This document shows positions 1 through 64,000 of a stretch of DNA of 64,000 nt, piece by piece. The DNA comes from Myxococcota bacterium (GTDB taxonomy: Bacteria; Myxococcota_A; UBA796; GCA-2862545). The DNA lies in NCBI GenBank assembly GCA_039208735.1, contig JBCCQY010000002.1, positions 96,001-160,000 of the forward strand. The letters run 5' to 3'. Within the stretch, counting starts at the first letter, position 1. Each line of letters starts with the position of its first letter. A program made the position numbers and the translations under genes. The notes beneath the pieces were generated by a model, which saw only the letters and a program-made list of their open reading frames with translations, did not search any database and had not been told where the DNA came from.

Positions 1-751
1 CCAACGCGTAGGAGAGCCAAACCGACGCGGGATCCGCCATGCCGCGATCTTGAGCGGTGACGGTGGCAAATGCCATGAAGATGGCCACGAGCGTCGAAAA
101 CACGAGGGTCGCCCACCACACCGGCAGCAAGGCCCGCCGTCGCAGGGCGACGAAAACGGCAGAACGGTGCTGCGACGCCGGTTGCGGGGCAACGCGAGGA
201 AGCCACCACAGCAGCAAGCCTGAAGACGCTACAAGCCCGCTCATCACGACGAAGAACCAGCGTAGTCCCGCTCCCGAGATGCCAAGCGCATCCGCGACGG
301 GATTCACGGTGAGGGTGACGAGGCCTGCAATGCCAAACAGCGCCAAGCCTTCGGTACGGCGGGCGGGCGGCAGTAGATCGGCGGCCATCGTGAAGTACCC
401 CGTGAACAGGGAGCCCGTTCCAATGCCCACCGCCGCGTGGACGAGGTAGACGAGCGGCCCGATCGCGTCGACAAACCCGATCAAGCCAAGCCCGGTGGCG
501 AGAAACGCGGTGCCCACGAACAGGGTCGAGATCCGTCCCAGCCTATCGAGAGCCCAGCCCACGAGCGGACGCACCAGCAACCCACCGATGGCCGAGGTTG
601 CCAGCACCAGTCCCACCTCGGTCCGCGAGGCGCCCAAATGGTCCAGGTACAGCGGCATGAGCAGCAGCGACGCAAACCCCAAGGACTGCAACGCATGGGC
701 TACCATGAGCACGAGGAACGGCCGCGTAAGGAGCCGAGGCTCAGGGCTCAT
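1..751 (-). CDS. MFS transporter (C-terminus runs off the window)
   Basis: Hand translation MSPEPRLLTRPFLVLMVAHALQSLGFASLLLMPLYL...; MFS motif A-like GWALDRLGR; many TM helices; ATG (749-751) overlaps the upstream stop (ATGA). Confidence 0.85.
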   Translation of the reverse strand, partial: MSPEPRLLTRPFLVLMVAHALQSLGFASLLLMPLYLDHLGASRTEVGLVLATSAIGGLLVRPLVGWALDRLGRISTLFVGTAFLATGLGLIGFVDAIGPLVYLVHAAVGIGTGSLFTGYFTMAADLLPPARRTEGLALFGIAGLVTLTVNPVADALGISGAGLRWFFVVMSGLVASSGLLLWWLPRVAPQPASQHRSAVFVALRRRALLPVWWATLVFSTLVAIFMAFATVTAQDRGMADPASVWLSYAL

Positions 752-1500
752 GCAGCTCCTCGAGCCGAAGCGACGATCGCCAGCAAACGGGCCGCCTCTG
801 CGAGGTCGGCCAAGGCGTCGCGTCGAGCCACCAATGTGGGGGCATCCGCAGCCAGATCCACCCACGTCGCGCACCGGTGTCGGAGCCGAGCCCCCTTCGG
901 GTGGTCAGGCGCGGAAACGTCTTCGAACACCTTGCGGATCGGTCCGTCTTGGGCCACCGCAACCCGGAACACGTCGAGCGGGGGTCCGTTCGGCAGCGGT
1001 CGAGGCGGGACCGGTTCGGGCACCAGCGGCACGGATGGTGGCAAGGCCGCCTCCGCAACGATGAAGGCGTCGACCCACGCCTGCCGGGTCGGCTCGGGAA
1101 TGTGCGCATCCAACAGGGGCACCAACGAGGTCTGTTCACGGAGATCGTGGTGTTCGAGCACCCCAGTGAGCCGGCACAGCGCCTCTTGCTCGGCGAGGAT
1201 GCCGGCAATGCTGGTGGCCACCTTGCTCTCTTCAAGGACCGTGATCCACGACCGCAGTTTGTCGTGGTCGGCCTGCAGCACACGGGCGGTGGCGTTGGGA
1301 GGGAACGTCACCGGAAGGGCCGCATAGGCAGGGAGAAGAACCGCTTCTTCGTGGGCCAGGTGCAGTTCAAGAGGCGCCCGGAACTGGGCAAGCGCAGTGC
1401 GCCGACGCTCCTCATCGCCCTCGGGCCAAATCCTGCGCAGCGTTCGCAGGGCCTTCGCCAGCGCATCATGCGCCTGCATCCATGTCGCGATCACCGCCAT
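748..1500 (-). CDS. Hemerythrin/HHE cation-binding domain protein
   Basis: Motifs AHDAL, HLAHEEAVLLP, DHDKL, HHDLREQ; start at 1500 or 1512 (the upstream part of the ORF is the antisense shadow of the next gene). Confidence 0.7.
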   Translation of the reverse strand: MAVIATWMQAHDALAKALRTLRRIWPEGDEERRRTALAQFRAPLELHLAHEEAVLLPAYAALPVTFPPNATARVLQADHDKLRSWITVLEESKVATSIAGILAEQEALCRLTGVLEHHDLREQTSLVPLLDAHIPEPTRQAWVDAFIVAEAALPPSVPLVPEPVPPRPLPNGPPLDVFRVAVAQDGPIRKVFEDVSAPDHPKGARLRHRCATWVDLAADAPTLVARRDALADLAEAARLLAIVASARGAA

Positions 1501-1557
1501 CGCGGGAGCCATAACGCCGCAGCCGGTACGCTTGGGGTTCGATTCCCCGGAGGATCC

Positions 1558-2757
1558 GTGCTTCGATTCACCTACGACGTTGTTTGCCCATTTGCCTACC
1601 TTGCTTCCACCCGAATCGAGGCCATTGCCGCCGAGGCCGGTCGTTCGATCACGTGGGACCCCATCCTGTTGGGTGGCGTGTTGCGGGCCCTCGATCGCCC
1701 AGACGTGCCCATGAATGCCATGCCGGCTGCGAAAGCCCGCCTCAAGGCACTCGACATCGTGCGACAAGCTTCGATGCTGGACGTACCCTTGCACGTGCCC
1801 GCCGAACATCCTCGCCGTACGGTGGCCCCCATGCGCTGTTTGGTCGCGGCCGCCGCCGACCAAGTGCCAGGGCTCACGCATGCGCTGTACCGGGCCTACT
1901 GGGTCGATGGGATCGACGTGAGCGACCTCGATGCCCTCACTCCGGTGGTGGCTCCCTTCGGGGTGGACGCGCGGGCTGCGCAGACCGACGAAGCCATCCG
2001 ACAGGGCCTGTTCGACCGAACGGCCGCCGCGGTGGAGCGAGGGGCCTTCGGTGTCCCGACCATCGAGGTAGATGGTGAGCTGTTCTATGGCGTAGACCGG
2101 CTTCGCATGGTGCGGAGGAAGCTCGGTCTCCCCGCCCTCCCCCCGAATGAGCCCTCGACCCCTCCCGGCGGAACCATCGAGTTCTTCCATGACTTCTCGA
2201 GCCCGTTCAGCTACCTCGGGGCGACCCAGGTGGAGGCGTTTGCGGACCGCCATGGGGCGAAGGTGGTGTACACCCCGTTTCTACTGGGGGGCCTGTTCAA
2301 AGCCATCGGCACCCCGATGGTGCCGCTGCACGCTCAATCCGCCTCCCAGCAACGCTACGCGGGCAAGGACATGGGCGATTGGTCGTCGTACTGGGGCGTT
2401 AACTTCAAGTTCCCCAGCAACTTTCCCCTCCGCACCATCGCCCCCCTGCGCGCGGCCATCGTAGAGCCACGCGCCACGGGCGCGATCTACCGAGCCGCCT
2501 GGGTCGACGATCGAAACATTGGCGATACCGAAGTACTCACCGCGGTGCTGAACGACGCAGGCTTCGACGGGGCCGCCATTGTCGCGCAAACCCAGGACCC
2601 GGCCATCAAGAAGCAACTGATTGCCAATTCGGAGCGCGCTCAGCAGGTGGGCGTCTGCGGGGCCCCAACCTTCAAGGTCGGTGATCAGCTGTTTTGGGGC
2701 CAAGATCGGTTCGACATGGTGTCCCGGGCGCTCACCGGCTGGGCGGTCCATGCGTGA
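1558..2757 (+). CDS. Tandem two-domain 2-hydroxychromene-2-carboxylate isomerase / kappa-GST (DsbA family) protein
   Basis: GGAGG RBS then GTG at 1558; domain 1 YDVVCPFAY...GAFGVPT..FYGVDR, domain 2 HDFSSPFSY...GVCGAPT..FWGQDR. Confidence 0.85.
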   Translation: MLRFTYDVVCPFAYLASTRIEAIAAEAGRSITWDPILLGGVLRALDRPDVPMNAMPAAKARLKALDIVRQASMLDVPLHVPAEHPRRTVAPMRCLVAAAADQVPGLTHALYRAYWVDGIDVSDLDALTPVVAPFGVDARAAQTDEAIRQGLFDRTAAAVERGAFGVPTIEVDGELFYGVDRLRMVRRKLGLPALPPNEPSTPPGGTIEFFHDFSSPFSYLGATQVEAFADRHGAKVVYTPFLLGGLFKAIGTPMVPLHAQSASQQRYAGKDMGDWSSYWGVNFKFPSNFPLRTIAPLRAAIVEPRATGAIYRAAWVDDRNIGDTEVLTAVLNDAGFDGAAIVAQTQDPAIKKQLIANSERAQQVGVCGAPTFKVGDQLFWGQDRFDMVSRALTGWAVHA

Positions 2758-2867
2758 GGACCAGGATGTGAATCACAGCGCCTTGCAGCATTCGCAAAGC
2801 GAGTCCGTGGTCGGTTAATGTCGAGGAGGTCCGTTTCTTCCATCGTTGCTGTTTGTTTTGGACGCCG

Positions 2868-4367
2868 ATGCAACTCCTGCTCGTCGAGGACGCTCCAGAC
2901 GACCGGGTCTTGGCCCACCGCGGGCTTCAGGGCCTGGATGCAACCATTCAGGATGCGACGACGCTCAAGCAAGCAAGGACACTCCTCGAGACCGAACGCT
3001 TTGACTGCGTGATCCTAGACTGGAGCTTGGAAGGCAACGATGCCATCGAGCTCCTCGAGTCGATTCGAAGAGACCACCCGGACCTTCCGGTGGTGGTGAT
3101 GGCGGCGACCAACGATGCGGGACTCGCCGAGCAGGTACTCCAAGCCGGAGCCCAAGACATCTTGGTCAAGGATCCGGGTCGGTTCGACTTGAGCCGTGCA
3201 GTGCGATTCGCGATCGAGCGCCAACATGCCACGGCCATGCAAGCCCGGCTGGCCCATGCCGATCGCCTCGTGTCGGTCGGGCGGCTCGCCGCAGGTATCG
3301 CCCACGAGGTGAACAACCCCGCCACCGTGGTGATGTCGAACCTGTCGATGCTGCAGGAGCTCATCGAGCAACCCACCAATCCTGCGCTTGCCGCGGAGTT
3401 GGTCTCCGAGTGTCGAACCTCGATCCTCCGCATCGGCACCATGATGACCCAGCTCGTCGCCTTCTCCCGGCGCCGAGGTGGGGGGGTGGTCGAACTCGCG
3501 ATGCATGAACTGGTCGAAGAGGGCGTTCGCCTTGCTCGACCGTCGATGCGTCACCGCGCCACGTTGAGAATCGAACCCGCGCTGGTGCCTCCCATCGTCG
3601 TCGACCGGGTGGCTATGGTCGGTGTCATCGTCAACCTCCTGGTCAACGCCCAACAGGCGATCGATGCGGCCGTTCCCGGACCTCACGAAGTCCTCGTCCG
3701 GCTTTCAGCCACAGACGACCACATCGAACTCGTCGTTGAAGATTCGGGAATTGGCGTGGCCGTGAGCGAACGTGAACGCATCTTCGAAGCGTTTGTGACG
3801 CGGCGCGAGCACGGACTGGGCTTGGGTCTTGCGATCTGCCGAGAGGTCGTGCGCAGCCATGGCGGAACGATCCGTGTCGAGGATTCGAGCCTGGGAGGGG
3901 CCGCGTTCATCGTCACGCTCCCCCACCACACGGGCTTGACCCCGACCGCCACCCCGGACCTGCCCGATTGGACCAAGCCGCTCGACGTGTTGGTCATCGA
4001 CGATGAGCCGAGCGTGCGCCGAGCCATCTCCCGGCTGCTGCGTGAGCATCGGGTCATCGAGGCCCACAGCGTGGCCGAAGCACGGCGTCACCTCGAAGAG
4101 GGCAACGTTCCAGACGTGATTGTCTGCGACTTGATGCTGGACGGCGAACTCGGCTCCGTGTTGTACGAGTCGCTACGCGAAGTCGACCCCGATCTCGCCA
4201 ATCGCATCCTGTTTGTGACAGGGGGGGCTGTGACCCCTGACGCTGGCGCCTTCTTGCGCAAGATCGAGCCCCCGTTGCTCACCAAACCATTCAACGCAAC
4301 CGAGCTTCGCGTGGGCATCCAACAGCTGCTGACGCGGGCGGTGACCCAGAGCGCGCTGCCCCCCTGA
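2868..4367 (+). CDS. Cytoplasmic hybrid histidine kinase (REC-HisKA-HATPase-REC)
   Basis: LLLVED/ILDWSL receiver, AHEVNNP H-box, NLLVNA, DSGIG, GLGLGL, C-terminal VIDDE...CDLML...KPF receiver. Confidence 0.9.
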   Translation: MQLLLVEDAPDDRVLAHRGLQGLDATIQDATTLKQARTLLETERFDCVILDWSLEGNDAIELLESIRRDHPDLPVVVMAATNDAGLAEQVLQAGAQDILVKDPGRFDLSRAVRFAIERQHATAMQARLAHADRLVSVGRLAAGIAHEVNNPATVVMSNLSMLQELIEQPTNPALAAELVSECRTSILRIGTMMTQLVAFSRRRGGGVVELAMHELVEEGVRLARPSMRHRATLRIEPALVPPIVVDRVAMVGVIVNLLVNAQQAIDAAVPGPHEVLVRLSATDDHIELVVEDSGIGVAVSERERIFEAFVTRREHGLGLGLAICREVVRSHGGTIRVEDSSLGGAAFIVTLPHHTGLTPTATPDLPDWTKPLDVLVIDDEPSVRRAISRLLREHRVIEAHSVAEARRHLEEGNVPDVIVCDLMLDGELGSVLYESLREVDPDLANRILFVTGGAVTPDAGAFLRKIEPPLLTKPFNATELRVGIQQLLTRAVTQSALPP

Positions 4368-4415
4368 CGGCCTCCCTGCACCATGAGCTTGGTACAGGCC
4401 GTCAGGGAGGCAGCT

Positions 4416-5261
4416 GTGCCGAACCGAGAGTCGATGTTGAAGTCGGCGCCCACCCCTGTCCTCGAACTCTCCGAACTCATCGGGACGTTCGTACACCCCG
4501 GGGACACCGTGGCGCTCGAAGGGTTCACCCACCTCATCCCCATGGCCGCCGGACATGAGATCCTTCGTCAGCGAATCGGCGACCTCACGCTCATCCGCAT
4601 GACCCCGGACCTGCTTTACGATCAGCTGATCGGAGCTGGGTTGGTGAAGAAACTGGTGTTCTCGTGGGGCGGAAATCCCGGCGTGGGATCCCTGCATCGG
4701 TTCCGTGATGCGGTTCAACAAGGCTTCCCTCGGCCTCTCGACATCGAGGAGCACAGTCACGCCGCGATGGCCGCAGCTTGGGATGCCGGGGCCGCGAACC
4801 TTCCGTTCGCCGTGCTTCGAGGGTACATCGGCTCGGATCAGCCGGTTCACACCGCAACGATTCGCACGATCGAATGCCCTTTTACCGCGGAACAACTCAC
4901 GGCCGTGCCCGCACACCGGCCCGACGTGGGCATCGTTCACGCTCAGCGTGCGGACCGTCGGGGCAACGTACTCCTCGAAGGGATCATCGGGGTCCAAAAG
5001 CAGGTGGTACTGGCCAGTCGCTACGCGCTGGTGACGGTCGAGGAGATCGTCGATGATCTCGGTGAATTGCATCCCAACGCCACCGTCCTGCCTTCGTTCG
5101 TCGTGAGCGCCCTGGCCGTCTGTCCGGGAGGCGCCGCGCCATCGTACGCCTACGGCTACTACGACCGCGACAACGCCGCCTACCTCGCCTGGGATGCGAT
5201 TTCCCGCGACCGCGAGGCCTTTGCCCGCTGGCTCACCGACGTCCAAGGAGCTGCCTCATGA
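4416..5261 (+). CDS. 3-oxoadipate/glutaconate CoA-transferase subunit A (CatI/GctA type)
   Basis: GDTVALEGFTHLIP, FSWGGNPGVGSLHR, HAQRADRRGN; GGAGG before GTG at 4416. Confidence 0.85.
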   Translation: MPNRESMLKSAPTPVLELSELIGTFVHPGDTVALEGFTHLIPMAAGHEILRQRIGDLTLIRMTPDLLYDQLIGAGLVKKLVFSWGGNPGVGSLHRFRDAVQQGFPRPLDIEEHSHAAMAAAWDAGAANLPFAVLRGYIGSDQPVHTATIRTIECPFTAEQLTAVPAHRPDVGIVHAQRADRRGNVLLEGIIGVQKQVVLASRYALVTVEEIVDDLGELHPNATVLPSFVVSALAVCPGGAAPSYAYGYYDRDNAAYLAWDAISRDREAFARWLTDVQGAAS

Positions 5262-6022
5262 GCCCCGCCACGGCCGCCGAACGCATGACCATCGCTGCTG
5301 CCCGAGAGCTGTCGAACCAAGACGTTTGCTTCGTGGGCATCGGGGCCCCTTCCGAAGCCTGCAATCTGGCTCGGCTCACCCACGCGCCCGACATCGTACT
5401 GATTTACGAATCGGGCACCCTCGCTACGCAGCCAGACGTTCTACCGCTTTCCATCGGCGACGGCGAACTGTCCAAGACCGCTTTGACCAATGTCTCGGTC
5501 CCCGAGATGTTTCGGTACTGGCTGCAGGGCGGGCACATCTCGGTCGGGTTCCTTGGCGGGGCTCAGATCGATCGGTTTGCCAACCTCAATTCGACGGTCA
5601 TCGGAGACTACGATGCCCCCAAGGTGCGTCTGCCCGGCGCTGGCGGAGCCCCCGAGATCGCAGCCCACTGTGGGCGCATCCTCGTTGTGATGAAGCATGC
5701 GCGACGCGCGTTCGTGCCCCAGGTCGACTTTGTCACGTCGTTTGGATTCGGCAAAGGTGGACGCGAACGGGAAGAGCGAGGCCTCACCACCAAAGGGATG
5801 CAGCGGGTGATCACCGACCTCTGCATCCTCGAACCCTCATCCGAGGACCGCGAACTCGAGGTTGTCGCCCTGCAGCCAGAGGTGACCCTCGACGATGTTC
5901 GCGCCAACACCGCCTGGGACGTTCGCGTACGCGGCACGCCAACGGTCGCCGCCGAACCGACGGCTGAGGACCTCGAGGTGTTGCGGGACCTGAAGGCCCG
6001 TACAGAAGCGGCCCGCCGCTAG
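5258..6022 (+). CDS. 3-oxoadipate/glutaconate CoA-transferase subunit B (CatJ/GctB type)
   Basis: FVGIGAP, LIYESG (catalytic Glu), GAQIDRFANLNST, RLPGAGGAPEIA; ATGA-coupled to subunit A. Confidence 0.88.
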   Translation: MSPATAAERMTIAAARELSNQDVCFVGIGAPSEACNLARLTHAPDIVLIYESGTLATQPDVLPLSIGDGELSKTALTNVSVPEMFRYWLQGGHISVGFLGGAQIDRFANLNSTVIGDYDAPKVRLPGAGGAPEIAAHCGRILVVMKHARRAFVPQVDFVTSFGFGKGGREREERGLTTKGMQRVITDLCILEPSSEDRELEVVALQPEVTLDDVRANTAWDVRVRGTPTVAAEPTAEDLEVLRDLKARTEAARR

Positions 6023-6037
6023 CCGTCAGTCCGGAGC

Positions 6038-6961
6038 CTACCCCTCCGAAACGGATTGCCCAACCCGGAGGAGGGCTTCACGGGTCGCATCGAGGCGTGG
6101 ATCGAGGGCTCCAAATTCGCGCAGGACCTCGGCGGTCGCCTCGACCTCAGCGACCAGCGCCGAACAGAGACGCGGCACCCCATGGTGATCGGCCGCGGTG
6201 TGCCACAACGACTCCAGCACCTTGACCCGTGAACCAAATCCCGAGGGTAGATCCGCTACCCGTGCCGCACGACCCATTCCGTGCAGCGAAAGAAACATTC
6301 CCGAGTATATAGGGCGCACCAAATGATTCACGATCCGACGCAGTCCCGTTTCTGGGTCGTCCAGATCGAGCCGAATCACCGGCAAGGGGTCTTGCAATCC
6401 CAGCCCCAACAACCCCCGGTGCGCGAGGGTCAACTCCACCGCCAACGCCGCGATTCGCGCTAACCATGCGCAGGAGGTCTGGGTGGCCAACGCCGCCGCA
6501 AACCCCGGCCACCAGACCCCCGCATGCCGCTCGAGGAACCGCCGTGACAATCCCCGGCACCGCTCGACGACGGCCGCGTGACCGTCCTCGATCGCGTCGG
6601 CCTCGGCCCGAGCGAGGTGGGCCAGATAGGCGAGTTGAAGCCCAATGTGATCGGGCTCAATCGAGGCAACGTCGGGGGCAAATCCGCCCTCCCGGTACGC
6701 GGCGTGCACCTCGGCGGCGACGGCCCCTCCAAGCAAGCCGTCCTCGGCCCGAAAAGTGCTTTCGTAGGGAAACACCTGACGGCCAAGGGCCTCTTGATGA
6801 GCCGCTGCGGCCAAGTCCGCTTCGAAGGGACGGGGCAGGACGTCTGCAATCGCAGGCAACTGCTGCAACGTCTCCACCGTGGCCTCGGACAGCCCTTCGG
6901 TCAGAACCAGGCCAAACAACGCGTAGGCCCGGTGGCGAGCCTCAGCGCTTTCACTTCGCAT
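6038..6961 (-). CDS. TorD/DmsD-family molybdoenzyme chaperone with C-terminal extension
   Basis: FPYES and EPDHIGLQLAYLA motifs; directly downstream of the Mo-enzyme. Confidence 0.8.
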   Translation of the reverse strand: MRSESAEARHRAYALFGLVLTEGLSEATVETLQQLPAIADVLPRPFEADLAAAAHQEALGRQVFPYESTFRAEDGLLGGAVAAEVHAAYREGGFAPDVASIEPDHIGLQLAYLAHLARAEADAIEDGHAAVVERCRGLSRRFLERHAGVWWPGFAAALATQTSCAWLARIAALAVELTLAHRGLLGLGLQDPLPVIRLDLDDPETGLRRIVNHLVRPIYSGMFLSLHGMGRAARVADLPSGFGSRVKVLESLWHTAADHHGVPRLCSALVAEVEATAEVLREFGALDPRLDATREALLRVGQSVSEG

Positions 6962-9911
6962 CCTGAGGCACCTTGGGTAGCAGGTAGGCCGTGATGGTGG
7001 GCTTTAGCGGACGCTTGAGCCACCTCGGTCGTCGGGTTCCATCCGGACTGTGGCTCATCGCCGACTTGGTGAGCGCCTTCCAGGCCTCGTAGACCTCCAT
7101 CGACTTGGTGGTGTCGACGTGGACATGCCCGTACCGGTCGTTCGCTCCGGCGCGGGTCACCGAAACGGCTCGCTGAAGCCAACAATGCGCGCCAGATACG
7201 GGGTCCGGATGCACCCCGTGGGTGAGGTTTTGGTGGACCCCTACGTGTTGCCACCACACCCGCGCCGTATCGGGATCGGCACTTTCGTAAGCCGCTGCGC
7301 CGTGCTCGACGCTCAAGTCGTAGGTGGTGCCTTGCTGGTCGATGCTGGCTAACGAGCTGCCAAAGCGGTTGACGCCCTCGGTTTCCGACAACCGCCAGCG
7401 ACCGAGGTGATGGCTGATGGCCACGATGCCCGGCCGAATGCCCTCGGTGACCCAAGCCCGGTCTACGAACCAGCCGATTTCGGTTTCGATACGCACCAAG
7501 TCCCCCGTCTCCACGCCCAACCGGGCCGCGTCTTCAGGGTGGAGCCACGCCGGATTGTCGTGACTGATTTCGTACAGCCACTTTGCGTTCGCCGAACGGG
7601 TGTGAATCAAGGTCGGCAGCCGAAAGTTGGGAAGCAGAACCATCTCCCCCCGATCGCGCGCAATCGCATCGGGATGCACGTGGCTCTTCAGCGGCCAGGG
7701 CACCACGTGGTCTTGGGTGTCCCAACCCCACGCCATCAAGGTCTCCGAGAGCAGCTCGAGTTTGCGTGAAGGCGTATTGAAACCTTGCCGCGCAACCCCG
7801 TCCACCACCACGCCCACGACCTTGTCCTGGGCACGCACTCGCCCGTCGTCACCGACCTCCCCGTCCACTTCGGCCTCATAGGGCACGTAGCGGTCGCGAC
7901 TCACTTCAAAAGCGCCGTATTTCCGCATGTACTGCAAAGGGGTGAGGCCCTCCTGGTCCGCCGCTTCGGGAAGGCCCGGTACGCTGTGTTCAAAGATGAA
8001 GCCCCAATACTCGTCTTGTGAGATGGGCTCGCCTTTGCGCACCGGACTTTCAAACCACTGGCGCACGCCGAGTGTCCCGTCGGGGTCCATTTTCCACGAC
8101 AGTTCCACCCAAAACTCAGACTCTTCCCAGACTTCACCCGGATTGGCTTCGTAGGTGCGCTCGACCTTCTTACCCAGACGTTCCATCGCGACGCGTCGCA
8201 CCGGTTGACGGAAACCGATCCATTGTCCGGCGTGGGTCTCCTGACTCATCAGGTCATGCCGCTCGGCGGAATGACCCATGGGGAGCACATAGTCAGCAAA
8301 CCATGCCGTTTCATTCCAGGTGGGGGTGAGCGCCACGTGCAACCCGAACAGCTCCTCCTTCTGGAGCGCCTCGAGCCACATGAACCCATCGGGATTGGTC
8401 CACAGTGGATTGTAGACCCGGGTGAAATACACATCGACGGTGCCTCGTCCCTCGGCCATCAGGTGAGGCAGCAGAAAGCTCATCTCAAAGTGGGCAAACG
8501 GCCACTCCAATGGCAGCTGCAGCTCGTTCCAGATGTTGGGCGGAGGCGGCTGGGCAAACGGCTTGGGAACGAACTTGTTCCACGAATTGCCCGACGTTCC
8601 TCCTTTCGTACCGATGCTTCCCGTCAACACGTTGAGGAAAAACAGCGCTCGAACAATCTGCCAGCCACCACGGTTGCCGATCGATGCCGAGCGCCAATTG
8701 TGGGTGGCCAATCGCGATCCCGCTCGAGCCACCGCCTCTGCGGCCTCCTCGATGCGGTCCAAGGGCACCCCGGACACCTCGGCCGCACGCTCAAACGTGA
8801 ACTCGCCGTATAGCGCGATCAGCGCGCGCTCAAAGCCCTCGAAGGTTCCGTCGAGTGCATCGATGACTTCGGGGTCCTCGATGGACAGGGGAGCCAGCCG
8901 ACTGAACCCTTCCCAGTCCACCCATCGCTTCATGAACGCTCGGTCGTGCTGCTTTGTCACCAACACATGACGGGCGATGGCCAGCAGGACCCACGCTTCC
9001 GAGCCCGGCCAGGTCGGCAACCACACATCGGACTTCGACGCGGTATTCGACAGCCGCGGATCGAAGGTGATGAGGGTCGCACCGGCCCGCTTGGCCTCCA
9101 TGATGCGCTGGGCGTGGGGGTTGAAGTAATGGCCCGTCTCGAGGTGACTCGAAATGAGCAAGATCGTTCGAGCATGCGCATAATCAGGACTGGGACGGTC
9201 GAATCCGCCCCAAAGGTAGTAGCCAGTGCGAGAAGATGCCGAACACACGTTGGTGTGGGAATTGTGGCCATCCACGCCCCATGCCTGAATGCAGCGGTTG
9301 GCGTAGTGATCTTCGCCAGGCCGGCCCACGTGGTACATGATGCCATCTCGCCGTTTCTGACGACTTTCACGCATCTTGGCTGAAATATCGTCGAGCGCCT
9401 CCTCCCAGGTCACACGCTTCCACTGTCCGCTGCCGCGAGGCCCCACGCGCTTGAGTGGGTACAGGATGCGCTCGGGGTCGTAGATCTGGTTGTGGGTCGC
9501 TGGCCCTTTGGCACAGTTGCGGCCCCGACTGCCTGGATGAACAGGATTGCCCTCAAACTTCCGAATCTCGAGGGTCGTGCGGTCGACGTAGGCAAGCAAC
9601 CCGCAGCCCGATTCGCAGTTGAAGCAAATGGTCGGTACGATCGTGTAGCGACGAGCCACCCGGTCGGGCCAGGCCTGGCTCTCCCATTCAACCCAGTCAT
9701 CCCACCGTTCGGGAGGCGGGTATTGCGAGAGTCTTCCGTCGGGGTGACGCACCTCGAGCCGTTCGACGGTGGCGTCAGGGGTGGCGTACTCCGGCATGGC
9801 AACGCCACCTACGTTCGTCTCGGACGTAGGACCTGCCGGGCGGCTGCCCTTGGACGGAGGCAATCCCATGAGCCGGGCGAGGGTATCGGCAAGGCGAGTG
9901 GTCATCGACAC
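6951..9911 (-). CDS. Molybdopterin (bis-MGD) oxidoreductase catalytic subunit, DMSO reductase family, no Tat signal
   Basis: CFNCESGC...CAKG 4Fe-4S motif, DPERILYPLKR, HTNVCS (likely Cys ligand), ADYVLP, HTRSAN, LHPEDAARLG; GGAGG RBS. Confidence 0.92.
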   Translation of the reverse strand: MSMTTRLADTLARLMGLPPSKGSRPAGPTSETNVGGVAMPEYATPDATVERLEVRHPDGRLSQYPPPERWDDWVEWESQAWPDRVARRYTIVPTICFNCESGCGLLAYVDRTTLEIRKFEGNPVHPGSRGRNCAKGPATHNQIYDPERILYPLKRVGPRGSGQWKRVTWEEALDDISAKMRESRQKRRDGIMYHVGRPGEDHYANRCIQAWGVDGHNSHTNVCSASSRTGYYLWGGFDRPSPDYAHARTILLISSHLETGHYFNPHAQRIMEAKRAGATLITFDPRLSNTASKSDVWLPTWPGSEAWVLLAIARHVLVTKQHDRAFMKRWVDWEGFSRLAPLSIEDPEVIDALDGTFEGFERALIALYGEFTFERAAEVSGVPLDRIEEAAEAVARAGSRLATHNWRSASIGNRGGWQIVRALFFLNVLTGSIGTKGGTSGNSWNKFVPKPFAQPPPPNIWNELQLPLEWPFAHFEMSFLLPHLMAEGRGTVDVYFTRVYNPLWTNPDGFMWLEALQKEELFGLHVALTPTWNETAWFADYVLPMGHSAERHDLMSQETHAGQWIGFRQPVRRVAMERLGKKVERTYEANPGEVWEESEFWVELSWKMDPDGTLGVRQWFESPVRKGEPISQDEYWGFIFEHSVPGLPEAADQEGLTPLQYMRKYGAFEVSRDRYVPYEAEVDGEVGDDGRVRAQDKVVGVVVDGVARQGFNTPSRKLELLSETLMAWGWDTQDHVVPWPLKSHVHPDAIARDRGEMVLLPNFRLPTLIHTRSANAKWLYEISHDNPAWLHPEDAARLGVETGDLVRIETEIGWFVDRAWVTEGIRPGIVAISHHLGRWRLSETEGVNRFGSSLASIDQQGTTYDLSVEHGAAAYESADPDTARVWWQHVGVHQNLTHGVHPDPVSGAHCWLQRAVSVTRAGANDRYGHVHVDTTKSMEVYEAWKALTKSAMSHSPDGTRRPRWLKRPLKPTITAYLLPKVPQDAK

Positions 9912-9920
9912 GGCAGCCTC

Positions 9921-11537
9921 CTACGAGTTCGAGAGTTGTTGGGGAGCCATCACGAGCGCCCAGGACCACCCCAGCAGCCCCAACGCGGCGCACCCGATGG
10001 CCAAAGGCCCCCAAGCCTCTCCAAGGCCAAGCAACGCCAGGGGCACGACGTGGCCGAGCCCAATGCCCAACCCCCAGTACGGCATCGCGAACCGGCCCCA
10101 GGTCATGTCCCGGGCCGCTCGGCGTGCAAGTTCCGACGGCGGAGCAACGGTGAGGTCAGCCACCAACGTGACGCCGACCGAGAGCAGTACCGCGACGATG
10201 AACGGCATCCAGGACCCGTCGAACACCGCCAAGGTGCCGAGCCCCAGTGCTGTGGCATGAAGTGCCACTTGCACTGGCAATGCTGGGCTTTGCCAAAGAT
10301 CTCGGCCTTCGGCCTGGGCGAACAAAAACGCCGTATACACCGCCGCCAACACCGCGGTAGGCAGCGTCAAGACGGCAAAGAAGGGGCGCAGGGCATCGGC
10401 GAGCCCAAGGTCTAAACCCCACAGCGGCGCCAGCTCCACCGCCGTCCAGCCGACCGAAGCGAACGCAAAGCCCGAAAGGATCCAGGCTGCGCGAGCAACC
10501 CAACTGCGCCATTGCGGTCGCACGAGCAGGTAGAAGAAGCGGTCGGGGCGGTCGAGATCGTAGACCAGCAGCCCCAACGTCACGAACAACATGACCAGCG
10601 CGACACCAAGGGCCGGCGCGACGGTGGACCACACCACCGGAGCCATCAGCCCTGCGGTCGCGAGCAACGTCTGCAGGGCCACCACGCCAAACACGCCGGC
10701 GGCGATGCCCTTGGTCACCATGTAGGTCGGAATGGGCCAATGCCAGGGCACGTGGTGACGTGAGGTATAGGCGACTTGGACCATGTGCTCGGCCATGCGC
10801 CCCCCAATGTGCAAGGGTCCTGACCGAGGTAGCCCCTGCGGATCGGGAACTCGGACGGGATACCGATCGTGGTCTTTGGTTTCGCGAGGGATCCCCGTTC
10901 GGGTGCCCACCGCACCGATGTGGTGGGGATCGTCAACCACATCCGCGAAGGCGAAACTCTTGGGTACGGCAGCGGCCGAAGGCCGAAGCGAAAGCTCGTT
11001 GCCTTCGATGTAGAACACCTTGGGGGCCGTGCCCTGCTCCGGCTTGCGCACCGTGACGTTGTGTTTGGCGAGGGTGCGGCTGATCTCGGACTCGGGATCA
11101 TCGAGGTCACCCGCAATGATCGCGTGTTCGGGGCACACGACGACACAGGCGGGTTCGAGCCCCACGTCCACGCGATGGGCGCAGTAGTGGCACTTCGCCG
11201 CGGTGTGGGTCTCAGGGTCGATATGGATGGCATCGTAAGGGCAAGCTTGCATGCAAGCCTTACAGCCGATGCAGGCATCCGAATCGAAGTCGACGATACC
11301 GTCGTCACGCTGCACCATGGCGCTTACGGGGCAGATGCGTACGCAGGGCGGATTGCTGCAGTGGTTGCAGCGCGTGACCTGAAAAGAGCGCCGCACATCG
11401 GGGTACTGACCGGCTTCGACCGCCTTTACCCAGGTTCGATGCACGCCGAGGGGCACCTGGTTTTCGCTCTTGCATGCCGTGCTGCACGCGTGGCAGCCGA
11501 TGCAAGAGCGGTTGTCCATCACGAAGCCAAAGTTCAT
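9921..11537 (-). CDS. Fused 4Fe-4S dicluster (NrfC/PsrB) + NrfD/PsrC membrane subunit
   Basis: CIGCHACSTAC, CNHCSNPPCVRICP, CIGCKACMQACP, CHYCAHR..PACVVVCP, then WHWPIPTY, DLDRPDRF, SWVARAAW and TM helices. Confidence 0.9.
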   Translation of the reverse strand: MNFGFVMDNRSCIGCHACSTACKSENQVPLGVHRTWVKAVEAGQYPDVRRSFQVTRCNHCSNPPCVRICPVSAMVQRDDGIVDFDSDACIGCKACMQACPYDAIHIDPETHTAAKCHYCAHRVDVGLEPACVVVCPEHAIIAGDLDDPESEISRTLAKHNVTVRKPEQGTAPKVFYIEGNELSLRPSAAAVPKSFAFADVVDDPHHIGAVGTRTGIPRETKDHDRYPVRVPDPQGLPRSGPLHIGGRMAEHMVQVAYTSRHHVPWHWPIPTYMVTKGIAAGVFGVVALQTLLATAGLMAPVVWSTVAPALGVALVMLFVTLGLLVYDLDRPDRFFYLLVRPQWRSWVARAAWILSGFAFASVGWTAVELAPLWGLDLGLADALRPFFAVLTLPTAVLAAVYTAFLFAQAEGRDLWQSPALPVQVALHATALGLGTLAVFDGSWMPFIVAVLLSVGVTLVADLTVAPPSELARRAARDMTWGRFAMPYWGLGIGLGHVVPLALLGLGEAWGPLAIGCAALGLLGWSWALVMAPQQLSNS

Positions 11538-11576
11538 CGCCTTCCCCTGGAGCCCGAGGCGGGTCGAGTGCACGTG

Positions 11577-11592
11577 AGCAAGGCCCGTGCCA
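11577..11592 (-). promoter_or_regulatory. sigma54 (-24/-12) promoter for the NrfCD-Mo-enzyme-TorD operon
   Basis: Minus strand reads TGGCACGGGCCTTGCT, matching the consensus TGGCACG-N4-TTGCW, 40 bp upstream of the start. Confidence 0.8.
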
Positions 11593-11617
11593 GCCTTGGC
11601 ACGAGTACGGCGCATTG

Positions 11618-11633
11618 TGGCACGGGAGCTGCA
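11618..11633 (+). promoter_or_regulatory. sigma54 promoter for the SulP-persulfide dioxygenase gene
   Basis: TGGCACGGGAGCTGCA (GG-N10-GC); a weaker copy TGGCACGAGTACGGC at 11597-11611. Confidence 0.65.
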
Positions 11634-11646
11634 CTGCACCCCCACC

Positions 11647-14346
11647 ATGAATGGCATGGTCGGCTTCGGACAATCCGCTCGAACCCTATGGAATGCGTGG
11701 CGCGACGAGTTCCGCACCGCTCCCTGGGGCCGGGAGTTCCTCGCCGCGCTCACCGTGACGTCGCTTAGCGTGCCCCAGGGCGTGGCGTACGCCCTCATCG
11801 CAGGGCTCCCTCCGGCTGTCGGGCTGATTGCAGGCGCCGTTCCCGCCATTGTGGGTTCGTTGTTTCGCAGTTCGCGCCATGTGGTGTCTGGACCCACCAA
11901 TGCCCTGTCTCTCCTCGTAGGGACCACCATCGCAGCGCAGTACGACGATCCGGTGGTGGCCGCCGCAACGCTGGCGGGCCTCGTTGGGCTGCTGCAGATC
12001 CTCGCGGGCGTGCTCCGCTTGGGCGCCGTGGTCGACTACGTCTCGGCCGCTGTAGTGACCGGCTACGTCACCGGGGCGGGCATCCTCATTGGCATCGGCC
12101 AGCTGCCCAACCTCACCGGCACGCCGAGCCTTCGCGGTGACCTCGTCACCCAGATCAGCCACTGGTTCACCACGCTCCCCGATGCCCACGGGCCCTCCCT
12201 GGCCCTCGGTTTGAGCACGGCCGTCACGATTCTCGTCTTGCGACGGTTCATTCAGAAGAGCCTGGCTGCCCTCATCACCGTCGCGTTGGGGGTGGTGGTC
12301 TCGGTGGCGCTGGGCCTCAAGAACCACGGCGTGGCCCTCGTCGGCGACCTCGCCCGCATTCCCGCGGGACTGCCTCCCTTGGTGCTTCCCGATGTGTCGT
12401 TGGTCGCCGCCCTCATGCCCGTCGCCCTTGCCGGGGTCCTGCTTTCGTTGGTCGAATCCACATCGGTGGCCCGCTCGATTGCCGGCCGGTCCGGCCAATC
12501 CCTCGATTTGAGTCTCGAGTTCTTCGGGATGGGCCTCGCGAATCTCACATCAGGTCTTTTCGGCTCATTTCCGGTCAGCGGCAGCCTCTCCCGATCCGCC
12601 ATCAATGAGCAATCTGGAGCGCAAACGCGGTTCGCGGGTGCGCTTTCGGGGGTGCTCATGCTGGGCGTGATGCTGGGGCTGGGGCCCCTGGTCGATCGCA
12701 TGCCCATCGCCAGCCTCGCGGGCCTCTTGGTCGTCATCGCGGCCGACCTCGTCGATCTCAAGCGCATTCGCCGGTTGCTTAGGGCCACCCATTCGGACCG
12801 GTTTGCCTTCCTCGGCACGCTCGTCGGGACCTGGCTGCTTCCGCTGGATCAGGCCATCGCGGTGGGCGTTGGCGTGAACGTGATCCTCTTCCTGCGTCAG
12901 TCTCAGCTGTTGCTGGTCCGCGAGCTGGTCGTCGACGACACCTGGCGGCTTCGCGAGGTGGAACCGGACCCCATGGGCCGCCCCCTCCCCAACCAATGCC
13001 CCGCCGTGCGCATCCTCCACCTCGAAGGCCCCCTGTTCTTTGGGGCGGCCGGGGGCCTCGATCGGGCACTCCGTCCGATCGTCGCCGATCCGGCCGCCCG
13101 ATTCGTCGTGCTGCGCCTAAAGCGCACCCAGGGCCTGGATTTCACCACTGCCGAGGTGTTTGGTCGGGTGCACCAACAGCTCGCCGCCCAGGGCCGCACC
13201 TTGCTCATGGTCGGACTGCGAAAACCGGCGGTGGACACCCTCGACCGTTCCGGCGTGGGGGAAGCGTTGGGCGAACAGCAGGTCTACCCGACCCAACCTG
13301 GCTGGTTCATCGCGATGAACGAGGCGCTCGCCCACGCGATGCGCCACTTGCCCGCCGAAGACCAAGACGAGTCAAGCCGGCTCGCCACCTACCTTCGGCT
13401 TCACCGGACGTCTCAATCTGAATCAAACCCTCGAGTCGTTGTGAACCCATCTGATTCACCCATCCCGCGGAGGACTCCCATGCGCATCGAAGCGTTCTTC
13501 GACGATGCCACGTGCTCACTCACCTACGTGGTGTCGGATCCTAAGACCCGCGACGCCGTCATCCTCGACCCGGTGCTGGACTTCGATCCCCAGTGGGTGA
13601 ACGTCACCGAGTCCTCGGTGGAGCGAGTGGTGAAGTACGTCCAGGACCAGCAGTTAAACGTGAGGTTTATCCTTGATACCCACGTACATGCGGACCACTT
13701 CTCCGGCACCCAAGCGCTTAAGGCCCGATTGGGCGGTGTGGTGGGCATTGGCCGGCATGTGGCCGCCGTCCAACGCACGTTCAAAGAGATCTTCAACTGG
13801 CCTGAGGCCTTTGCCACGGACGGGCGACAATTCGACGTGTTGCTGGAAGATGGAGTACCGCTCCTCGCAGGCTCGCTCACCGTCGTCCCGATCCACACCC
13901 CGGGACACACGCCTGCGTGCCTGACCTACCACATCGGGGACGCGCTCTTCACGGGCGACACCATGTTCATGCCGGACTTTGGGACCGGACGCTGCGACTT
14001 CCCTGGGGGCTCGGCCGAACAGCTCTACGAGAGCATCCAAAAGCTCTACCGGTTCCCCGACGACACCCGCGTGTTCGTCGGCCATGACTACCAACCCGGA
14101 GGCCGCGAACTGCGGTACGCGACCACCATCGGCGAGGCCAAGCGCCACAACAAACAGCTTCGAGCCGACACGACCAAGGCCGAATTCGTGGCCTGGCGAT
14201 CCGCCAGGGACCGCACGCTCAAGCCACCGAAGCTCATCTTGCAGAGCCTTCAGGTGAACGCCAATGCAGGCCATCTGCCTGAACCCGAAGACAACGGACG
14301 CCGCTACCTCCGCATGCCGTTGGGGGTCTTCGGCCGACCGCTTTAG
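11647..14346 (+). CDS. SulP/SLC26 anion transporter-STAS in frame with MBL-fold persulfide dioxygenase (ETHE1/Blh type; internal start 13480)
   Basis: VPQGVAYALIAGLPP, SGPTNA, GSLSRSAIN, STAS LEGPLFFGAA..LDFT; then THVHADH, PGHTPAC, GDTMFMPDFGTGRCDFPGG, VGHDY; start 11647 or 11656. Confidence 0.85.
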   Translation: MNGMVGFGQSARTLWNAWRDEFRTAPWGREFLAALTVTSLSVPQGVAYALIAGLPPAVGLIAGAVPAIVGSLFRSSRHVVSGPTNALSLLVGTTIAAQYDDPVVAAATLAGLVGLLQILAGVLRLGAVVDYVSAAVVTGYVTGAGILIGIGQLPNLTGTPSLRGDLVTQISHWFTTLPDAHGPSLALGLSTAVTILVLRRFIQKSLAALITVALGVVVSVALGLKNHGVALVGDLARIPAGLPPLVLPDVSLVAALMPVALAGVLLSLVESTSVARSIAGRSGQSLDLSLEFFGMGLANLTSGLFGSFPVSGSLSRSAINEQSGAQTRFAGALSGVLMLGVMLGLGPLVDRMPIASLAGLLVVIAADLVDLKRIRRLLRATHSDRFAFLGTLVGTWLLPLDQAIAVGVGVNVILFLRQSQLLLVRELVVDDTWRLREVEPDPMGRPLPNQCPAVRILHLEGPLFFGAAGGLDRALRPIVADPAARFVVLRLKRTQGLDFTTAEVFGRVHQQLAAQGRTLLMVGLRKPAVDTLDRSGVGEALGEQQVYPTQPGWFIAMNEALAHAMRHLPAEDQDESSRLATYLRLHRTSQSESNPRVVVNPSDSPIPRRTPMRIEAFFDDATCSLTYVVSDPKTRDAVILDPVLDFDPQWVNVTESSVERVVKYVQDQQLNVRFILDTHVHADHFSGTQALKARLGGVVGIGRHVAAVQRTFKEIFNWPEAFATDGRQFDVLLEDGVPLLAGSLTVVPIHTPGHTPACLTYHIGDALFTGDTMFMPDFGTGRCDFPGGSAEQLYESIQKLYRFPDDTRVFVGHDYQPGGRELRYATTIGEAKRHNKQLRADTTKAEFVAWRSARDRTLKPPKLILQSLQVNANAGHLPEPEDNGRRYLRMPLGVFGRPL

Positions 14347-16644
<2,298 letters not shown>

Positions 16645-16678
16645 GCAGCAAGCCTGGCCCGGGAGGAGGGTTCGCCAC

Positions 16679-19168
16679 TCAAGAGGCGAACCACCTCCGA
16701 GAATACTCGATGGCGAGCCTCGGATCGGCAGAAAGGGTGTCGAATCGAGCCGCCCACTCAGCAAATGCGAGGGCATCCTTTTTGGCGACCACCTTCACAA
16801 TCTCGATCGTCTGATCGTTGGCCTCGTACGTTTTCGGCAACGGCTCGAGTCGGGACAACGCCTCTCTGGACTTTCCGTTTCCGACGAGGGCCAGGGCGTG
16901 GAACGCCGAAACAAGCGGGTAAGTGGTTGGATCATCGGGCAGGCAGGTTTCGAGGGCAAGCTCCAGGTACTCCAACGCCAAGGCGAACTGTCCCCGCTTG
17001 AGTTGCAGTTGTCCAAGGCTGAAATTCGCTTCCCCAACCATGTAGGCCCGACCGAGACGACGACCGAGTTCACGAGCCTCCACAATGTGCTCCTCGGCCA
17101 TGGTTTGGTCGGGCTCCATCGACGCACAATTGAGCAACGTGTGGAAGAGCAGTTGGCGCGTCGCATGCTCGCGAGCCACGGGAAGCAATTCGCTGAACCG
17201 CTGGTGGGCGGCTTCGTTTCGACCCAATTCCCCGAGCACCATGCCCTCACACATCTTGAGCACGACCCAGCTCGAGGTCCCTTCGTATGCGGTGACTTGA
17301 TCGAGTTGGCGGCGGACGAACGACAGTGCTTCGTCAAGCCGATTGAGCGAAACGAGCCCGTTGACCACAATATTCGAGAGCGCCACGCGCTGCTCAAGGG
17401 GAGCGTCCCCCAGCTGCGGCATTCCAGTCAGGGCGACGGTCACGGCTCGATTCGCATCGCCCGTGAGATAAAACGAACGCGCCACACTATCGAGCACCTT
17501 GGCTCGAAGTCTCGGAGACAGTTCTTGAGTTTCGGCGTACGTTTGCAATGCCTCTGCCTCAGAGGCCAACGCGACCACACCGTCTTGCATTCCCGTGACG
17601 TTCACGACATGGGTCCACACGTCCACAATGACGTCGGCGTCGCCTTCGTTCAAGGCTCGGTCGAGTGCGGATCGCAATGCCGGAAGCGCGCGGTCGGCCG
17701 AATCCCCTTTCAGCGTTCGTACGGCTTGTCCCACGGCTACCCGAACGCCGAGTCTCGGCGAAAGTTCGTCTGGGTTGAGTGTATCGATCCACCCAAGCTC
17801 GCCTCGATGGGGGCCAAAGTACGCTTGGTGCTGCGTCAAGGCCAACGCCAGGAGTGCTCGCTCGTCGGCAGTATCGACGCGTGGGGTAGCCTCAAGCCAT
17901 CGAGCCTTGCCTTTTCGAAGCCTTCCCAGCACGTCCTCTGACGGTGTACCAAACACGAGTTCCTCGGCTTGCTGACAGGCCAACTGCACAAATCTCTGCC
18001 AAACCTCGGCCGAAAGCTGCTGTCGAATCACCTGACGAACCACGTCAAACAAGAACCACCGCTCACCATCGCGCAACAGCAATGACCCGTTCAGCAGCTC
18101 CTCAACGTCATCGAGCACGTCACGCCCCGCAATGTGCTCGATGTCATTTAGGTCAAACGGACCCGGAAACGTCGCGAGAAGATTCAGTACCTCACGGGCC
18201 GAGGGGTCGAGCCGGGCGGCTGCGCCATCGATCACATTCGCCAAGGTTCTCTTTCGTCGTTCGATCAACGCCCCGTCTTCGAGGGAGGCCGCCAAACGAC
18301 TCAACGGAATCCGACGCGCTAACGAAGCGGTAAGCTCGATGGCGAGGGGAATCCCGCTGGCCAGCTCCAGCACGGGACGGAGCACCGCGTCGCTCAACGT
18401 TGACGGATGCAGCTCAGACGGGGCCCTGCGTCGAAACAGTGTGGCGGCATCGGCGTGGGTGAGCGGGCCCAGGGGCAGTTGGGGCACGAGCGATGGAGCC
18501 TGACGCGCCGTGACGACGAAGAACGTGGAGCCCAACCGTGCCCAGTCCGCAATCAGCTCGAAGGCTTCGTCGGACAGTTCGTCTGCACCATCGACGATGA
18601 TGAGGCCCGCATTGGCCACCGGCAGCCCGTACGCCACCATGCCTTCGTCCGCCTTGACCGGTTCGAGTTCGATGGCCTCGGCCACCAACGCCGTCAGCTC
18701 TCCTCGTGATTGGGTGCCTGCTGCATCGATCCAAATGGTTTTCCCACTCTTACGCGCTGTCGCCCGGGCAAGCCTCGTCTTGCCGATCCCTCCTAAACCG
18801 ACCACCACACACCATTGCTCCTCCAACAAAATGCGTTGGAGTTCCGAAAGCGCGACGCTTCGTCCCACCAAGCCGTGGTCGGGATCGTCGTAGCGATACC
18901 CAACCCCCACGACCGTCGAGATTAACGAAGCATCCTCTCCCAGTTTGCCCCTGAGACGGGCCACCAATTTGTCGATCGCCCGAGTCCGAATTCGAGGGGA
19001 ATAGGACCAAACGTCGGCAAGCAACTCTCGACGGGACACCGTGACACCCGGCCGGGTCGCCAGGTGTCGCAAGAAATCATGCTCGAGTTTGGTCAGGCCG
19101 ACCTGTTCATCGAGTCGCTGGAGCACCAAGCGGTCATCATCCAAGTTCCACGAACCGAATCTTGCCAC
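16679..19168 (-). CDS. Winged-helix (OmpR-type) + P-loop NTPase (STAND/NB-ARC-like) + TPR transcriptional regulator
   Basis: LTKLEHDFL..SRRELLADVW..TVVGVGYR; LVGR, GLGGIGKT, IIVDGAD, GIPLAIEL; helical C-terminus; GTG 19168 after GAGG. Confidence 0.85.
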   Translation of the reverse strand: MARFGSWNLDDDRLVLQRLDEQVGLTKLEHDFLRHLATRPGVTVSRRELLADVWSYSPRIRTRAIDKLVARLRGKLGEDASLISTVVGVGYRYDDPDHGLVGRSVALSELQRILLEEQWCVVVGLGGIGKTRLARATARKSGKTIWIDAAGTQSRGELTALVAEAIELEPVKADEGMVAYGLPVANAGLIIVDGADELSDEAFELIADWARLGSTFFVVTARQAPSLVPQLPLGPLTHADAATLFRRRAPSELHPSTLSDAVLRPVLELASGIPLAIELTASLARRIPLSRLAASLEDGALIERRKRTLANVIDGAAARLDPSAREVLNLLATFPGPFDLNDIEHIAGRDVLDDVEELLNGSLLLRDGERWFLFDVVRQVIRQQLSAEVWQRFVQLACQQAEELVFGTPSEDVLGRLRKGKARWLEATPRVDTADERALLALALTQHQAYFGPHRGELGWIDTLNPDELSPRLGVRVAVGQAVRTLKGDSADRALPALRSALDRALNEGDADVIVDVWTHVVNVTGMQDGVVALASEAEALQTYAETQELSPRLRAKVLDSVARSFYLTGDANRAVTVALTGMPQLGDAPLEQRVALSNIVVNGLVSLNRLDEALSFVRRQLDQVTAYEGTSSWVVLKMCEGMVLGELGRNEAAHQRFSELLPVAREHATRQLLFHTLLNCASMEPDQTMAEEHIVEARELGRRLGRAYMVGEANFSLGQLQLKRGQFALALEYLELALETCLPDDPTTYPLVSAFHALALVGNGKSREALSRLEPLPKTYEANDQTIEIVKVVAKKDALAFAEWAARFDTLSADPRLAIEYSRRWFAS

Positions 19169-19288
19169 TATATCCTCATCCTGGTCCGGACTTCCCAAAG
19201 GGCAGCGCATTCTTTAACGCTATTGGCGCACCAGGTCTTCGAAGCACAGGATAAGTCGAATGCCTCATCGAGCCTCAGGGCCAAGCGA

Positions 19289-19588
19289 TCATCCGAGGCC
19301 ATCAGGCAGAAGCTTGTGTAGTGCGTCGAGATAGGCGAGAAACGCGTCACGGCCAGGCTCGGTCAACGAGACCCGCGTCTGGGGCTTTCGTTCGACGAAC
19401 CGTTTTTCGACTGCGACATAGCCCGCCTTCTCGAGCTTCCCGAGGTGGCTGGCCAAGTTTCCATCGGTCGCCCCGAGCTGGTCACGCAGCACAGTGAATG
19501 CAATTCGCTCGACGGGAATCAATGCGCTCATGATGGCGAGCCGAAGGGGGGCATGAATCACCGGATCAAGGGCCTTCGGGTCACCCAC
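19289..19588 (-). CDS. Winged-helix transcriptional regulator (ArsR/MarR-like HTH_34 type)
   Basis: LDPVIHAPLRLAIMS..TDGNLASHLGKLEKAGYV..KPQT..LTEPGR. Confidence 0.9.
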   Translation of the reverse strand: MGDPKALDPVIHAPLRLAIMSALIPVERIAFTVLRDQLGATDGNLASHLGKLEKAGYVAVEKRFVERKPQTRVSLTEPGRDAFLAYLDALHKLLPDGLG

Positions 19589-20153
19589 GGGCCGCCCGCA
19601 TCATCCAGATGCCCGGCACGACGTAGCCGAGCAGGAGGACGACGGCGAACAGCGCAAACTGAAGCTGCCAAGTAAGGAACCAGCTCATTATTCCCGCGAT
19701 GAGAAACAGCACCGCAGACCCGGTCACGGGACGATAACGATACAGCGCCCCGGCGGTGGCCAGCGCGACCGCGAGGATCGAGCAGAGAATCGGAACAATG
19801 GCGGCGGGGGGGAGCATGCCAGACGCGGGACCTCCGAACGCCAGCGCCCCCATGGCCAAGCCTGTGAACAGCCAGGTCCGGGCCTCGACACGATTGGCGT
19901 AGGTGAAGACGCGATTGGCCTGTTGGCGGCCACGGAAGATGGAGTACGCCACCGCGGCGGGGGTCGTCATGAACCACGCCATCCACGGCTGGGAAAAGCC
20001 CCATCGATCGAGCATGACCTGGCCGAGGAGCGCCGCAATCACCACGACCGCCCAGACGACATAGATGTCTCCGGTGCGAATCCGATCATGGCGCGATCGT
20101 TCTACCATCTCGCGGATTGCTGCGAGGTGGCTTGCGGCGTCCTCGGTCTTCAT
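19581..20153 (-). CDS. Multi-pass membrane protein
   Basis: About 6 hydrophobic segments; translationally coupled to its neighbours. Confidence 0.75.
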   Translation of the reverse strand: MKTEDAASHLAAIREMVERSRHDRIRTGDIYVVWAVVVIAALLGQVMLDRWGFSQPWMAWFMTTPAAVAYSIFRGRQQANRVFTYANRVEARTWLFTGLAMGALAFGGPASGMLPPAAIVPILCSILAVALATAGALYRYRPVTGSAVLFLIAGIMSWFLTWQLQFALFAVVLLLGYVVPGIWMMRAARG

Positions 20154-20154
20154 T

Positions 20155-20688
20155 TCAGGCTCCCTGGCCAAGCGCTCCCAAGTACACCATGACCCCTGCC
20201 CTCACACTGGGGCCTCGAACCACATCGAGGACTCCGCGCCCACCTTGGCTGCCGAACTCAACGGAAAGCGCGGTGCGGGGAGCAAGGCGCACCTCGATTC
20301 CGTAGTGCCCCCCGCCGCCCAGGGCAGGCTCCCCTTGTGCGTCAACCCCGACCAACAGTCCCCCTCCTCCTACAACGCGCAGAATGCCGAGGAGCACAGG
20401 GCCACGGCCAAACAGCGAGATCCCTCCCATCCACACCACGGGATCGGCCGAAGACACGGCAAGGCCGCGTAGGCGCGCGCCGAAGAACTGCCCGGCCCGC
20501 CTGCCGAATGGCACATCGAGACGGATCCCGTACCCCGTACCCCGACCCAGGGTCCCGCCATCGGCACCAAAGCCCAGGCCCCGCCATTTGCGGTTGATCG
20601 CGGCGACCTCCTGGGGCGATGCCAATGGACCCGTCGTCACGTCAGGCGGACTTGCCAGGGCGGTGAGGGCAAGGAAGCAAGAAAACAC
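20155..20688 (-). CDS. Secreted, probably small outer-membrane beta-barrel protein
   Basis: Signal peptide (..LALTALA-S), Gly-rich amphipathic strands, ending VRAGVMVYL; GGAGG before GTG 20688. Confidence 0.6.
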   Translation of the reverse strand: MFSCFLALTALASPPDVTTGPLASPQEVAAINRKWRGLGFGADGGTLGRGTGYGIRLDVPFGRRAGQFFGARLRGLAVSSADPVVWMGGISLFGRGPVLLGILRVVGGGGLLVGVDAQGEPALGGGGHYGIEVRLAPRTALSVEFGSQGGRGVLDVVRGPSVRAGVMVYLGALGQGA

Positions 20689-20703
20689 ATCGACCTCCAA
20701 CTT

Positions 20704-20731
20704 TTCAAAGTACTTTGAAGTGCAAAGTATA
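20704..20731. promoter_or_regulatory. Operator palindromes over the promoter of the three-gene regulator operon
   Basis: TTCAAAGTACTTTGAA (20704-20719) and TACTTTG-N5-CAAAGTA (20711-20729); TATACT -10-like box on the minus strand at 20726-20731. Confidence 0.75.
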
Positions 20732-21191
20732 GCAGAGACGAGCGTCGTGGATGCACATTCAATCGGATGGAGGCCATATGTAGGTGTGGCTCGCGTGTGG
20801 AGTAGCGTCGGACGCGTATCGGGGGCGCTCCGTGTTTGCCGTTTCAGGCCGAACCCTACTGCGGAACCTCTACGCGCCCTGCCCCCGCGATATCCGCATT
20901 CCGCTTGAACGGGTTCGCTACGTCAGCGGGACTTTGTGTACGGCATGCGCAAGAGCCTGGAAACATCGCTCACAGAGGTGGTGATCGTGGTCCGCCCCGA
21001 AGGTTCCGTGACGACGGCGGTACTTCGTAGGGCGGCCACACTCACACCGATGTCGATCCCGACGCATCGGGGCTCGCCGGCACTGACGTTCGAAGAGTGC
21101 GTCCAAAAGGTCTCCCGCAGCCTGGGCCAATGTCCCAGGTTGGATCGGGAGAGTCCCGTCCGTCAACCTCGGCGTCCAACGAGCCGGACCA

Positions 21192-22847
21192 TCAGGCCAT
21201 CCGTCCAACCCCGGCAAATCGAATGCCGGCGAGCGCGGCCGTAGTCTCGTCACACGTAGACAGATCCGAAGGTTGAAACTTGCGGAATGCATCGTGACCG
21301 CAAGCTCGCGCCAACACCTTCATCAGTTCGGTGGCCCCGATGAAGAAATTGGCCAAGCGCGTGGCGCTAGCTTCCACCACAAGCCGCTTGCGAAGGTGTT
21401 CCTTGCGGGTCGCGATGCCGACGGGACAGTTGTTCGTGTTGCAAGCCCGCATGCCAAGGCAACCGATGGCCTGCAGGGCCGCGTTGGAGACCGCAATGGC
21501 GTCTGCTCCGAGCATCAGGGCCTTCACAAAGTCGGTAGGAACGCGCAGGCCGCCGGTCACGATCAAAGTCACCGGCTTGTCGCTGCTCCGCCCCCGGCCG
21601 ATTCGCTCCAGGTAGTGTCGGGCGCGCGCCAGCGCGGGAATGGTCGGCACGCTGATGTGGTCACGGAAGATGACCGGAGCCGCGCCCGTTCCCCCTCCAC
21701 GACCGTCCAAGATGATGTAGTCGGCGGTCGACTCGATCGCGAAGTCGATGTCGTCTTCGATGTGCTGACCGCTCATCTTGAAGCCGATGGGGATGCCGCC
21801 GGTCGCGTCTCGTACCTCATCCGCGACCCGTCGGAAGTCGGCCGGGGTCGAGAGATCGGTGAACGTGGCCGGTGAAATGGCGCTCTGTCCCACCTCGATG
21901 CCACGAACCTGTGCAATGCGCGCATCGACCTTGTGGCCCGGCAGGTGACCCCCCGTGCCCGTCTTGGCTCCCTGACCCGCCTTGAAGTGCATGGCTTGCG
22001 ACTTCTGGGCATTCGCGATGGACCAGCCAAACCGACCGCTGGCCAGTTCAAGCAGATAGCGCGAGTTCGCCTGCTGCTCCTCGGGTAGCATGCCCCCCTC
22101 TCCCGAGCAGATCCCCGTTCCCGCACGCTCCGCGCCCTTGGCGAGCGCGAGCTTGGCTTCCTCCGAGATCGCTCCAAAGCTCATGTCGCTGACGAACAAC
22201 GGAATCTCGAGTTCGAGCGGCTTGTTGCACGCCGGACCGATCACCGTTCGCGTGTCGACGGGATGGTCATCGAGCAACGGCTTGCGCCGCAGCTGGGCCG
22301 TCAGAATCTGAAGATCGTCCCAGGCGGGCAGTTTGTGGTGCGGAACCCCCATGGCCACGGTGACCCCGTGGTGCCCCACTCCGGCGATGCCTTCCCGGGC
22401 GAGGCGTTGGATGAACGCGTTGTGGGGCTCGTCAGGCGTGCCGTGGGGGTCTTGGTAGTCACCAAGGTACGCATCGCGGTTGAAGGGCTGTGGATGCTCG
22501 GTGCGCCACCGTGCGACTTCATCCGCATCGACGGTCACAGACCGTTGGCCATCGACATCCTCAATCCACGCCGAGAATTTCTCGAGAACCTCGTCGTTTT
22601 TGTACTCAGAGACACCGGTGTCGAAACGGTAGTCCCAGTTATGAAGGCCGCAAACGAGGTTGCCACCTTGGATATGACCATCGGCGAGTAGGGCACCCCG
22701 ATGGAGGCAACGCCCATAGAGCACCGAGACCTGATCAGCGCCATCGCGTTCATAGCGAACGATCACGAGGTCGACGTTGGCGACCCGAGCGGGGGTGGGA
22801 GTGAGGGCGGGCAGCTGGTTCCAACGGGCCACGACCACGCGATTCAT
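21192..22847 (-). CDS. Rieske 2Fe-2S + FMN-binding glutamate-synthase-domain protein
   Basis: CLH...CGLH Rieske; MSFGAIS, SGEGG, GQGAKTGTGGHLPG, DGRGGGTGAAP, CLGMRACNTNNC; GGAGGAG RBS. Confidence 0.9.
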   Translation of the reverse strand: MNRVVVARWNQLPALTPTPARVANVDLVIVRYERDGADQVSVLYGRCLHRGALLADGHIQGGNLVCGLHNWDYRFDTGVSEYKNDEVLEKFSAWIEDVDGQRSVTVDADEVARWRTEHPQPFNRDAYLGDYQDPHGTPDEPHNAFIQRLAREGIAGVGHHGVTVAMGVPHHKLPAWDDLQILTAQLRRKPLLDDHPVDTRTVIGPACNKPLELEIPLFVSDMSFGAISEEAKLALAKGAERAGTGICSGEGGMLPEEQQANSRYLLELASGRFGWSIANAQKSQAMHFKAGQGAKTGTGGHLPGHKVDARIAQVRGIEVGQSAISPATFTDLSTPADFRRVADEVRDATGGIPIGFKMSGQHIEDDIDFAIESTADYIILDGRGGGTGAAPVIFRDHISVPTIPALARARHYLERIGRGRSSDKPVTLIVTGGLRVPTDFVKALMLGADAIAVSNAALQAIGCLGMRACNTNNCPVGIATRKEHLRKRLVVEASATRLANFFIGATELMKVLARACGHDAFRKFQPSDLSTCDETTAALAGIRFAGVGRMA

Positions 22848-22937
22848 GGACTCCTCCGATTGTCTAGGAGACTCTACCGGGAACTTGCGCCCCGATGAGT
22901 CCAGTGTGCGAAGATCGGTCCCCCCCCCGGAGGAGAC

Positions 22938-23414
22938 ATGTTGCGCATCACTGCACTTTGGGCCCTGTTGACGGGCTGCGTCGGCACCGAGCCAGACACG
23001 ACCCCAACCGACGAGACGGCCACGCCAACCGAGACCCTCCCTACAGCCGAAACCGGCGAGAAAAAGAGCCCCGATACCCCGCCGGTCGTCACGATTACGA
23101 TGCCCAAAAAGGCACAATCCTCGTTGTTCTACGACGGCTACGACAACGACGCGATGCTCTGGTACAAAGACGTGACCTTCGAGGGCACCGCCACGGACGC
23201 CGAAGACGGCGAACTCTCCGGAGCATCGTTGGTTTGGACGACCAACAAGTCCGGCATTCAAGAAGCCGAACTGGGCACGGGCGGATCGATTACCGCGCGG
23301 CTCTACAGCGACGACTGCTTTGGAGCCACGCACAACATCACGCTGACGGGGACGGACAGCGACGGCAATGCCGTCTCTGCCGTCGTCGAGATCTTCATCT
23401 ACACCGTCTGCTGA
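22938..23414 (+). CDS. Lipoprotein with Ig/PKD-like domain
   Basis: Lipobox LLTGC, Thr/Pro linker, ATDAEDG..LVWT, HNITLTGTDSDG; GGAGGAG RBS. Confidence 0.75.
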   Translation: MLRITALWALLTGCVGTEPDTTPTDETATPTETLPTAETGEKKSPDTPPVVTITMPKKAQSSLFYDGYDNDAMLWYKDVTFEGTATDAEDGELSGASLVWTTNKSGIQEAELGTGGSITARLYSDDCFGATHNITLTGTDSDGNAVSAVVEIFIYTVC

Positions 23415-23417
23415 AGA

Positions 23418-24710
23418 CTACGGAAGGATCTCGTTGGGCGCGATCGTCGTGAGGGTCGTGCTCCCAAGCACGACCGACCGGTCGGTGGCGGCGGTGTTGT
23501 TGTCTCCACCCAGAACGACGGACTCAAGGCCCGAGGCGATGTTGAGGGCCCCGCCGACGACCGCCGAAGTCACGCCGGGCGCCTGATTGGCGTTGCCAGA
23601 CAGAATGACCGCGGCAAGGCCGTCATTGAGGTTGAACGCACCGCCCACGACGACCGCCGAGAATCCGTTGGTGCCGGTCTGGTTGGACTGACCACCCACC
23701 ACCGACGACAGAATGCCGGTGGTGGTGTTGCTCACGCCTCCAAGCACGGTAGAAGCGGGGCCCAACGCCTGGTTGCCCGAACCGAAGGCCACCGAGAAGT
23801 CGGTGATGACGTTGTCGAGGCCTGACACCATGGAAGCCACGCCCGTCCACTCGTGACCATCGCCGATGATCAGGTTGTGGCTCCCCGTCCGCACCGGGTT
23901 GGCCACGGGCGGGTTGTTGGCCGGGTCAGGCAAGGCATTGTAACCGATAACCAGATTACCAAGTCCCGTAAGCGCCCCATCGTCGTCGGTGAAGCCCGAG
24001 CCCGACTGGACGAACAGGTTGGCCCCGCTGAAGACGATCTCGTTGTTCATCGTGTCGACCGTCACGTAGCTGAGCAAGTCGCTCGCATCCCCCAACCCAT
24101 CGAGATCCGACTGGGTCAGGTAATCGGCCTCGATGACCGCGATACGATCTTCGACCGCCTGGAGGTCGGGCGGAGTGTTGACGTTGGCCAAGACGAAGGC
24201 CTCGGTGGCCAAGCCCACCAAGTCGCCCGCGGTGAGGTAATCGGCCTCGATGAACGACACGCGCGTCGACACCGCCGCCGTTGCGTCCGACAGCGCCGTC
24301 GCCGTGGCCTGCGTCAGGTAATCCACCTCGATGGCCCCTACGCGCGCCGACACCGCATCGGTCGCGTTCGTGAGCGCCACCGCATCCTTCTGGGTGAGGT
24401 AGTCCACCTCGATGTCGGCAACCCGTTGTTCGAGGTCCGTCGGAAGGGCATCGACCGCCATCTGTAGCGCATCATCAGCCGCTTCCAGCTCTGCATCCGC
24501 ATCTTCGAGTTCAAGATCCTTGGCTTCAAGCGCCGTAACCGCCGTTTCAAGTTGGGTGCGCAAGTCCTCAATCTCGTCCGTGGCGTCCATCAACGCGTTC
24601 TCGAGATCATCGAGACGCTGCTGGTCGGCGTCCGAGGTGCCACCGAACGAACAGGCGACCGAGGTGAGCGGGATCAGCGAAAACAGCATCAAACGAAGCA
24701 TAATGACCAT
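23418..24710 (-). CDS. Lipoprotein with coiled-coil stalk and beta-roll head repeats (fibre-like)
   Basis: SVAC lipobox, heptad region, 4x IE[VA]DYLT, C-terminal SxVxGGxxN 14-aa repeats. Confidence 0.75.
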   Translation of the reverse strand: MVIMLRLMLFSLIPLTSVACSFGGTSDADQQRLDDLENALMDATDEIEDLRTQLETAVTALEAKDLELEDADAELEAADDALQMAVDALPTDLEQRVADIEVDYLTQKDAVALTNATDAVSARVGAIEVDYLTQATATALSDATAAVSTRVSFIEADYLTAGDLVGLATEAFVLANVNTPPDLQAVEDRIAVIEADYLTQSDLDGLGDASDLLSYVTVDTMNNEIVFSGANLFVQSGSGFTDDDGALTGLGNLVIGYNALPDPANNPPVANPVRTGSHNLIIGDGHEWTGVASMVSGLDNVITDFSVAFGSGNQALGPASTVLGGVSNTTTGILSSVVGGQSNQTGTNGFSAVVVGGAFNLNDGLAAVILSGNANQAPGVTSAVVGGALNIASGLESVVLGGDNNTAATDRSVVLGSTTLTTIAPNEILP

Positions 24711-24775
24711 CCATCGTGGGAAGGGGCAGCCAAAGTAGCCGGTCGATGCAGGATCAGCTGGCAGAAGTTGACCGC

Positions 24776-25906
24776 CTAATCTTCCCCGCTTTCTTCCTCG
24801 GGTTCTGGCAGCAGCGACTTACGAATGCGGTGCCACACATACCCGGCATCCGAACCGGGATCGTCCCATCGACCTGAGAACCTTCCGCAAAAGCTCGATT
24901 TCAAGATCTCCGCGAGGAGCGCATCGTCGGCCTTCTCCATGAGCGGATGCTTGAGATAAATGCACACTTCATCGGTGGCCCGAACCGACAGGCCCGCTAC
25001 GAGCTCTTTGGCATCGCGAACCTCGTTAGCGAGCTTCACGATGGTCTTGAGCCGTGCCTTCGAGACCTCGGGATGCCGCCGATGCAGCAACTTGACCTCT
25101 TCCTCCGCGGGCAGGTAGGTCACCTGAAGAGGCGCAAAGCGGTCGAGTTGGGCCGCATCGATCGAAAAGGTTCCGGTGAACGCCGACCCCCGATTGACTG
25201 CGGCCACAAACTGTACGTTGTCAGGAATGTCGAGGAACGCGTTGGTGACAGGATCGAAGAGCTTCCGAGTGCTGTCCAACGCGGGCATCAGCGTATTGCG
25301 CGCGGCTTCTGGACAACGATTCAGCTCGTCGAGGAACACGAGGTAGCGCCCATCGTCCTCGCGCGCCTCGAACAGCGCGGCCCGCAGGTCCGTCGAGACG
25401 AAATCGGTGATGGGCACCCCACCTTCACCGGCTCGGACTTGAATCGTGGCCATGAAGTCGGTCGCTTCAATGACCGAACTGCAGTTGAAGAATACGAACC
25501 GCATGCCCAACGTCTCGGAGATTGCGCGGGCGAGAACAGTTTTCCCAGAGCCCTGTGGACCATCGAGCAGAATGTTGAGGCCACTTTCGAGAAGCACCTG
25601 TAGCTTTCGCGAAACCACAGGATCCAGATAGATCCCATCGATCTGAAGCGCATGGGCCCGCACGAACTCCACCTCGATCCAGCCCCGGTCGCTCCGTTCG
25701 GGTTTGTGGACCTCGACAATGCGCACCTCGGTCCGCATACCAGGTCGAATGCGCGGATCGTCGGACAATACGACTTTGGGAGCGCGCTTACCGTCGAGGT
25801 GAGTCGCCCGATAACGGTATTTGGAGCTATCAACCGGGTTGACGAAAAACGTGGTGGACATCGTCTTACCGACGTGGATCTCGTGGACCTTCCACTTGCC
25901 GCTCAT
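24776..25906 (-). CDS. MoxR-family AAA+ ATPase with extra N-terminal beta-rich domain
   Basis: Walker A GPQGSGKT, Walker B VFLDELNR, AAVN sensor, AQLDRF Arg finger, LSVR sensor 2. Confidence 0.9.
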   Translation of the reverse strand: MSGKWKVHEIHVGKTMSTTFFVNPVDSSKYRYRATHLDGKRAPKVVLSDDPRIRPGMRTEVRIVEVHKPERSDRGWIEVEFVRAHALQIDGIYLDPVVSRKLQVLLESGLNILLDGPQGSGKTVLARAISETLGMRFVFFNCSSVIEATDFMATIQVRAGEGGVPITDFVSTDLRAALFEAREDDGRYLVFLDELNRCPEAARNTLMPALDSTRKLFDPVTNAFLDIPDNVQFVAAVNRGSAFTGTFSIDAAQLDRFAPLQVTYLPAEEEVKLLHRRHPEVSKARLKTIVKLANEVRDAKELVAGLSVRATDEVCIYLKHPLMEKADDALLAEILKSSFCGRFSGRWDDPGSDAGYVWHRIRKSLLPEPEEESGED

Positions 25907-25914
25907 GAACTCTC

Positions 25915-28900
25915 CTACCGGCGCGCACGCATCGTGGTTGCCACGAGGCCCTGGACGATGCGGCCGAAGCGGCGCACCGCATCGCCGGTTTCATCGTTCA
26001 GCACCTCGACGTAATGGTCGAAACAGGGCTCGCGAATCGGCGCGACCGCGACCTGGGCGCAGGCCATGCCTTCGCGAGAGAGTCTGCGGACCAGCCCGAT
26101 GAGTGCGTTCGAGGTGCACTCCGTGGGAAGCCCATCGCTGATCATGACGAGGAGCTTGACGTCGCGGGGGCTTCGTCGCGCCAGCGTTGCGACATGGTGC
26201 AACGCCGCCGCATCGTTGTTGCCGCCCTCCGTACGCAAGGCATGGGCCGCACTGCGCATGGCGTTGCCCGCATCGAACAGCTTCGAGTCGGTAAAGCCAA
26301 AGGTCCGAAGATCGACGCTCGCCAGTCCTCGGCAGGCTTCAGCCATCAAGGTTGCAAATCGGCGAGCCCGCTCGAGCCGGGCTCCGCCCATCGAGCCCGA
26401 ACAATCCACGCAGACGCCGACGAACAGGTCGTTGGCCGGCATGCGAACCCGACTCACCAAGATGCGCGGATCCCGTCGGAGCGCAGCGTGCACCAAACGC
26501 CCTCGATCGATGCGATGCCCTTGGGTGCGGGGCTTGACCGGTCGGGTGGCCAAGCCCAAATCGGCGAGAGCGGCCCGAAGTTGGCTTGCCGGTCGCTGAA
26601 CATCACGGGCGAGCCGGGCGTGCGCCACCGGATCATGGGACAGGACCTCGATGGTTTCAATGCGGTCGAATTCGGTTTCATCCCCTACATTGATGGTGTC
26701 GGGGCCGGCGGCCCCTTCGCCAAACCCCTTGGGCTTCTCCCGAATGCGCTGGAGTTCATCGGCTTTGCCTTGAACCTCCTCGTCGGTGACCCCACGGCCA
26801 CCCGGAATCGCCTCACCATCGCCCCCCGCCGAGGTTTCGTGCAGGTCGACGAGGTCCATGAGGTTGACGTCATCCCCAAACAACTCGTGCAGCGCGAGGG
26901 TGACCTTCCACAGTCCCTCGTTGTCGAGCTTCCGGAACCCCTTCCCAAACAGGGCCAGACCCTTCTCAACGAGCGGATCCCCGTGCCGATTGCCAAGCCC
27001 CATGCGCAGGGCCCGCACAAAGCGGGCGAAGCTCGATCCCTCGGCTTCGAGCTGCCGGAACAGCCGGCCCATTTCGATGGTGACGCAGCCCACCGTCCGC
27101 GCCACGCCCATCGAGGTGGCGATGAGGCGGTCGACCGACATGCCAAGGCGCTCGATGAGCGTGAGCACGTGGATGTCGGTGCGGGTGTGAAGGAACGCCC
27201 ACGCGGCCAACCGCTTGAGCACAAGGTCGTAGCCAGGCTTCATCGATCGCAAATTGCGTTCAAGATGCTCGTCGCACACGAGATTGTGAAGACGCTGAAG
27301 CTTCTTCTCCCCCGCCCGTTTCCAAACCTCGAGGCCTTCTCGGCTTGCGTTGTAGAGGTGGTGCCCAAGTTCGTGGATGAGCAGTCCCTTCAGAATCGCC
27401 GCGCCATTCCGCTCCCGGCGCAACAGCGGCAGCGGATTGACGTAGACGCGGTCCTGCTCGAGACGGGTATAGCCGAGCGACTCCCCTCCAATGAGCTGAA
27501 CGCCGAAGTCCCGATCGAGCAGGTCGCGGGCCTGGTCGCGCCCCCACAACACAACGCGAGCAAGCCGCCCCACCACCCGTTGCTTGATGTGGCGATTGTC
27601 CAGGTGATTAAGGGCTTCACGCTGTACCGCCTCTTGGTCGCAGTCGTTGAGGATGGCCAGCGCGGCCCTCGTCCGCTCAAACAAGGGCACATGGGAGGCG
27701 ACAACCGCCGTGAGCAGGGCGCTTGGCGGCACAAGGTCCGTCCCGGCCAGCACACCGGCTCGCGCGACTTCGTCGGCCCCCCGTGGGGCGAGTTCGACGA
27801 AGGGCTGGGTGTCGTTGCGCACCTGCTCCATGCGCCGCGCGGCCAGGATGGGTGCGCCCAGCGAGTCTCCCCGCGTGGCCAACGCTTCAGCCGCGGTCAG
27901 CCGAATCTTGGCCATCCGGTTCCGACCATGACGTAAGAACCGTCGTAGCGGCTCAATCTCCCGCCCATCGGGCTCCTCGATCAGCAAGAGCACGGCCCAG
28001 CGGTAAGCAGGGAAATGCGGGCTATCGACCAGAGCGATGGCAAGTTCCATGCTTCGGTCTGAGGGGGCATGGGCAAGCCAACGCGTGAAACGGGCGTGAT
28101 CGAGCCACGATCGAGCCTCATCGGTATGGGGGGCCACCATTGCGGCGACCGCCGGTTCGACGCAATCTACGTCGTCGAGGAACGCTCCTTCCGCCAACGC
28201 CAATGCCACGTGGAAGCGCACCTGTGGGGGGCGCGACGGATCGGCGAGGGTCTCGGCCAGAAGGCGAAGGGCATCCGAGTCCGACACAAGGGCAACCGCC
28301 TGGCAGAGCACGGCGGGATTGCGGCCCGGAGTCTCCACGAGAGCGTGAACGAGCGCGCGTCCGCCTTCTGGAAGCTCGAGAAGGCGCAACGAAGCCAGTT
28401 CCGCCCAGCCTCGCTCACCGCGCTGAACAATGTCGATGAGCACCGCCACGTCCGTGAGAGATTCCACGCCCTGCGGCACCTCCACGGTCTCGCCCGGCGG
28501 CTCCTCCGTCCCCGACGGTGGTTCGACGCCCAGCCACGCAGCGAGTTCGGCGACGGTTCGCGGAGGAAGCTCCCCGAGTCGGGCTTCCACAGGCTCGCGA
28601 TACGCCGAGAGGTCGATGCCCAAATGCACCATCGCGTTCAAGATCAGGGCCGCCTGTCGGGTGACGTCGGCGAAATCGGGGCGACTGGCAACATAGGCCC
28701 GGGGTGAGCCCGACGTGGCGTTCGCTCCATCGAAGGAACGGACGACGATCGTCAAGAATCGATCGTGCGCCACCTCGACCAGCGTTGTCGGCACACGCCA
28801 CCGCCAACGACCGCACAAGTGCCGAACGGCTTGCCACAGTCGATGCCGAAGCCGAGTGGACGGGAGCTCGAGCGAACGGGCCAGGACGGCGGCGAGGTCC

Positions 28901-30990
28901 TGGGCCTGGTCGGTCGCCCACGACACAAAGACGGAAAACGGGCGATCCCAGCGCCACAACCATGCCGCCATCGCCGTTCCCACCTGATCGTCCTGACCAA
29001 AGTTCTTGACGGCGCGGGTCTCGAGTTCGTGCCAAAACGCGTCGGTGGATTCGCTGTAGTCCTCCAGAAGCCGGCCAACCGATTCGAGACGATCCCCAGA
29101 CAACAACAGGGCCAAGCATGCCTCGATGCTGGGCTGTGGCTTGCGGTTGTCCAGCGCTTCAACGACCCCGCGGCTGCGCGCGGACAACGCCGGAGCCAAC
29201 GCCGTGGCAAGCTGCTTGGGAGTCGCGGTCTTGATTCGGTTGAGTTCGGCATTGGTAAGACCACGGCCTGGCGAGGCCTCGGCCAACCGGGCCATGGCGA
29301 CCTCGACCGGCGCCAAAACCTCGCGTGCCCATGCCTGAATGCCCGAATGCCCATGGTGTTGCAGGGCTTTGGCCACCTCCTGCTGCAACGCCCAGGGCAG
29401 CGCATCTTCCTTGCGATCCAAGTCGACGAGCCGCTGCAGCGCTGCACCGGACAGATCATCCACCACGGAAGACCCCAGAGCCACCAAGGCCTGCGTCACC
29501 AAGTGATGGACGAACCCACCCGACAACGCCTGCTCCAGCACCGCGGAAAGCGCGGCCACCGTGTTGAACGGAGGGTGGCGAGCCAGCTTCGTGACGTGCC
29601 GCTCGCGGATGGCTCCGTTCCGATCCAGACTGGCGAGAGCGGCAAGAACCTCCCGCAACAATGCATCCTGTTCCGCTTCCCCCCAGTCCGAGGGGCGAGC
29701 TTCGAGCAGCAACAAGGCCTCTTTGGGAAGCCGTACGGCAGCGTGCGCGATGAGGGTCGCGGTGGCGCGTCCATGCTGGTTCAGCACGTCCAACAACAGC
29801 GTTCGGCGAGCGGACTTGTCACGGCGCGTCTGCACCGGTACCGCGAGCAGCCGGCCCCCCGCGTCTGGGTCCTCCACCATCGCGTTGACCAGCGCATCCC
29901 GGCGAAGGTCCGGATGCTGCAGCAGCGTGTCGAACGCGTTGGGCCCCGCCAGCCGGACCAACCCGGTCAGCCCGTCGATCGACACCGCGTCCCAGGGCAC
30001 GTGCTCAAACAGCCCGTCTTGCACCTCGGAGGGGAGACTCCCTTGGACCGCGCGGGCGTAGTGTGGCAACGCGGGCCACAGCCGATCGGGGTGCATCAGA
30101 CGGGCCAGGCCAGGGAACCCCGCCAGAGCCAATGCCAACCCGAGGGGCCACCAATCCAACTTCGAAAGCACCACCACCACACTGATCGCCAGGCGACGTT
30201 CGTGGTCGGTCAGCGCACCGCCCGATGCGACGTCGTGGAGCCACTGTTCCACGATGCTTGTCGCATGTGGATCTTCGGCCATCGCTCCACTGATGATGGT
30301 TCGAACCAACTCATCCAAACTGTCGGACTGGGACCGCCACGCGAGGATTTGCTCGCCCAACGGCTCGTCCTTGGTGGGCGCCGGATTCCGGGTCGCGGAA
30401 AAGACGGTGACGATGGCCTCGAGCTGATGACGCCAATCCAGACTGGCCAAGCAACGGAAGACCAGCCCCGTGGCCAGACCGCCCCGTTTGGTCAGGCGCA
30501 TCAGATCACCGACGCTGCCCGGCTCGAGCCCATGTACGAGCAGGCGGGCCTCGAGCATCGGCCCCACCTCGGGGTCGCCAAGCAACGGCAGCAACGACCA
30601 CTGTGGCATCGCGGCATGGCTCGGCATCGCCTCGAGGGTCTGTTGACGGACATCGGACCGCGGATGGTACAGCCCGTGGACCCACAGCAATCGGTCCATC
30701 CGACCCACCACGGCACACGACCGCATCGCGGCGGCCCGAACCGCGTCCTCCTCATCGTCGAGGGCTCGAACCAGAGCCGTGCGGGCCCCGAGTCCGGTGG
30801 CCCCCTCAAAGGCCGCGAGGGCCGCCACCCGAACGGCCGGCGCATCATGGTCCAACAATGCCTCGACCCGTGCGAAATACGGCCAACGGTCTGAGGCCGA
30901 AAGCTCCGCGAGGGCGTCGAGCCACTCAACCAGCTCATCATCCGACCGTTCCGGGTCGGTGAGGGCGTTCCAACAATCCAAGTCACGCAT
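25915..30990 (-). CDS. Large HEAT/ARM-repeat protein with HExxH zincin-like domain and C-terminal vWA domain
   Basis: LLDHDAPAVRVAALAAF / ALDDEEDAVRAAA HEAT repeats; HELGH (27361-27375) followed by NLVCDEHLE; MIDAS DCSGS, GGNND, MISDG; probable ATG at 30990. Confidence 0.85.
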   Translation of the reverse strand: MRDLDCWNALTDPERSDDELVEWLDALAELSASDRWPYFARVEALLDHDAPAVRVAALAAFEGATGLGARTALVRALDDEEDAVRAAAMRSCAVVGRMDRLLWVHGLYHPRSDVRQQTLEAMPSHAAMPQWSLLPLLGDPEVGPMLEARLLVHGLEPGSVGDLMRLTKRGGLATGLVFRCLASLDWRHQLEAIVTVFSATRNPAPTKDEPLGEQILAWRSQSDSLDELVRTIISGAMAEDPHATSIVEQWLHDVASGGALTDHERRLAISVVVVLSKLDWWPLGLALALAGFPGLARLMHPDRLWPALPHYARAVQGSLPSEVQDGLFEHVPWDAVSIDGLTGLVRLAGPNAFDTLLQHPDLRRDALVNAMVEDPDAGGRLLAVPVQTRRDKSARRTLLLDVLNQHGRATATLIAHAAVRLPKEALLLLEARPSDWGEAEQDALLREVLAALASLDRNGAIRERHVTKLARHPPFNTVAALSAVLEQALSGGFVHHLVTQALVALGSSVVDDLSGAALQRLVDLDRKEDALPWALQQEVAKALQHHGHSGIQAWAREVLAPVEVAMARLAEASPGRGLTNAELNRIKTATPKQLATALAPALSARSRGVVEALDNRKPQPSIEACLALLLSGDRLESVGRLLEDYSESTDAFWHELETRAVKNFGQDDQVGTAMAAWLWRWDRPFSVFVSWATDQAQDLAAVLARSLELPSTRLRHRLWQAVRHLCGRWRWRVPTTLVEVAHDRFLTIVVRSFDGANATSGSPRAYVASRPDFADVTRQAALILNAMVHLGIDLSAYREPVEARLGELPPRTVAELAAWLGVEPPSGTEEPPGETVEVPQGVESLTDVAVLIDIVQRGERGWAELASLRLLELPEGGRALVHALVETPGRNPAVLCQAVALVSDSDALRLLAETLADPSRPPQVRFHVALALAEGAFLDDVDCVEPAVAAMVAPHTDEARSWLDHARFTRWLAHAPSDRSMELAIALVDSPHFPAYRWAVLLLIEEPDGREIEPLRRFLRHGRNRMAKIRLTAAEALATRGDSLGAPILAARRMEQVRNDTQPFVELAPRGADEVARAGVLAGTDLVPPSALLTAVVASHVPLFERTRAALAILNDCDQEAVQREALNHLDNRHIKQRVVGRLARVVLWGRDQARDLLDRDFGVQLIGGESLGYTRLEQDRVYVNPLPLLRRERNGAAILKGLLIHELGHHLYNASREGLEVWKRAGEKKLQRLHNLVCDEHLERNLRSMKPGYDLVLKRLAAWAFLHTRTDIHVLTLIERLGMSVDRLIATSMGVARTVGCVTIEMGRLFRQLEAEGSSFARFVRALRMGLGNRHGDPLVEKGLALFGKGFRKLDNEGLWKVTLALHELFGDDVNLMDLVDLHETSAGGDGEAIPGGRGVTDEEVQGKADELQRIREKPKGFGEGAAGPDTINVGDETEFDRIETIEVLSHDPVAHARLARDVQRPASQLRAALADLGLATRPVKPRTQGHRIDRGRLVHAALRRDPRILVSRVRMPANDLFVGVCVDCSGSMGGARLERARRFATLMAEACRGLASVDLRTFGFTDSKLFDAGNAMRSAAHALRTEGGNNDAAALHHVATLARRSPRDVKLLVMISDGLPTECTSNALIGLVRRLSREGMACAQVAVAPIREPCFDHYVEVLNDETGDAVRRFGRIVQGLVATTMRARR

Positions 30991-30999
30991 GACGTGCCC

Positions 31000-31558
31000 T
31001 ATGGGTACACCACGGCGGTCCGATGACGGGGGCATGACCTCGCACCCGGGGAGCCGGACCGGGCCCACCACGCCGTTCGTGAACGGGCGCCACGTAGCCG
31101 TGGCCCCCGATCGCCCGGCGACCCACGAGGGGCCGCAGCGTTGTGTTTCCGATCCTGGGTTGGGAGTGCATCGAAGGAAGCGACAAGCCGAGGACCAAAG
31201 AAGGGCGGATGCATCCGAAGATGTCATCGAGGTGGTTGAAATGCCCTTCGGTCGTGCGCGCAGCCCGCTCCCACCTGAGAAGACTGGATGCTCGCGCACC
31301 TCACCCTGCACCTTCCTGACAACCGGGGAAGGTTCAGAGGCCCATGCGTCGCAAACTCATGGGCTAACTCCACTTGCGACCGAAGCCGCAGCGTTCAGCT
31401 CACGTCGTACGAAGGAAACGTCCGAAACCGGACCGCCGTAGTGTCAAAGAACCGGGTCGAACCAGGACAGAACCTGAACGACAGCGAGAGGCGCAAAACG
31501 CGCACGACTCATGACGGCTCCAAGAAGGAAAGTGAAGAACGCTCTTTCGAGCTTCTAC
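31000..31558 (-). ncRNA. Putative structured ncRNA / long 5' leader
   Basis: At least 8 hairpins including two cUUCGg loops and one GAAA loop, all reading as stable tetraloops on the minus strand; exact 11-nt repeat AACGCTGCGGC; directly downstream of a promoter. Confidence 0.55.
31444..31512 (-). CDS. Possible 22-aa leader peptide MSRARFAPLAVVQVLSWFDPVL
   Basis: GGAG RBS 5 nt before the ATG, within the structured leader. Confidence 0.3.
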   Translation of the reverse strand: MSRARFAPLAVVQVLSWFDPVL

Positions 31559-31564
31559 ATTCCT

Positions 31565-31591
31565 ATTATGGGGTCTCTGGATGGGGGTCAA
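31565..31591 (-). promoter_or_regulatory. sigma32(RpoH)-like or sigma70-like promoter
   Basis: TTGAC-N13-CCCCATAAT on the minus strand in an AT-rich patch. Confidence 0.6.
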
Positions 31592-31842
31592 TAGAAAGAG
31601 ATCTGCATCACCAGGGCCTTGTCGCGACGTTGCATATCGAACAGCCCGCCCTATTCAGGCTCGACGACCCCTACCTTCCCTAGGATCGCGGTGTTCAGGA
31701 CCCCGAAGGAGGGGCGGTGCACGAAACGGCCGCCCGATGCGCAGGCCCCGGGTGGATTTTCGTAACGGATCCAACGACAAGGCCGCCTGCGTCAGGGTTT
31801 CCGACACAGACGGCCAAGGGCCTCAACACGGGCGAAGGTTCT

Positions 31843-34236
31843 TTATGGCAGGAACTGCACCGGTGGCTGGGCCGCACACCCCACTTGACCATCGTTGTGG
31901 GGAGCGGGAGCGGGTTCGATGCCGAGCGTCGTGCTGCTGCCCAGGACCGAGGCCGCACCGTAGCCCTCGACGCGCCACCCGCCCTCGGCCAACTGTGCGC
32001 CAAGGTGGGTTCCCGCCATCACCGCGGGCTTGTCGAGCTTGACCAGAGCCCCGTCTCCCGTCGCATCCTGCACGCGGAACCCCAGCGGGATGCTCGCAAG
32101 ACCGGACCCGTTCGAATTGAGGTAGACCGCGTCGAGGAAAGCGAGGTCGAAGCGATCGAGGGTGATGCCGAGGGGAATGCTCGCAAGGCCGCTTCCATCC
32201 AACGATGCGAGCATCACGGGAACTTCGTCCTGACTGACGCCCAAGGTGACGGTTTCGACCGACGTATCGAGGTCGTCGAGGGTCTTAGGCGTCAACACCA
32301 AGCCCAATGGAATGGACGCCAGCCCGGAGCCGCTGTCGACGAGGCTGTAGCCCTCACCTACGCGTCCCAGCACGGGGTCTTGATGGTCCGACCACCCCCA
32401 CGCGAGCATCGCCTGGTTCGTGGCCGGCTCCGCCCGCAAGGCCCCCACGAGGTCCTGGAAGGCATCGGTGGCCGTGACGGCAGCCCTTGGGCGGTGCGTC
32501 GTTTGGGACGCCTCGTCGCTGTGCAACTCGACGAGGGACTGCACGGCAATGGCCCAGGCAACAGCTGGGAACTCGCCCGTGCTCAAATCCCTCATGACAT
32601 GGGTGCCCCGCGTGGTGCAGACCCCATTCGAATCGGTGGTGCAGAACACGGTCTCGTCGCCATTACCCCAAATGTTGGCGTACACCTTCACGTTGTCGGC
32701 ACGCGCACCATCATCGGTGAAGACGGTGATTCGAACCTTGGGCCGAACCGCATCGCCATGGTCATCAACGGCGAGGTAGGGCAACATCGCGACATAGAAG
32801 GAACGAGGGTCAGGTGCGACGGAGGGCACCTCTTCGTCCACGTCGAGGTAGCCCGACCCGCGGCCGGACCAAACGTCCCTCCCCGTCGCGGCCTCCTTGA
32901 GCAGCAGCTCGACCTCGCGACGGTCGTACCCTGCTTCGACCAACGGTACGGCTGCGCCACTCACCATGGCAGCGGCCTGGCTGGTCCCAGCCATCAGCCA
33001 GTACCCCATTTCCGTAGGCTGCCCCGTGGCGAACGTCTCGGCCAGGATTCCATCCGGGATGCCGTCGCCATCGTGGTCGTCGTGCAGGTCTCCCCCCGGC
33101 GCGAGCAGGTCGATGGCGGCGCTCGCGTTGGAGTAGCTGGGGACGCCTTCACTGCTGAAATCGCCGTAGGACCGTTGGTTGGCGGCCCCGACGGCGATGA
33201 CTTCCGGACTCGCCGCAGGCCAGGTGATGCGGTCCGCCCCATCGTTGCCCGCCGCCGCCACCATCACGATGCCCGCATCCGCCGCGGCCTGAAGGGCCTC
33301 TTGGAGGGCCAATGACGGCACGTAGTCTTGGTGGAACGACAGACTCATGTTGATGATGTCGGCCCCGTGCTGCACGGCGTGCCAAATCCCTTCGATGAGC
33401 GCCGCTTCATGGCCCTGGTTGTGCTCGTCGAGCACCTTGATCGGCATCAGCGAGGCGCCTTGGGCGACCCCGTGCAGGGCGCCCCCATCGGAAGCAATCA
33501 CCGAGGCGATGTGCGTGCCATGCTGGTGGTCGTCGTTTGCGTGCGGGTCGTCGTTGATGAAGTCGTGGGGCGAAACGATGGCACTCGAGGCAAGCGACGG
33601 AGCCGCAACGTAGGACGTCCCGCTGCGGGTGATGGTCTCATAGGCGACGCCTGTGTCGAGCACTGCGACGACCACGCTCGACGAATCGACCGAGCACGCC
33701 GGGTCCAGCTCGTCGAGGTACCACTGGTGCGACTCGAATGCCGGATCGTCACCGCAATCAGACCCGGCCCCCACGATTCGGCCATTGGCACCGCTTGCCT
33801 GGACCCGAGGGTCTTGCGACGCGGCCGCCAACGCCTCTGTGGTCCCGCCCAACAGCCCATAGCCCGAGGGCCCCGCGGCCCGAAGCACGTCCAGGTCGTA
33901 ATCAGCGGCAAGATCGGACAAGTCCTCGGGGTCAGTAAGGCGTACCAGCCGCTGACCCGGCACATAGGCGTCGGCAAAGGTGACCTGCGAAGCATCGTCA
34001 GACAGCGCCGAAGTGGTCACACTCGAGGCGGGCGCCACTGGTTTGAAGGGGCGAGACCCCACTTCAACGGTGGGCCCTGTCACAAGGGTGGGAGTTGCAG
34101 GCGGGTTCGGCGGGTCCGATGACCAAAGCAGGACAATCATAGCGAGCAACGCGCTCGCAGCAGCAACCGGACGGGCTCTCACAAGGGCCTCCGCGACGGT
34201 GAGGTTCGCAGGCCCTCTCGGTTCAATGAGCGTCAC
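31843..34236 (-). CDS. Subtilisin-like S8 serine peptidase with C-terminal extension
   Basis: VLDTG, HGTHIA, AAAGN, GTSQAAA; N-terminal hydrophobic anchor; 3x GSGLASIPLG. Confidence 0.9.
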   Translation of the reverse strand: MTLIEPRGPANLTVAEALVRARPVAAASALLAMIVLLWSSDPPNPPATPTLVTGPTVEVGSRPFKPVAPASSVTTSALSDDASQVTFADAYVPGQRLVRLTDPEDLSDLAADYDLDVLRAAGPSGYGLLGGTTEALAAASQDPRVQASGANGRIVGAGSDCGDDPAFESHQWYLDELDPACSVDSSSVVVAVLDTGVAYETITRSGTSYVAAPSLASSAIVSPHDFINDDPHANDDHQHGTHIASVIASDGGALHGVAQGASLMPIKVLDEHNQGHEAALIEGIWHAVQHGADIINMSLSFHQDYVPSLALQEALQAAADAGIVMVAAAGNDGADRITWPAASPEVIAVGAANQRSYGDFSSEGVPSYSNASAAIDLLAPGGDLHDDHDGDGIPDGILAETFATGQPTEMGYWLMAGTSQAAAMVSGAAVPLVEAGYDRREVELLLKEAATGRDVWSGRGSGYLDVDEEVPSVAPDPRSFYVAMLPYLAVDDHGDAVRPKVRITVFTDDGARADNVKVYANIWGNGDETVFCTTDSNGVCTTRGTHVMRDLSTGEFPAVAWAIAVQSLVELHSDEASQTTHRPRAAVTATDAFQDLVGALRAEPATNQAMLAWGWSDHQDPVLGRVGEGYSLVDSGSGLASIPLGLVLTPKTLDDLDTSVETVTLGVSQDEVPVMLASLDGSGLASIPLGITLDRFDLAFLDAVYLNSNGSGLASIPLGFRVQDATGDGALVKLDKPAVMAGTHLGAQLAEGGWRVEGYGAASVLGSSTTLGIEPAPAPHNDGQVGCAAQPPVQFLP

Positions 34237-34291
34237 ATTGAAATCGGATTCGCGTGTGTGACGCCTGCGAGAAACCCGGGACTACCCCACC

Positions 34292-34804
34292 GTGAGCCCT
34301 TCGCCCCAAGACGGACTGTTCCAAGCCGCGGTGGCCCAGCATGGGCCCGCCATCCAGCGACTTGCGCGGACCTACGAGGCCCACCCCTCGCGCCGTGAGG
34401 AACTGCTCCAGGACATTTGGCTTGCCCTTTGGCAGGCCCTCGGCCGATTCCGACAAGAGGCCTCGCTGCGGACTTTCGTGTTCCGGGTCGCCCACAACGT
34501 GGCCATCAAGCACGTTCGCAGGGACGCAAAAGGTCGTGAAGACGTTGAGCTTCCCGAAACGCTGAGGGCGGATGACCCCGAACCAGCCGAACGCTTGGAC
34601 CGCGAACAGCGTCGACAGCACTTGCTCCATGCGGTTCGTGCGTTGCCTGACCCCGATCGGCAACTTGCCATGTTGCACCTCGAGGGACTGTCCAACGCAG
34701 AAGTCGCCGAAGTCAGCGGTCTATCGCCCAGCAACGTGGGCACCCGCCTCCACCGCATTCGTGGCCGTCTGCGGCAAGCCCTTCAGGAACTTGAACATGG
34801 ATGA
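34292..34804 (+). CDS. ECF RNA polymerase sigma factor
   Basis: ELLQDIWLALW, FRQEASLRTFVFRVAHN, EGLSNAEVAEVSG..NVGTRLHR. Confidence 0.92.
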   Translation: MSPSPQDGLFQAAVAQHGPAIQRLARTYEAHPSRREELLQDIWLALWQALGRFRQEASLRTFVFRVAHNVAIKHVRRDAKGREDVELPETLRADDPEPAERLDREQRRQHLLHAVRALPDPDRQLAMLHLEGLSNAEVAEVSGLSPSNVGTRLHRIRGRLRQALQELEHG

Positions 34805-35357
34805 TGACTTGACCACCCTGTGGCGCAACGACGACGAACCGGGACCGCAGGTTGACCTGCGGGGCATTCGAAAATCGAACCGGACTTTTCGCCGACAGAT
34901 TGCCCTCCGCAACGGGGGGGAACTGTTCGCGGCGGGCGTGGTCGTGGCCTGGTTCGGTGCCCGCGCCCTGGCAACCGATGATCCCTGGACCGCCTTGGCC
35001 TTCGGACTGTGCTCGCTGGGGGGACTCATCGTCGGCGGGCTCATCTGGTGGAGAGGGGATTCCCCCGAGGCGGAACCCGAAGATTCGTTAGCTGCCTTCG
35101 TCGACGAGCACCGTACGGCCTTGCTCTACCAAGCCCGCCTCCTCGAAACGGTCCCCCTTTGGTACATCGGGCCGCTCTTGCCCGGTTTGGGGCTCCTCCT
35201 GTTCCTGCGAACACCCGCACCCGGCGAAGAAGGATTTGGGACGGGCCTCGTGGTCATTGCCTGCAACGTCGCGTTCCTCGCCTTCGTCATCGCCATCAAT
35301 CGGTCCGCGGCTCGCCAACTGCGACGGAAGGCCGAAGTGCTGCCCGAATGGAGTTAA
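34797..35357 (+). CDS. Membrane protein, putative anti-sigma factor
   Basis: MDDDLTTLW N-terminus, 4 TM segments, overlaps the sigma stop. Confidence 0.7.
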   Translation: MDDDLTTLWRNDDEPGPQVDLRGIRKSNRTFRRQIALRNGGELFAAGVVVAWFGARALATDDPWTALAFGLCSLGGLIVGGLIWWRGDSPEAEPEDSLAAFVDEHRTALLYQARLLETVPLWYIGPLLPGLGLLLFLRTPAPGEEGFGTGLVVIACNVAFLAFVIAINRSAARQLRRKAEVLPEWS

Positions 35358-35366
35358 GCGCCCGGC

Positions 35367-35837
35367 GTGAACGCCTTGACCCAGCTCCTGTCTCGCATCC
35401 TGGACCTTCGCTTCGCCGTAGGCGGCGCCGTCTTCATGGGCGGCCTCGTCTTCGCGGTCAATGCCTCCTACGGCACCGGGCCCGCACTGGTCGCCGCCGC
35501 CAAGCAAGCCTCCTACACCTTCTTCTTTGCGGGGTTCGTGATGCGCTGGTGCGAGCACCTGGCCACGTCCGTGGAGCCCCGCAGCCTGGCCGTCGCAACG
35601 GCGACGCTGCTGCCTTCGGTGCTCGCGGTCTCCCTGACGTTTGGCATCCACAACCTCCGAGGCACGCCCGATCCCGTCGCCTCGACCCTCCCGACCTTGT
35701 TCTTTGGCCCCCCTTCGTTCTTTGTCTGGGCTCTACGAAGGTCCGCGCCTCAATCCTCGGGCCAGTACCAGGACTCAAATGGCGACGACAGCTCATCGAT
35801 GAGCACCCGCGCTTCGCCGAGTGGCTCGAAACGCTGA
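35367..35837 (+). CDS. Small membrane protein
   Basis: 4 hydrophobic helices, AAAKQASYTFFFAG; 3' end overlaps the convergent gene. Confidence 0.65.
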   Translation: MNALTQLLSRILDLRFAVGGAVFMGGLVFAVNASYGTGPALVAAAKQASYTFFFAGFVMRWCEHLATSVEPRSLAVATATLLPSVLAVSLTFGIHNLRGTPDPVASTLPTLFFGPPSFFVWALRRSAPQSSGQYQDSNGDDSSSMSTRASPSGSKR

Positions 35838-36835
35838 TCCCCAACCGCGCCGGATTCGCCCGTGGCGGGCAGCGTAATGTTCGTGGGGAACCTGGCTTCG
35901 ATGACCCGTCCCCGACCGACACCAAACGAGCGCGGGCTGCTGTCGGCAAGGAACATCCGGTCGTCCTCGAGCAGCTCAACCCCCCGTAGGAACACAAAGG
36001 GGGCCACATCGTCCCCCGGGATGAGATCGGCCACGTAGGTAGGGGCAACCGTAGGATCGCTCGTCACGGCCAGCCCCACCGTGCCGACCACCCCGGCTCC
36101 TCCAGTATGGGCCCACAAAAGCCACCAATCCCCCCCCCGCCGCCGCAGGATCGGCCCGTGAGGGGTATCGACCGAGCCGCTCGGCGGAAATCGCCATAGA
36201 AACTCGGGCTCTTCCGTGGTCGTGATGTCCCACATCGTGATGCGGCCGTTGCTCGGACGATGCGACACCAACAATAGCGTCCGGTCGCCGAGGTCGATGC
36301 GCTCTGCACCATTGGGCGTGTTCGGAAACTCGGGATGATCGCTGGTCAGCGTCCGAATGCGTTCGTCGGAACTTCCATCTCCAGCGATCCACTCGATCGC
36401 ATTGGAGAACGTCGAGACCACGAGCAGCGACCCATCCGCCGGATCTCGAATGACATCGTGGGGAAATCCAAATCCATCCACCCGAAAGTCGAGGGTTCCG
36501 TCTGCCGCGATCCGGGCGATCGCGCCAGGCCGACGGCCGCCCAATGTCTCCGAGGTGGTGAATGAAAGCAGCAACCCATCGCCGTCGGGGCTGCCCCCTT
36601 CCCCCCCGCAAGTCTCGCAAAACCCCACGAGGTTGGTCCAGGTGGGGTCGGCCACCACCGTGCCATCCACCCGTGCGAACACCACCCGATCTCCCTCTGG
36701 AATCACCAGCACGTCTCTTGGGAGTCCTCCATCCAGCGGCTGCGTGGAGGGCGGAGGTTCCCCAGTTTCACCTGTCGTCATCGAGTCTGCGGGAGCACAT
36801 CCCGCTAGCGTCAGCCACCAAAGGCGCGCGACCAT
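35750..36835 (-). CDS. Lipoprotein, probable beta-propeller
   Basis: LAGC lipobox; FPHDV, TPNGA, TPHGP, FLRGV blade-like motifs. Confidence 0.7.
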   Translation of the reverse strand: MVARLWWLTLAGCAPADSMTTGETGEPPPSTQPLDGGLPRDVLVIPEGDRVVFARVDGTVVADPTWTNLVGFCETCGGEGGSPDGDGLLLSFTTSETLGGRRPGAIARIAADGTLDFRVDGFGFPHDVIRDPADGSLLVVSTFSNAIEWIAGDGSSDERIRTLTSDHPEFPNTPNGAERIDLGDRTLLLVSHRPSNGRITMWDITTTEEPEFLWRFPPSGSVDTPHGPILRRRGGDWWLLWAHTGGAGVVGTVGLAVTSDPTVAPTYVADLIPGDDVAPFVFLRGVELLEDDRMFLADSSPRSFGVGRGRVIEARFPTNITLPATGESGAVGDQRFEPLGEARVLIDELSSPFESWYWPED

Positions 36836-36952
36836 CCATCGCTCCCGAGTTGCCTCAACATGCCTTGCCCCGTGCTTAACGTCAGCCCCTTCGGTTGTGG
36901 GTTGCCGTTGGCGCAAGGGCTCGGCATGATGACGTTCGGTGTTGGAGGGACG

Positions 36953-37426
36953 TTGAAGGCTTGGCTTGTGCTCGGATTGTTGTCCGTAGGGGCGTGCGGA
37001 TTCCCGTCACCCTGGAAAAATGCGGAACCCACTGGAACCACGATCGAAGGTTGGATGCGTACAACGCTCGACCATCCGCACCCCGGCGCAGGATGGTTTC
37101 GCGTAGATGACCTGGAGGCCTATGACTTCAGTCAGGCCAGCCTCAAGTCCGTACGACGTGCCAAAGACGACGTGGTCGTCCTCCAAATCGGTCGTGTGGA
37201 CACCGAGGGCACCACGGTGCTCGAGTTTGACATTGCCCTGGGGGCCTGGGTCGCGGGGGCGGTCCCGGTCGACGGCGTGTCAGCGATTGGCGAACTTCGC
37301 AGACCCGATGGGACCCAGCAGTTTGTATTGGGCGGCTCGCTGGACGTGCGCGCGGCGGGGGTGGCCGAAGGCGACCTCATCGAAGTGTCGTTCGTCGACC
37401 TGACGCTCGCTCGGGTGCAGCCATGA
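36953..37426 (+). CDS. Hypothetical lipoprotein
   Basis: GGAGG + TTG, MKAWLVLGLLSVGAC. Confidence 0.65.
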   Translation: MKAWLVLGLLSVGACGFPSPWKNAEPTGTTIEGWMRTTLDHPHPGAGWFRVDDLEAYDFSQASLKSVRRAKDDVVVLQIGRVDTEGTTVLEFDIALGAWVAGAVPVDGVSAIGELRRPDGTQQFVLGGSLDVRAAGVAEGDLIEVSFVDLTLARVQP

Positions 37427-38463
37427 TCGGCCTCCTTGCTACCTTAGCCGGGGCGCAGACGCCCCCCGACGCCTTTGGGCGCTTCGACGTCGAAAATCTC
37501 ACGATCGTGCGTCCCGTTGGAGCCGCCTTCGAGGGCGGGTTTGACAACTCGGACCCCAATGACGAATCGGCCTTTGATCGCACCGTGGTGCGTGCACTTG
37601 AAGGTCGGGCGACCGACTACGACTTCGTGATGGTGTTCATCGGGCAAGGCCTCCCACGACAGATCGCCGGCGCGTTCGCGTTCAACGAAACCCACAACCG
37701 AGACCTCATGGGCGTGGGCTCCGTTCGCCTGGCCGACGAACGGTTTTCGGTTCGCAGTGCATTGTACATGAATCGAACGACGTCGTTCACCACACTGGAT
37801 CCTGTGCGAAGCCAGTGGGTGTTCAATCACGAGATCGGCCACCACTGGCTTGCCTACCCCTGGATCGACCTCGGTGAAGGCCGCAGCGATGTCCTGCTCG
37901 GTCGACAGCGCGCCCATTGGACGTATTTCTTGCATACGGGCAATGCTCCAATGGAGGGCAACGACTGGATCGACAACGGCGACGGGACGTTTACGACCAA
38001 CCCCTCATCGGGACAAGGCGGCTACAGCGACCTCGAACTGTACACGATGGGGCTGCTCCGGGCGGACGAGGTTGCGCCCTTCTTTCTCATCGAACCCGAT
38101 GACCCCGGCAATCGGACGCGGACGTCCGCGCCGGACCATTGGCTCGAGATTGCCCCGTTTACGGTTTCTGGCCAGCGCATCGATCTGACGATCGACGATT
38201 TGATTGCCACGAATGGCCCCGTCAGCCCGGGCCCAGACACCTCACAGAAGGACTTTCGATTCCTCACGGTGCTCGTCGTGGGACCCTTCGAAGACATCGA
38301 TAGTGGCGATTTGACAAGGGTTAGTGAACTCCAAACCCAGTGGGCCGAGGGCTTTGCCACCGCAACCCGCAACCTCGCCCGGGTGTCGTTCGACATGCCG
38401 GATGAAAAGCTGACGCTCGCCTCGATCGATGCCCCCGCTTGGATTCCGGAGGCTGCCCGATGA
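37423..38463 (+). CDS. Secreted zinc-metallopeptidase-like protein
   Basis: HEIGHHW, downstream HW, YSDLELYTMGL; ATGA-coupled. Confidence 0.7.
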   Translation: MIGLLATLAGAQTPPDAFGRFDVENLTIVRPVGAAFEGGFDNSDPNDESAFDRTVVRALEGRATDYDFVMVFIGQGLPRQIAGAFAFNETHNRDLMGVGSVRLADERFSVRSALYMNRTTSFTTLDPVRSQWVFNHEIGHHWLAYPWIDLGEGRSDVLLGRQRAHWTYFLHTGNAPMEGNDWIDNGDGTFTTNPSSGQGGYSDLELYTMGLLRADEVAPFFLIEPDDPGNRTRTSAPDHWLEIAPFTVSGQRIDLTIDDLIATNGPVSPGPDTSQKDFRFLTVLVVGPFEDIDSGDLTRVSELQTQWAEGFATATRNLARVSFDMPDEKLTLASIDAPAWIPEAAR

Positions 38464-40388
38464 TCGTGTTGACCTGGCTTGCCTGCACGTCGGGCACCAT
38501 CGTGACCACCGAGCTTCCTGAAGGCCGCGTGGGCGACGTTTATTCGGCCGCGATCGAGGCCGACAAGCGCCGCAAGTGGGTGTTTACGGCCGAAGGACTC
38601 CCCCCCGGCCTCATCCTCAATCCATCGTCGGGCATCCTCTCGGGAGTGCCTGAAGAACGCGCTGAAACCACCTTCACGGTGCAGGTGGCCACGCCGAACG
38701 GCAACCTCAAAGGCGAGCAGGATCTGACGCTCAACGTGCTGGGTCCTCGCAATCCGAACTGTGGGCGAACGTTCACCGGCGACTTCTCGGCGGCGAGCCC
38801 ATTCGGCGACATCGCTTGGGATCTGGACAGCTGGAAACTCCTCGAACTGCCGTTGCCGGGCGAAGAGGTCGAAGAGATCTCGTTCGAAACCACAGGATCC
38901 ATTCAGCTGTACGCGGGACTTCCGGGGATCGACGTCGTGGCTGGAGAAGCCACGCCGTTCGTGGACGTTTGGGGCCTCGACTTTGGGGAAAACCGTATTG
39001 GATGGAACACCCTTCCCCATCTGGGTGCGCTGCAGGCCTCAGGACGCCCATTGCAGCTATTGGTCGTCGCGTTTGGCGTTGGCGAGTGGTCGATCGAGAC
39101 CGCCTGCCGTGCATCACCGGTGCTCGAAAGCACGGGGATCGGATCCTTCCCCGTCGGACAACGGGCCCAGGGCTCCTTCCGGGCCACGAAGTACGACGAA
39201 GAGATCGTCGTCGAGGCGCTCGATCCGGTCCCCGAAGGCCTCGAGCTGTTCGAAAGTGGTGGATTTGACGGCATTGCGGAGGAAGCTGGGCTTCACCGCT
39301 TCAACATTCGCCTGACCCGCACCACTACCGGCGCGCAGACGGTCGCTGAGGTGGCCATCGGTGTCTACGAGCCCATCACCCCCGAATGCGGCGAGACGGT
39401 GCGCTTCGAAACCACGTCAGGCCGCTTTGCCCTCGACGCCTTCCCAGAAGCTGTCAATGTCGATGGTTTCAGCGTGGTGGAGGTTCCCTGGGCCGACCAC
39501 ACCGGCCTTCGCTTCGACCTTCTGCTCGACGATCCCAAGCAGGCCGACTCGGCTGACGTTCGCATCATCGAGCCAGAGGCGCGGACCGTCGGTGACTCCT
39601 TGTTTGGGCCCTGGACCGACGTGGTGCAAAGCAGCCCCCAGACCTGGCCCCCAGCGAGCTTCTACCAAGTGTACCCGCGGTTCCGCCTGGCGATCAGCGA
39701 TTTTCTTTCTGTCGCTGGCGAATTGACCCTCACCTGCGAAGATGGGCCGCTGCCCGCTGAGACGCAGCTGCCCTTGTTGGCCGCTGGATCCCCTTTCGAG
39801 ACGTCGCTCGAAGCGGTCGGGGGGACACCTCCCTATTTGTGGTCGGCGGCGGGGTTGCCGAAGACCGTGACGCTCGACGGGGACGGAACGTTGAGGTCGA
39901 ACGGTGAGGACTTTGGTTCCGCCATGATCGACGTCACCCTCGAAGACGCCATGGGTCGCATGACGACCACTCCACTTACGCTGTGGTCGTCGGTCGAGGC
40001 CGCCTGCGACCGTGTGATTTCCTGTGGAGCGACCCAGACGTTCGAGGTGGCGAGTTCCTCCCCTCAAGTCGTCTGCGTACCTCCCGAGGATGTGCTGGCA
40101 TCGGACTGGGTTTCGTACGACGTCCGCTACGATGGCTTTGGCGAACCAGGGTTGCTCGAGCCGGGCAACTTCAACCCCAGCGAAACCCTCGCGCGATTCA
40201 CAGCGTACCAGGGCGTATTGGCCGCTACGCGAGGCACGGGGGGCACCACGTTTGCCCTCGAACGCTACGACAACCGAACCTGGCCACTGGTGGCCACTCA
40301 GGGTTCGGGCATCGACAAATGGACGGTGTGTGCCCAGTGCGGCACGGGACTCACGCCGAGCAACGACGAGTTGTCCTGCGCGGACTGA
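38460..40388 (+). CDS. Lipoprotein with putative Ig (He_PIG) domains
   Basis: LAC lipobox; LPEGRVGDVYS..GLPPGLILNPSSGILSGVP; GGTPPYLWSAAGLP. Confidence 0.75.
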   Translation: MIVLTWLACTSGTIVTTELPEGRVGDVYSAAIEADKRRKWVFTAEGLPPGLILNPSSGILSGVPEERAETTFTVQVATPNGNLKGEQDLTLNVLGPRNPNCGRTFTGDFSAASPFGDIAWDLDSWKLLELPLPGEEVEEISFETTGSIQLYAGLPGIDVVAGEATPFVDVWGLDFGENRIGWNTLPHLGALQASGRPLQLLVVAFGVGEWSIETACRASPVLESTGIGSFPVGQRAQGSFRATKYDEEIVVEALDPVPEGLELFESGGFDGIAEEAGLHRFNIRLTRTTTGAQTVAEVAIGVYEPITPECGETVRFETTSGRFALDAFPEAVNVDGFSVVEVPWADHTGLRFDLLLDDPKQADSADVRIIEPEARTVGDSLFGPWTDVVQSSPQTWPPASFYQVYPRFRLAISDFLSVAGELTLTCEDGPLPAETQLPLLAAGSPFETSLEAVGGTPPYLWSAAGLPKTVTLDGDGTLRSNGEDFGSAMIDVTLEDAMGRMTTTPLTLWSSVEAACDRVISCGATQTFEVASSSPQVVCVPPEDVLASDWVSYDVRYDGFGEPGLLEPGNFNPSETLARFTAYQGVLAATRGTGGTTFALERYDNRTWPLVATQGSGIDKWTVCAQCGTGLTPSNDELSCAD

Positions 40389-40391
40389 CCC

Positions 40392-41927
40392 CTACCCGTC
40401 GTCACCACACGGGTGGATGGGTTGGGGCGAGCAACTAAACAGGGAATCGACGTACCGGAGTTCGTCGGCAAGGGTGTCGTCGACGTCGAAACAGCCCCCG
40501 CTGAATACCTGGGGGCCTTCGGCGTAGGCGGCTCGGTAAACGCGGTCTCGAGCGCCGGTTCGATGCACCGCGGCCACGGTCTCTGAAAACGCAGGGCCTC
40601 CACCAAGCACCGTAAAGTTGGCGATTCGGGCTGCCGTCACCGGAGACGCCACATAGTTGTCAGGGTTGCTGTCGCTTTCGAGACCCCGCTGACCGCCAAA
40701 CGTTCCGAATCTCACCAATGCCCACTGAATCTGCCCGGTAAACCCGAATTCAAGGTCAATTCCATCGTCTCGGGGTCCGTTGCACACGAGGTGGCTCACC
40801 TTGGGCGCCCCGCCAAACGCCCGGAGGCAGTCCCCGTCTGAGCCCAGCATCTGAACGTAGTCGATGGTGGTGGCCGAACCGACGGCCTCGAGGGTGAGCG
40901 CGTCCAGGCGGGTCTGCGCTTGTGCCAACGCGCCCGCTTCTGCAATGACGACGTAGTTCAAAAAACCGCTGCTTCCCTCGTTGGTGCCTCCCCCAAAGAA
41001 GCGCGGCTGAAACGCCGCCGTCGAGGGGCTCTGCGCCTCACCGTAGTCACTTCCCACGCTCGTGTTGAGTTCGCCTCGGCCCGACAACACCAAACCGCCC
41101 CACAGCCCTCGGGAGGACAGATTGGTCGGATCACCAAAGATCAGGTTGTACGTGGTCGTCGGGTAGGCTTCGAGGGCCCCCATCACGATGGGCTGCTGTG
41201 CGGTTCCCCGAGCCTGAATGCGAGAACCTCGGGTGATCACCAGGGCGGCCAGCGTCCCTGACGTCCCGTAGATCTGCGTCCCGGCCTCGATGGCCAGGTT
41301 CACGCGAGGAGGGAGCGGTCCGCCACCCAGTGGCCGGTCCCCCGTGCCCACACGAATCGACCCACCCAACAGGTAGACGTGGTCATTGGTGAGTTCGGTG
41401 TCGCTCAAGATGGTTTCCGTGATCGCACACACGGGAAACGACGCACCAAAGACGTCGACTTCGCCAGCGTCGGTGAAGCCCATGGGGCCACAACGGCTCG
41501 TCGAAGCCGGAACGATGACCCCGTCGCGGATTTCACGTTCGAGAGGGTGGAAGAAGCCACCGGGAAACCCACCATCGACGGAGCCACGGTAGGTCCATTC
41601 CCCCCACCAGGCTGGTCCCTCGGGATCGACCGCACCGTAGTAGTCGTTGCGAGCAAACCCTGATGGCAGGGCCGTGCTCGGCGGAGGAGCGTCGCTTAGC
41701 ACCGCATACGTCCCAGGGTTCACCGACACCTTGGGCGTGAGGTACTCGATCTGCCCCTGATCGACCGCCTCCTGCTGAAGGCAGAGCGGAGGCGGTGGCG
41801 ACGTGTCGTCGGGCGAGGTGTCGGTGGTGGTGGCTGGGGGCGTGCCGATCAAGTCGAAAAAGAAGATGCAACCTGGCAGCGCGAGGGATGCGGCGACCCC
41901 AAGGATCAGGGGTCTTGCGATGCGCAT
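40392..41927 (-). CDS. Beta-helix-type surface lipoprotein
   Basis: LPGC lipobox; LAIEAGT, ITRGSRIQARGT..PIV, WGGLVLSG, SSGFLNYVVI, DDGID, GLESD; GGAGG RBS. Confidence 0.75.
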   Translation of the reverse strand: MRIARPLILGVAASLALPGCIFFFDLIGTPPATTTDTSPDDTSPPPPLCLQQEAVDQGQIEYLTPKVSVNPGTYAVLSDAPPPSTALPSGFARNDYYGAVDPEGPAWWGEWTYRGSVDGGFPGGFFHPLEREIRDGVIVPASTSRCGPMGFTDAGEVDVFGASFPVCAITETILSDTELTNDHVYLLGGSIRVGTGDRPLGGGPLPPRVNLAIEAGTQIYGTSGTLAALVITRGSRIQARGTAQQPIVMGALEAYPTTTYNLIFGDPTNLSSRGLWGGLVLSGRGELNTSVGSDYGEAQSPSTAAFQPRFFGGGTNEGSSGFLNYVVIAEAGALAQAQTRLDALTLEAVGSATTIDYVQMLGSDGDCLRAFGGAPKVSHLVCNGPRDDGIDLEFGFTGQIQWALVRFGTFGGQRGLESDSNPDNYVASPVTAARIANFTVLGGGPAFSETVAAVHRTGARDRVYRAAYAEGPQVFSGGCFDVDDTLADELRYVDSLFSCSPQPIHPCGDDG

Positions 41928-42044
41928 GGGTCCTCCAACGGTCCGCATGGGGTTGACGATAGGGCAACGAAACGCGACCCGCTGCACCGGGGTTGTCGGG
42001 TGCACGACGGCGTAGCCAAATTAACGGTCTACATCGGAGTCTCG

Positions 42045-42791
42045 ATGACCCGCTATGACACGATTGGTGACCGCTACAGCGCACGGCGAAGAGAAGATCC
42101 GCAGATCCGAGCGCGCATCCACGAAGCCCTGGGCAACGCGCGCACCGTTGTCAATGTCGGAGCCGGCGCAGGGTCCTACGAGCCCCAAGACCGCACCGTA
42201 TTCGCCGTCGAACCGAGCCATGTCATGGCCGAACAACGCGCGCCGGATCGACCGGCCCTCCGGGGAACCGCCACGGCTCTGCCGTTCTTTGACGGGTCCC
42301 TCGACGCCGCGATGACCGTGTTGTCGCTGCACCACTGGGACCCTGACCAGGAAGCGGGGGTGCGCGAGATGGCCAGGGTCGCTCGGGACACGATCGTCAT
42401 CTTGACGATCGATGCCGAGGTTTCCGGTCGCATGTGGCTCATGGCGGACTACTTTCCCGAGGTTCGAAACCGTGACTTCGCGATCTTTCCCCCACCCGAG
42501 CAAATCGCGGCGTGGACCGGTCGCCGGGCCACGATCGAGACCATCCCGGTTTCGAGGACGACGCCCGACCACTCCCTGGCATCGTTCTGGGCGCACCCTG
42601 AGCGGGTCCTCGATCCGCTGGCACGGCAAGTCACCTCGGGATTCGCTCGCGAACCTCAGGCCGTGATCGACCGAGTGGTCGCGGCGGTCCGGACCGACCT
42701 CGAGTCGGGGGCGTGGGACGCTCGCCACGGGGCCCTCCGCCACCTCGAAGAAGCGGATGCGGGCCTGCGGCTCATCGTCGCGAAGTCGTAG
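42045..42791 (+). CDS. Class I SAM-dependent methyltransferase
   Basis: VNVGAGAGSYE, LPFFDGSLDAA, LHHW. Confidence 0.88.
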   Translation: MTRYDTIGDRYSARRREDPQIRARIHEALGNARTVVNVGAGAGSYEPQDRTVFAVEPSHVMAEQRAPDRPALRGTATALPFFDGSLDAAMTVLSLHHWDPDQEAGVREMARVARDTIVILTIDAEVSGRMWLMADYFPEVRNRDFAIFPPPEQIAAWTGRRATIETIPVSRTTPDHSLASFWAHPERVLDPLARQVTSGFAREPQAVIDRVVAAVRTDLESGAWDARHGALRHLEEADAGLRLIVAKS

Positions 42792-42793
42792 GG

Positions 42794-44440
42794 TCAGAAC
42801 AACGCGACATTCAGGAAGAATGGTGTCAATCCGTTCTGGCTGTCCATCACCAGGTACAGCGTCTCGTCTTTGGGCGAGAGGTTTGTGTAGGTGAGGGCCT
42901 CGGTCGCGTTGATGGACAGATCAGCCCCCGAAACACAGGTAAATGCATCGTTGCAGTTCGAAAGCAGGTAGAGGGATGGATTCGACCCCGGGGCCTCGAC
43001 CGACACGGACAAGGTGGCCCCCGCGGGCACCACCACCGGCGCCATGGCCTCACCGCCGGGTGCGGCGGCTCCCGTACAGCCGCCTCCGCCGGGATTGAGG
43101 TCGCCTGCGTAGGCAGTGAAGGCGGCGTAGTAGTTGCCTGGCGTGAGCAGGGCGCCGCTGTCGATCGACTGGCACGTGTCGAAGAGTTCCGGGGCTGGCA
43201 GGACGTCCAACGTCACATCGATCGTGAGGTGGCTCGGCTCTGCGAGGCCCTCGGTATCGGTGATCAGATAGATACTTTGCGTGCGATCGCTAAAGTTGAA
43301 GTACTCGGCGAACTCGGGCGCGTTCAGTCCCCCGACGTTCGACGTGGCCACGCACGGCCCACAGCTACCGTCCAGCGGGGCTTCCGTGAGGGTCAGCACG
43401 GCCGAATCCCCGTAGGCGGTCGCCTCCACGGTGAGCCGAGCCCGGGGCGGAACCTCGATCCGCTGCACCACGTCGCGACCGACCTGCTCCACCGGGCACG
43501 ACAGCGAGACGTCGTTCGTGGCGTCCGCCAAATCGACCCAGTGGTCTCCAGCCGCCAACGGAGCCAAGCCCCCCGCGAACTCGCAATCCGCGGCCGCGCG
43601 CGCTTCGTCTCGAGCCCCCACTTCGAGGTAGCGGGCTCGAAAGGGCGATTCGCTCACCGCAATGAGGTCAACCACATGACCAAACTCAACGATCTCGCTT
43701 CGATACCATCGACGCAGATTCAGATCGATTTCGGCCTCAAAACCGGGCGAGGGCAACCCTCCAAGGGCAAACAGTCCGTCGTCCTTCAATCGATACTGAC
43801 GTGAAAATACGGGAATCGCCGAGTCGTGCACCACGTCGAGCGTCACGTATTCCGCTCCTGTCGGCACCCACTCGATGATCAGCGCATCGCGATTGGTCAT
43901 CTGCACTTCCGATCCCGAGCGCGGATCGACCGACTGGATGTGGGACCCCACAAAGAGATCCTGCTCGCTGGAGTAGGGAGGCCAAGCCCCCGCCCATGTC
44001 AGGCCAATCCACCGATTCTCTGGGACCGACGCAAGCATCGAGTCGGCGTACCAGAGTTCTTGGGTCTCGGGGTCCTCGACCAGGGGCAACTCGCTGTCGC
44101 CAAAGCTCACCGTCTGGCCGAGGTAGCGCGTATCGTACGGCCCCAGGTTCAAGTTGCCATTGAGCGGCACAAAGTCACCGTCGAATGCGGCGGGTTCGGG
44201 AAGACATGGTTCGCCGAACGCCCGACACAGTGCCAAAGTCGCAATACCGGGGCTGGTCCCGACCCCAATGGCCGCCGCCTGCGAAACGCCTGTGGTCTCG
44301 TTCGTGAGCAGCATGAATGAGCCGTAGTCCCCAGGAAGAAACTGGGTCTCAAGACCTGAGTCAGTGGCTTCAGTCGGCTCGACGCCCGGCGCGGGAGGCG
44401 TTGAGGAGCAGCCCCCTAAGAGGACAAGGATCGACAGCAC
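42794..44440 (-). CDS. Lipoprotein with pre-peptidase-C-terminal (PPC)-like beta domains
   Basis: LGGC lipobox; two modules ending E..YFN..IYLITD / EALTYTN..LYLVMD. Confidence 0.7.
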   Translation of the reverse strand: MLSILVLLGGCSSTPPAPGVEPTEATDSGLETQFLPGDYGSFMLLTNETTGVSQAAAIGVGTSPGIATLALCRAFGEPCLPEPAAFDGDFVPLNGNLNLGPYDTRYLGQTVSFGDSELPLVEDPETQELWYADSMLASVPENRWIGLTWAGAWPPYSSEQDLFVGSHIQSVDPRSGSEVQMTNRDALIIEWVPTGAEYVTLDVVHDSAIPVFSRQYRLKDDGLFALGGLPSPGFEAEIDLNLRRWYRSEIVEFGHVVDLIAVSESPFRARYLEVGARDEARAAADCEFAGGLAPLAAGDHWVDLADATNDVSLSCPVEQVGRDVVQRIEVPPRARLTVEATAYGDSAVLTLTEAPLDGSCGPCVATSNVGGLNAPEFAEYFNFSDRTQSIYLITDTEGLAEPSHLTIDVTLDVLPAPELFDTCQSIDSGALLTPGNYYAAFTAYAGDLNPGGGGCTGAAAPGGEAMAPVVVPAGATLSVSVEAPGSNPSLYLLSNCNDAFTCVSGADLSINATEALTYTNLSPKDETLYLVMDSQNGLTPFFLNVALF

Positions 44441-44539
44441 ATTCACCTCAGTGGCACACGGTCGCGCCGTCCATCTATGCCCGCCGCTGCGGCACGCCGT
44501 CATCGAATCGCGCTATGGTGGGTCCGCAAAGGCAAGACG

Positions 44540-45139
44540 ATGGCAGCGCGTAAGCCTCCAAACCAGCCTGAGATCGACCCCGACACGCTCAGCACCCTGG
44601 TCGACGAGCCGGCTCCCGATTTCCTTGAGGACTACGAAGAAGCGGACACCAAGCCTGGGACGTTGCCGCGTTCCCTTGCTCCACCGGCCGGGTCCGGCGG
44701 TGGGTTCGAGGAAGCGGAAACCGACGCCCAACCGCTCGGTCTCCTCGATGGCGCTTGGCCAGATGAATCGCCGTCTCCCGATCCGTTCGGCGAGGCGGAG
44801 ACCGAGGCTCGCCCCCTGAAATCGAGGTTTGAAGAGATCGCCACCAAAGCACGACCCCGGCCCACGCTGAAAGTGGACTCCTTGGTCCCGCCTGCGCTAC
44901 TGCGCAAGGGCGACGCGGAGGCCACCATTCGGGTTCCTTCGGAGCCGCCCGAGGCCGTGCGGAGCTTGCGAGCCGCGGAGAGACCAGACTCCACAGGCCT
45001 GACGAGCAAGGTGCCTCGACGCGCCAAGGTCGATCCCGAACAGGCCTTAGGCTTCATGACGGTGGGACTCGTCGTGGGACTCGGACTATCCGCCCTCATC
45101 GGAACCATTATTGTCAGCTGGCTTTTCGCCTCTCAGTAA
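44540..45139 (+). CDS. Low-complexity acidic/Pro-rich protein with C-terminal TM anchor
   Basis: Repeated EEADT/EEAET/GEAET/EEIAT; terminal hydrophobic helix. Confidence 0.6.
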   Translation: MAARKPPNQPEIDPDTLSTLVDEPAPDFLEDYEEADTKPGTLPRSLAPPAGSGGGFEEAETDAQPLGLLDGAWPDESPSPDPFGEAETEARPLKSRFEEIATKARPRPTLKVDSLVPPALLRKGDAEATIRVPSEPPEAVRSLRAAERPDSTGLTSKVPRRAKVDPEQALGFMTVGLVVGLGLSALIGTIIVSWLFASQ

Positions 45140-45187
45140 ATCTTGATCCACGCCAATTCGCCGGAACATTGGGCTGGAGGCCACATC

Positions 45188-45760
45188 TCAGAGGGTCGGA
45201 GCCCAGCCGGCCGCTCCCCCTTCGAGCTGGTGGAAGAAGTGGTAGACACTGCAGAACGAGTCACCGGGTCCATAGAACCCTTTGCCCGTTCGACGTAGAC
45301 CCTGCTCCGTCTTCCGGTAGGTCGCAAAGCCGGGCATGAGTTCGGTGAACGTGGACCCATCGTGCTTGGCAAATCCCTCGTTCACGGCGAATCGAGTTTG
45401 ACCGTGACTCACCATGGGAAACTGCCACCCGCGCTGGGCGGCAAACGCCCGTTGGGTGGCCGGATCCTCTGGGCTAATCACCACAAAGGCGGCCCGACGG
45501 ACGAGGTGTGGGTAGACCCCGTTGACCTCGTCGGCCCACAGGGTGCAGTACGCACAGCTCTGGCCCATGTTGAAGGACAGGATGAGGTCCTCGTGCTCGC
45601 CGAACAATTCCGACAGGCGAACATCACCATCCGGCCCCTGCAGTACCACATCGTCGACCGGACCATCGGCCAATTCACGTTGCAAGGACGCCATTTCGGC
45701 TTGGGTCGCATGGAGCTGTTCGTGGAGTTCTCGCAGACGCTCAAATCGGGGATCGGTCAC
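45188..45760 (-). CDS. DUF899-family thioredoxin-like protein
   Basis: LSELFG..LI, CAYC, RGWQFPMVS, GPGDSFCSVYHFF. Confidence 0.8.
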   Translation of the reverse strand: MTDPRFERLRELHEQLHATQAEMASLQRELADGPVDDVVLQGPDGDVRLSELFGEHEDLILSFNMGQSCAYCTLWADEVNGVYPHLVRRAAFVVISPEDPATQRAFAAQRGWQFPMVSHGQTRFAVNEGFAKHDGSTFTELMPGFATYRKTEQGLRRTGKGFYGPGDSFCSVYHFFHQLEGGAAGWAPTL

Positions 45761-45831
45761 GCGTCCTCCTTTCCTCCTGGCTAACCGGCCTGTCGTAGAC
45801 CCACGCCCCCACGGTCAGGCATCATCAGGCC

Positions 45832-47343
45832 ATGAGCCACCTTCTCGACGCCGCTTTGGCCGCCGGACGCGGCAACGCCGTCGCCCTCACGACGCAGGAC
45901 GACGTTTCCCTCACCTACCAACAGCTCAAGAACGCAGCCGTGAACGTGGCCTCAGGCCTCCGAGGGCTGGGGATTCGGCGCGGCGAACGGATCGTGCTCG
46001 TCCTCGACGACACGCCCTCGTTCTACGCGACCTTCCTGGGTGCCATGCACCTCGGTGCGGTGCCGATCCCCGCGAATTTCCTCTCACGCGCCGAAGATCT
46101 CGCCTACTTCCTCGATGATGCTTACGCCGTAGCCATGGTGGTCGATGGGCCCTTTGTCGAGAAGGTGGCCCCCATCCTCGCAGCGCGGCCCTCGGTTCGT
46201 CCCATTGTGGCGAATGCCCCTGCACCCCGAGGCGCCGCCTCCCTCGACGCCTGGCTAAGCGCCCCCACGCCAACCCTGCCCGCAGTGACGATCCACCCCG
46301 ATGATCCAGCATTCTGGCTCTACAGTTCGGGATCCACAGGGCGGCCCAAAGGCGTGGTGCATCGGTACGCGAGCCTGAAGGCGACCGCGGAGCACTACGC
46401 CAAAGGGGTGCTCGGGATGGGCCCCGGTGACGTGATCTACTCGACGACTCCGCTCTTTCACGCCTACGGACTCGGCAATAGCCTGACCTTTCCCTTGTCG
46501 GTGGGGGCGCGGGTGATCCTGTCCACGGGCCGCCCCGACCCACACAAAATCCTCGATCGGGTGCGAAAGCATCTGCCGACCCTCTATTTCTCGGTACCTG
46601 CACTCTACGCGGCGCTGCTCGCGACGCCCGAGACCGCGACCGTCGATTGGTCGCGCGTGCGCCACGGGGTCAGCGCGGCCGAGGCGCTTCCCCCGGACGT
46701 CGGGCGGCAGTTCCAGGCCCAAACGGGTGTCACGATCCTGGATGGCATCGGGTCGACCGAGATGCTGCACATCTACTGTTCAAACCGTGCAGGGGAGGTG
46801 CGGTTCGGAACCTCGGGCACGCCCGTCGAGGGGTATGAGCTGGCCATTCGCGACCCCGATGGGGCGGTCTGTCCACAAGGCGAAAGCGGTGAGCTCTGGG
46901 TGAGAGGGCCGAGTAGCCTGATGCAGTATTGGCACCTCGTCGATCGCACACGGGCCAAGCTCGTCGGCGACTGGTTGGCCTCGGGTGACCGGTACCACGT
47001 CGACGAAGCAGGCTGCTATGTCTACGAGGGTCGTGTGGACGACATGATGAAGATTGGCGGCCTGTGGGTGTCTCCGATCGACATTGAGAATCGCCTCATC
47101 GAGCACCCCGCAGTCCACGAGGCGGCCGTGGTTCGGGTGATGGTGGAAGAACGGAGCCGAATCGCGGCACACGTCATTCTCAGTGAGGGCCACACCGGCT
47201 CGGAAGGACTGGTGAGCGAACTCCAGACCTTCTGTAAGGAGGCGCTGCAACGCTACCAGTTCCCCCACGTCGTGCACTTCGTCGATGACTTTCCCCGAAC
47301 TGCGACCGGCAAAATCCAGCGCTTTAAACTCCGCGACCGTTGA
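45832..47343 (+). CDS. Benzoate-CoA ligase family (aromatic acid-CoA ligase)
   Basis: AFWLYSSGSTGRPKG, FHAYGLGN, SAAEALP, DGIGSTEMLHIY, PRTATGKIQR. Confidence 0.9.
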   Translation: MSHLLDAALAAGRGNAVALTTQDDVSLTYQQLKNAAVNVASGLRGLGIRRGERIVLVLDDTPSFYATFLGAMHLGAVPIPANFLSRAEDLAYFLDDAYAVAMVVDGPFVEKVAPILAARPSVRPIVANAPAPRGAASLDAWLSAPTPTLPAVTIHPDDPAFWLYSSGSTGRPKGVVHRYASLKATAEHYAKGVLGMGPGDVIYSTTPLFHAYGLGNSLTFPLSVGARVILSTGRPDPHKILDRVRKHLPTLYFSVPALYAALLATPETATVDWSRVRHGVSAAEALPPDVGRQFQAQTGVTILDGIGSTEMLHIYCSNRAGEVRFGTSGTPVEGYELAIRDPDGAVCPQGESGELWVRGPSSLMQYWHLVDRTRAKLVGDWLASGDRYHVDEAGCYVYEGRVDDMMKIGGLWVSPIDIENRLIEHPAVHEAAVVRVMVEERSRIAAHVILSEGHTGSEGLVSELQTFCKEALQRYQFPHVVHFVDDFPRTATGKIQRFKLRDR

Positions 47344-47419
47344 TCCCCTACGCATTCTTCCTTGGGCACGATGACGGGAGCGGTTACCCCGCGCATCCCT
47401 CACAGATGAACCGAGTGGA

Positions 47420-48667
47420 ATGGAAGCCACAGAACTCCGAACCGCCGCAGAACAAGCGGCTCGCCGAGAGGCCCTTCAGGTCCTGCGCATCGTCGCTCCC
47501 GTGGTGTCCATCTGTCTGGCGCTCGAGGGACTGTCGCACATCATCGAAACGCCGGAAAGCACCCACCTCATCGCCTTTCCCTTTGTCGCGTCGGTGGTCC
47601 TTGCCGCCATCGGACTGTGGGCAGTGCGCCAAAGTGAGCCCATCGCCTCGGCCTGGCTTTTGATTCCCTGGGGGTTCGTCTTTGCTTCGAACGTCCAACA
47701 CGTGTACGGCGGGGCCCCGACGGGAGCCGTGCTTTTCATGTGTGTCGGGCTGTTGGGCCTCGCCGCACTCGTGCTTTCGCCCGGACCCCTCCTCGTCGCA
47801 GGCTTCATCAGCGTTTTGGGCATCACGTGGGCTAGCTACGTCGCATTCGATCGGTTGTTCTGGGTTTACCCGGCCATCGTGGTCCCTATGGCCGGGGTCG
47901 TGAGCTGGTCTCGGCGACGAGCGGTCTTCGAAGCAGAGCACCGGCGCATCGTCGAAGAACGCTTGGCCATCGAACGTGCACGCCTCGAGAGCCTTCGGCG
48001 CACGCAGACGTTGGCGGCGGGGCTCGCGCATCACTTCAACAACCTCCTGGCTGTGATCGTGGGCAACACCGAGCTGCTCGCGGAAGACGGAGCGCCAAAC
48101 CAGGGCGACGAACTCAGCGACATCATTGCGGCCGGCCGCCAGGCTGCGTTGATCGTGGAAGACATCTTGGCCTACTCCGGCCACGCCCCACTCCACGAGC
48201 GCGTTCAGCTCAACGCGGCGGCCCTGCTCGACCAAACGCTGGTCCGCGTCGAACCCGTGGCTCGGGTGGTCGTCACCCGAACCCAACCCCTACCCGCCAT
48301 CACCTGTGAGCTGGAGCCCCTCACCAAGGCGCTCGCCCACATTGTCCAGAACGCGCTCGATGCGACTTCCGAAGCGGCAGTTCAGGTGGCCATGCAAGCG
48401 ACCACCAGTCGGCTCATCGTCGAGGTGTCCGACCAGGGGCCCGGCGTTCCCGAAGCCGCGCAACCTCACGTGTTTGACCCGTTCTTCACCACCCGCGGAC
48501 CCAAGCGAACAGGATTGGGCCTTGCCTTCGCGAAGGGGGTCATCGAAGGCCACGGCGGAACCATCGCCCTGACCAGCCAGGAAGGCCGGGGCACCCAAGT
48601 TCGCGTGGTTCTACCGCTGACCTACAAAAGACCAAAGGCCGCGCCAGCAACCCCGGCGAGCAGGTAG
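47420..48667 (+). CDS. Membrane sensor histidine kinase
   Basis: N-terminal TM helices, AHHFNNLL, NALDA, DQGPG, FDPFFTT, GLGL. Confidence 0.88.
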   Translation: MEATELRTAAEQAARREALQVLRIVAPVVSICLALEGLSHIIETPESTHLIAFPFVASVVLAAIGLWAVRQSEPIASAWLLIPWGFVFASNVQHVYGGAPTGAVLFMCVGLLGLAALVLSPGPLLVAGFISVLGITWASYVAFDRLFWVYPAIVVPMAGVVSWSRRRAVFEAEHRRIVEERLAIERARLESLRRTQTLAAGLAHHFNNLLAVIVGNTELLAEDGAPNQGDELSDIIAAGRQAALIVEDILAYSGHAPLHERVQLNAAALLDQTLVRVEPVARVVVTRTQPLPAITCELEPLTKALAHIVQNALDATSEAAVQVAMQATTSRLIVEVSDQGPGVPEAAQPHVFDPFFTTRGPKRTGLGLAFAKGVIEGHGGTIALTSQEGRGTQVRVVLPLTYKRPKAAPATPASR

Positions 48668-49059
48668 ACGATCACGAGGTAGCCTGGCACGGTGGCGATC
48701 AGCACGGCCAACCGAATCCCCCGGCCCAAACGGGACCCCATCAGGATGGGATGGCCGATGCGCGCCACGAGGTAGACGCCGCCGGCCACGGAAGCGGACA
48801 AAGGGCTCACGAACACCGCGTGCAGCCACATGAGCAACAAGAACGGCGGCATGTGCTCGAGCATGTTGAGCTGGGTTCGGTCGGCGGCCAGCATGAAGCG
48901 GTCCTGACCGAAGTAGCGGTCGAACTTCTCTCCACGTCCCGCATATTCGCGCCGCAGGCGCGACTTGACCCGGTTGATGCGGATCTGAAACAGGTAGTAG
49001 AGAAGGATGTAAGCCCCGGTCACGAGAATGGGGCCCTGATAGGGTGTGGCATCGATCAT
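48622..49059 (-). CDS. MAPEG family membrane protein
   Basis: ADRTQLNMLEHMPPF, YLVARIGH, 3-4 TM segments. Confidence 0.8.
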   Translation of the reverse strand: MIDATPYQGPILVTGAYILLYYLFQIRINRVKSRLRREYAGRGEKFDRYFGQDRFMLAADRTQLNMLEHMPPFLLLMWLHAVFVSPLSASVAGGVYLVARIGHPILMGSRLGRGIRLAVLIATVPGYLVIVYLLAGVAGAAFGLL

Positions 49060-49092
49060 GGTCGTGAGTCTAAATCGAAAAGGTTGGCGTCG

Positions 49093-49725
49093 ATGACAGC
49101 GCAAATCATGGATTCGGTGATTCTCGAAGACGACCTCGAGCGTTACGCGCTCGTGGGCATCTCAGGGAAGCCGCTCTTCAAGCCCGAAGCGCACGGCCTG
49201 ACGCCAGTGATGATTCACACGGCGTGCTGGCGGGGGTGGTACGTCACCTACCAGGTCACTCACGGCCAGCTGACGGTCCTCGACCTCGCGGTTGGCCTCA
49301 ACGAAGCGCAAACCGCCCTGGCCGAGGCGGGTGAGGGACCGTTGCTCGAAGGCCGGGCCCCTCGAAAGGAGACCTACGAAGCCCACGTGGTGGGTAAGGA
49401 GGGGCCGCAGACGTTCGACAAGACAGAATGGGACTACCGTAATGTCGGCCTTCCTATTCCATTTTCCGGCGGGCTGTTGCTCGGTCGGGATTTCATTCGC
49501 GAGCTGTACGTCCACATGGGTTTCCACCCGGCGTGGAAGTACGGCACGGTCATCGAGTTGCTGTTGCGCGAGGGCCACGTCGAAGATGTGCGGGACGTTT
49601 CGCTCCTGATGGCGGAACGGCGCGAGTCGGTGCGCAACGCCCCATCGCCCGACCGGCCACCGACCCGTCCTGAACTCGAGGCCTGGATCAAACGAACCTT
49701 TTCGCGAGACTACGGCCTCAACTGA
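49093..49725 (+). CDS. Conserved hypothetical protein
   Basis: MTAQIMD..TACWRGW..FSGGLLLG..LYVHMGF; normal codon bias. Confidence 0.7.
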   Translation: MTAQIMDSVILEDDLERYALVGISGKPLFKPEAHGLTPVMIHTACWRGWYVTYQVTHGQLTVLDLAVGLNEAQTALAEAGEGPLLEGRAPRKETYEAHVVGKEGPQTFDKTEWDYRNVGLPIPFSGGLLLGRDFIRELYVHMGFHPAWKYGTVIELLLREGHVEDVRDVSLLMAERRESVRNAPSPDRPPTRPELEAWIKRTFSRDYGLN

Positions 49726-49804
49726 CCTCGGTGCACCTCCGGATCACGTGATCACGGGGATCGAAGGGCGACTGTGATGTGGTGATGGACCACTCGGAGG
49801 AACT

Positions 49805-50773
49805 GTGCGCGCCGCCTTGATCACCGAATTGAACGGCCCGGATGGCATTGAGGTCCGCGAGCTGCCCGACCCCCAGCCTGGCAAGGGCGAAGTCCGCATT
49901 CGCGTGGAGTCCGCCGGAGTCAACTTCCCTGACTTGTTGATGAGCCGAGGCCTCTACCAGGTCAGCCCCCCGCCGCCGTTTCCGCCGGGCGGTGAAGTGG
50001 CAGGCGTGATCGACGCGGTCGGCGAGGGCGTCGAACGGCTCGCCGTGGGCGACCGCGTAATGGGAACCATGTTCTTTGGTGGGTTCGCCACGCTCATGTG
50101 CCTGCCCGAAGTGCGGGTCACGAAGCTCCCCGAGTCGATGGACACCACAACGGCAGGAGCATTCTCGTTCACCTACGCGACGAGCTACCATGGGCTCGTC
50201 GACCGTGGCGCCCTTGCCAGGGGAGAGCGGCTCCTGGTCCTCGGGGCGGCGGGGGGCGTGGGTTTGGCCGCGGTCGAGATTGGGCGGGCGCTCGGGGCCG
50301 AGGTCGTGGCGGCGGCAAGCACCGACGAAAAGCTTGCCCTGTGTCGGGAACGCGGCGCAACCCACACGATCAACTACACCACGCAAGATCTCGGCAAGAC
50401 GCTCAAGGCCATGGGTGGCGTGGATGTGGTCTATGACCCGGTGGGCGGCGACTACGCCGAGACAGCGCTGCGGCGACTTCGCCCCGATGGGCGCTTCCTC
50501 GTCATCGGCTTTGCCGCAGGCTCCATCCCCAAGATCGGACTCAACCTGCCGCTCCTCAAGGAGTGCCAAATCGTGGGGGTGGCATGGGGTGCGTGGACGA
50601 TGCGACACCCTGATCGGCACGATGCCAATCTCAAAGCCCTCTTCCACCACTTTGAGGCCGGCGAGGTGAAGCCCCATGTGTCCCATCGCTATCGTCTCGA
50701 TGAGGTGCCGGACGCCCTTCGGGCCATGGATGAACGGCGGGTGCTGGGCAAGGTCGTCATCGAGCCCCAGTGA
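49805..50773 (+). CDS. NADPH:quinone oxidoreductase (zeta-crystallin/MDR family)
   Basis: GVNFPD, PGGEVAG, GAAGGVG, YDPVGG, GKVVI; GGAGG RBS. Confidence 0.92.
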   Translation: MRAALITELNGPDGIEVRELPDPQPGKGEVRIRVESAGVNFPDLLMSRGLYQVSPPPPFPPGGEVAGVIDAVGEGVERLAVGDRVMGTMFFGGFATLMCLPEVRVTKLPESMDTTTAGAFSFTYATSYHGLVDRGALARGERLLVLGAAGGVGLAAVEIGRALGAEVVAAASTDEKLALCRERGATHTINYTTQDLGKTLKAMGGVDVVYDPVGGDYAETALRRLRPDGRFLVIGFAAGSIPKIGLNLPLLKECQIVGVAWGAWTMRHPDRHDANLKALFHHFEAGEVKPHVSHRYRLDEVPDALRAMDERRVLGKVVIEPQ

Positions 50774-50811
50774 ATGCTTCGGTTTGACGAAGCATTCGTG
50801 ACGAGTACCCT
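50772..50811 (+). promoter_or_regulatory. Inverted-repeat operator over a sigma70 promoter of the MarR gene
   Basis: GAATGCTTCG-N6-CGAAGCATTC; TTGACG (50784) and TACCCT (50806). Confidence 0.65.
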
Positions 50812-50817
50812 GGCCGC

Positions 50818-51246
50818 ATGGACCTCGACGACACCATTGATGCGGTGCAGCGGCAGTACCCGCGCATCTGGCATGCGGCCCACCGACGCCACCCGCCCCG
50901 AGGACTCGGTGGCGATCGGCCTTCGGAGCGTGAGCACACCGTCCTGGCGCACCTTCGAATCGCGCCCACCCCAATGGGGGAACTCGCGAATCACCTCAAC
51001 ATTGCGGCTTCGACGTTGTCGGAAGTCACCCATGCCCTCGAGGCACGTGGGCTCGTGCATCGGCACCGCGACCCGGCCGACCGACGGCGGATCGCGGTCG
51101 CCCTAACCGAAGCCGGTCACACGGTCGTACGCGACACCTCGCCCCTCGACACCGACCGACTGCGCGAGGCCCTCGCCTCACTCGACCCCACCGCTCGGGC
51201 CACCGTCGTGGAGGGGCTCACCCTGCTTGCGGAGGCATTGCGATGA
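50818..51246 (+). CDS. MarR family transcriptional regulator
   Basis: MGELANHL..STLS..LEARGLV..DPADRR..LTEAG. Confidence 0.9.
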   Translation: MDLDDTIDAVQRQYPRIWHAAHRRHPPRGLGGDRPSEREHTVLAHLRIAPTPMGELANHLNIAASTLSEVTHALEARGLVHRHRDPADRRRIAVALTEAGHTVVRDTSPLDTDRLREALASLDPTARATVVEGLTLLAEALR

Positions 51247-51767
51247 AACGCTGGTCTTGGTTGCTCGTGGCACTGGGCGTGCCGGTCCTTGGGGGCGCCC
51301 TGTTCGTGGCCTGGGGGACCACACTGCCCGTCGAACACACCGCAGTAGCGACCACCGATGTCACCGCACCGCCCGATGTGGTCTACGATCTCATCACCGA
51401 CCCCCGTCGCGGACCGGAGTGGCGCGCAGATGTGCAGCGGGTCGAAATCCAAAGCGATCGCCGCTGGATCGAACACGGCGAAGAACCTCTCATTCTGGAA
51501 GTTCGCACCGCAGACCGTCCCCGTCGCTTCACCACCGAGGTCGTCGAGCACCCGGCGTTCGGGGGAACCTGGACTTGGGAACTGCAATCCAACCCCGACG
51601 GTACCCATGTCATTCTGACCGAGGATGGTGTGGTCTACGATCCGTTCTTTCGGGCCGTAATGACGGCAATGTCTTGGGAATCGGCAAACATCGAAACCCG
51701 CCTGGCCGAACTAAACGACCATTTCGGCAAGACTCGATCTTCTGTGAACCGTGAAAAGGGTCTGTGA
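51243..51767 (+). CDS. SRPBCC/polyketide-cyclase-like protein with N-terminal TM segment
   Basis: APPDVVYDLITD..PEWR, FGGTWTWEL..GTHVILTE. Confidence 0.8.
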   Translation: MKRWSWLLVALGVPVLGGALFVAWGTTLPVEHTAVATTDVTAPPDVVYDLITDPRRGPEWRADVQRVEIQSDRRWIEHGEEPLILEVRTADRPRRFTTEVVEHPAFGGTWTWELQSNPDGTHVILTEDGVVYDPFFRAVMTAMSWESANIETRLAELNDHFGKTRSSVNREKGL

Positions 51768-51823
51768 ACCGTAGATGAACGGGTATCGACCTGCTAGACT
51801 CCCCCGGCGTTGGGGGAGCATAC

Positions 51824-53632
51824 ATGCGGCACAGTTGGATCGGATGGTTGTGGATCGGGATGATGGGCTGTGCGGAGACGCTGACCGTACCCGACATCGA
51901 CGGCGACGGACTCTTTGGCGATGACGATTGCGACGAGGGCGATCCGAACCGAGGCGGCGAGGAGGTCCCTTACGACGGCATCGACAACGACTGCGACCCC
52001 GACACCCTGGACGATGACCTCGACCAGGACGGTCTGCCCGACGAAGACGACTGCGACGATGGCGACGCGGCCAAGGGGGGAGAGGAGATTCCCTACGATG
52101 GCGTCGACAACGATTGCGACCCCTCCACACCCGACGACGACCTCGACGAAGACGGCTTCGACCTGGTCGACGACTGTGACGACAACGACCCGACAGTGGG
52201 CGGGCCCGAAATCCCCTACGATGGCATCGACAACGATTGCGACCCCTCCACACCCGACGACGACCTCGATGGGGACGGTCTTCTCGGCGTTGACGATTGC
52301 GATGACGAGGACGCCTACGCGGGCGGTGGCAAAGAGATCATCTACGATGGCATCGACAACGACTGCGACCCGACCACCCTCGACGACGATTTCGACGAGG
52401 ACGGGTTCGGCATTGCCAACGATTGTGATGACAACGACCCCACCGTGTTCGCCGATGCCGTGATCGCCGACCTGTTCACGGCCGACCTGCCCACCGCGTG
52501 TGACAACCGATGCACCCTTGAGGTCACCGGGGACCTGCGCGTTGAGGGGGCGCCCAACGTGGACCTCGCCACCATGCATTGCTTGGTGCGCGTCGGTGGC
52601 CAGCTCATCATCAGCGACAACCTCGTCCTCGAGAGCCTTCTCGGCCTCGAGAACCTCACTGACCTGGGCGTTCTTGAGATCCGCAACAATGCCTCGCTGG
52701 CGGGCCTCGAAGGCCTCACCGGCGTGACGCAGCTTGCAAGCAACCTCGAGATTCGGCAGAACCCTTCCCTGCAGGGTCTTCAAGGTCTAAGCAACCTCGC
52801 TTTGGTCACGGGCGACATCCGCCTGCTCGACAACAACAGTCTGGTCAACCTCGCGGGCCTCGAAGGGCTCACCAACGTAGGCGGCGTGCTCGAGGTACGC
52901 GACAACGACAGCCTTTCGAGTGCCGGAGCCCTATCGAACCTCACCACCCTGTCGGAGTTGGTGATTCGCGATAACGCCACGCTCTTCACGCTCGATGGGC
53001 TTGCCGGACTTTCGGGGGCCATGGGTCCGTTCGACGTGTCGAACAATCCCTCGCTCAACGACATTTCGGGCCTTCGTGGCATCACGAGCTTCAACTCCTC
53101 GGCCACGTTCGATCGCAATGGAAGCCTGGCCTCGCTCGAGGGCCTGCATCGCGTCACGAGCGTGGGCGGAGACCTGTCGTTGCGCGACAATGACTCGCTG
53201 CTCGATCTCTCCGGACTCCGAGGCCTGGGATCGGTCGCCCAAGACCTAAGCCTCAATCAGAACGGCTCATTGACCTCGCTCGCCGGCCTATCGTCACTGA
53301 CCTTCGTGGGAGGCGACTTCCACCTCGCCGACAGCGCGGAACTCGACAACCTGGCTGGCGCAGTTCAACTCGTGGAAGTGGCGGGAACGCTCACCATCGC
53401 GCGCAATCCCCAAATCACCACCCTCGGCGGTTTGGGGCCCCTCACCACGATTGGGAGCAACCTGGTCATTACCGAAAACCTGTTGCTTAGCGATGTGATG
53501 GGGCTCGATGGCGTCGATGTGGGCAACGATGTGGTGATCACCGACAACCCTGCCCTCGGAGACACGGCGGCCGAAGACCTGGTGAACAACCTCAACGTAG
53601 GCGGCACCGTCACGATTGCGAACAACCAGTAA
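51824..53632 (+). CDS. Lipoprotein with MopE-like metal-binding repeats and receptor-L/LRR domain
   Basis: MMGC lipobox; DCDD...YDGIDNDCD repeats; about 12 LxxLxGLxxLTxVGGxLxIxxN repeats. Confidence 0.85.
   Translation: MRHSWIGWLWIGMMGCAETLTVPDIDGDGLFGDDDCDEGDPNRGGEEVPYDGIDNDCDPDTLDDDLDQDGLPDEDDCDDGDAAKGGEEIPYDGVDNDCDPSTPDDDLDEDGFDLVDDCDDNDPTVGGPEIPYDGIDNDCDPSTPDDDLDGDGLLGVDDCDDEDAYAGGGKEIIYDGIDNDCDPTTLDDDFDEDGFGIANDCDDNDPTVFADAVIADLFTADLPTACDNRCTLEVTGDLRVEGAPNVDLATMHCLVRVGGQLIISDNLVLESLLGLENLTDLGVLEIRNNASLAGLEGLTGVTQLASNLEIRQNPSLQGLQGLSNLALVTGDIRLLDNNSLVNLAGLEGLTNVGGVLEVRDNDSLSSAGALSNLTTLSELVIRDNATLFTLDGLAGLSGAMGPFDVSNNPSLNDISGLRGITSFNSSATFDRNGSLASLEGLHRVTSVGGDLSLRDNDSLLDLSGLRGLGSVAQDLSLNQNGSLTSLAGLSSLTFVGGDFHLADSAELDNLAGAVQLVEVAGTLTIARNPQITTLGGLGPLTTIGSNLVITENLLLSDVMGLDGVDVGNDVVITDNPALGDTAAEDLVNNLNVGGTVTIANNQ
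51893..52450 (+). repeat. Intragenic tandem repeat, ~123 bp (41 aa), 4 full units + 1 partial
   Basis: CCCTACGA[CT]GGC[AG]TCGACAACGA[CT]TGCGACCC-like core recurring in each unit. Confidence 0.85.
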
Positions 53633-53633
53633 T

Positions 53634-54116
53634 CTACTTTGTTCCCCCACGAGCCTTGGCCATCGCCGACTGCAGCTGGGGACACAAATCGCGGTTGTAG
53701 ATGGTGATATCGGTTGTCCCTGCCTTTCGAGGGTAGGGATAGACGTTGAACCACCCGTTTGAACCAAACCGGAACTCGAACGCGATCGGCAAGTCGTGTG
53801 AACTCACAATGGCCGCGTCGTCGCGCGCCTCGAGCCGCCAGGGTCCCACCTTCCAAATCCCGGCCACGAGCTTGTAGGGCGGCTTGGTAAGCTTGGGGAG
53901 CGGCCCCGCCTCGCCCTTGGCAGATGTGCGGTCAATGCGGACGCCTTCGGCCAACCGTTCCTCTTCCATGAGGTGAGCCACCGCGGCGGTTTCTTCGAAC
54001 AGGGCAACCACCGAAGCCACCTTGTCGGCTCCGAATCGGTTGGTGACGCAAAGCCCGGCCGCCACTTCATGAACACTCCAGGCGTACTCACCCGCGTGAT
54101 GAATCTCGGCCCGCAT
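53634..54116 (-). CDS. Hypothetical protein
   Basis: GGAGG + ATG at 54116; fills the gap between neighbours; no family recognised. Confidence 0.55.
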   Translation of the reverse strand: MRAEIHHAGEYAWSVHEVAAGLCVTNRFGADKVASVVALFEETAAVAHLMEEERLAEGVRIDRTSAKGEAGPLPKLTKPPYKLVAGIWKVGPWRLEARDDAAIVSSHDLPIAFEFRFGSNGWFNVYPYPRKAGTTDITIYNRDLCPQLQSAMAKARGGTK

Positions 54117-54244
54117 TCGCCCTCCGCCTTTCGCTGAAGACAGAGAACACGGAACGGCGATGACGTCCCTCGACGTTCTGATGCACGCCGGGACGGTCTG
54201 TGGTGCCGCCATTTCCTACGGCCTCTGTGAAAATCGGAGGTCCC

Positions 54245-55366
54245 ATGATGATGTGGCTCGCGGCCACTGCGTTTGGCGCAGATCTCGTCGACACGGCCGT
54301 TCAGGATGGTCGATTCCAGACCCTGACCCAAGCCCTCGAGGCAGCCGACCTGGTGGAAACCCTGCGAGGACCAGGTCCGTTCACGGTGTTCGCCCCCACC
54401 GACGATGCCTTCGCAGCCCTTCCCCCCGACACCCTGCCGACACTCCTCGACCCGAAGAACCGAGGCTTGCTCAATCAGATCCTGACGTTTCACGTGGCCT
54501 CGGGTCGCGCGAACGCCGAACGTGTGCAACGCCAGGGCGGCGTGATCAGCCTTGCCGGACAGCGCATCGATGCTCAAACCTCGGCTCAGGGCCTCGTCGT
54601 AGAGGGAGCTCAGCTAGTACGGACGGACATCGAAACGAGCAATGGCATCATCCATGTCATCGATGCCGTGATGGTGCCGGAGTCACGCAATCTCGCCACC
54701 GTTGCGCGTGATGCGGGCAGTTTCGGCACCCTCCTCGCGGCGGCCGAAGCGGCAGGCCTCATCGGCGTGCTGACGGGAGACGATCCGTTCACGGTGTTCG
54801 CACCCACGGACGAGGCGTTTCGAGCGTTGCCCGAGGGTACGGTCGATCGGCTGCTCCAACCCGAGAATCGCGAGGAACTTCGCCAGCTCCTGACGTACCA
54901 CGTGGTTCCTGGCAATCAGTTTGCCAACCGCATCGCCCGACAATCCGCGCTGGTCCCCGTACAAGGGTCACCGCTGCCCATCAAACCCCAAGACGGCACG
55001 CTGCGAGTGGGTCAAGCCCGGGTCATCCAGGCGGACATCGAAGCCGCCAACGGTGTGATTCACGTCATCGATGGCGTGCTCATGCCCCCTCAAGACGTCG
55101 ACGCGGTGCTTGGCGTGATCGACGCGGCGATTCAGCGTGGAGCCCCCTTGTTCAATCACGGACAAACGCAGGCCTGCTACGCCATCTACGAGGTCACGGC
55201 GAAAGCCTTGCTTGCCCTTGGCGACGATCGGCTGTCCGACCGGGCACGGCGGCGGCTCACCGAGGGCCTCGCAACGGCGGCACGCCGACACAACCCGGGC
55301 CGCGCCGCGTGGGATTTGCGGCACGCCCTCGATGAGGTCAGCGCGAGCCTTCAGCTGCAGATGTAG
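54245..55366 (+). CDS. Secreted double fasciclin (FAS1) protein with helical C-terminal domain
   Basis: 2x FTVFAPTD.AF and NG.IHVID.V; tail AIQRGAPLFNHG..ACYAIY..AWDLRHALD. Confidence 0.9.
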   Translation: MMMWLAATAFGADLVDTAVQDGRFQTLTQALEAADLVETLRGPGPFTVFAPTDDAFAALPPDTLPTLLDPKNRGLLNQILTFHVASGRANAERVQRQGGVISLAGQRIDAQTSAQGLVVEGAQLVRTDIETSNGIIHVIDAVMVPESRNLATVARDAGSFGTLLAAAEAAGLIGVLTGDDPFTVFAPTDEAFRALPEGTVDRLLQPENREELRQLLTYHVVPGNQFANRIARQSALVPVQGSPLPIKPQDGTLRVGQARVIQADIEAANGVIHVIDGVLMPPQDVDAVLGVIDAAIQRGAPLFNHGQTQACYAIYEVTAKALLALGDDRLSDRARRRLTEGLATAARRHNPGRAAWDLRHALDEVSASLQLQM

Positions 55367-55393
55367 AGCCCGAGTCGGGTTAAGCGCCGCCTC

Positions 55394-56578
55394 ATGACAC
55401 GATTCGGAAGTCCGGGAACCGCCTCGGAAACGAAGCTACTCCTCCTCGGTTCGGGTGAACTGGGCAAGGAGGTGGCCCTCGAAGCCCAACGTCTCGGGGT
55501 GACCGTCGTGGCCTGCGATCGGTACGCCGGCGCTCCGGCCATGCAGGTCGCCCATCGCCACCACGTTTTCCCCATGACCTACGGCGACGCGCTGCGAAAG
55601 GTCATCGAACAAGAACGCCCAGACTACGTGGTGCCCGAAATCGAGGCCATTGCTACGCCCGTGCTGCAAGCCCTCGAAGCAGACGGTGTCCACGTCGTGC
55701 CCACGGCCCGAGCGGCACGGCTCACGATGGACCGCGAGGGCATCCGCAAGCTTGCCGCCGAAACGCTTGGTCTTCGGACGTCGCCATACCGATTCGCGGG
55801 AACCGAGGACGAGTATCGGGCTGCGGTCGAAGCGATTGGGCTACCGTGCGTCGTGAAGCCCGTCATGAGTTCATCGGGCAAAGGCCAGAGCACCGTCCGC
55901 ACCGCTTCGGACATCGATGCCGCGTGGCGAGGCGCCCAGTCAGGAGCCCGCGGTGGCGCAGGTCGCGTCATCGTGGAGGGGTTTGTCGACTTCGACTACG
56001 AGATCACCCTACTCACCGTGCGCCATGTGGGTGGCACCAGCTTCTGTGCTCCGATCGGGCACCGCCAGGTCGATGGCGACTACCACGAGAGCTGGCAGCC
56101 TCAGCCCATGTCCGAGGCAGCTCGCACCGAGGCCGAACGAATGGCTCGCGCCATCACCGACGACCTAGGGGGTCGCGGTCTCTTCGGCGTCGAGATGTTT
56201 GTGCATGGCGACGAGGTCTGGTTCAGCGAAGTGTCGCCACGCCCCCACGACACCGGCATGGTCACGATGATCTCCCAAGACTTAAGCGAATTTGCGCTTC
56301 ACGTCCGGGCGATTCTTGGGCTGCCCATTCCGGGCATTGTCCTGCATGGACCTTCGGCGTCGGCGGTGGTGTTGGGACAGGGCGACTCGGACGCCCCTGC
56401 GTTCGAGGTGTCCCCCGAGGCCCTCGCCGAACCCGAGACCGACCTCCGGCTCTTTGGCAAACCAAACGTCCGCGGGCATCGGCGCCTCGGCGTCGGGCTG
56501 GCCCGGGGCGCAACGATCGAGGAAGCCCGCGACAAGGCGGCTCGCGTCGCGAACGCGGTCACGGTTACGCTCGCGTAG
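55394..56578 (+). CDS. purT: Formate-dependent phosphoribosylglycinamide formyltransferase
   Basis: [50 protein letters not shown]. Confidence 0.97.
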
Positions 56579-57388
56579 TTACGCGAAGTGCAGCTCCACG
56601 CGGCCGTTGTTGTAGCCCACCTGCGTGAAGTCCGCCGTCACCGTGCGACCCTCGATGGTTCCCTGCAGAACAAAAGGCACATCGAGTTCCACGAACCGTC
56701 GGAACGTCCCGGACCCTCCCGTGCACGCCGTGATCGGAACCCCCAGGTGCAGCTCGGCCACTTGGGCCACGCAGTCGACGAGATGGGCCACGTTGACATG
56801 GTCGCCGCTCCCCGTATGAAAGGGATGTCCAGGGAAAAAGGCGCGCTCAGACGTCACGAGGCCCCGCGCGGCAAACCGGCCATCCTCACCCCCATCCTCG
56901 AGCCGGACAAACCAGGGCGGCATGCGCTCGGGCAGTTCGGGGAATGGGGGCTCGAGATGGGCCTTGGCCAGAACTTTCTTACGTGTCTCTGCCCGCCACG
57001 CGGCCATGTCGCGGTCCGTGATCGCAACCCCACCGCCCATGAAGGTCAACGCACCGTCATCGAGGCGCAGCTCGAACCGGTCGCCCTCCGGACCGCTCGC
57101 AAAGGCGCAGTGGCCCCGAGTTGGAATCGGAGCATCGGGACCAAGCTGGCTCGACCATTTCACAAACGTCAATGCGCTCGGTGCGTCGGGGGTCGATCGA
57201 CCCGACGCAAGCAACGCGGTGGCGGACGCAAAGTACAAGAGCTTCTGTTGCAGCACCGGATGCTGGGCGGGCAGGGTGAGCCATGGCCAATCCGCTTGCG
57301 GAGTATCGAGTTCGAACACCAGGTCGACCTGGTCGGCCGACGCTTCCACGACCCGCACCGGGTTGTGCGGATAGACGATTCGGGTCAC
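56579..57388 (-). CDS. Probable (double) hotdog-fold protein
   Basis: HPFHTGSGDHVNVAHLVDCVAQ and FRRFVELDVP resemble AfsA/FabA-Z hotdog motifs; GGAGGTG RBS. Confidence 0.55.
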   Translation of the reverse strand: MTRIVYPHNPVRVVEASADQVDLVFELDTPQADWPWLTLPAQHPVLQQKLLYFASATALLASGRSTPDAPSALTFVKWSSQLGPDAPIPTRGHCAFASGPEGDRFELRLDDGALTFMGGGVAITDRDMAAWRAETRKKVLAKAHLEPPFPELPERMPPWFVRLEDGGEDGRFAARGLVTSERAFFPGHPFHTGSGDHVNVAHLVDCVAQVAELHLGVPITACTGGSGTFRRFVELDVPFVLQGTIEGRTVTADFTQVGYNNGRVELHFA

Positions 57389-57493
57389 CTCACCTCCTCG
57401 CCAAATCTTAGGACGGATCCCCCAAGCCAGTCGCACCCCGACGTGGCATAGTGCCCCGCGAGGTTGACACTGGCGGACGAACCGCCACCGCCC

Positions 57494-57769
57494 ATGACAG
57501 GGGGTCCCATCTTCGCCCTGCTTTCGTTGCTGTTGATCGGCTGCGCGGATCCCGAGCCCGTCGGTTTGGGGGATTGCAGCGATATCTGCCGAGAAGTCGT
57601 TGACCAATGCGCGCTTCCCACCTGGCCAACGCGTGCAGGTTGCCTCGACGGGTGTTTACTCAATGCCGCCCGCGGCGGCGATATTACCTCGCAACGCCAG
57701 TGCGTTGAACTGGCGGAATGTGACCTGTTTGCCCTCGTGGAGTGTGAGCATGCCTTTGGCCCGCGCTAG
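57494..57769 (+). CDS. Small Cys-rich lipoprotein
   Basis: LIGC lipobox plus 8 further Cys. Confidence 0.65.
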   Translation: MTGGPIFALLSLLLIGCADPEPVGLGDCSDICREVVDQCALPTWPTRAGCLDGCLLNAARGGDITSQRQCVELAECDLFALVECEHAFGPR

Positions 57770-58844
57770 CGTCGTAATCGCGCTCACCTTGACCGCATGC
57801 GGCTCAGAACCCCAACTGGGCTTTGGGTTGGCCGTCGACCCTGTCGACGTGCTGCCCTGCGACTTTTCGCCCATCTCGGGAACCAAGTTGTCGGTCTACG
57901 ATTGCAATCCCGTATTTACGTCGGTCGATGAGCCATGGGCCAACGGGGTCATTTCAATGGCATTCCGCACCCAAGGGGTGTTGGGCGCGCCGTTGTTCCA
58001 GGTCTGGTACACGAGCGAACTCATCGGGTACGAGACCGGATGGGGGCTTGGCCACGCGGTATCGTCCGACGGCATCACCTGGACCCCTCACCCCGAAAAC
58101 CCCCTTTACGGACCTACGCCGGATTGGGACCGAGACCGGGCCAGTGCGATGACCATCGCCTACAACCAGGCCGACGACGAGTATGCGTTGACCTATCAGG
58201 GGTCGGACATCGAAAACGGCTCGCTCGGCATGGGCGTCCTGCAATCGCCAAACGGCATTCGATGGCGCGAGCCCGACAGCGGCTCGCAACTCTTCGACCT
58301 TACCGGCCAGCTCACCCCCATCTGCTGGCCGCTCGGGCTCTCTTGGACACCGAGTCAAGGCTACTTCGGGTTTCTCGCGGCTTCGGGGGCTCGACAAACC
58401 TGCGAAGCGTACCGTTTCGACGCGGAGGCGCTGTCGCCGGATGCCGTTCGGCTCGACAACCTCCCTGCGTTGCGCGCCGCGAACAACGATCGTCAATTCG
58501 ATGCGCGGGGCCAAACCAGCGTGGCCACGGTCGAGTTTGAGGGCACCTTCTACCTGTTCTACACCGGCTTCCAAGCGTGGGAGCCGACCGAGGTGGAAGG
58601 CTTCATCCGCACGTCCAACATCTCCCTTGGCGTCGCCACCTCGCTCGACGGCGTCGCATGGCGAAAGTCACGCAACGAGAACCCCTTGCCCATCGCGCTC
58701 ACCGATCCCGGTGAGGTCGGGTCGGTAGGGGCCCAGGTCATCGGTGATCGCATTCACCTCTGGGTGGCCGACCAGTACCCGGAACTCGAACAGCGGGGGC
58801 TTGGCTACTTCCTTTACGAGCCCAATATCGAGGCACATCCATGA
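57750..58844 (+). CDS. Lipoprotein with five-bladed beta-propeller glycosidase-like fold (GH43/130-like)
   Basis: LTAC lipobox; [39 protein letters not shown]. Confidence 0.7.
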
Positions 58845-61800
58845 TCTTCATTGGGCTGACGTCGTGGTTCGTCAACCCGGCGTCCGCCCAGGTCGTCGGA
58901 GTCATGGGCGCCGTTGTCGAGCCAGCCACCTTGCCTACGGTTCGCGACACGCTGTTGTGCACACGCGAGTTCATCGAGGTCACCACCACCGATCTGTCGA
59001 CCTCGACGCCCTCGGTCGTCGAACTCCAACAGCATCACGCGGTGCTCGTGTTCGCCGACGCCCCGATGGCCGACCCGGTGGGCTTTGGGGATGCCTTGGC
59101 GGAGTACCTCGCGTCCGGCGGCGGGGTGGTCGTTGCGGTGGGCGCCACGTCTGCGGGCACGGGCATCGAGGGCCGCTTTGCCACCGAAGCCTGGGCCCCC
59201 CTTGAGCCTGGCCCCGTGCGGGCCCCCGGAGGCCAACTGTCGATCGCCGCCGTGCCTGAGTACGCCTGGTTGCCTGGCGTCGACGGGCACCCCACGACCC
59301 AGGGGGTCAACACCTTCTTGGGGGGCACGGCGAGCTATCAGGTCGACGCGGAGCCGCGGGATAACACCATCACCACCGCGGAGTGGTCCAACGGGGTCCC
59401 CGCCATTGTGCTGTCGGCGCCCAGCACCACCACAGGACGAGTGGCGACCGCGAACATCTGGCCCCCGTCCAACGTTGTCGACCTTGCATCCTGGGATGCC
59501 GCGACGGATGGCGACCGCATTCTGTCAAACACACTGTTGTGGGCGATGCGGTACGCCAAGCCCTTTCAGACCTGCGACAACGACGTCATCGTACAAGACC
59601 TCGATTGCGACGCCATCGATGCCGCCGACGAGTTGCCGATCGACCTCGACGACCCGCAATGCGCAAGCAACATCGATCCGGCAACGAGCGAGCCCTACCC
59701 CAACGCGGACTACTACATCGACCCCGGCAGCTTCAGCTGCACGTACCTCATCGCAGGCGCAGATCCCGACGGGGACTTGCTTGGGGGCATTGGCCAGCCC
59801 CTGGCGATTCCCAACGAGGATGGGGGCACACTCATTGTCCAGCTCGACTGCGACAACTGCCCCTTCGACTACAATCCGCACCAGTCCGACATCGACTGCG
59901 ACCGCATCGGCGACCTGTGTGACCCGTGCCCTTACGTGCCCGACAACGGCCGTGAGGACGATGGCGACTGTGTGGGCAATGCCTGTGACAACTGCCCCTT
60001 CACCCCGAACCTCGACCAGTCCGACATCGATTTCGACGACGTTGGGGATGTCTGCGACAACTGCCCCGCCGTCTTCAACCCTGACCAGGCCGACCAGGAC
60101 CTCGATGGCTTCGGCGATGCGTGCGACACGTGCCCAGAGTTCGCAAATCCCGAGCAGGAAGACCTCGACAAAGACGGGTTTTCGGGTCCCTGCGACAACT
60201 GCCCGGCCACGCCGAACCCCAAACAGTCGGACCGCGATGGCGATGGCATTGGCGATGCCTGCGACGTGTGCCCGGATCTTGTGTCCAAATTCAATCTGCC
60301 GGACACCGACGGCGATCGCTTGGGCGACATCTGCGACAACTGCGTGGCCATCCGCAACCCGGACCAGGCCGACCGCGATGAAGACGGTCGAGGCGATGCC
60401 TGCGACAACTGCCCCGATTGGTTCAACCTGACGATTGGGGCCGAGGTCGAGCAAGAGGACGCGGATGGTGACGGGATCGGTGACCGTTGCGACGTTTGCC
60501 CGACCCTCGCCAACCCCGAACAGGCCGACCAGGACAACGACTTCTTCGGCGATGCCTGCGACAACTGCCCGACCGTGCCCAATCCCTTAGGCCTCGACCA
60601 AGATGAGGACGGCATCGGCGACGCATGCGATTTATGTCCGTTCTTCCAAGACAGTCGGAATAGCGACGCGGATGGGGATGGCGTTGGCGACGTGTGCGAC
60701 AACTGCCCGAACTTCTTCAACCCCGAACAGGGCAACGAGGACGGCGACAACACAGGCGATGACTGCGACAACCTGCAGTTCCGCGGGGGTGGCCAGTGCG
60801 GCGTCGTGCCCGCCGCACCAACCGGTACGCTCGTGCTCTTCGGCCTCGTGCTCTTGGCCGCACATAGGGCGCGGAGGAGCCTTGGGGTTCTGGCCGCGTT
60901 GCTCTTCCTCGCCCTCGCCGGACCGGCGCAGGCCCAGCCCTACCGGGTGGCGCTGCTGACGGCGACGAGTCAGCCTGACCACGCGACCGACGTGCGGGAT
61001 TACGTGATGTGCGCGGGTCGTGGGCTTGGAGAAGTGCTCCCTGGCAATCCACGCCAAACCTACGAAATCGAACGCATCGATATCTTTGACGTGGCGGCGG
61101 CCACCCCTACCGTAGCCGAACTCGACTCCTACGACGCCGCATTCGTGTTCAGCGATGTGACGTTCGCCGACCCTACATTGCTTGGCAATCGGCTCGCGGA
61201 CTTTGTTGATCAGGACCGAGCCCTCGTGGTCGCGGGGCGGGCCCTCGACGCGACGGCGGGGCTGCAGGGCCGCGTCCTCACGCAGCTTCCCGTTACCGCT
61301 CCGGGTACCCTGGTCTTACCCGGGGGAAACCTGGGCATCGACATTGTCGACCCGCTCGATGCGTGGACCGCGCGTCCGCCCCAGCGTGGCCACGTCGCGT
61401 TCTATGCCTACGAAGCGTTCGATGGCGGGGCCGCGAGCCTTCATGTGCAGGGCCTTTCCGCCACGTCCAACGCTCGGCTACTCGCCGCCTGGAGCAATGG
61501 GGAGCCCGCGCTGATCACGGGCGACAACCGCGTTGCCGTGCTCAACCTCTATCCGCCCTCCGATGGCGCAGATCCAGCGTTCTGGCTCCGCAGTAGCAAT
61601 GGCGACCGGCTGGTTCACGGCACCCTGCGATGGGCGCTGGGTTGGGAAATCCTGGCCCAATGCGAAAACGAGTCGTTGTCGCAGGACCTGAACTGCAACG
61701 AGATCGACGCAGCCGAGGAGATCGAGACGGACCCGCTCAACGACGACTGCAACTTCGAAACCGCCGACTACTACTGGTCGTACTTCGGCTACGAATGCAC

Positions 61801-62959
61801 CTTTCCGGTCGACAACTTCGACGACGACAACGACGGGTTCGGGTCGGGCACCATTCCGCTGTACCTCCCGGGTAGCCCGATTCCGTGGGACATCATTGGG
61901 CTGGTCTGTGACACGTGCCCAGACGTCTACAACCCCCATCAGCTCGACTTTGGCTGCGATGGCTTCGGCGACTTGTGCGACGCCTGTCCCTTCGACGAAG
62001 CCCTCGTTCCCAACAACAACCGCGATGGGGACGGCGACTGCTTTGGCGATGCCTGCGACAACTGCCCCGAGGTCCCGAATCCCGACCAGTACGACGACGA
62101 TGAAGACTGGTTTGGCGAGGCGTGTGACAACTGCCCAGGGCTTTTCAACCCCCCCGACTTCATCGGGAACCGCTGGGTTCAAGCCGACCTCGACCAAGAC
62201 GGGGCCGGTGACGCTTGCGACAACTGCCTGATTGAACCCAATCCCGACCAGCTCGACAACGACGGCGACGGGCTCGGCAACGCCTGCGACAACTGCCCCG
62301 ACGTACCTTCGCTCGACCAAGAAGACGACGATGCCGACGGGGTCGGCAACCCTTGCGACAACTGCCCCGAGGTGGCGAGCCTCGACAACGGGGACCCCGA
62401 CGAAGATGGCTTGGGCAACCCTTGCGACAACTGCAGGTTCGTCGCCAACCCTGGTCAGATCGACACGGACAAGGACGGCGTCGGCGACGCGTGCGACATT
62501 TGCATCGACATCGCCAACGAGGGCCAAGCGGACCGCGATGCCGATGGCGTAGGCGATGGCTGCGACAATTGCCGCGACGACGCCAACGAAACCCAGCTCG
62601 ACACTGACGAAGACGGGGTCGGCGATGCGTGCGACAACTGCCCCCTCACCCCGAACTTCGACCAAGACGACCTAGATGCGGACGGCCTGGGCAACGCCTG
62701 CGACAACTGCCTGCTCGGCCGGGATGCGGCGGCGGTGGATTCCGATGGCGACGGCGTAGGCGACGTCTGCGACAACTGCCTCGATGTGCCCAACGCCGAT
62801 CAGATCGATGACGACGGCGACGGCCTCGGCGATGCCTGCGACCGCGAGGTCTTTCGGGGTGGCGGGCGACTCGTCGCCTGCGGCACCACCCCCCTCACCG
62901 TCGGTTGGCTGGGCTGGCTAGTGGCGTTGGGTCTCGCCTGGCGTCGCAAACCCGTGTGA
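58841..62959 (+). CDS. Thrombospondin type-3 repeat surface protein made of two tandem paralogous modules
   Basis: About 25 [15 protein letters not shown] repeats in two blocks; two homologous N-domains; two FRGGG..C-TM-RR tails. Confidence 0.88.
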
Positions 62960-62992
62960 GTGGCTCACGTCGACGACAATGGGTGTGCGCGA

Positions 62993-63028
62993 CCGACCCT
63001 CAGGGTCGGGACCAAGGCCGGTCGTTTT
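62993..63028. terminator. Possible terminator hairpin between convergent genes
   Basis: CCGACCC-TCA-GGGTCGG, with TTTT a short distance downstream. Confidence 0.3.
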
Positions 63029-63052
63029 CAAATGGCGTCGGTCCTACCGTCC

Positions 63053-64000
63053 TCAGCCGGCTCCAGGTTCTGCGATGCGAAACAACGTGGCCGGCCCATG
63101 ATTGCGGACCACCACCACCCCGGTCCCGTTCGAAAGCCGCAATTTGGCGAGGCCCTTGACATCACCGCGCGCCGTAAACCCTGATTCTACAGAAGAAATT
63201 GGCGTGTAGACGCCGGATGCAGAGCCTTTGAGAACCCATCCCGTCCCCCCATCGATTCGGGGCGTTTCTACCTCGGTCTTCTCCAGGTTCCCGGCCACGA
63301 TCAAGTCGAGATGGCCGTCCTGGTCGACATCGTGAACCACCGTGCCGTGCACCGTGCCGATTTGCGCCAGCAAAGGCAGGGATTGCGAATTCCACACCCC
63401 ATCTTTCGCCGTCCACACCGCACTATCAAAGGTGTGTGCGCGCAAGGCCAGGGCGGTATCGAGGTCCTCGCCGTAGACATCGCGTAGGGTGGCCTTGCCG
63501 TAGGCATCATAGGTCGCAAACTTCTCGGCGATGAAGGGCATCTGCTGCGAGGAACACTCCCGCCCGCGAACCGGATAGAGTTCCCCATCATTCTGCATCG
63601 AAAGCACGATGTCGAGCGAGCCACTCTCATCGAAATCCTTGGCGAACACGCGGAAGGGCGCATCTAGGCTCGCCCGGAACTTGATGCTTCGGCCGACGTT
63701 CCCCGCCACGATGCGGGGCCCTTCCGGACCTTCGAGGAAAGCGAGACTGCGCCACCATCCTTCGCTATTGGGAAGCGGAGACGAGGTCAGGGTTCCTCCC
63801 TCATTCGTGGCGACAACAATGGGCATCCACTCCCCAGCTACAATGAGGTCCAGGTCGGCATCGCCATCGATGTCGGCAAACCGAGCCGCCGTAACCATGC
63901 CCGCCTCTTGTAGCCCCGGGGCAAGCGTTGCCGTGGCGTCGTCGAATCGACCTCCATCATTTCGCAACAGCACACTCTTGGGCGTCAAGGGGTACCGACC
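63053..64000 (-). CDS. FG-GAP/VCBS-repeat protein, C-terminal part (start outside the window)
   Basis: DIDGDADLDLIVAGEW, DFDESGSLD, DVDQDGHLDLIVAGN. Confidence 0.85.
   Translation of the reverse strand, partial: GRYPLTPKSVLLRNDGGRFDDATATLAPGLQEAGMVTAARFADIDGDADLDLIVAGEWMPIVVATNEGGTLTSSPLPNSEGWWRSLAFLEGPEGPRIVAGNVGRSIKFRASLDAPFRVFAKDFDESGSLDIVLSMQNDGELYPVRGRECSSQQMPFIAEKFATYDAYGKATLRDVYGEDLDTALALRAHTFDSAVWTAKDGVWNSQSLPLLAQIGTVHGTVVHDVDQDGHLDLIVAGNLEKTEVETPRIDGGTGWVLKGSASGVYTPISSVESGFTARGDVKGLAKLRLSNGTGVVVVRNHGPATLFRIAEPGAG

Follow-up and report, generated by a model that had tools for sequence, protein, structure and literature searches.

MoxR-type AAA+ ATPases with vWA partners are widespread and poorly understood. 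In the pairs NorQ-NorD, CbbQ-CbbO, RavA-ViaA, and CobS-CobT, the gene for an AAA_5 ATPase is adjacent to one whose product has a MIDAS-bearing vWA domain at its C-terminal end. Midasin (Rea1/MDN1), a eukaryotic pre-ribosome remodeller, acts on an RNA-protein particle and has a tail in which a long helical region is followed by an acidic linker and the MIDAS domain. Ro60 (Rsr) joins a helical scaffold to a vWA domain, and its Y RNA is usually encoded next to its gene. OLE RNA with OapA/B/C and HEARO (omega) RNA with IscB are further complex conserved RNAs linked to specific protein partners. In ternary conflict systems, a bpMoxR-type ATPase is combined with a third VMAP or beta-propeller component, according to the available portion of Kaur et al. 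(2020, PMC7159879). The available portion of Iyer et al. (2021, PMC7824862), within which a review of Ro60 is cited, describes a jumbo-phage pair in which the vWA partner of MoxR is fused to an N-terminal metallopeptidase, and predicts a chaperone and co-chaperone with proteolytic processing. As far as our searches show, no MoxR/vWA system has previously been linked to a dedicated RNA, none having been found for any such pair in the literature searched.

The window, that is the whole 64,000-nt stretch of DNA analysed here, carries on its minus strand a locus that an initial annotation had described as one unit of promoter, hairpin-dense non-coding DNA, a giant HEAT-repeat protein gene, and a MoxR ATPase gene. 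This order was found with corrections: a promoter-like site comes first, followed by some 570 nt in which no reading frame is conserved, the large gene, and, after the 8-nt gap between the large-gene stop and the ATPase ATG already described, the AAA_5 ATPase gene (Table 1). The −35 hexamer of the promoter-like site and its preceding bases are also kept in the sister genome G001 in the alignment; the site was not listed by a consensus promoter scan because of the length of its spacer. The longest ORF of the large gene (25915..31311) would encode 1798 aa from a GTG. The start was placed at the ATG at 30990, giving the length of about 1690 aa proposed initially, because the same-genus orthologue begins there with the same MRDLDCW, upstream indels between the two genomes are not multiples of three, and M1 hardly varies among 22 aligned homologues.

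Table 1. Coordinates of the features of the locus in the window.
Feature	Position	Strand	Basis or remarks
ATPase gene, 376 aa	24776..25906	-	N-terminal barrel and AAA_5 core
Large gene, 1691 aa	25915..30990	-	HEAT-like repeats, predicted zincin, acidic linker, MIDAS vWA
Spacer, RNA core to start codon	30991..31156	-	well conserved with G001 only
Conserved RNA core, ~145 nt	31157..31299	-	covariance model and covariation; coordinates counted from printed sequence
RNA core helix P1	31299-31293 / 31260-31254	-	
RNA core pseudoknot PK2	31291-31287 / 31172-31168	-	
RNA core helix P2	31285-31277 / 31270-31262	-	hairpin loop AGGUGG
RNA core pseudoknot PK1	31275-31271 / 31235-31231	-	
RNA core helix P3a+b	31253-31243 / 31206-31193	-	UUU bulge at 31199-31197
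5′ part of non-coding region	31300..31560	-	conserved in sister genome G001 only (alignment)
22-codon uORF inside the 5′ part	31512..31444	-	
Putative promoter	31565..31590	-	TTGACC 31590-31585, 15-nt spacer, CATAAT 31570-31565; sequence inspection
Terminator-like hairpin, 15 pairs	31781..31815	-	closes the preceding S8 peptidase gene; bounds the unit upstream

The large protein consists of HEAT-like repeats from residue 1 to about 1100, followed by a predicted zincin domain (HELGH at 1206-1210 and DEHLE at 1240-1244), an acidic linker, and the MIDAS vWA domain. HELGH and the MIDAS motif DCSGS (1529-1533), both noted in the initial annotation, were invariant in 22 of 22 sequences. DEHLE was likewise invariant, and the two zincin motifs lie on consecutive helices of the structure model when checked for gluzincin-type ligands; the predicted zincin generated no Pfam peptidase family match and no domain-specific fold match. 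The C-terminal 601 aa scored 25.0 bits with Pfam VWA (cut-off 23.8). In structure, the vWA domain was most similar to NorD (NorQD complex) and the MDN1/Rea1 MIDAS domains, and CobT was among the solved chains recovered with a profile of the C-terminal region. On residues 1-1090, no TROVE domain was detected even at E <= 10, and only HEAT families appeared.

The assignment of the downstream product to the MoxR-type ATPases was borne out by an AAA_5 score of 47.9 bits (cut-off 22) and by the conserved Walker A (GPQGSGKT) and Walker B (FLDELNR) motifs. Of the 80 homologous loci, 67 contain the ATPase gene, mostly directly after the large gene, with 56-92% identity across phyla; no other neighbour in the window is conserved across loci. 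Among solved chains, the AAA core is closest to midasin (E = 4.8e-20, compared with 1.7e-4 for NorQ). Many multi-AAA giants were seen among the distant relatives of the ATPase. The N-terminal ~95 residues are predicted to form a five-stranded, S1/TRAM-like barrel (pLDDT 90). The top Foldseek matches of this domain were all S1/OB/TRAM domains of RNA-binding proteins, with probabilities of mostly 0.9-1.0 and E-values of only 0.012-0.1 at a TM of about 0.5, and its Atlas neighbours were TRAM/S1 domains; sequence searches gave no support. Judged from the structure model, the predicted S1/TRAM-like domain is at least as good a candidate RNA binder as the HEAT scaffold, to which RNA binding had tentatively been attributed.

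An AAA_5 ATPase with intact Walker A and B motifs and a neighbour with a MIDAS vWA domain are the make-up of a MoxR-type AAA+/vWA pair. Compared with the described pairs, the ATPase has the extra predicted S1/TRAM-like N-domain, HEAT repeats occupy some 1100 residues of the partner, which also has an HExxH domain, and no NCBIfam model reached its cut-off. A MoxR-vWA-beta-propeller ternary system was rejected as a classification, with PF20030 scoring 16.4 bits (cut-off 27) and no third conserved protein in the neighbourhood. The combination of metallopeptidase and vWA domain in the partner of the ATPase recalls the jumbo-phage pair, for which the available portion of its description mentions no RNA, whereas the present locus has an RNA, HEAT repeats, and the S1/TRAM-like domain. 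The likeness to midasin lies in the AAA core and the MIDAS domain, and the order of helical region, acidic linker, and MIDAS in the large protein resembles the midasin tail. Unlike midasin, in which six AAA modules are fused, each polypeptide here has one; the ATPase and MIDAS are on separate proteins, and a zincin is present. Midasin proper was rejected on the grounds of the lone AAA module in the 376-aa protein and the location of the MIDAS on the other protein. Like Ro60, the large protein unites a helical-repeat scaffold and a MIDAS vWA domain and usually has a dedicated structured non-coding RNA beside its gene, but it is three times larger, carries a zincin, and has the AAA_5 ATPase as an obligatory third part. 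The RNA, unlike Y RNAs, is double-pseudoknotted, and it matched no Y RNA model in Rfam at E <= 1. Membership in the Ro60/TROVE-Y RNA system was rejected, both the TROVE domain and a Y RNA family being absent in the searches. Complexity of the conserved fold and linkage of the RNA gene to specific partner genes are shared with OLE and HEARO, whereas fold and partners are unrelated to them, and neither gave an Rfam match.

The description of the upstream DNA (30991-31560) as hairpin-dense held to a limited degree: the whole 576 nt folded better than its shuffles (z = −2.63, with 1 of 100 shuffles doing as well), which is modest by itself, and the strong evidence for an upstream RNA is comparative. 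Past close relatives, conservation in 45 diverse loci was limited to the RNA core, about 145 of the ~570 upstream nt (31299-31157); across the same loci no conservation of the 5′ part was found. The initial annotation had staked its proposal on homologous loci sharing a conserved structured upstream region. As alignment of this region and tests of covariation revealed a strongly covarying, structured RNA at 61 of the 80 loci, the contrary outcome did not arise.

The core folds into five helices, two of which are pseudoknots, with compensatory changes as support in 54 sequences. For the 20 pairs of P1, P2, and PK1, 96.7% were paired, compared with 85.6% in shuffles, and both sides had changed in 16 of the 20; none of 500 shuffles reached the observed values, and pairing was only 33-57% when partners were slid along as a control. 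When PK2 was included (26 pairs; plain MAFFT alignment of the 54 sequences), 93.4% were paired, compared with 81.7% in shuffles, with double changes in 21 pairs, and again no shuffle reached the observed values. In a per-sequence check of P3b, 38 of 55 sequences formed at least five of its six pairs, and the types of pair were many. Little or no variation was seen in the bases of the hairpin loop and stem.

No Rfam 15 family matched the upstream region of the window at E <= 1, and over seven related loci the sole Rfam row was unrelated, below threshold, and located elsewhere. The RNA family is real and uncatalogued, and the earlier statement that no named system was recognised stands for Rfam, PADLOC, and NCBIfam, which gave neither a named system nor a named RNA family. 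The covariance model found one copy each in 61 of the 80 homologous loci (Myxococcota, Planctomycetota, and others) and matched 63 of 82 sources, with a single match per source and scores reaching 97.5-98.5 bits; the match in the window (31196-31308) scored 66.3 bits. Among 343 sampled genomes, the RNA occurred only in those carrying the large protein, save one weak false match, though these counts are not independent trials, since the genomes in the samples are related to one another and scoring covered a limited number of candidates in each. Among 41 relatives, the RNA was present in G000, G001, and G003 only, the same three with a strong protein match. Of 151 genomes on the Myxococcota side, G000 and G165 carry the RNA, and G000, G165, and G075 the protein; G075 has a weak RNA copy (27 bits with filters off) upstream of its divergent protein. 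Among 151 genomes around G177, the RNA was detected in G177 and G283, as was the full-length protein. The RNA was not found in G175, which carries the proteins. The RNA is single-copy per genome and in practice restricted to genomes with the HEAT/zincin/vWA protein and the AAA_5 ATPase.

The RNA usually lies just upstream of the two genes (same strand, 150-900 nt away in most loci, and 80-900 nt before the start codon in 51 of the 61 RNA-bearing ones), yet it is retained where all three genes are scattered. The usual position is where a cis-acting operon leader is expected, that is a riboswitch-like aptamer or an autoregulatory protein site controlling read-through or translation of the large gene, and the compact pseudoknotted fold with its invariant loop bases is aptamer-like. 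No recognisable intrinsic terminator separates the RNA core from the large gene in the window. In several loci, hairpin and U-tract terminators between core and gene would fit attenuation, but they lie 170-400 nt beyond the core without overlapping it; a strict scan listed them in 9 of 61 loci, compared with 3 of 61 in the antisense control. Several further terminator-like hairpins after the core are visible by eye, and hairpins so placed also count towards action in trans. A riboswitch or leader would always be located in the 5′ UTR of the gene that it controls, whereas this RNA is on the opposite strand in three loci (L016, L056, and L058); in L016 it is placed between two plus-strand genes, facing a convergent gene, with no gene downstream. 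The gene behind the RNA in L088 is that of the ATPase instead of that of the vWA protein, which has only ~757 aa there. The RNA is unlinked in G165, where it is 26 kb from the large gene and followed by a convergent ORF, and in G177. On the 7.8-Mb chromosome record of G177, the RNA (6.93 Mb) lies 271 kb from the ATPase gene (6.66 Mb) and, if the chromosome is circular, ~1.2 Mb from the large gene (0.32 Mb). A hairpin and U-tract of its own come after the RNA in G177, and the next gene, which encodes a signal peptide, is unrelated. The RNA was placed elsewhere in four genomes, two of which are fragmented metagenome bins whose contig assignment could therefore be wrong. As the RNA is inverted in three loci and distant in two large assemblies, a pure leader or riboswitch is insufficient. 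Metabolite riboswitches normally control several kinds of gene, whereas this single-copy RNA is tied to one protein pair. The leader explanation is possible but doubtful; its autoregulatory form overlaps with the trans-acting reading given below, because both need protein binding.

The covariation-backed order of the core, a nested double pseudoknot (P1-5′, PK2-5′, P2 hairpin, P1-3′, P3 hairpin, PK2-3′), together with the near-invariance of its hairpin loop and stem bases, would also suit a self-cleaving or otherwise catalytic RNA processing the transcript upstream of the operon. HDV-like ribozymes have a nested double pseudoknot, typically with a G-U wobble as the first P1 pair, but here this pair is C-G in 40 of 54 sequences, and P2 has 8 pairs with a loop that pairs with the P3 loop, differing from the HDV P3/L3/P1.1 arrangement. 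No Rfam ribozyme model matched at E <= 1, and catalysis leaves the strict tie to two proteins and the retention when unlinked unexplained, so we consider this improbable. That the region is an ordinary GC-rich spacer with chance hairpins, the only real feature being a MoxR-vWA chaperone pair, would agree with the modest whole-region z-score and with conservation confined to close relatives outside the core. Compensatory changes spanning several phyla and equalled by no shuffle, and high-scoring single matches only where the proteins occur, speak against such a spacer, and it is barely credible.

Covariation, genome-wide co-occurrence, and persistence when unlinked favour an RNA partner over a leader. 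We think it somewhat probable that the RNA is a stand-alone, trans-acting non-coding RNA and the dedicated partner of both proteins, as a bound cofactor, scaffold, or regulator. No RNA-seq run containing this stretch was found. The ribonucleoprotein part of the initial proposal of an undescribed stress or defence system is thereby favoured, and its defence part was not upheld: no PADLOC family was found, and viral contigs showed no close relative (three loci matched, at 24-25% identity, in the vWA domain only). The unusually high conservation of the ATPase, the one RNA copy per genome, and surroundings free of mobile or defence genes are weak pointers to housekeeping or quality control, and away from a role against phages.

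With the RNA as dedicated partner, the ATPase would assemble into a ring of the MoxR/midasin type, whose predicted S1/TRAM-like N-domains may bind the RNA, and the vWA domain of the large protein would dock there through its MIDAS, in the manner of NorD with NorQ and of the Rea1 MIDAS with its own ring. ATP-driven motion could then remodel the RNA-protein particle, or a client gripped by the HEAT solenoid, and possibly gate the zincin peptidase. A more specific reading, which we regard as rather unlikely, is that the three parts make up an ATP-driven machine of RNA and protein in bacteria, equivalent to a midasin split over separate chains and crossed with Ro60. The RNA would then belong to it as an integral subunit, bound by the S1/TRAM-like ring, and the zincin protease of the HEAT arm would be gated by the state of the RNA (intact, damaged, or client-bound). 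If so, RNA dependence would be new among MoxR/vWA systems, and the machine could be related by evolution to the pre-ribosome remodeller of eukaryotes.

A new, intricate RNA family and two proteins that co-occur strictly in at least two phyla argue, in a way open to test, for a new class of RNA-protein machine in bacteria, and bear on the origin of midasin-like AAA/MIDAS machines acting on ribonucleoprotein particles. Genomes in which the three genes are scattered yet retained are natural experiments. Cultured carriers among the matches include Plesiocystis pacifica SIR-1, Sandaracinus amylolyticus, and Stieleria species, which makes pull-downs, RNA mapping, and cryo-EM feasible.

The minus-strand order described in the initial annotation, a promoter-like site followed by a noncoding stretch, a giant ORF and an ATPase gene, was read in the sequence, with the ATPase ORF (376 aa) starting 8 nt after the end of the large ORF. 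The features of this unit and its neighbours are listed in the table. The promoter-like hexamer pair was missing from the consensus promoter scan because of its 15-nt spacer, and the ~570 nt between it and the large gene contain no conserved reading frame. The mechanical reading of the large ORF starts at a GTG and gives 1798 aa. On comparative grounds, the real start is the ATG at 30990, as the orthologue in the sister (same-genus) genome opens there with the identical residues MRDLDCW, the two genomes are separated upstream of this ATG by indels of lengths not divisible by three, and Met-1 is nearly invariant among 22 aligned homologues. The 713-aa and 430-aa genes located 3′ of the ATPase gene have counterparts in the sister genome only and were therefore placed outside the unit; among the 80 fetched loci of homologues (see below), the S8 peptidase gene recurs nowhere and no other neighbour gene of the window is conserved. 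A 22-codon ORF in the noncoding stretch keeps its start, stop, length and frame in the sister genome, where 12 of the 22 residues differ, whereas more distant loci showed no such ORF; its in-frame conservation is limited to the sister genome, and it does not belong to the family-wide core.

Features of the unit and its neighbours in the window
Feature	Position	Strand	Remark
S8 peptidase gene	31843..34236	-	upstream neighbour of the unit
Terminator-like hairpin	31815-31781	-	strong; closes the S8 peptidase gene
Promoter-like hexamer pair	31590-31565	-	putative, read by eye; -35 element kept in sister genome
22-codon ORF	31444-31512	-	MSRARFAPLAVVQVLSWFDPVL; GGAG 6 nt 5′ of ATG
GTG of the mechanical reading	31311	-	1798 aa
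RNA core	31299-31157	-	P1, P2, P3a/P3b, PK1, PK2
Large gene	25915..30990	-	1691 aa
ATPase gene	24776..25906	-	AAA_5
430-aa protein gene	23418-24710	-	no clear family; 3′ of ATPase gene
713-aa protein gene	21192-23333	-	Rieske and glutamate-synthase (GltS) domains; 3′ of ATPase gene

A 14-base stretch upstream of the large gene recurs exactly upstream of distant homologues and, with up to two mismatches, in 53 loci. The 54 aligned stretches share a hairpin, P2 (5 + 3 pairs), nested within a 7-pair helix, P1. The P2 hairpin loop, GGUGG, forms a pseudoknot, PK1, with a CCACC further downstream, and this pairing covaries (for instance GGAUGG/CCAUC, GGUAGG/CUACC and GGCGGG/CCGCC). In a second pseudoknot, PK2, the six GCACGG-like nucleotides separating P1 from P2 pair with a CCGUGC-like block 60-120 nt downstream that directly precedes a conserved CGUCGAU; all six PK2 pairs show double changes in a plain MAFFT alignment. 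The 20 pairs of P1, P2 and PK1 were paired in 96.7% of cells in the 54 sequences, compared with 85.6% in shuffles and 33-57% with slid partners, and 16 pairs were changed on both sides; the observed values were reached in none of 500 shuffles. After addition of PK2 (26 pairs), the corresponding values were 93.4%, 81.7% and 28-52%, with 21 pairs changed on both sides and again none of 500 shuffles reaching the observed values. The seed set was chosen by loop similarity, which inflates loop conservation and leaves stem covariation unaffected, and R1, a covariance model built on the nested part of the core, also matched members outside the seed. Between P1 and the 3′ strand of PK2, a bipartite helix with a UUU bulge, P3a (4 pairs) and P3b (6-7 pairs), surrounds the PK1 acceptor. 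Of the 55 sequences evaluated, 38 can form at least five of six P3b pairs, using many pair types, and the misses are mostly sequences carrying a hairpin inserted in P3, including that of the window. The covariation check proposed for the aligned upstream regions thus yielded compensatory changes across 54 sequences, and, as judged from these alignments, the double-pseudoknot RNA family is a real structure.

The flanks beyond the core are conserved only within lineages, and a MAFFT alignment of 45 loci showed no conservation besides the core, the post-PK2 block and the start-codon region. A possible closing helix, pairing the 5′ flank of P1 with the CGUCGAU block, was dropped, as by eye it fits some sequences and not others. 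The Rfam scan, also proposed at the outset, identified no known family: Rfam 15 gave no match at E ≤ 1 over the RNA region of the window and nothing at the gathering score over the whole window, and the lone row obtained over seven related loci was unrelated, sub-threshold and outside the RNA.

The large protein comprises HEAT-type repeats from residue 1 to ~1100, with weak Pfam matches and only generic HEAT clusters, at scores below 0.9, in the language-model atlas. These are followed by HELGH (1206-1210) and DEHLE (1240-1244), both invariant in the alignment and on consecutive helices in the AlphaFold model, then by an acidic linker and a C-terminal vWA domain in which the MIDAS motif, DCSGS, is invariant. 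Among solved chains, a profile of the C-terminal 600 residues found CobT alone, and the model of this region (pLDDT 81.5) best matched the NorD vWA domain of NorQD complexes, together with the MIDAS domains of MDN1/Rea1. Walker motifs are intact in the small protein, an AAA_5 ATPase whose core is far closer to midasin (E 4.8e-20) than to any other solved chain (next ~1e-5; NorQ 1.7e-4). Its residues 1 to ~95 form a separate domain that had no match at E ≤ 10 in Pfam or, by sequence, among solved chains. Folded with 22 homologues, this domain gave a confident five-stranded barrel (pLDDT 90), and its Foldseek neighbours were all S1, OB or TRAM domains from RNA-binding proteins, including eIF2-alpha, PNPase, NusA, MiaB with RNA, and RumA, at weak support (E 0.012-0.1, TM ~0.5). 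TRAM and S1 neighbours were also obtained with the atlas's own model of the ATPase. The N-terminal domain is accordingly predicted, from these models, to have an RNA-binding fold.

ATPase-vWA pairing is a textbook case. The nearest published statements are that HEAT repeats or, in rare cases, metallopeptidase domains can occur in vWA proteins of MoxR systems (PMC7159879) and that jumbo phages encode a MoxR and metallopeptidase-vWA pair predicted by the authors to be a chaperone (PMC7824862); the mechanism of MoxR-vWA pairs is treated in PMC13036017. Full-text searches, confined to literature outside subscription journals, yielded neither an RNA tied to a MoxR/vWA pair nor an account of the large-protein family. 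NCBIfam and PADLOC likewise contained no family naming either protein, in line with the initial statement that no named system with this layout was recognised.

For the family of the large protein, a word-indexed search returned 94 proteins, most of 1600-1780 aa, with named sources in Myxococcota (Kofleriaceae, Sandaracinus), Planctomycetota (Stieleria) and bins labelled ‘Delta-’ or ‘Alphaproteobacteria’. Cultured carriers include Plesiocystis pacifica SIR-1, Sandaracinus amylolyticus and Stieleria species. In a pattern scan covering a single genome for each species, 210 encoding stretches were detected, of which the best 80 loci were analysed. The ATPase gene was present in 67 of the 80, directly 3′ of the large gene in most, and identity to the proteins of the window in these best 80 of 210 loci was 56-92% for the ATPase and only ~30-45% for the large protein. 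The closest relatives include four loci (L011, L014, L076 and L086) titled ‘uncultured Enterobacteriaceae/Enterobacterales’ that are GC-rich with gene content as in Myxococcota bins; these bins are probably mislabelled.

R1 matched 63 of 82 sources, once each: the window, the locus of the relative G003, and 61 of the 80 loci. The RNA lies on the same strand ~80-900 nt upstream of the estimated start of the large gene in 51 of these 61 loci and 1.4-5.8 kb upstream in six, five of which have identified, unrelated intervening genes (MopE-like, chondroitinase-B-like, class II aaRS-like, and a large Ig-repeat gene). In a Nannocystaceae-type locus (L063:4558-5868, + strand), the aaRS-like gene between the RNA and the large gene encodes tRNA-synt_2 and an anticodon-binding OB domain. 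The RNA is just upstream on the opposite strand in three loci (L016, L056 and L058), and in the remaining one (L088) it precedes the ATPase gene, with the vWA gene elsewhere and convergent. L088 (8792-12186, - strand), from a Thermoanaerobaculia bin, has the order RNA, ATPase gene, FGE-sulfatase-domain gene; its zincin/vWA gene is shorter (~757 aa), and the long HEAT region is missing from this variant layout.

Among the 19 loci without an R1 match, 14 have no upstream sequence, and the other five are L013, L014, L032, L090 and L041, the last being on the contig of G165 in the phylum sample described next. Whole genomes were searched for the other four and for L027, whose upstream region is cut at a contig end; exactly one RNA copy was present elsewhere in four of these five genomes and none in the fifth, G175. 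In samples of related genomes in which some candidates per genome were scored, and whose counts are descriptive and not a statistical test, the RNA was found with strong protein matches in the same three of 41 relatives (the window's genome G000, its sister G001, and G003), three further genomes having only weak vWA-level matches; in G000 and G165 among 151 genomes of the window's phylum, the protein occurring in both and in a divergent form in G075; and in G177 and G283 among 151 genomes around G177, both with full-length protein, a 195-aa protein fragment occurring in G271. G075 (C108 and C120) carries two divergent ATPase copies (44-45% identity) and two vWA matches, which suggests that the system was duplicated and has diverged there; with filters off, a degenerate RNA (27 bits) was detected upstream of one copy, that of the divergent protein. 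A model match in G060 (37.8 bits) was rejected as an RNA copy, as it lacks the loop consensus and sits in apparent coding sequence. The reverse search, in which a 14-base loop pattern was run over metagenome contigs and 80 loci were fetched, proved unproductive: two matched the model and the remainder were chance matches. One of the two, L154, is a true RNA copy with too little flank, and the other is a weak match (33 bits) inside a long open frame that has no relatives of the proteins in its vicinity.

We lean towards a reading in which the RNA acts in trans as a partner of the ATPase/vWA pair. Its usual position alone would suggest a cis-regulatory leader, and in the window no terminator is visible after the RNA, which may well be co-transcribed with the genes there. 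Four observations speak against a leader, which is the less likely reading and may hold for the common arrangement. On the 7.0-Mb contig of G165, 26 kb separate the complete core from the gene, and a convergent ORF begins within ~230 nt after the core; in L016 the RNA is inverted between two plus-strand genes. The 7.81-Mb chromosome record of G177 places the large gene at 0.32 Mb, the ATPase gene at 6.66 Mb and the RNA at 6.93 Mb. A GC hairpin plus U-tract lies ~250 nt beyond this RNA, and next comes an unrelated signal-peptide gene. Three genes scattered yet each retained as a single copy is the pattern expected of parts cooperating in trans. As a fourth observation, terminator-like hairpins were detected 170-400 nt after the core in 9 of 61 loci in a strict scan, compared with 3 of 61 in the antisense control; by eye they are present in several more loci, chiefly those of planctomycetes and of lower GC content. 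No RNA data set was listed as covering positions 30700-31700 of the window, and two metatranscriptome runs, taken from a study whose data include this DNA, had no contig on the stretch; both outcomes are uninformative either way. That the RNA is a ribozyme, as its topology alone would suggest, is a long shot to which we give very little credence.

For an RNA acting in trans with the pair, established MoxR-vWA and midasin biology would have the ATPase form a ring on which the MIDAS domain docks, as in the NorQD and Rea1 structures among the fold matches, while the predicted S1/TRAM-like domains could bind the RNA and the predicted zincin might be gated. The defence role proposed initially found no support, with only P-loop and HEAT repeat noise and no family in PADLOC, no viral relative, and ATPase conservation at a level unusual for arms-race genes.

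Two further elements were observed downstream of the RNA. Four Gemmatales/Pirellulales loci (L034, L023, L018 and L084) share, 170-260 nt after the core, a UGGUAUAAUGG-like block abutting the terminator hairpin, which may either belong to the RNA or represent an extended -10 element. In L034 (approximately 6860-6960), a long perfect palindrome, GGGTCAGGATTCCCATCCTGACA and its complement, lies between the terminator of the RNA and the start of the large gene, and looks like a repetitive extragenic element.
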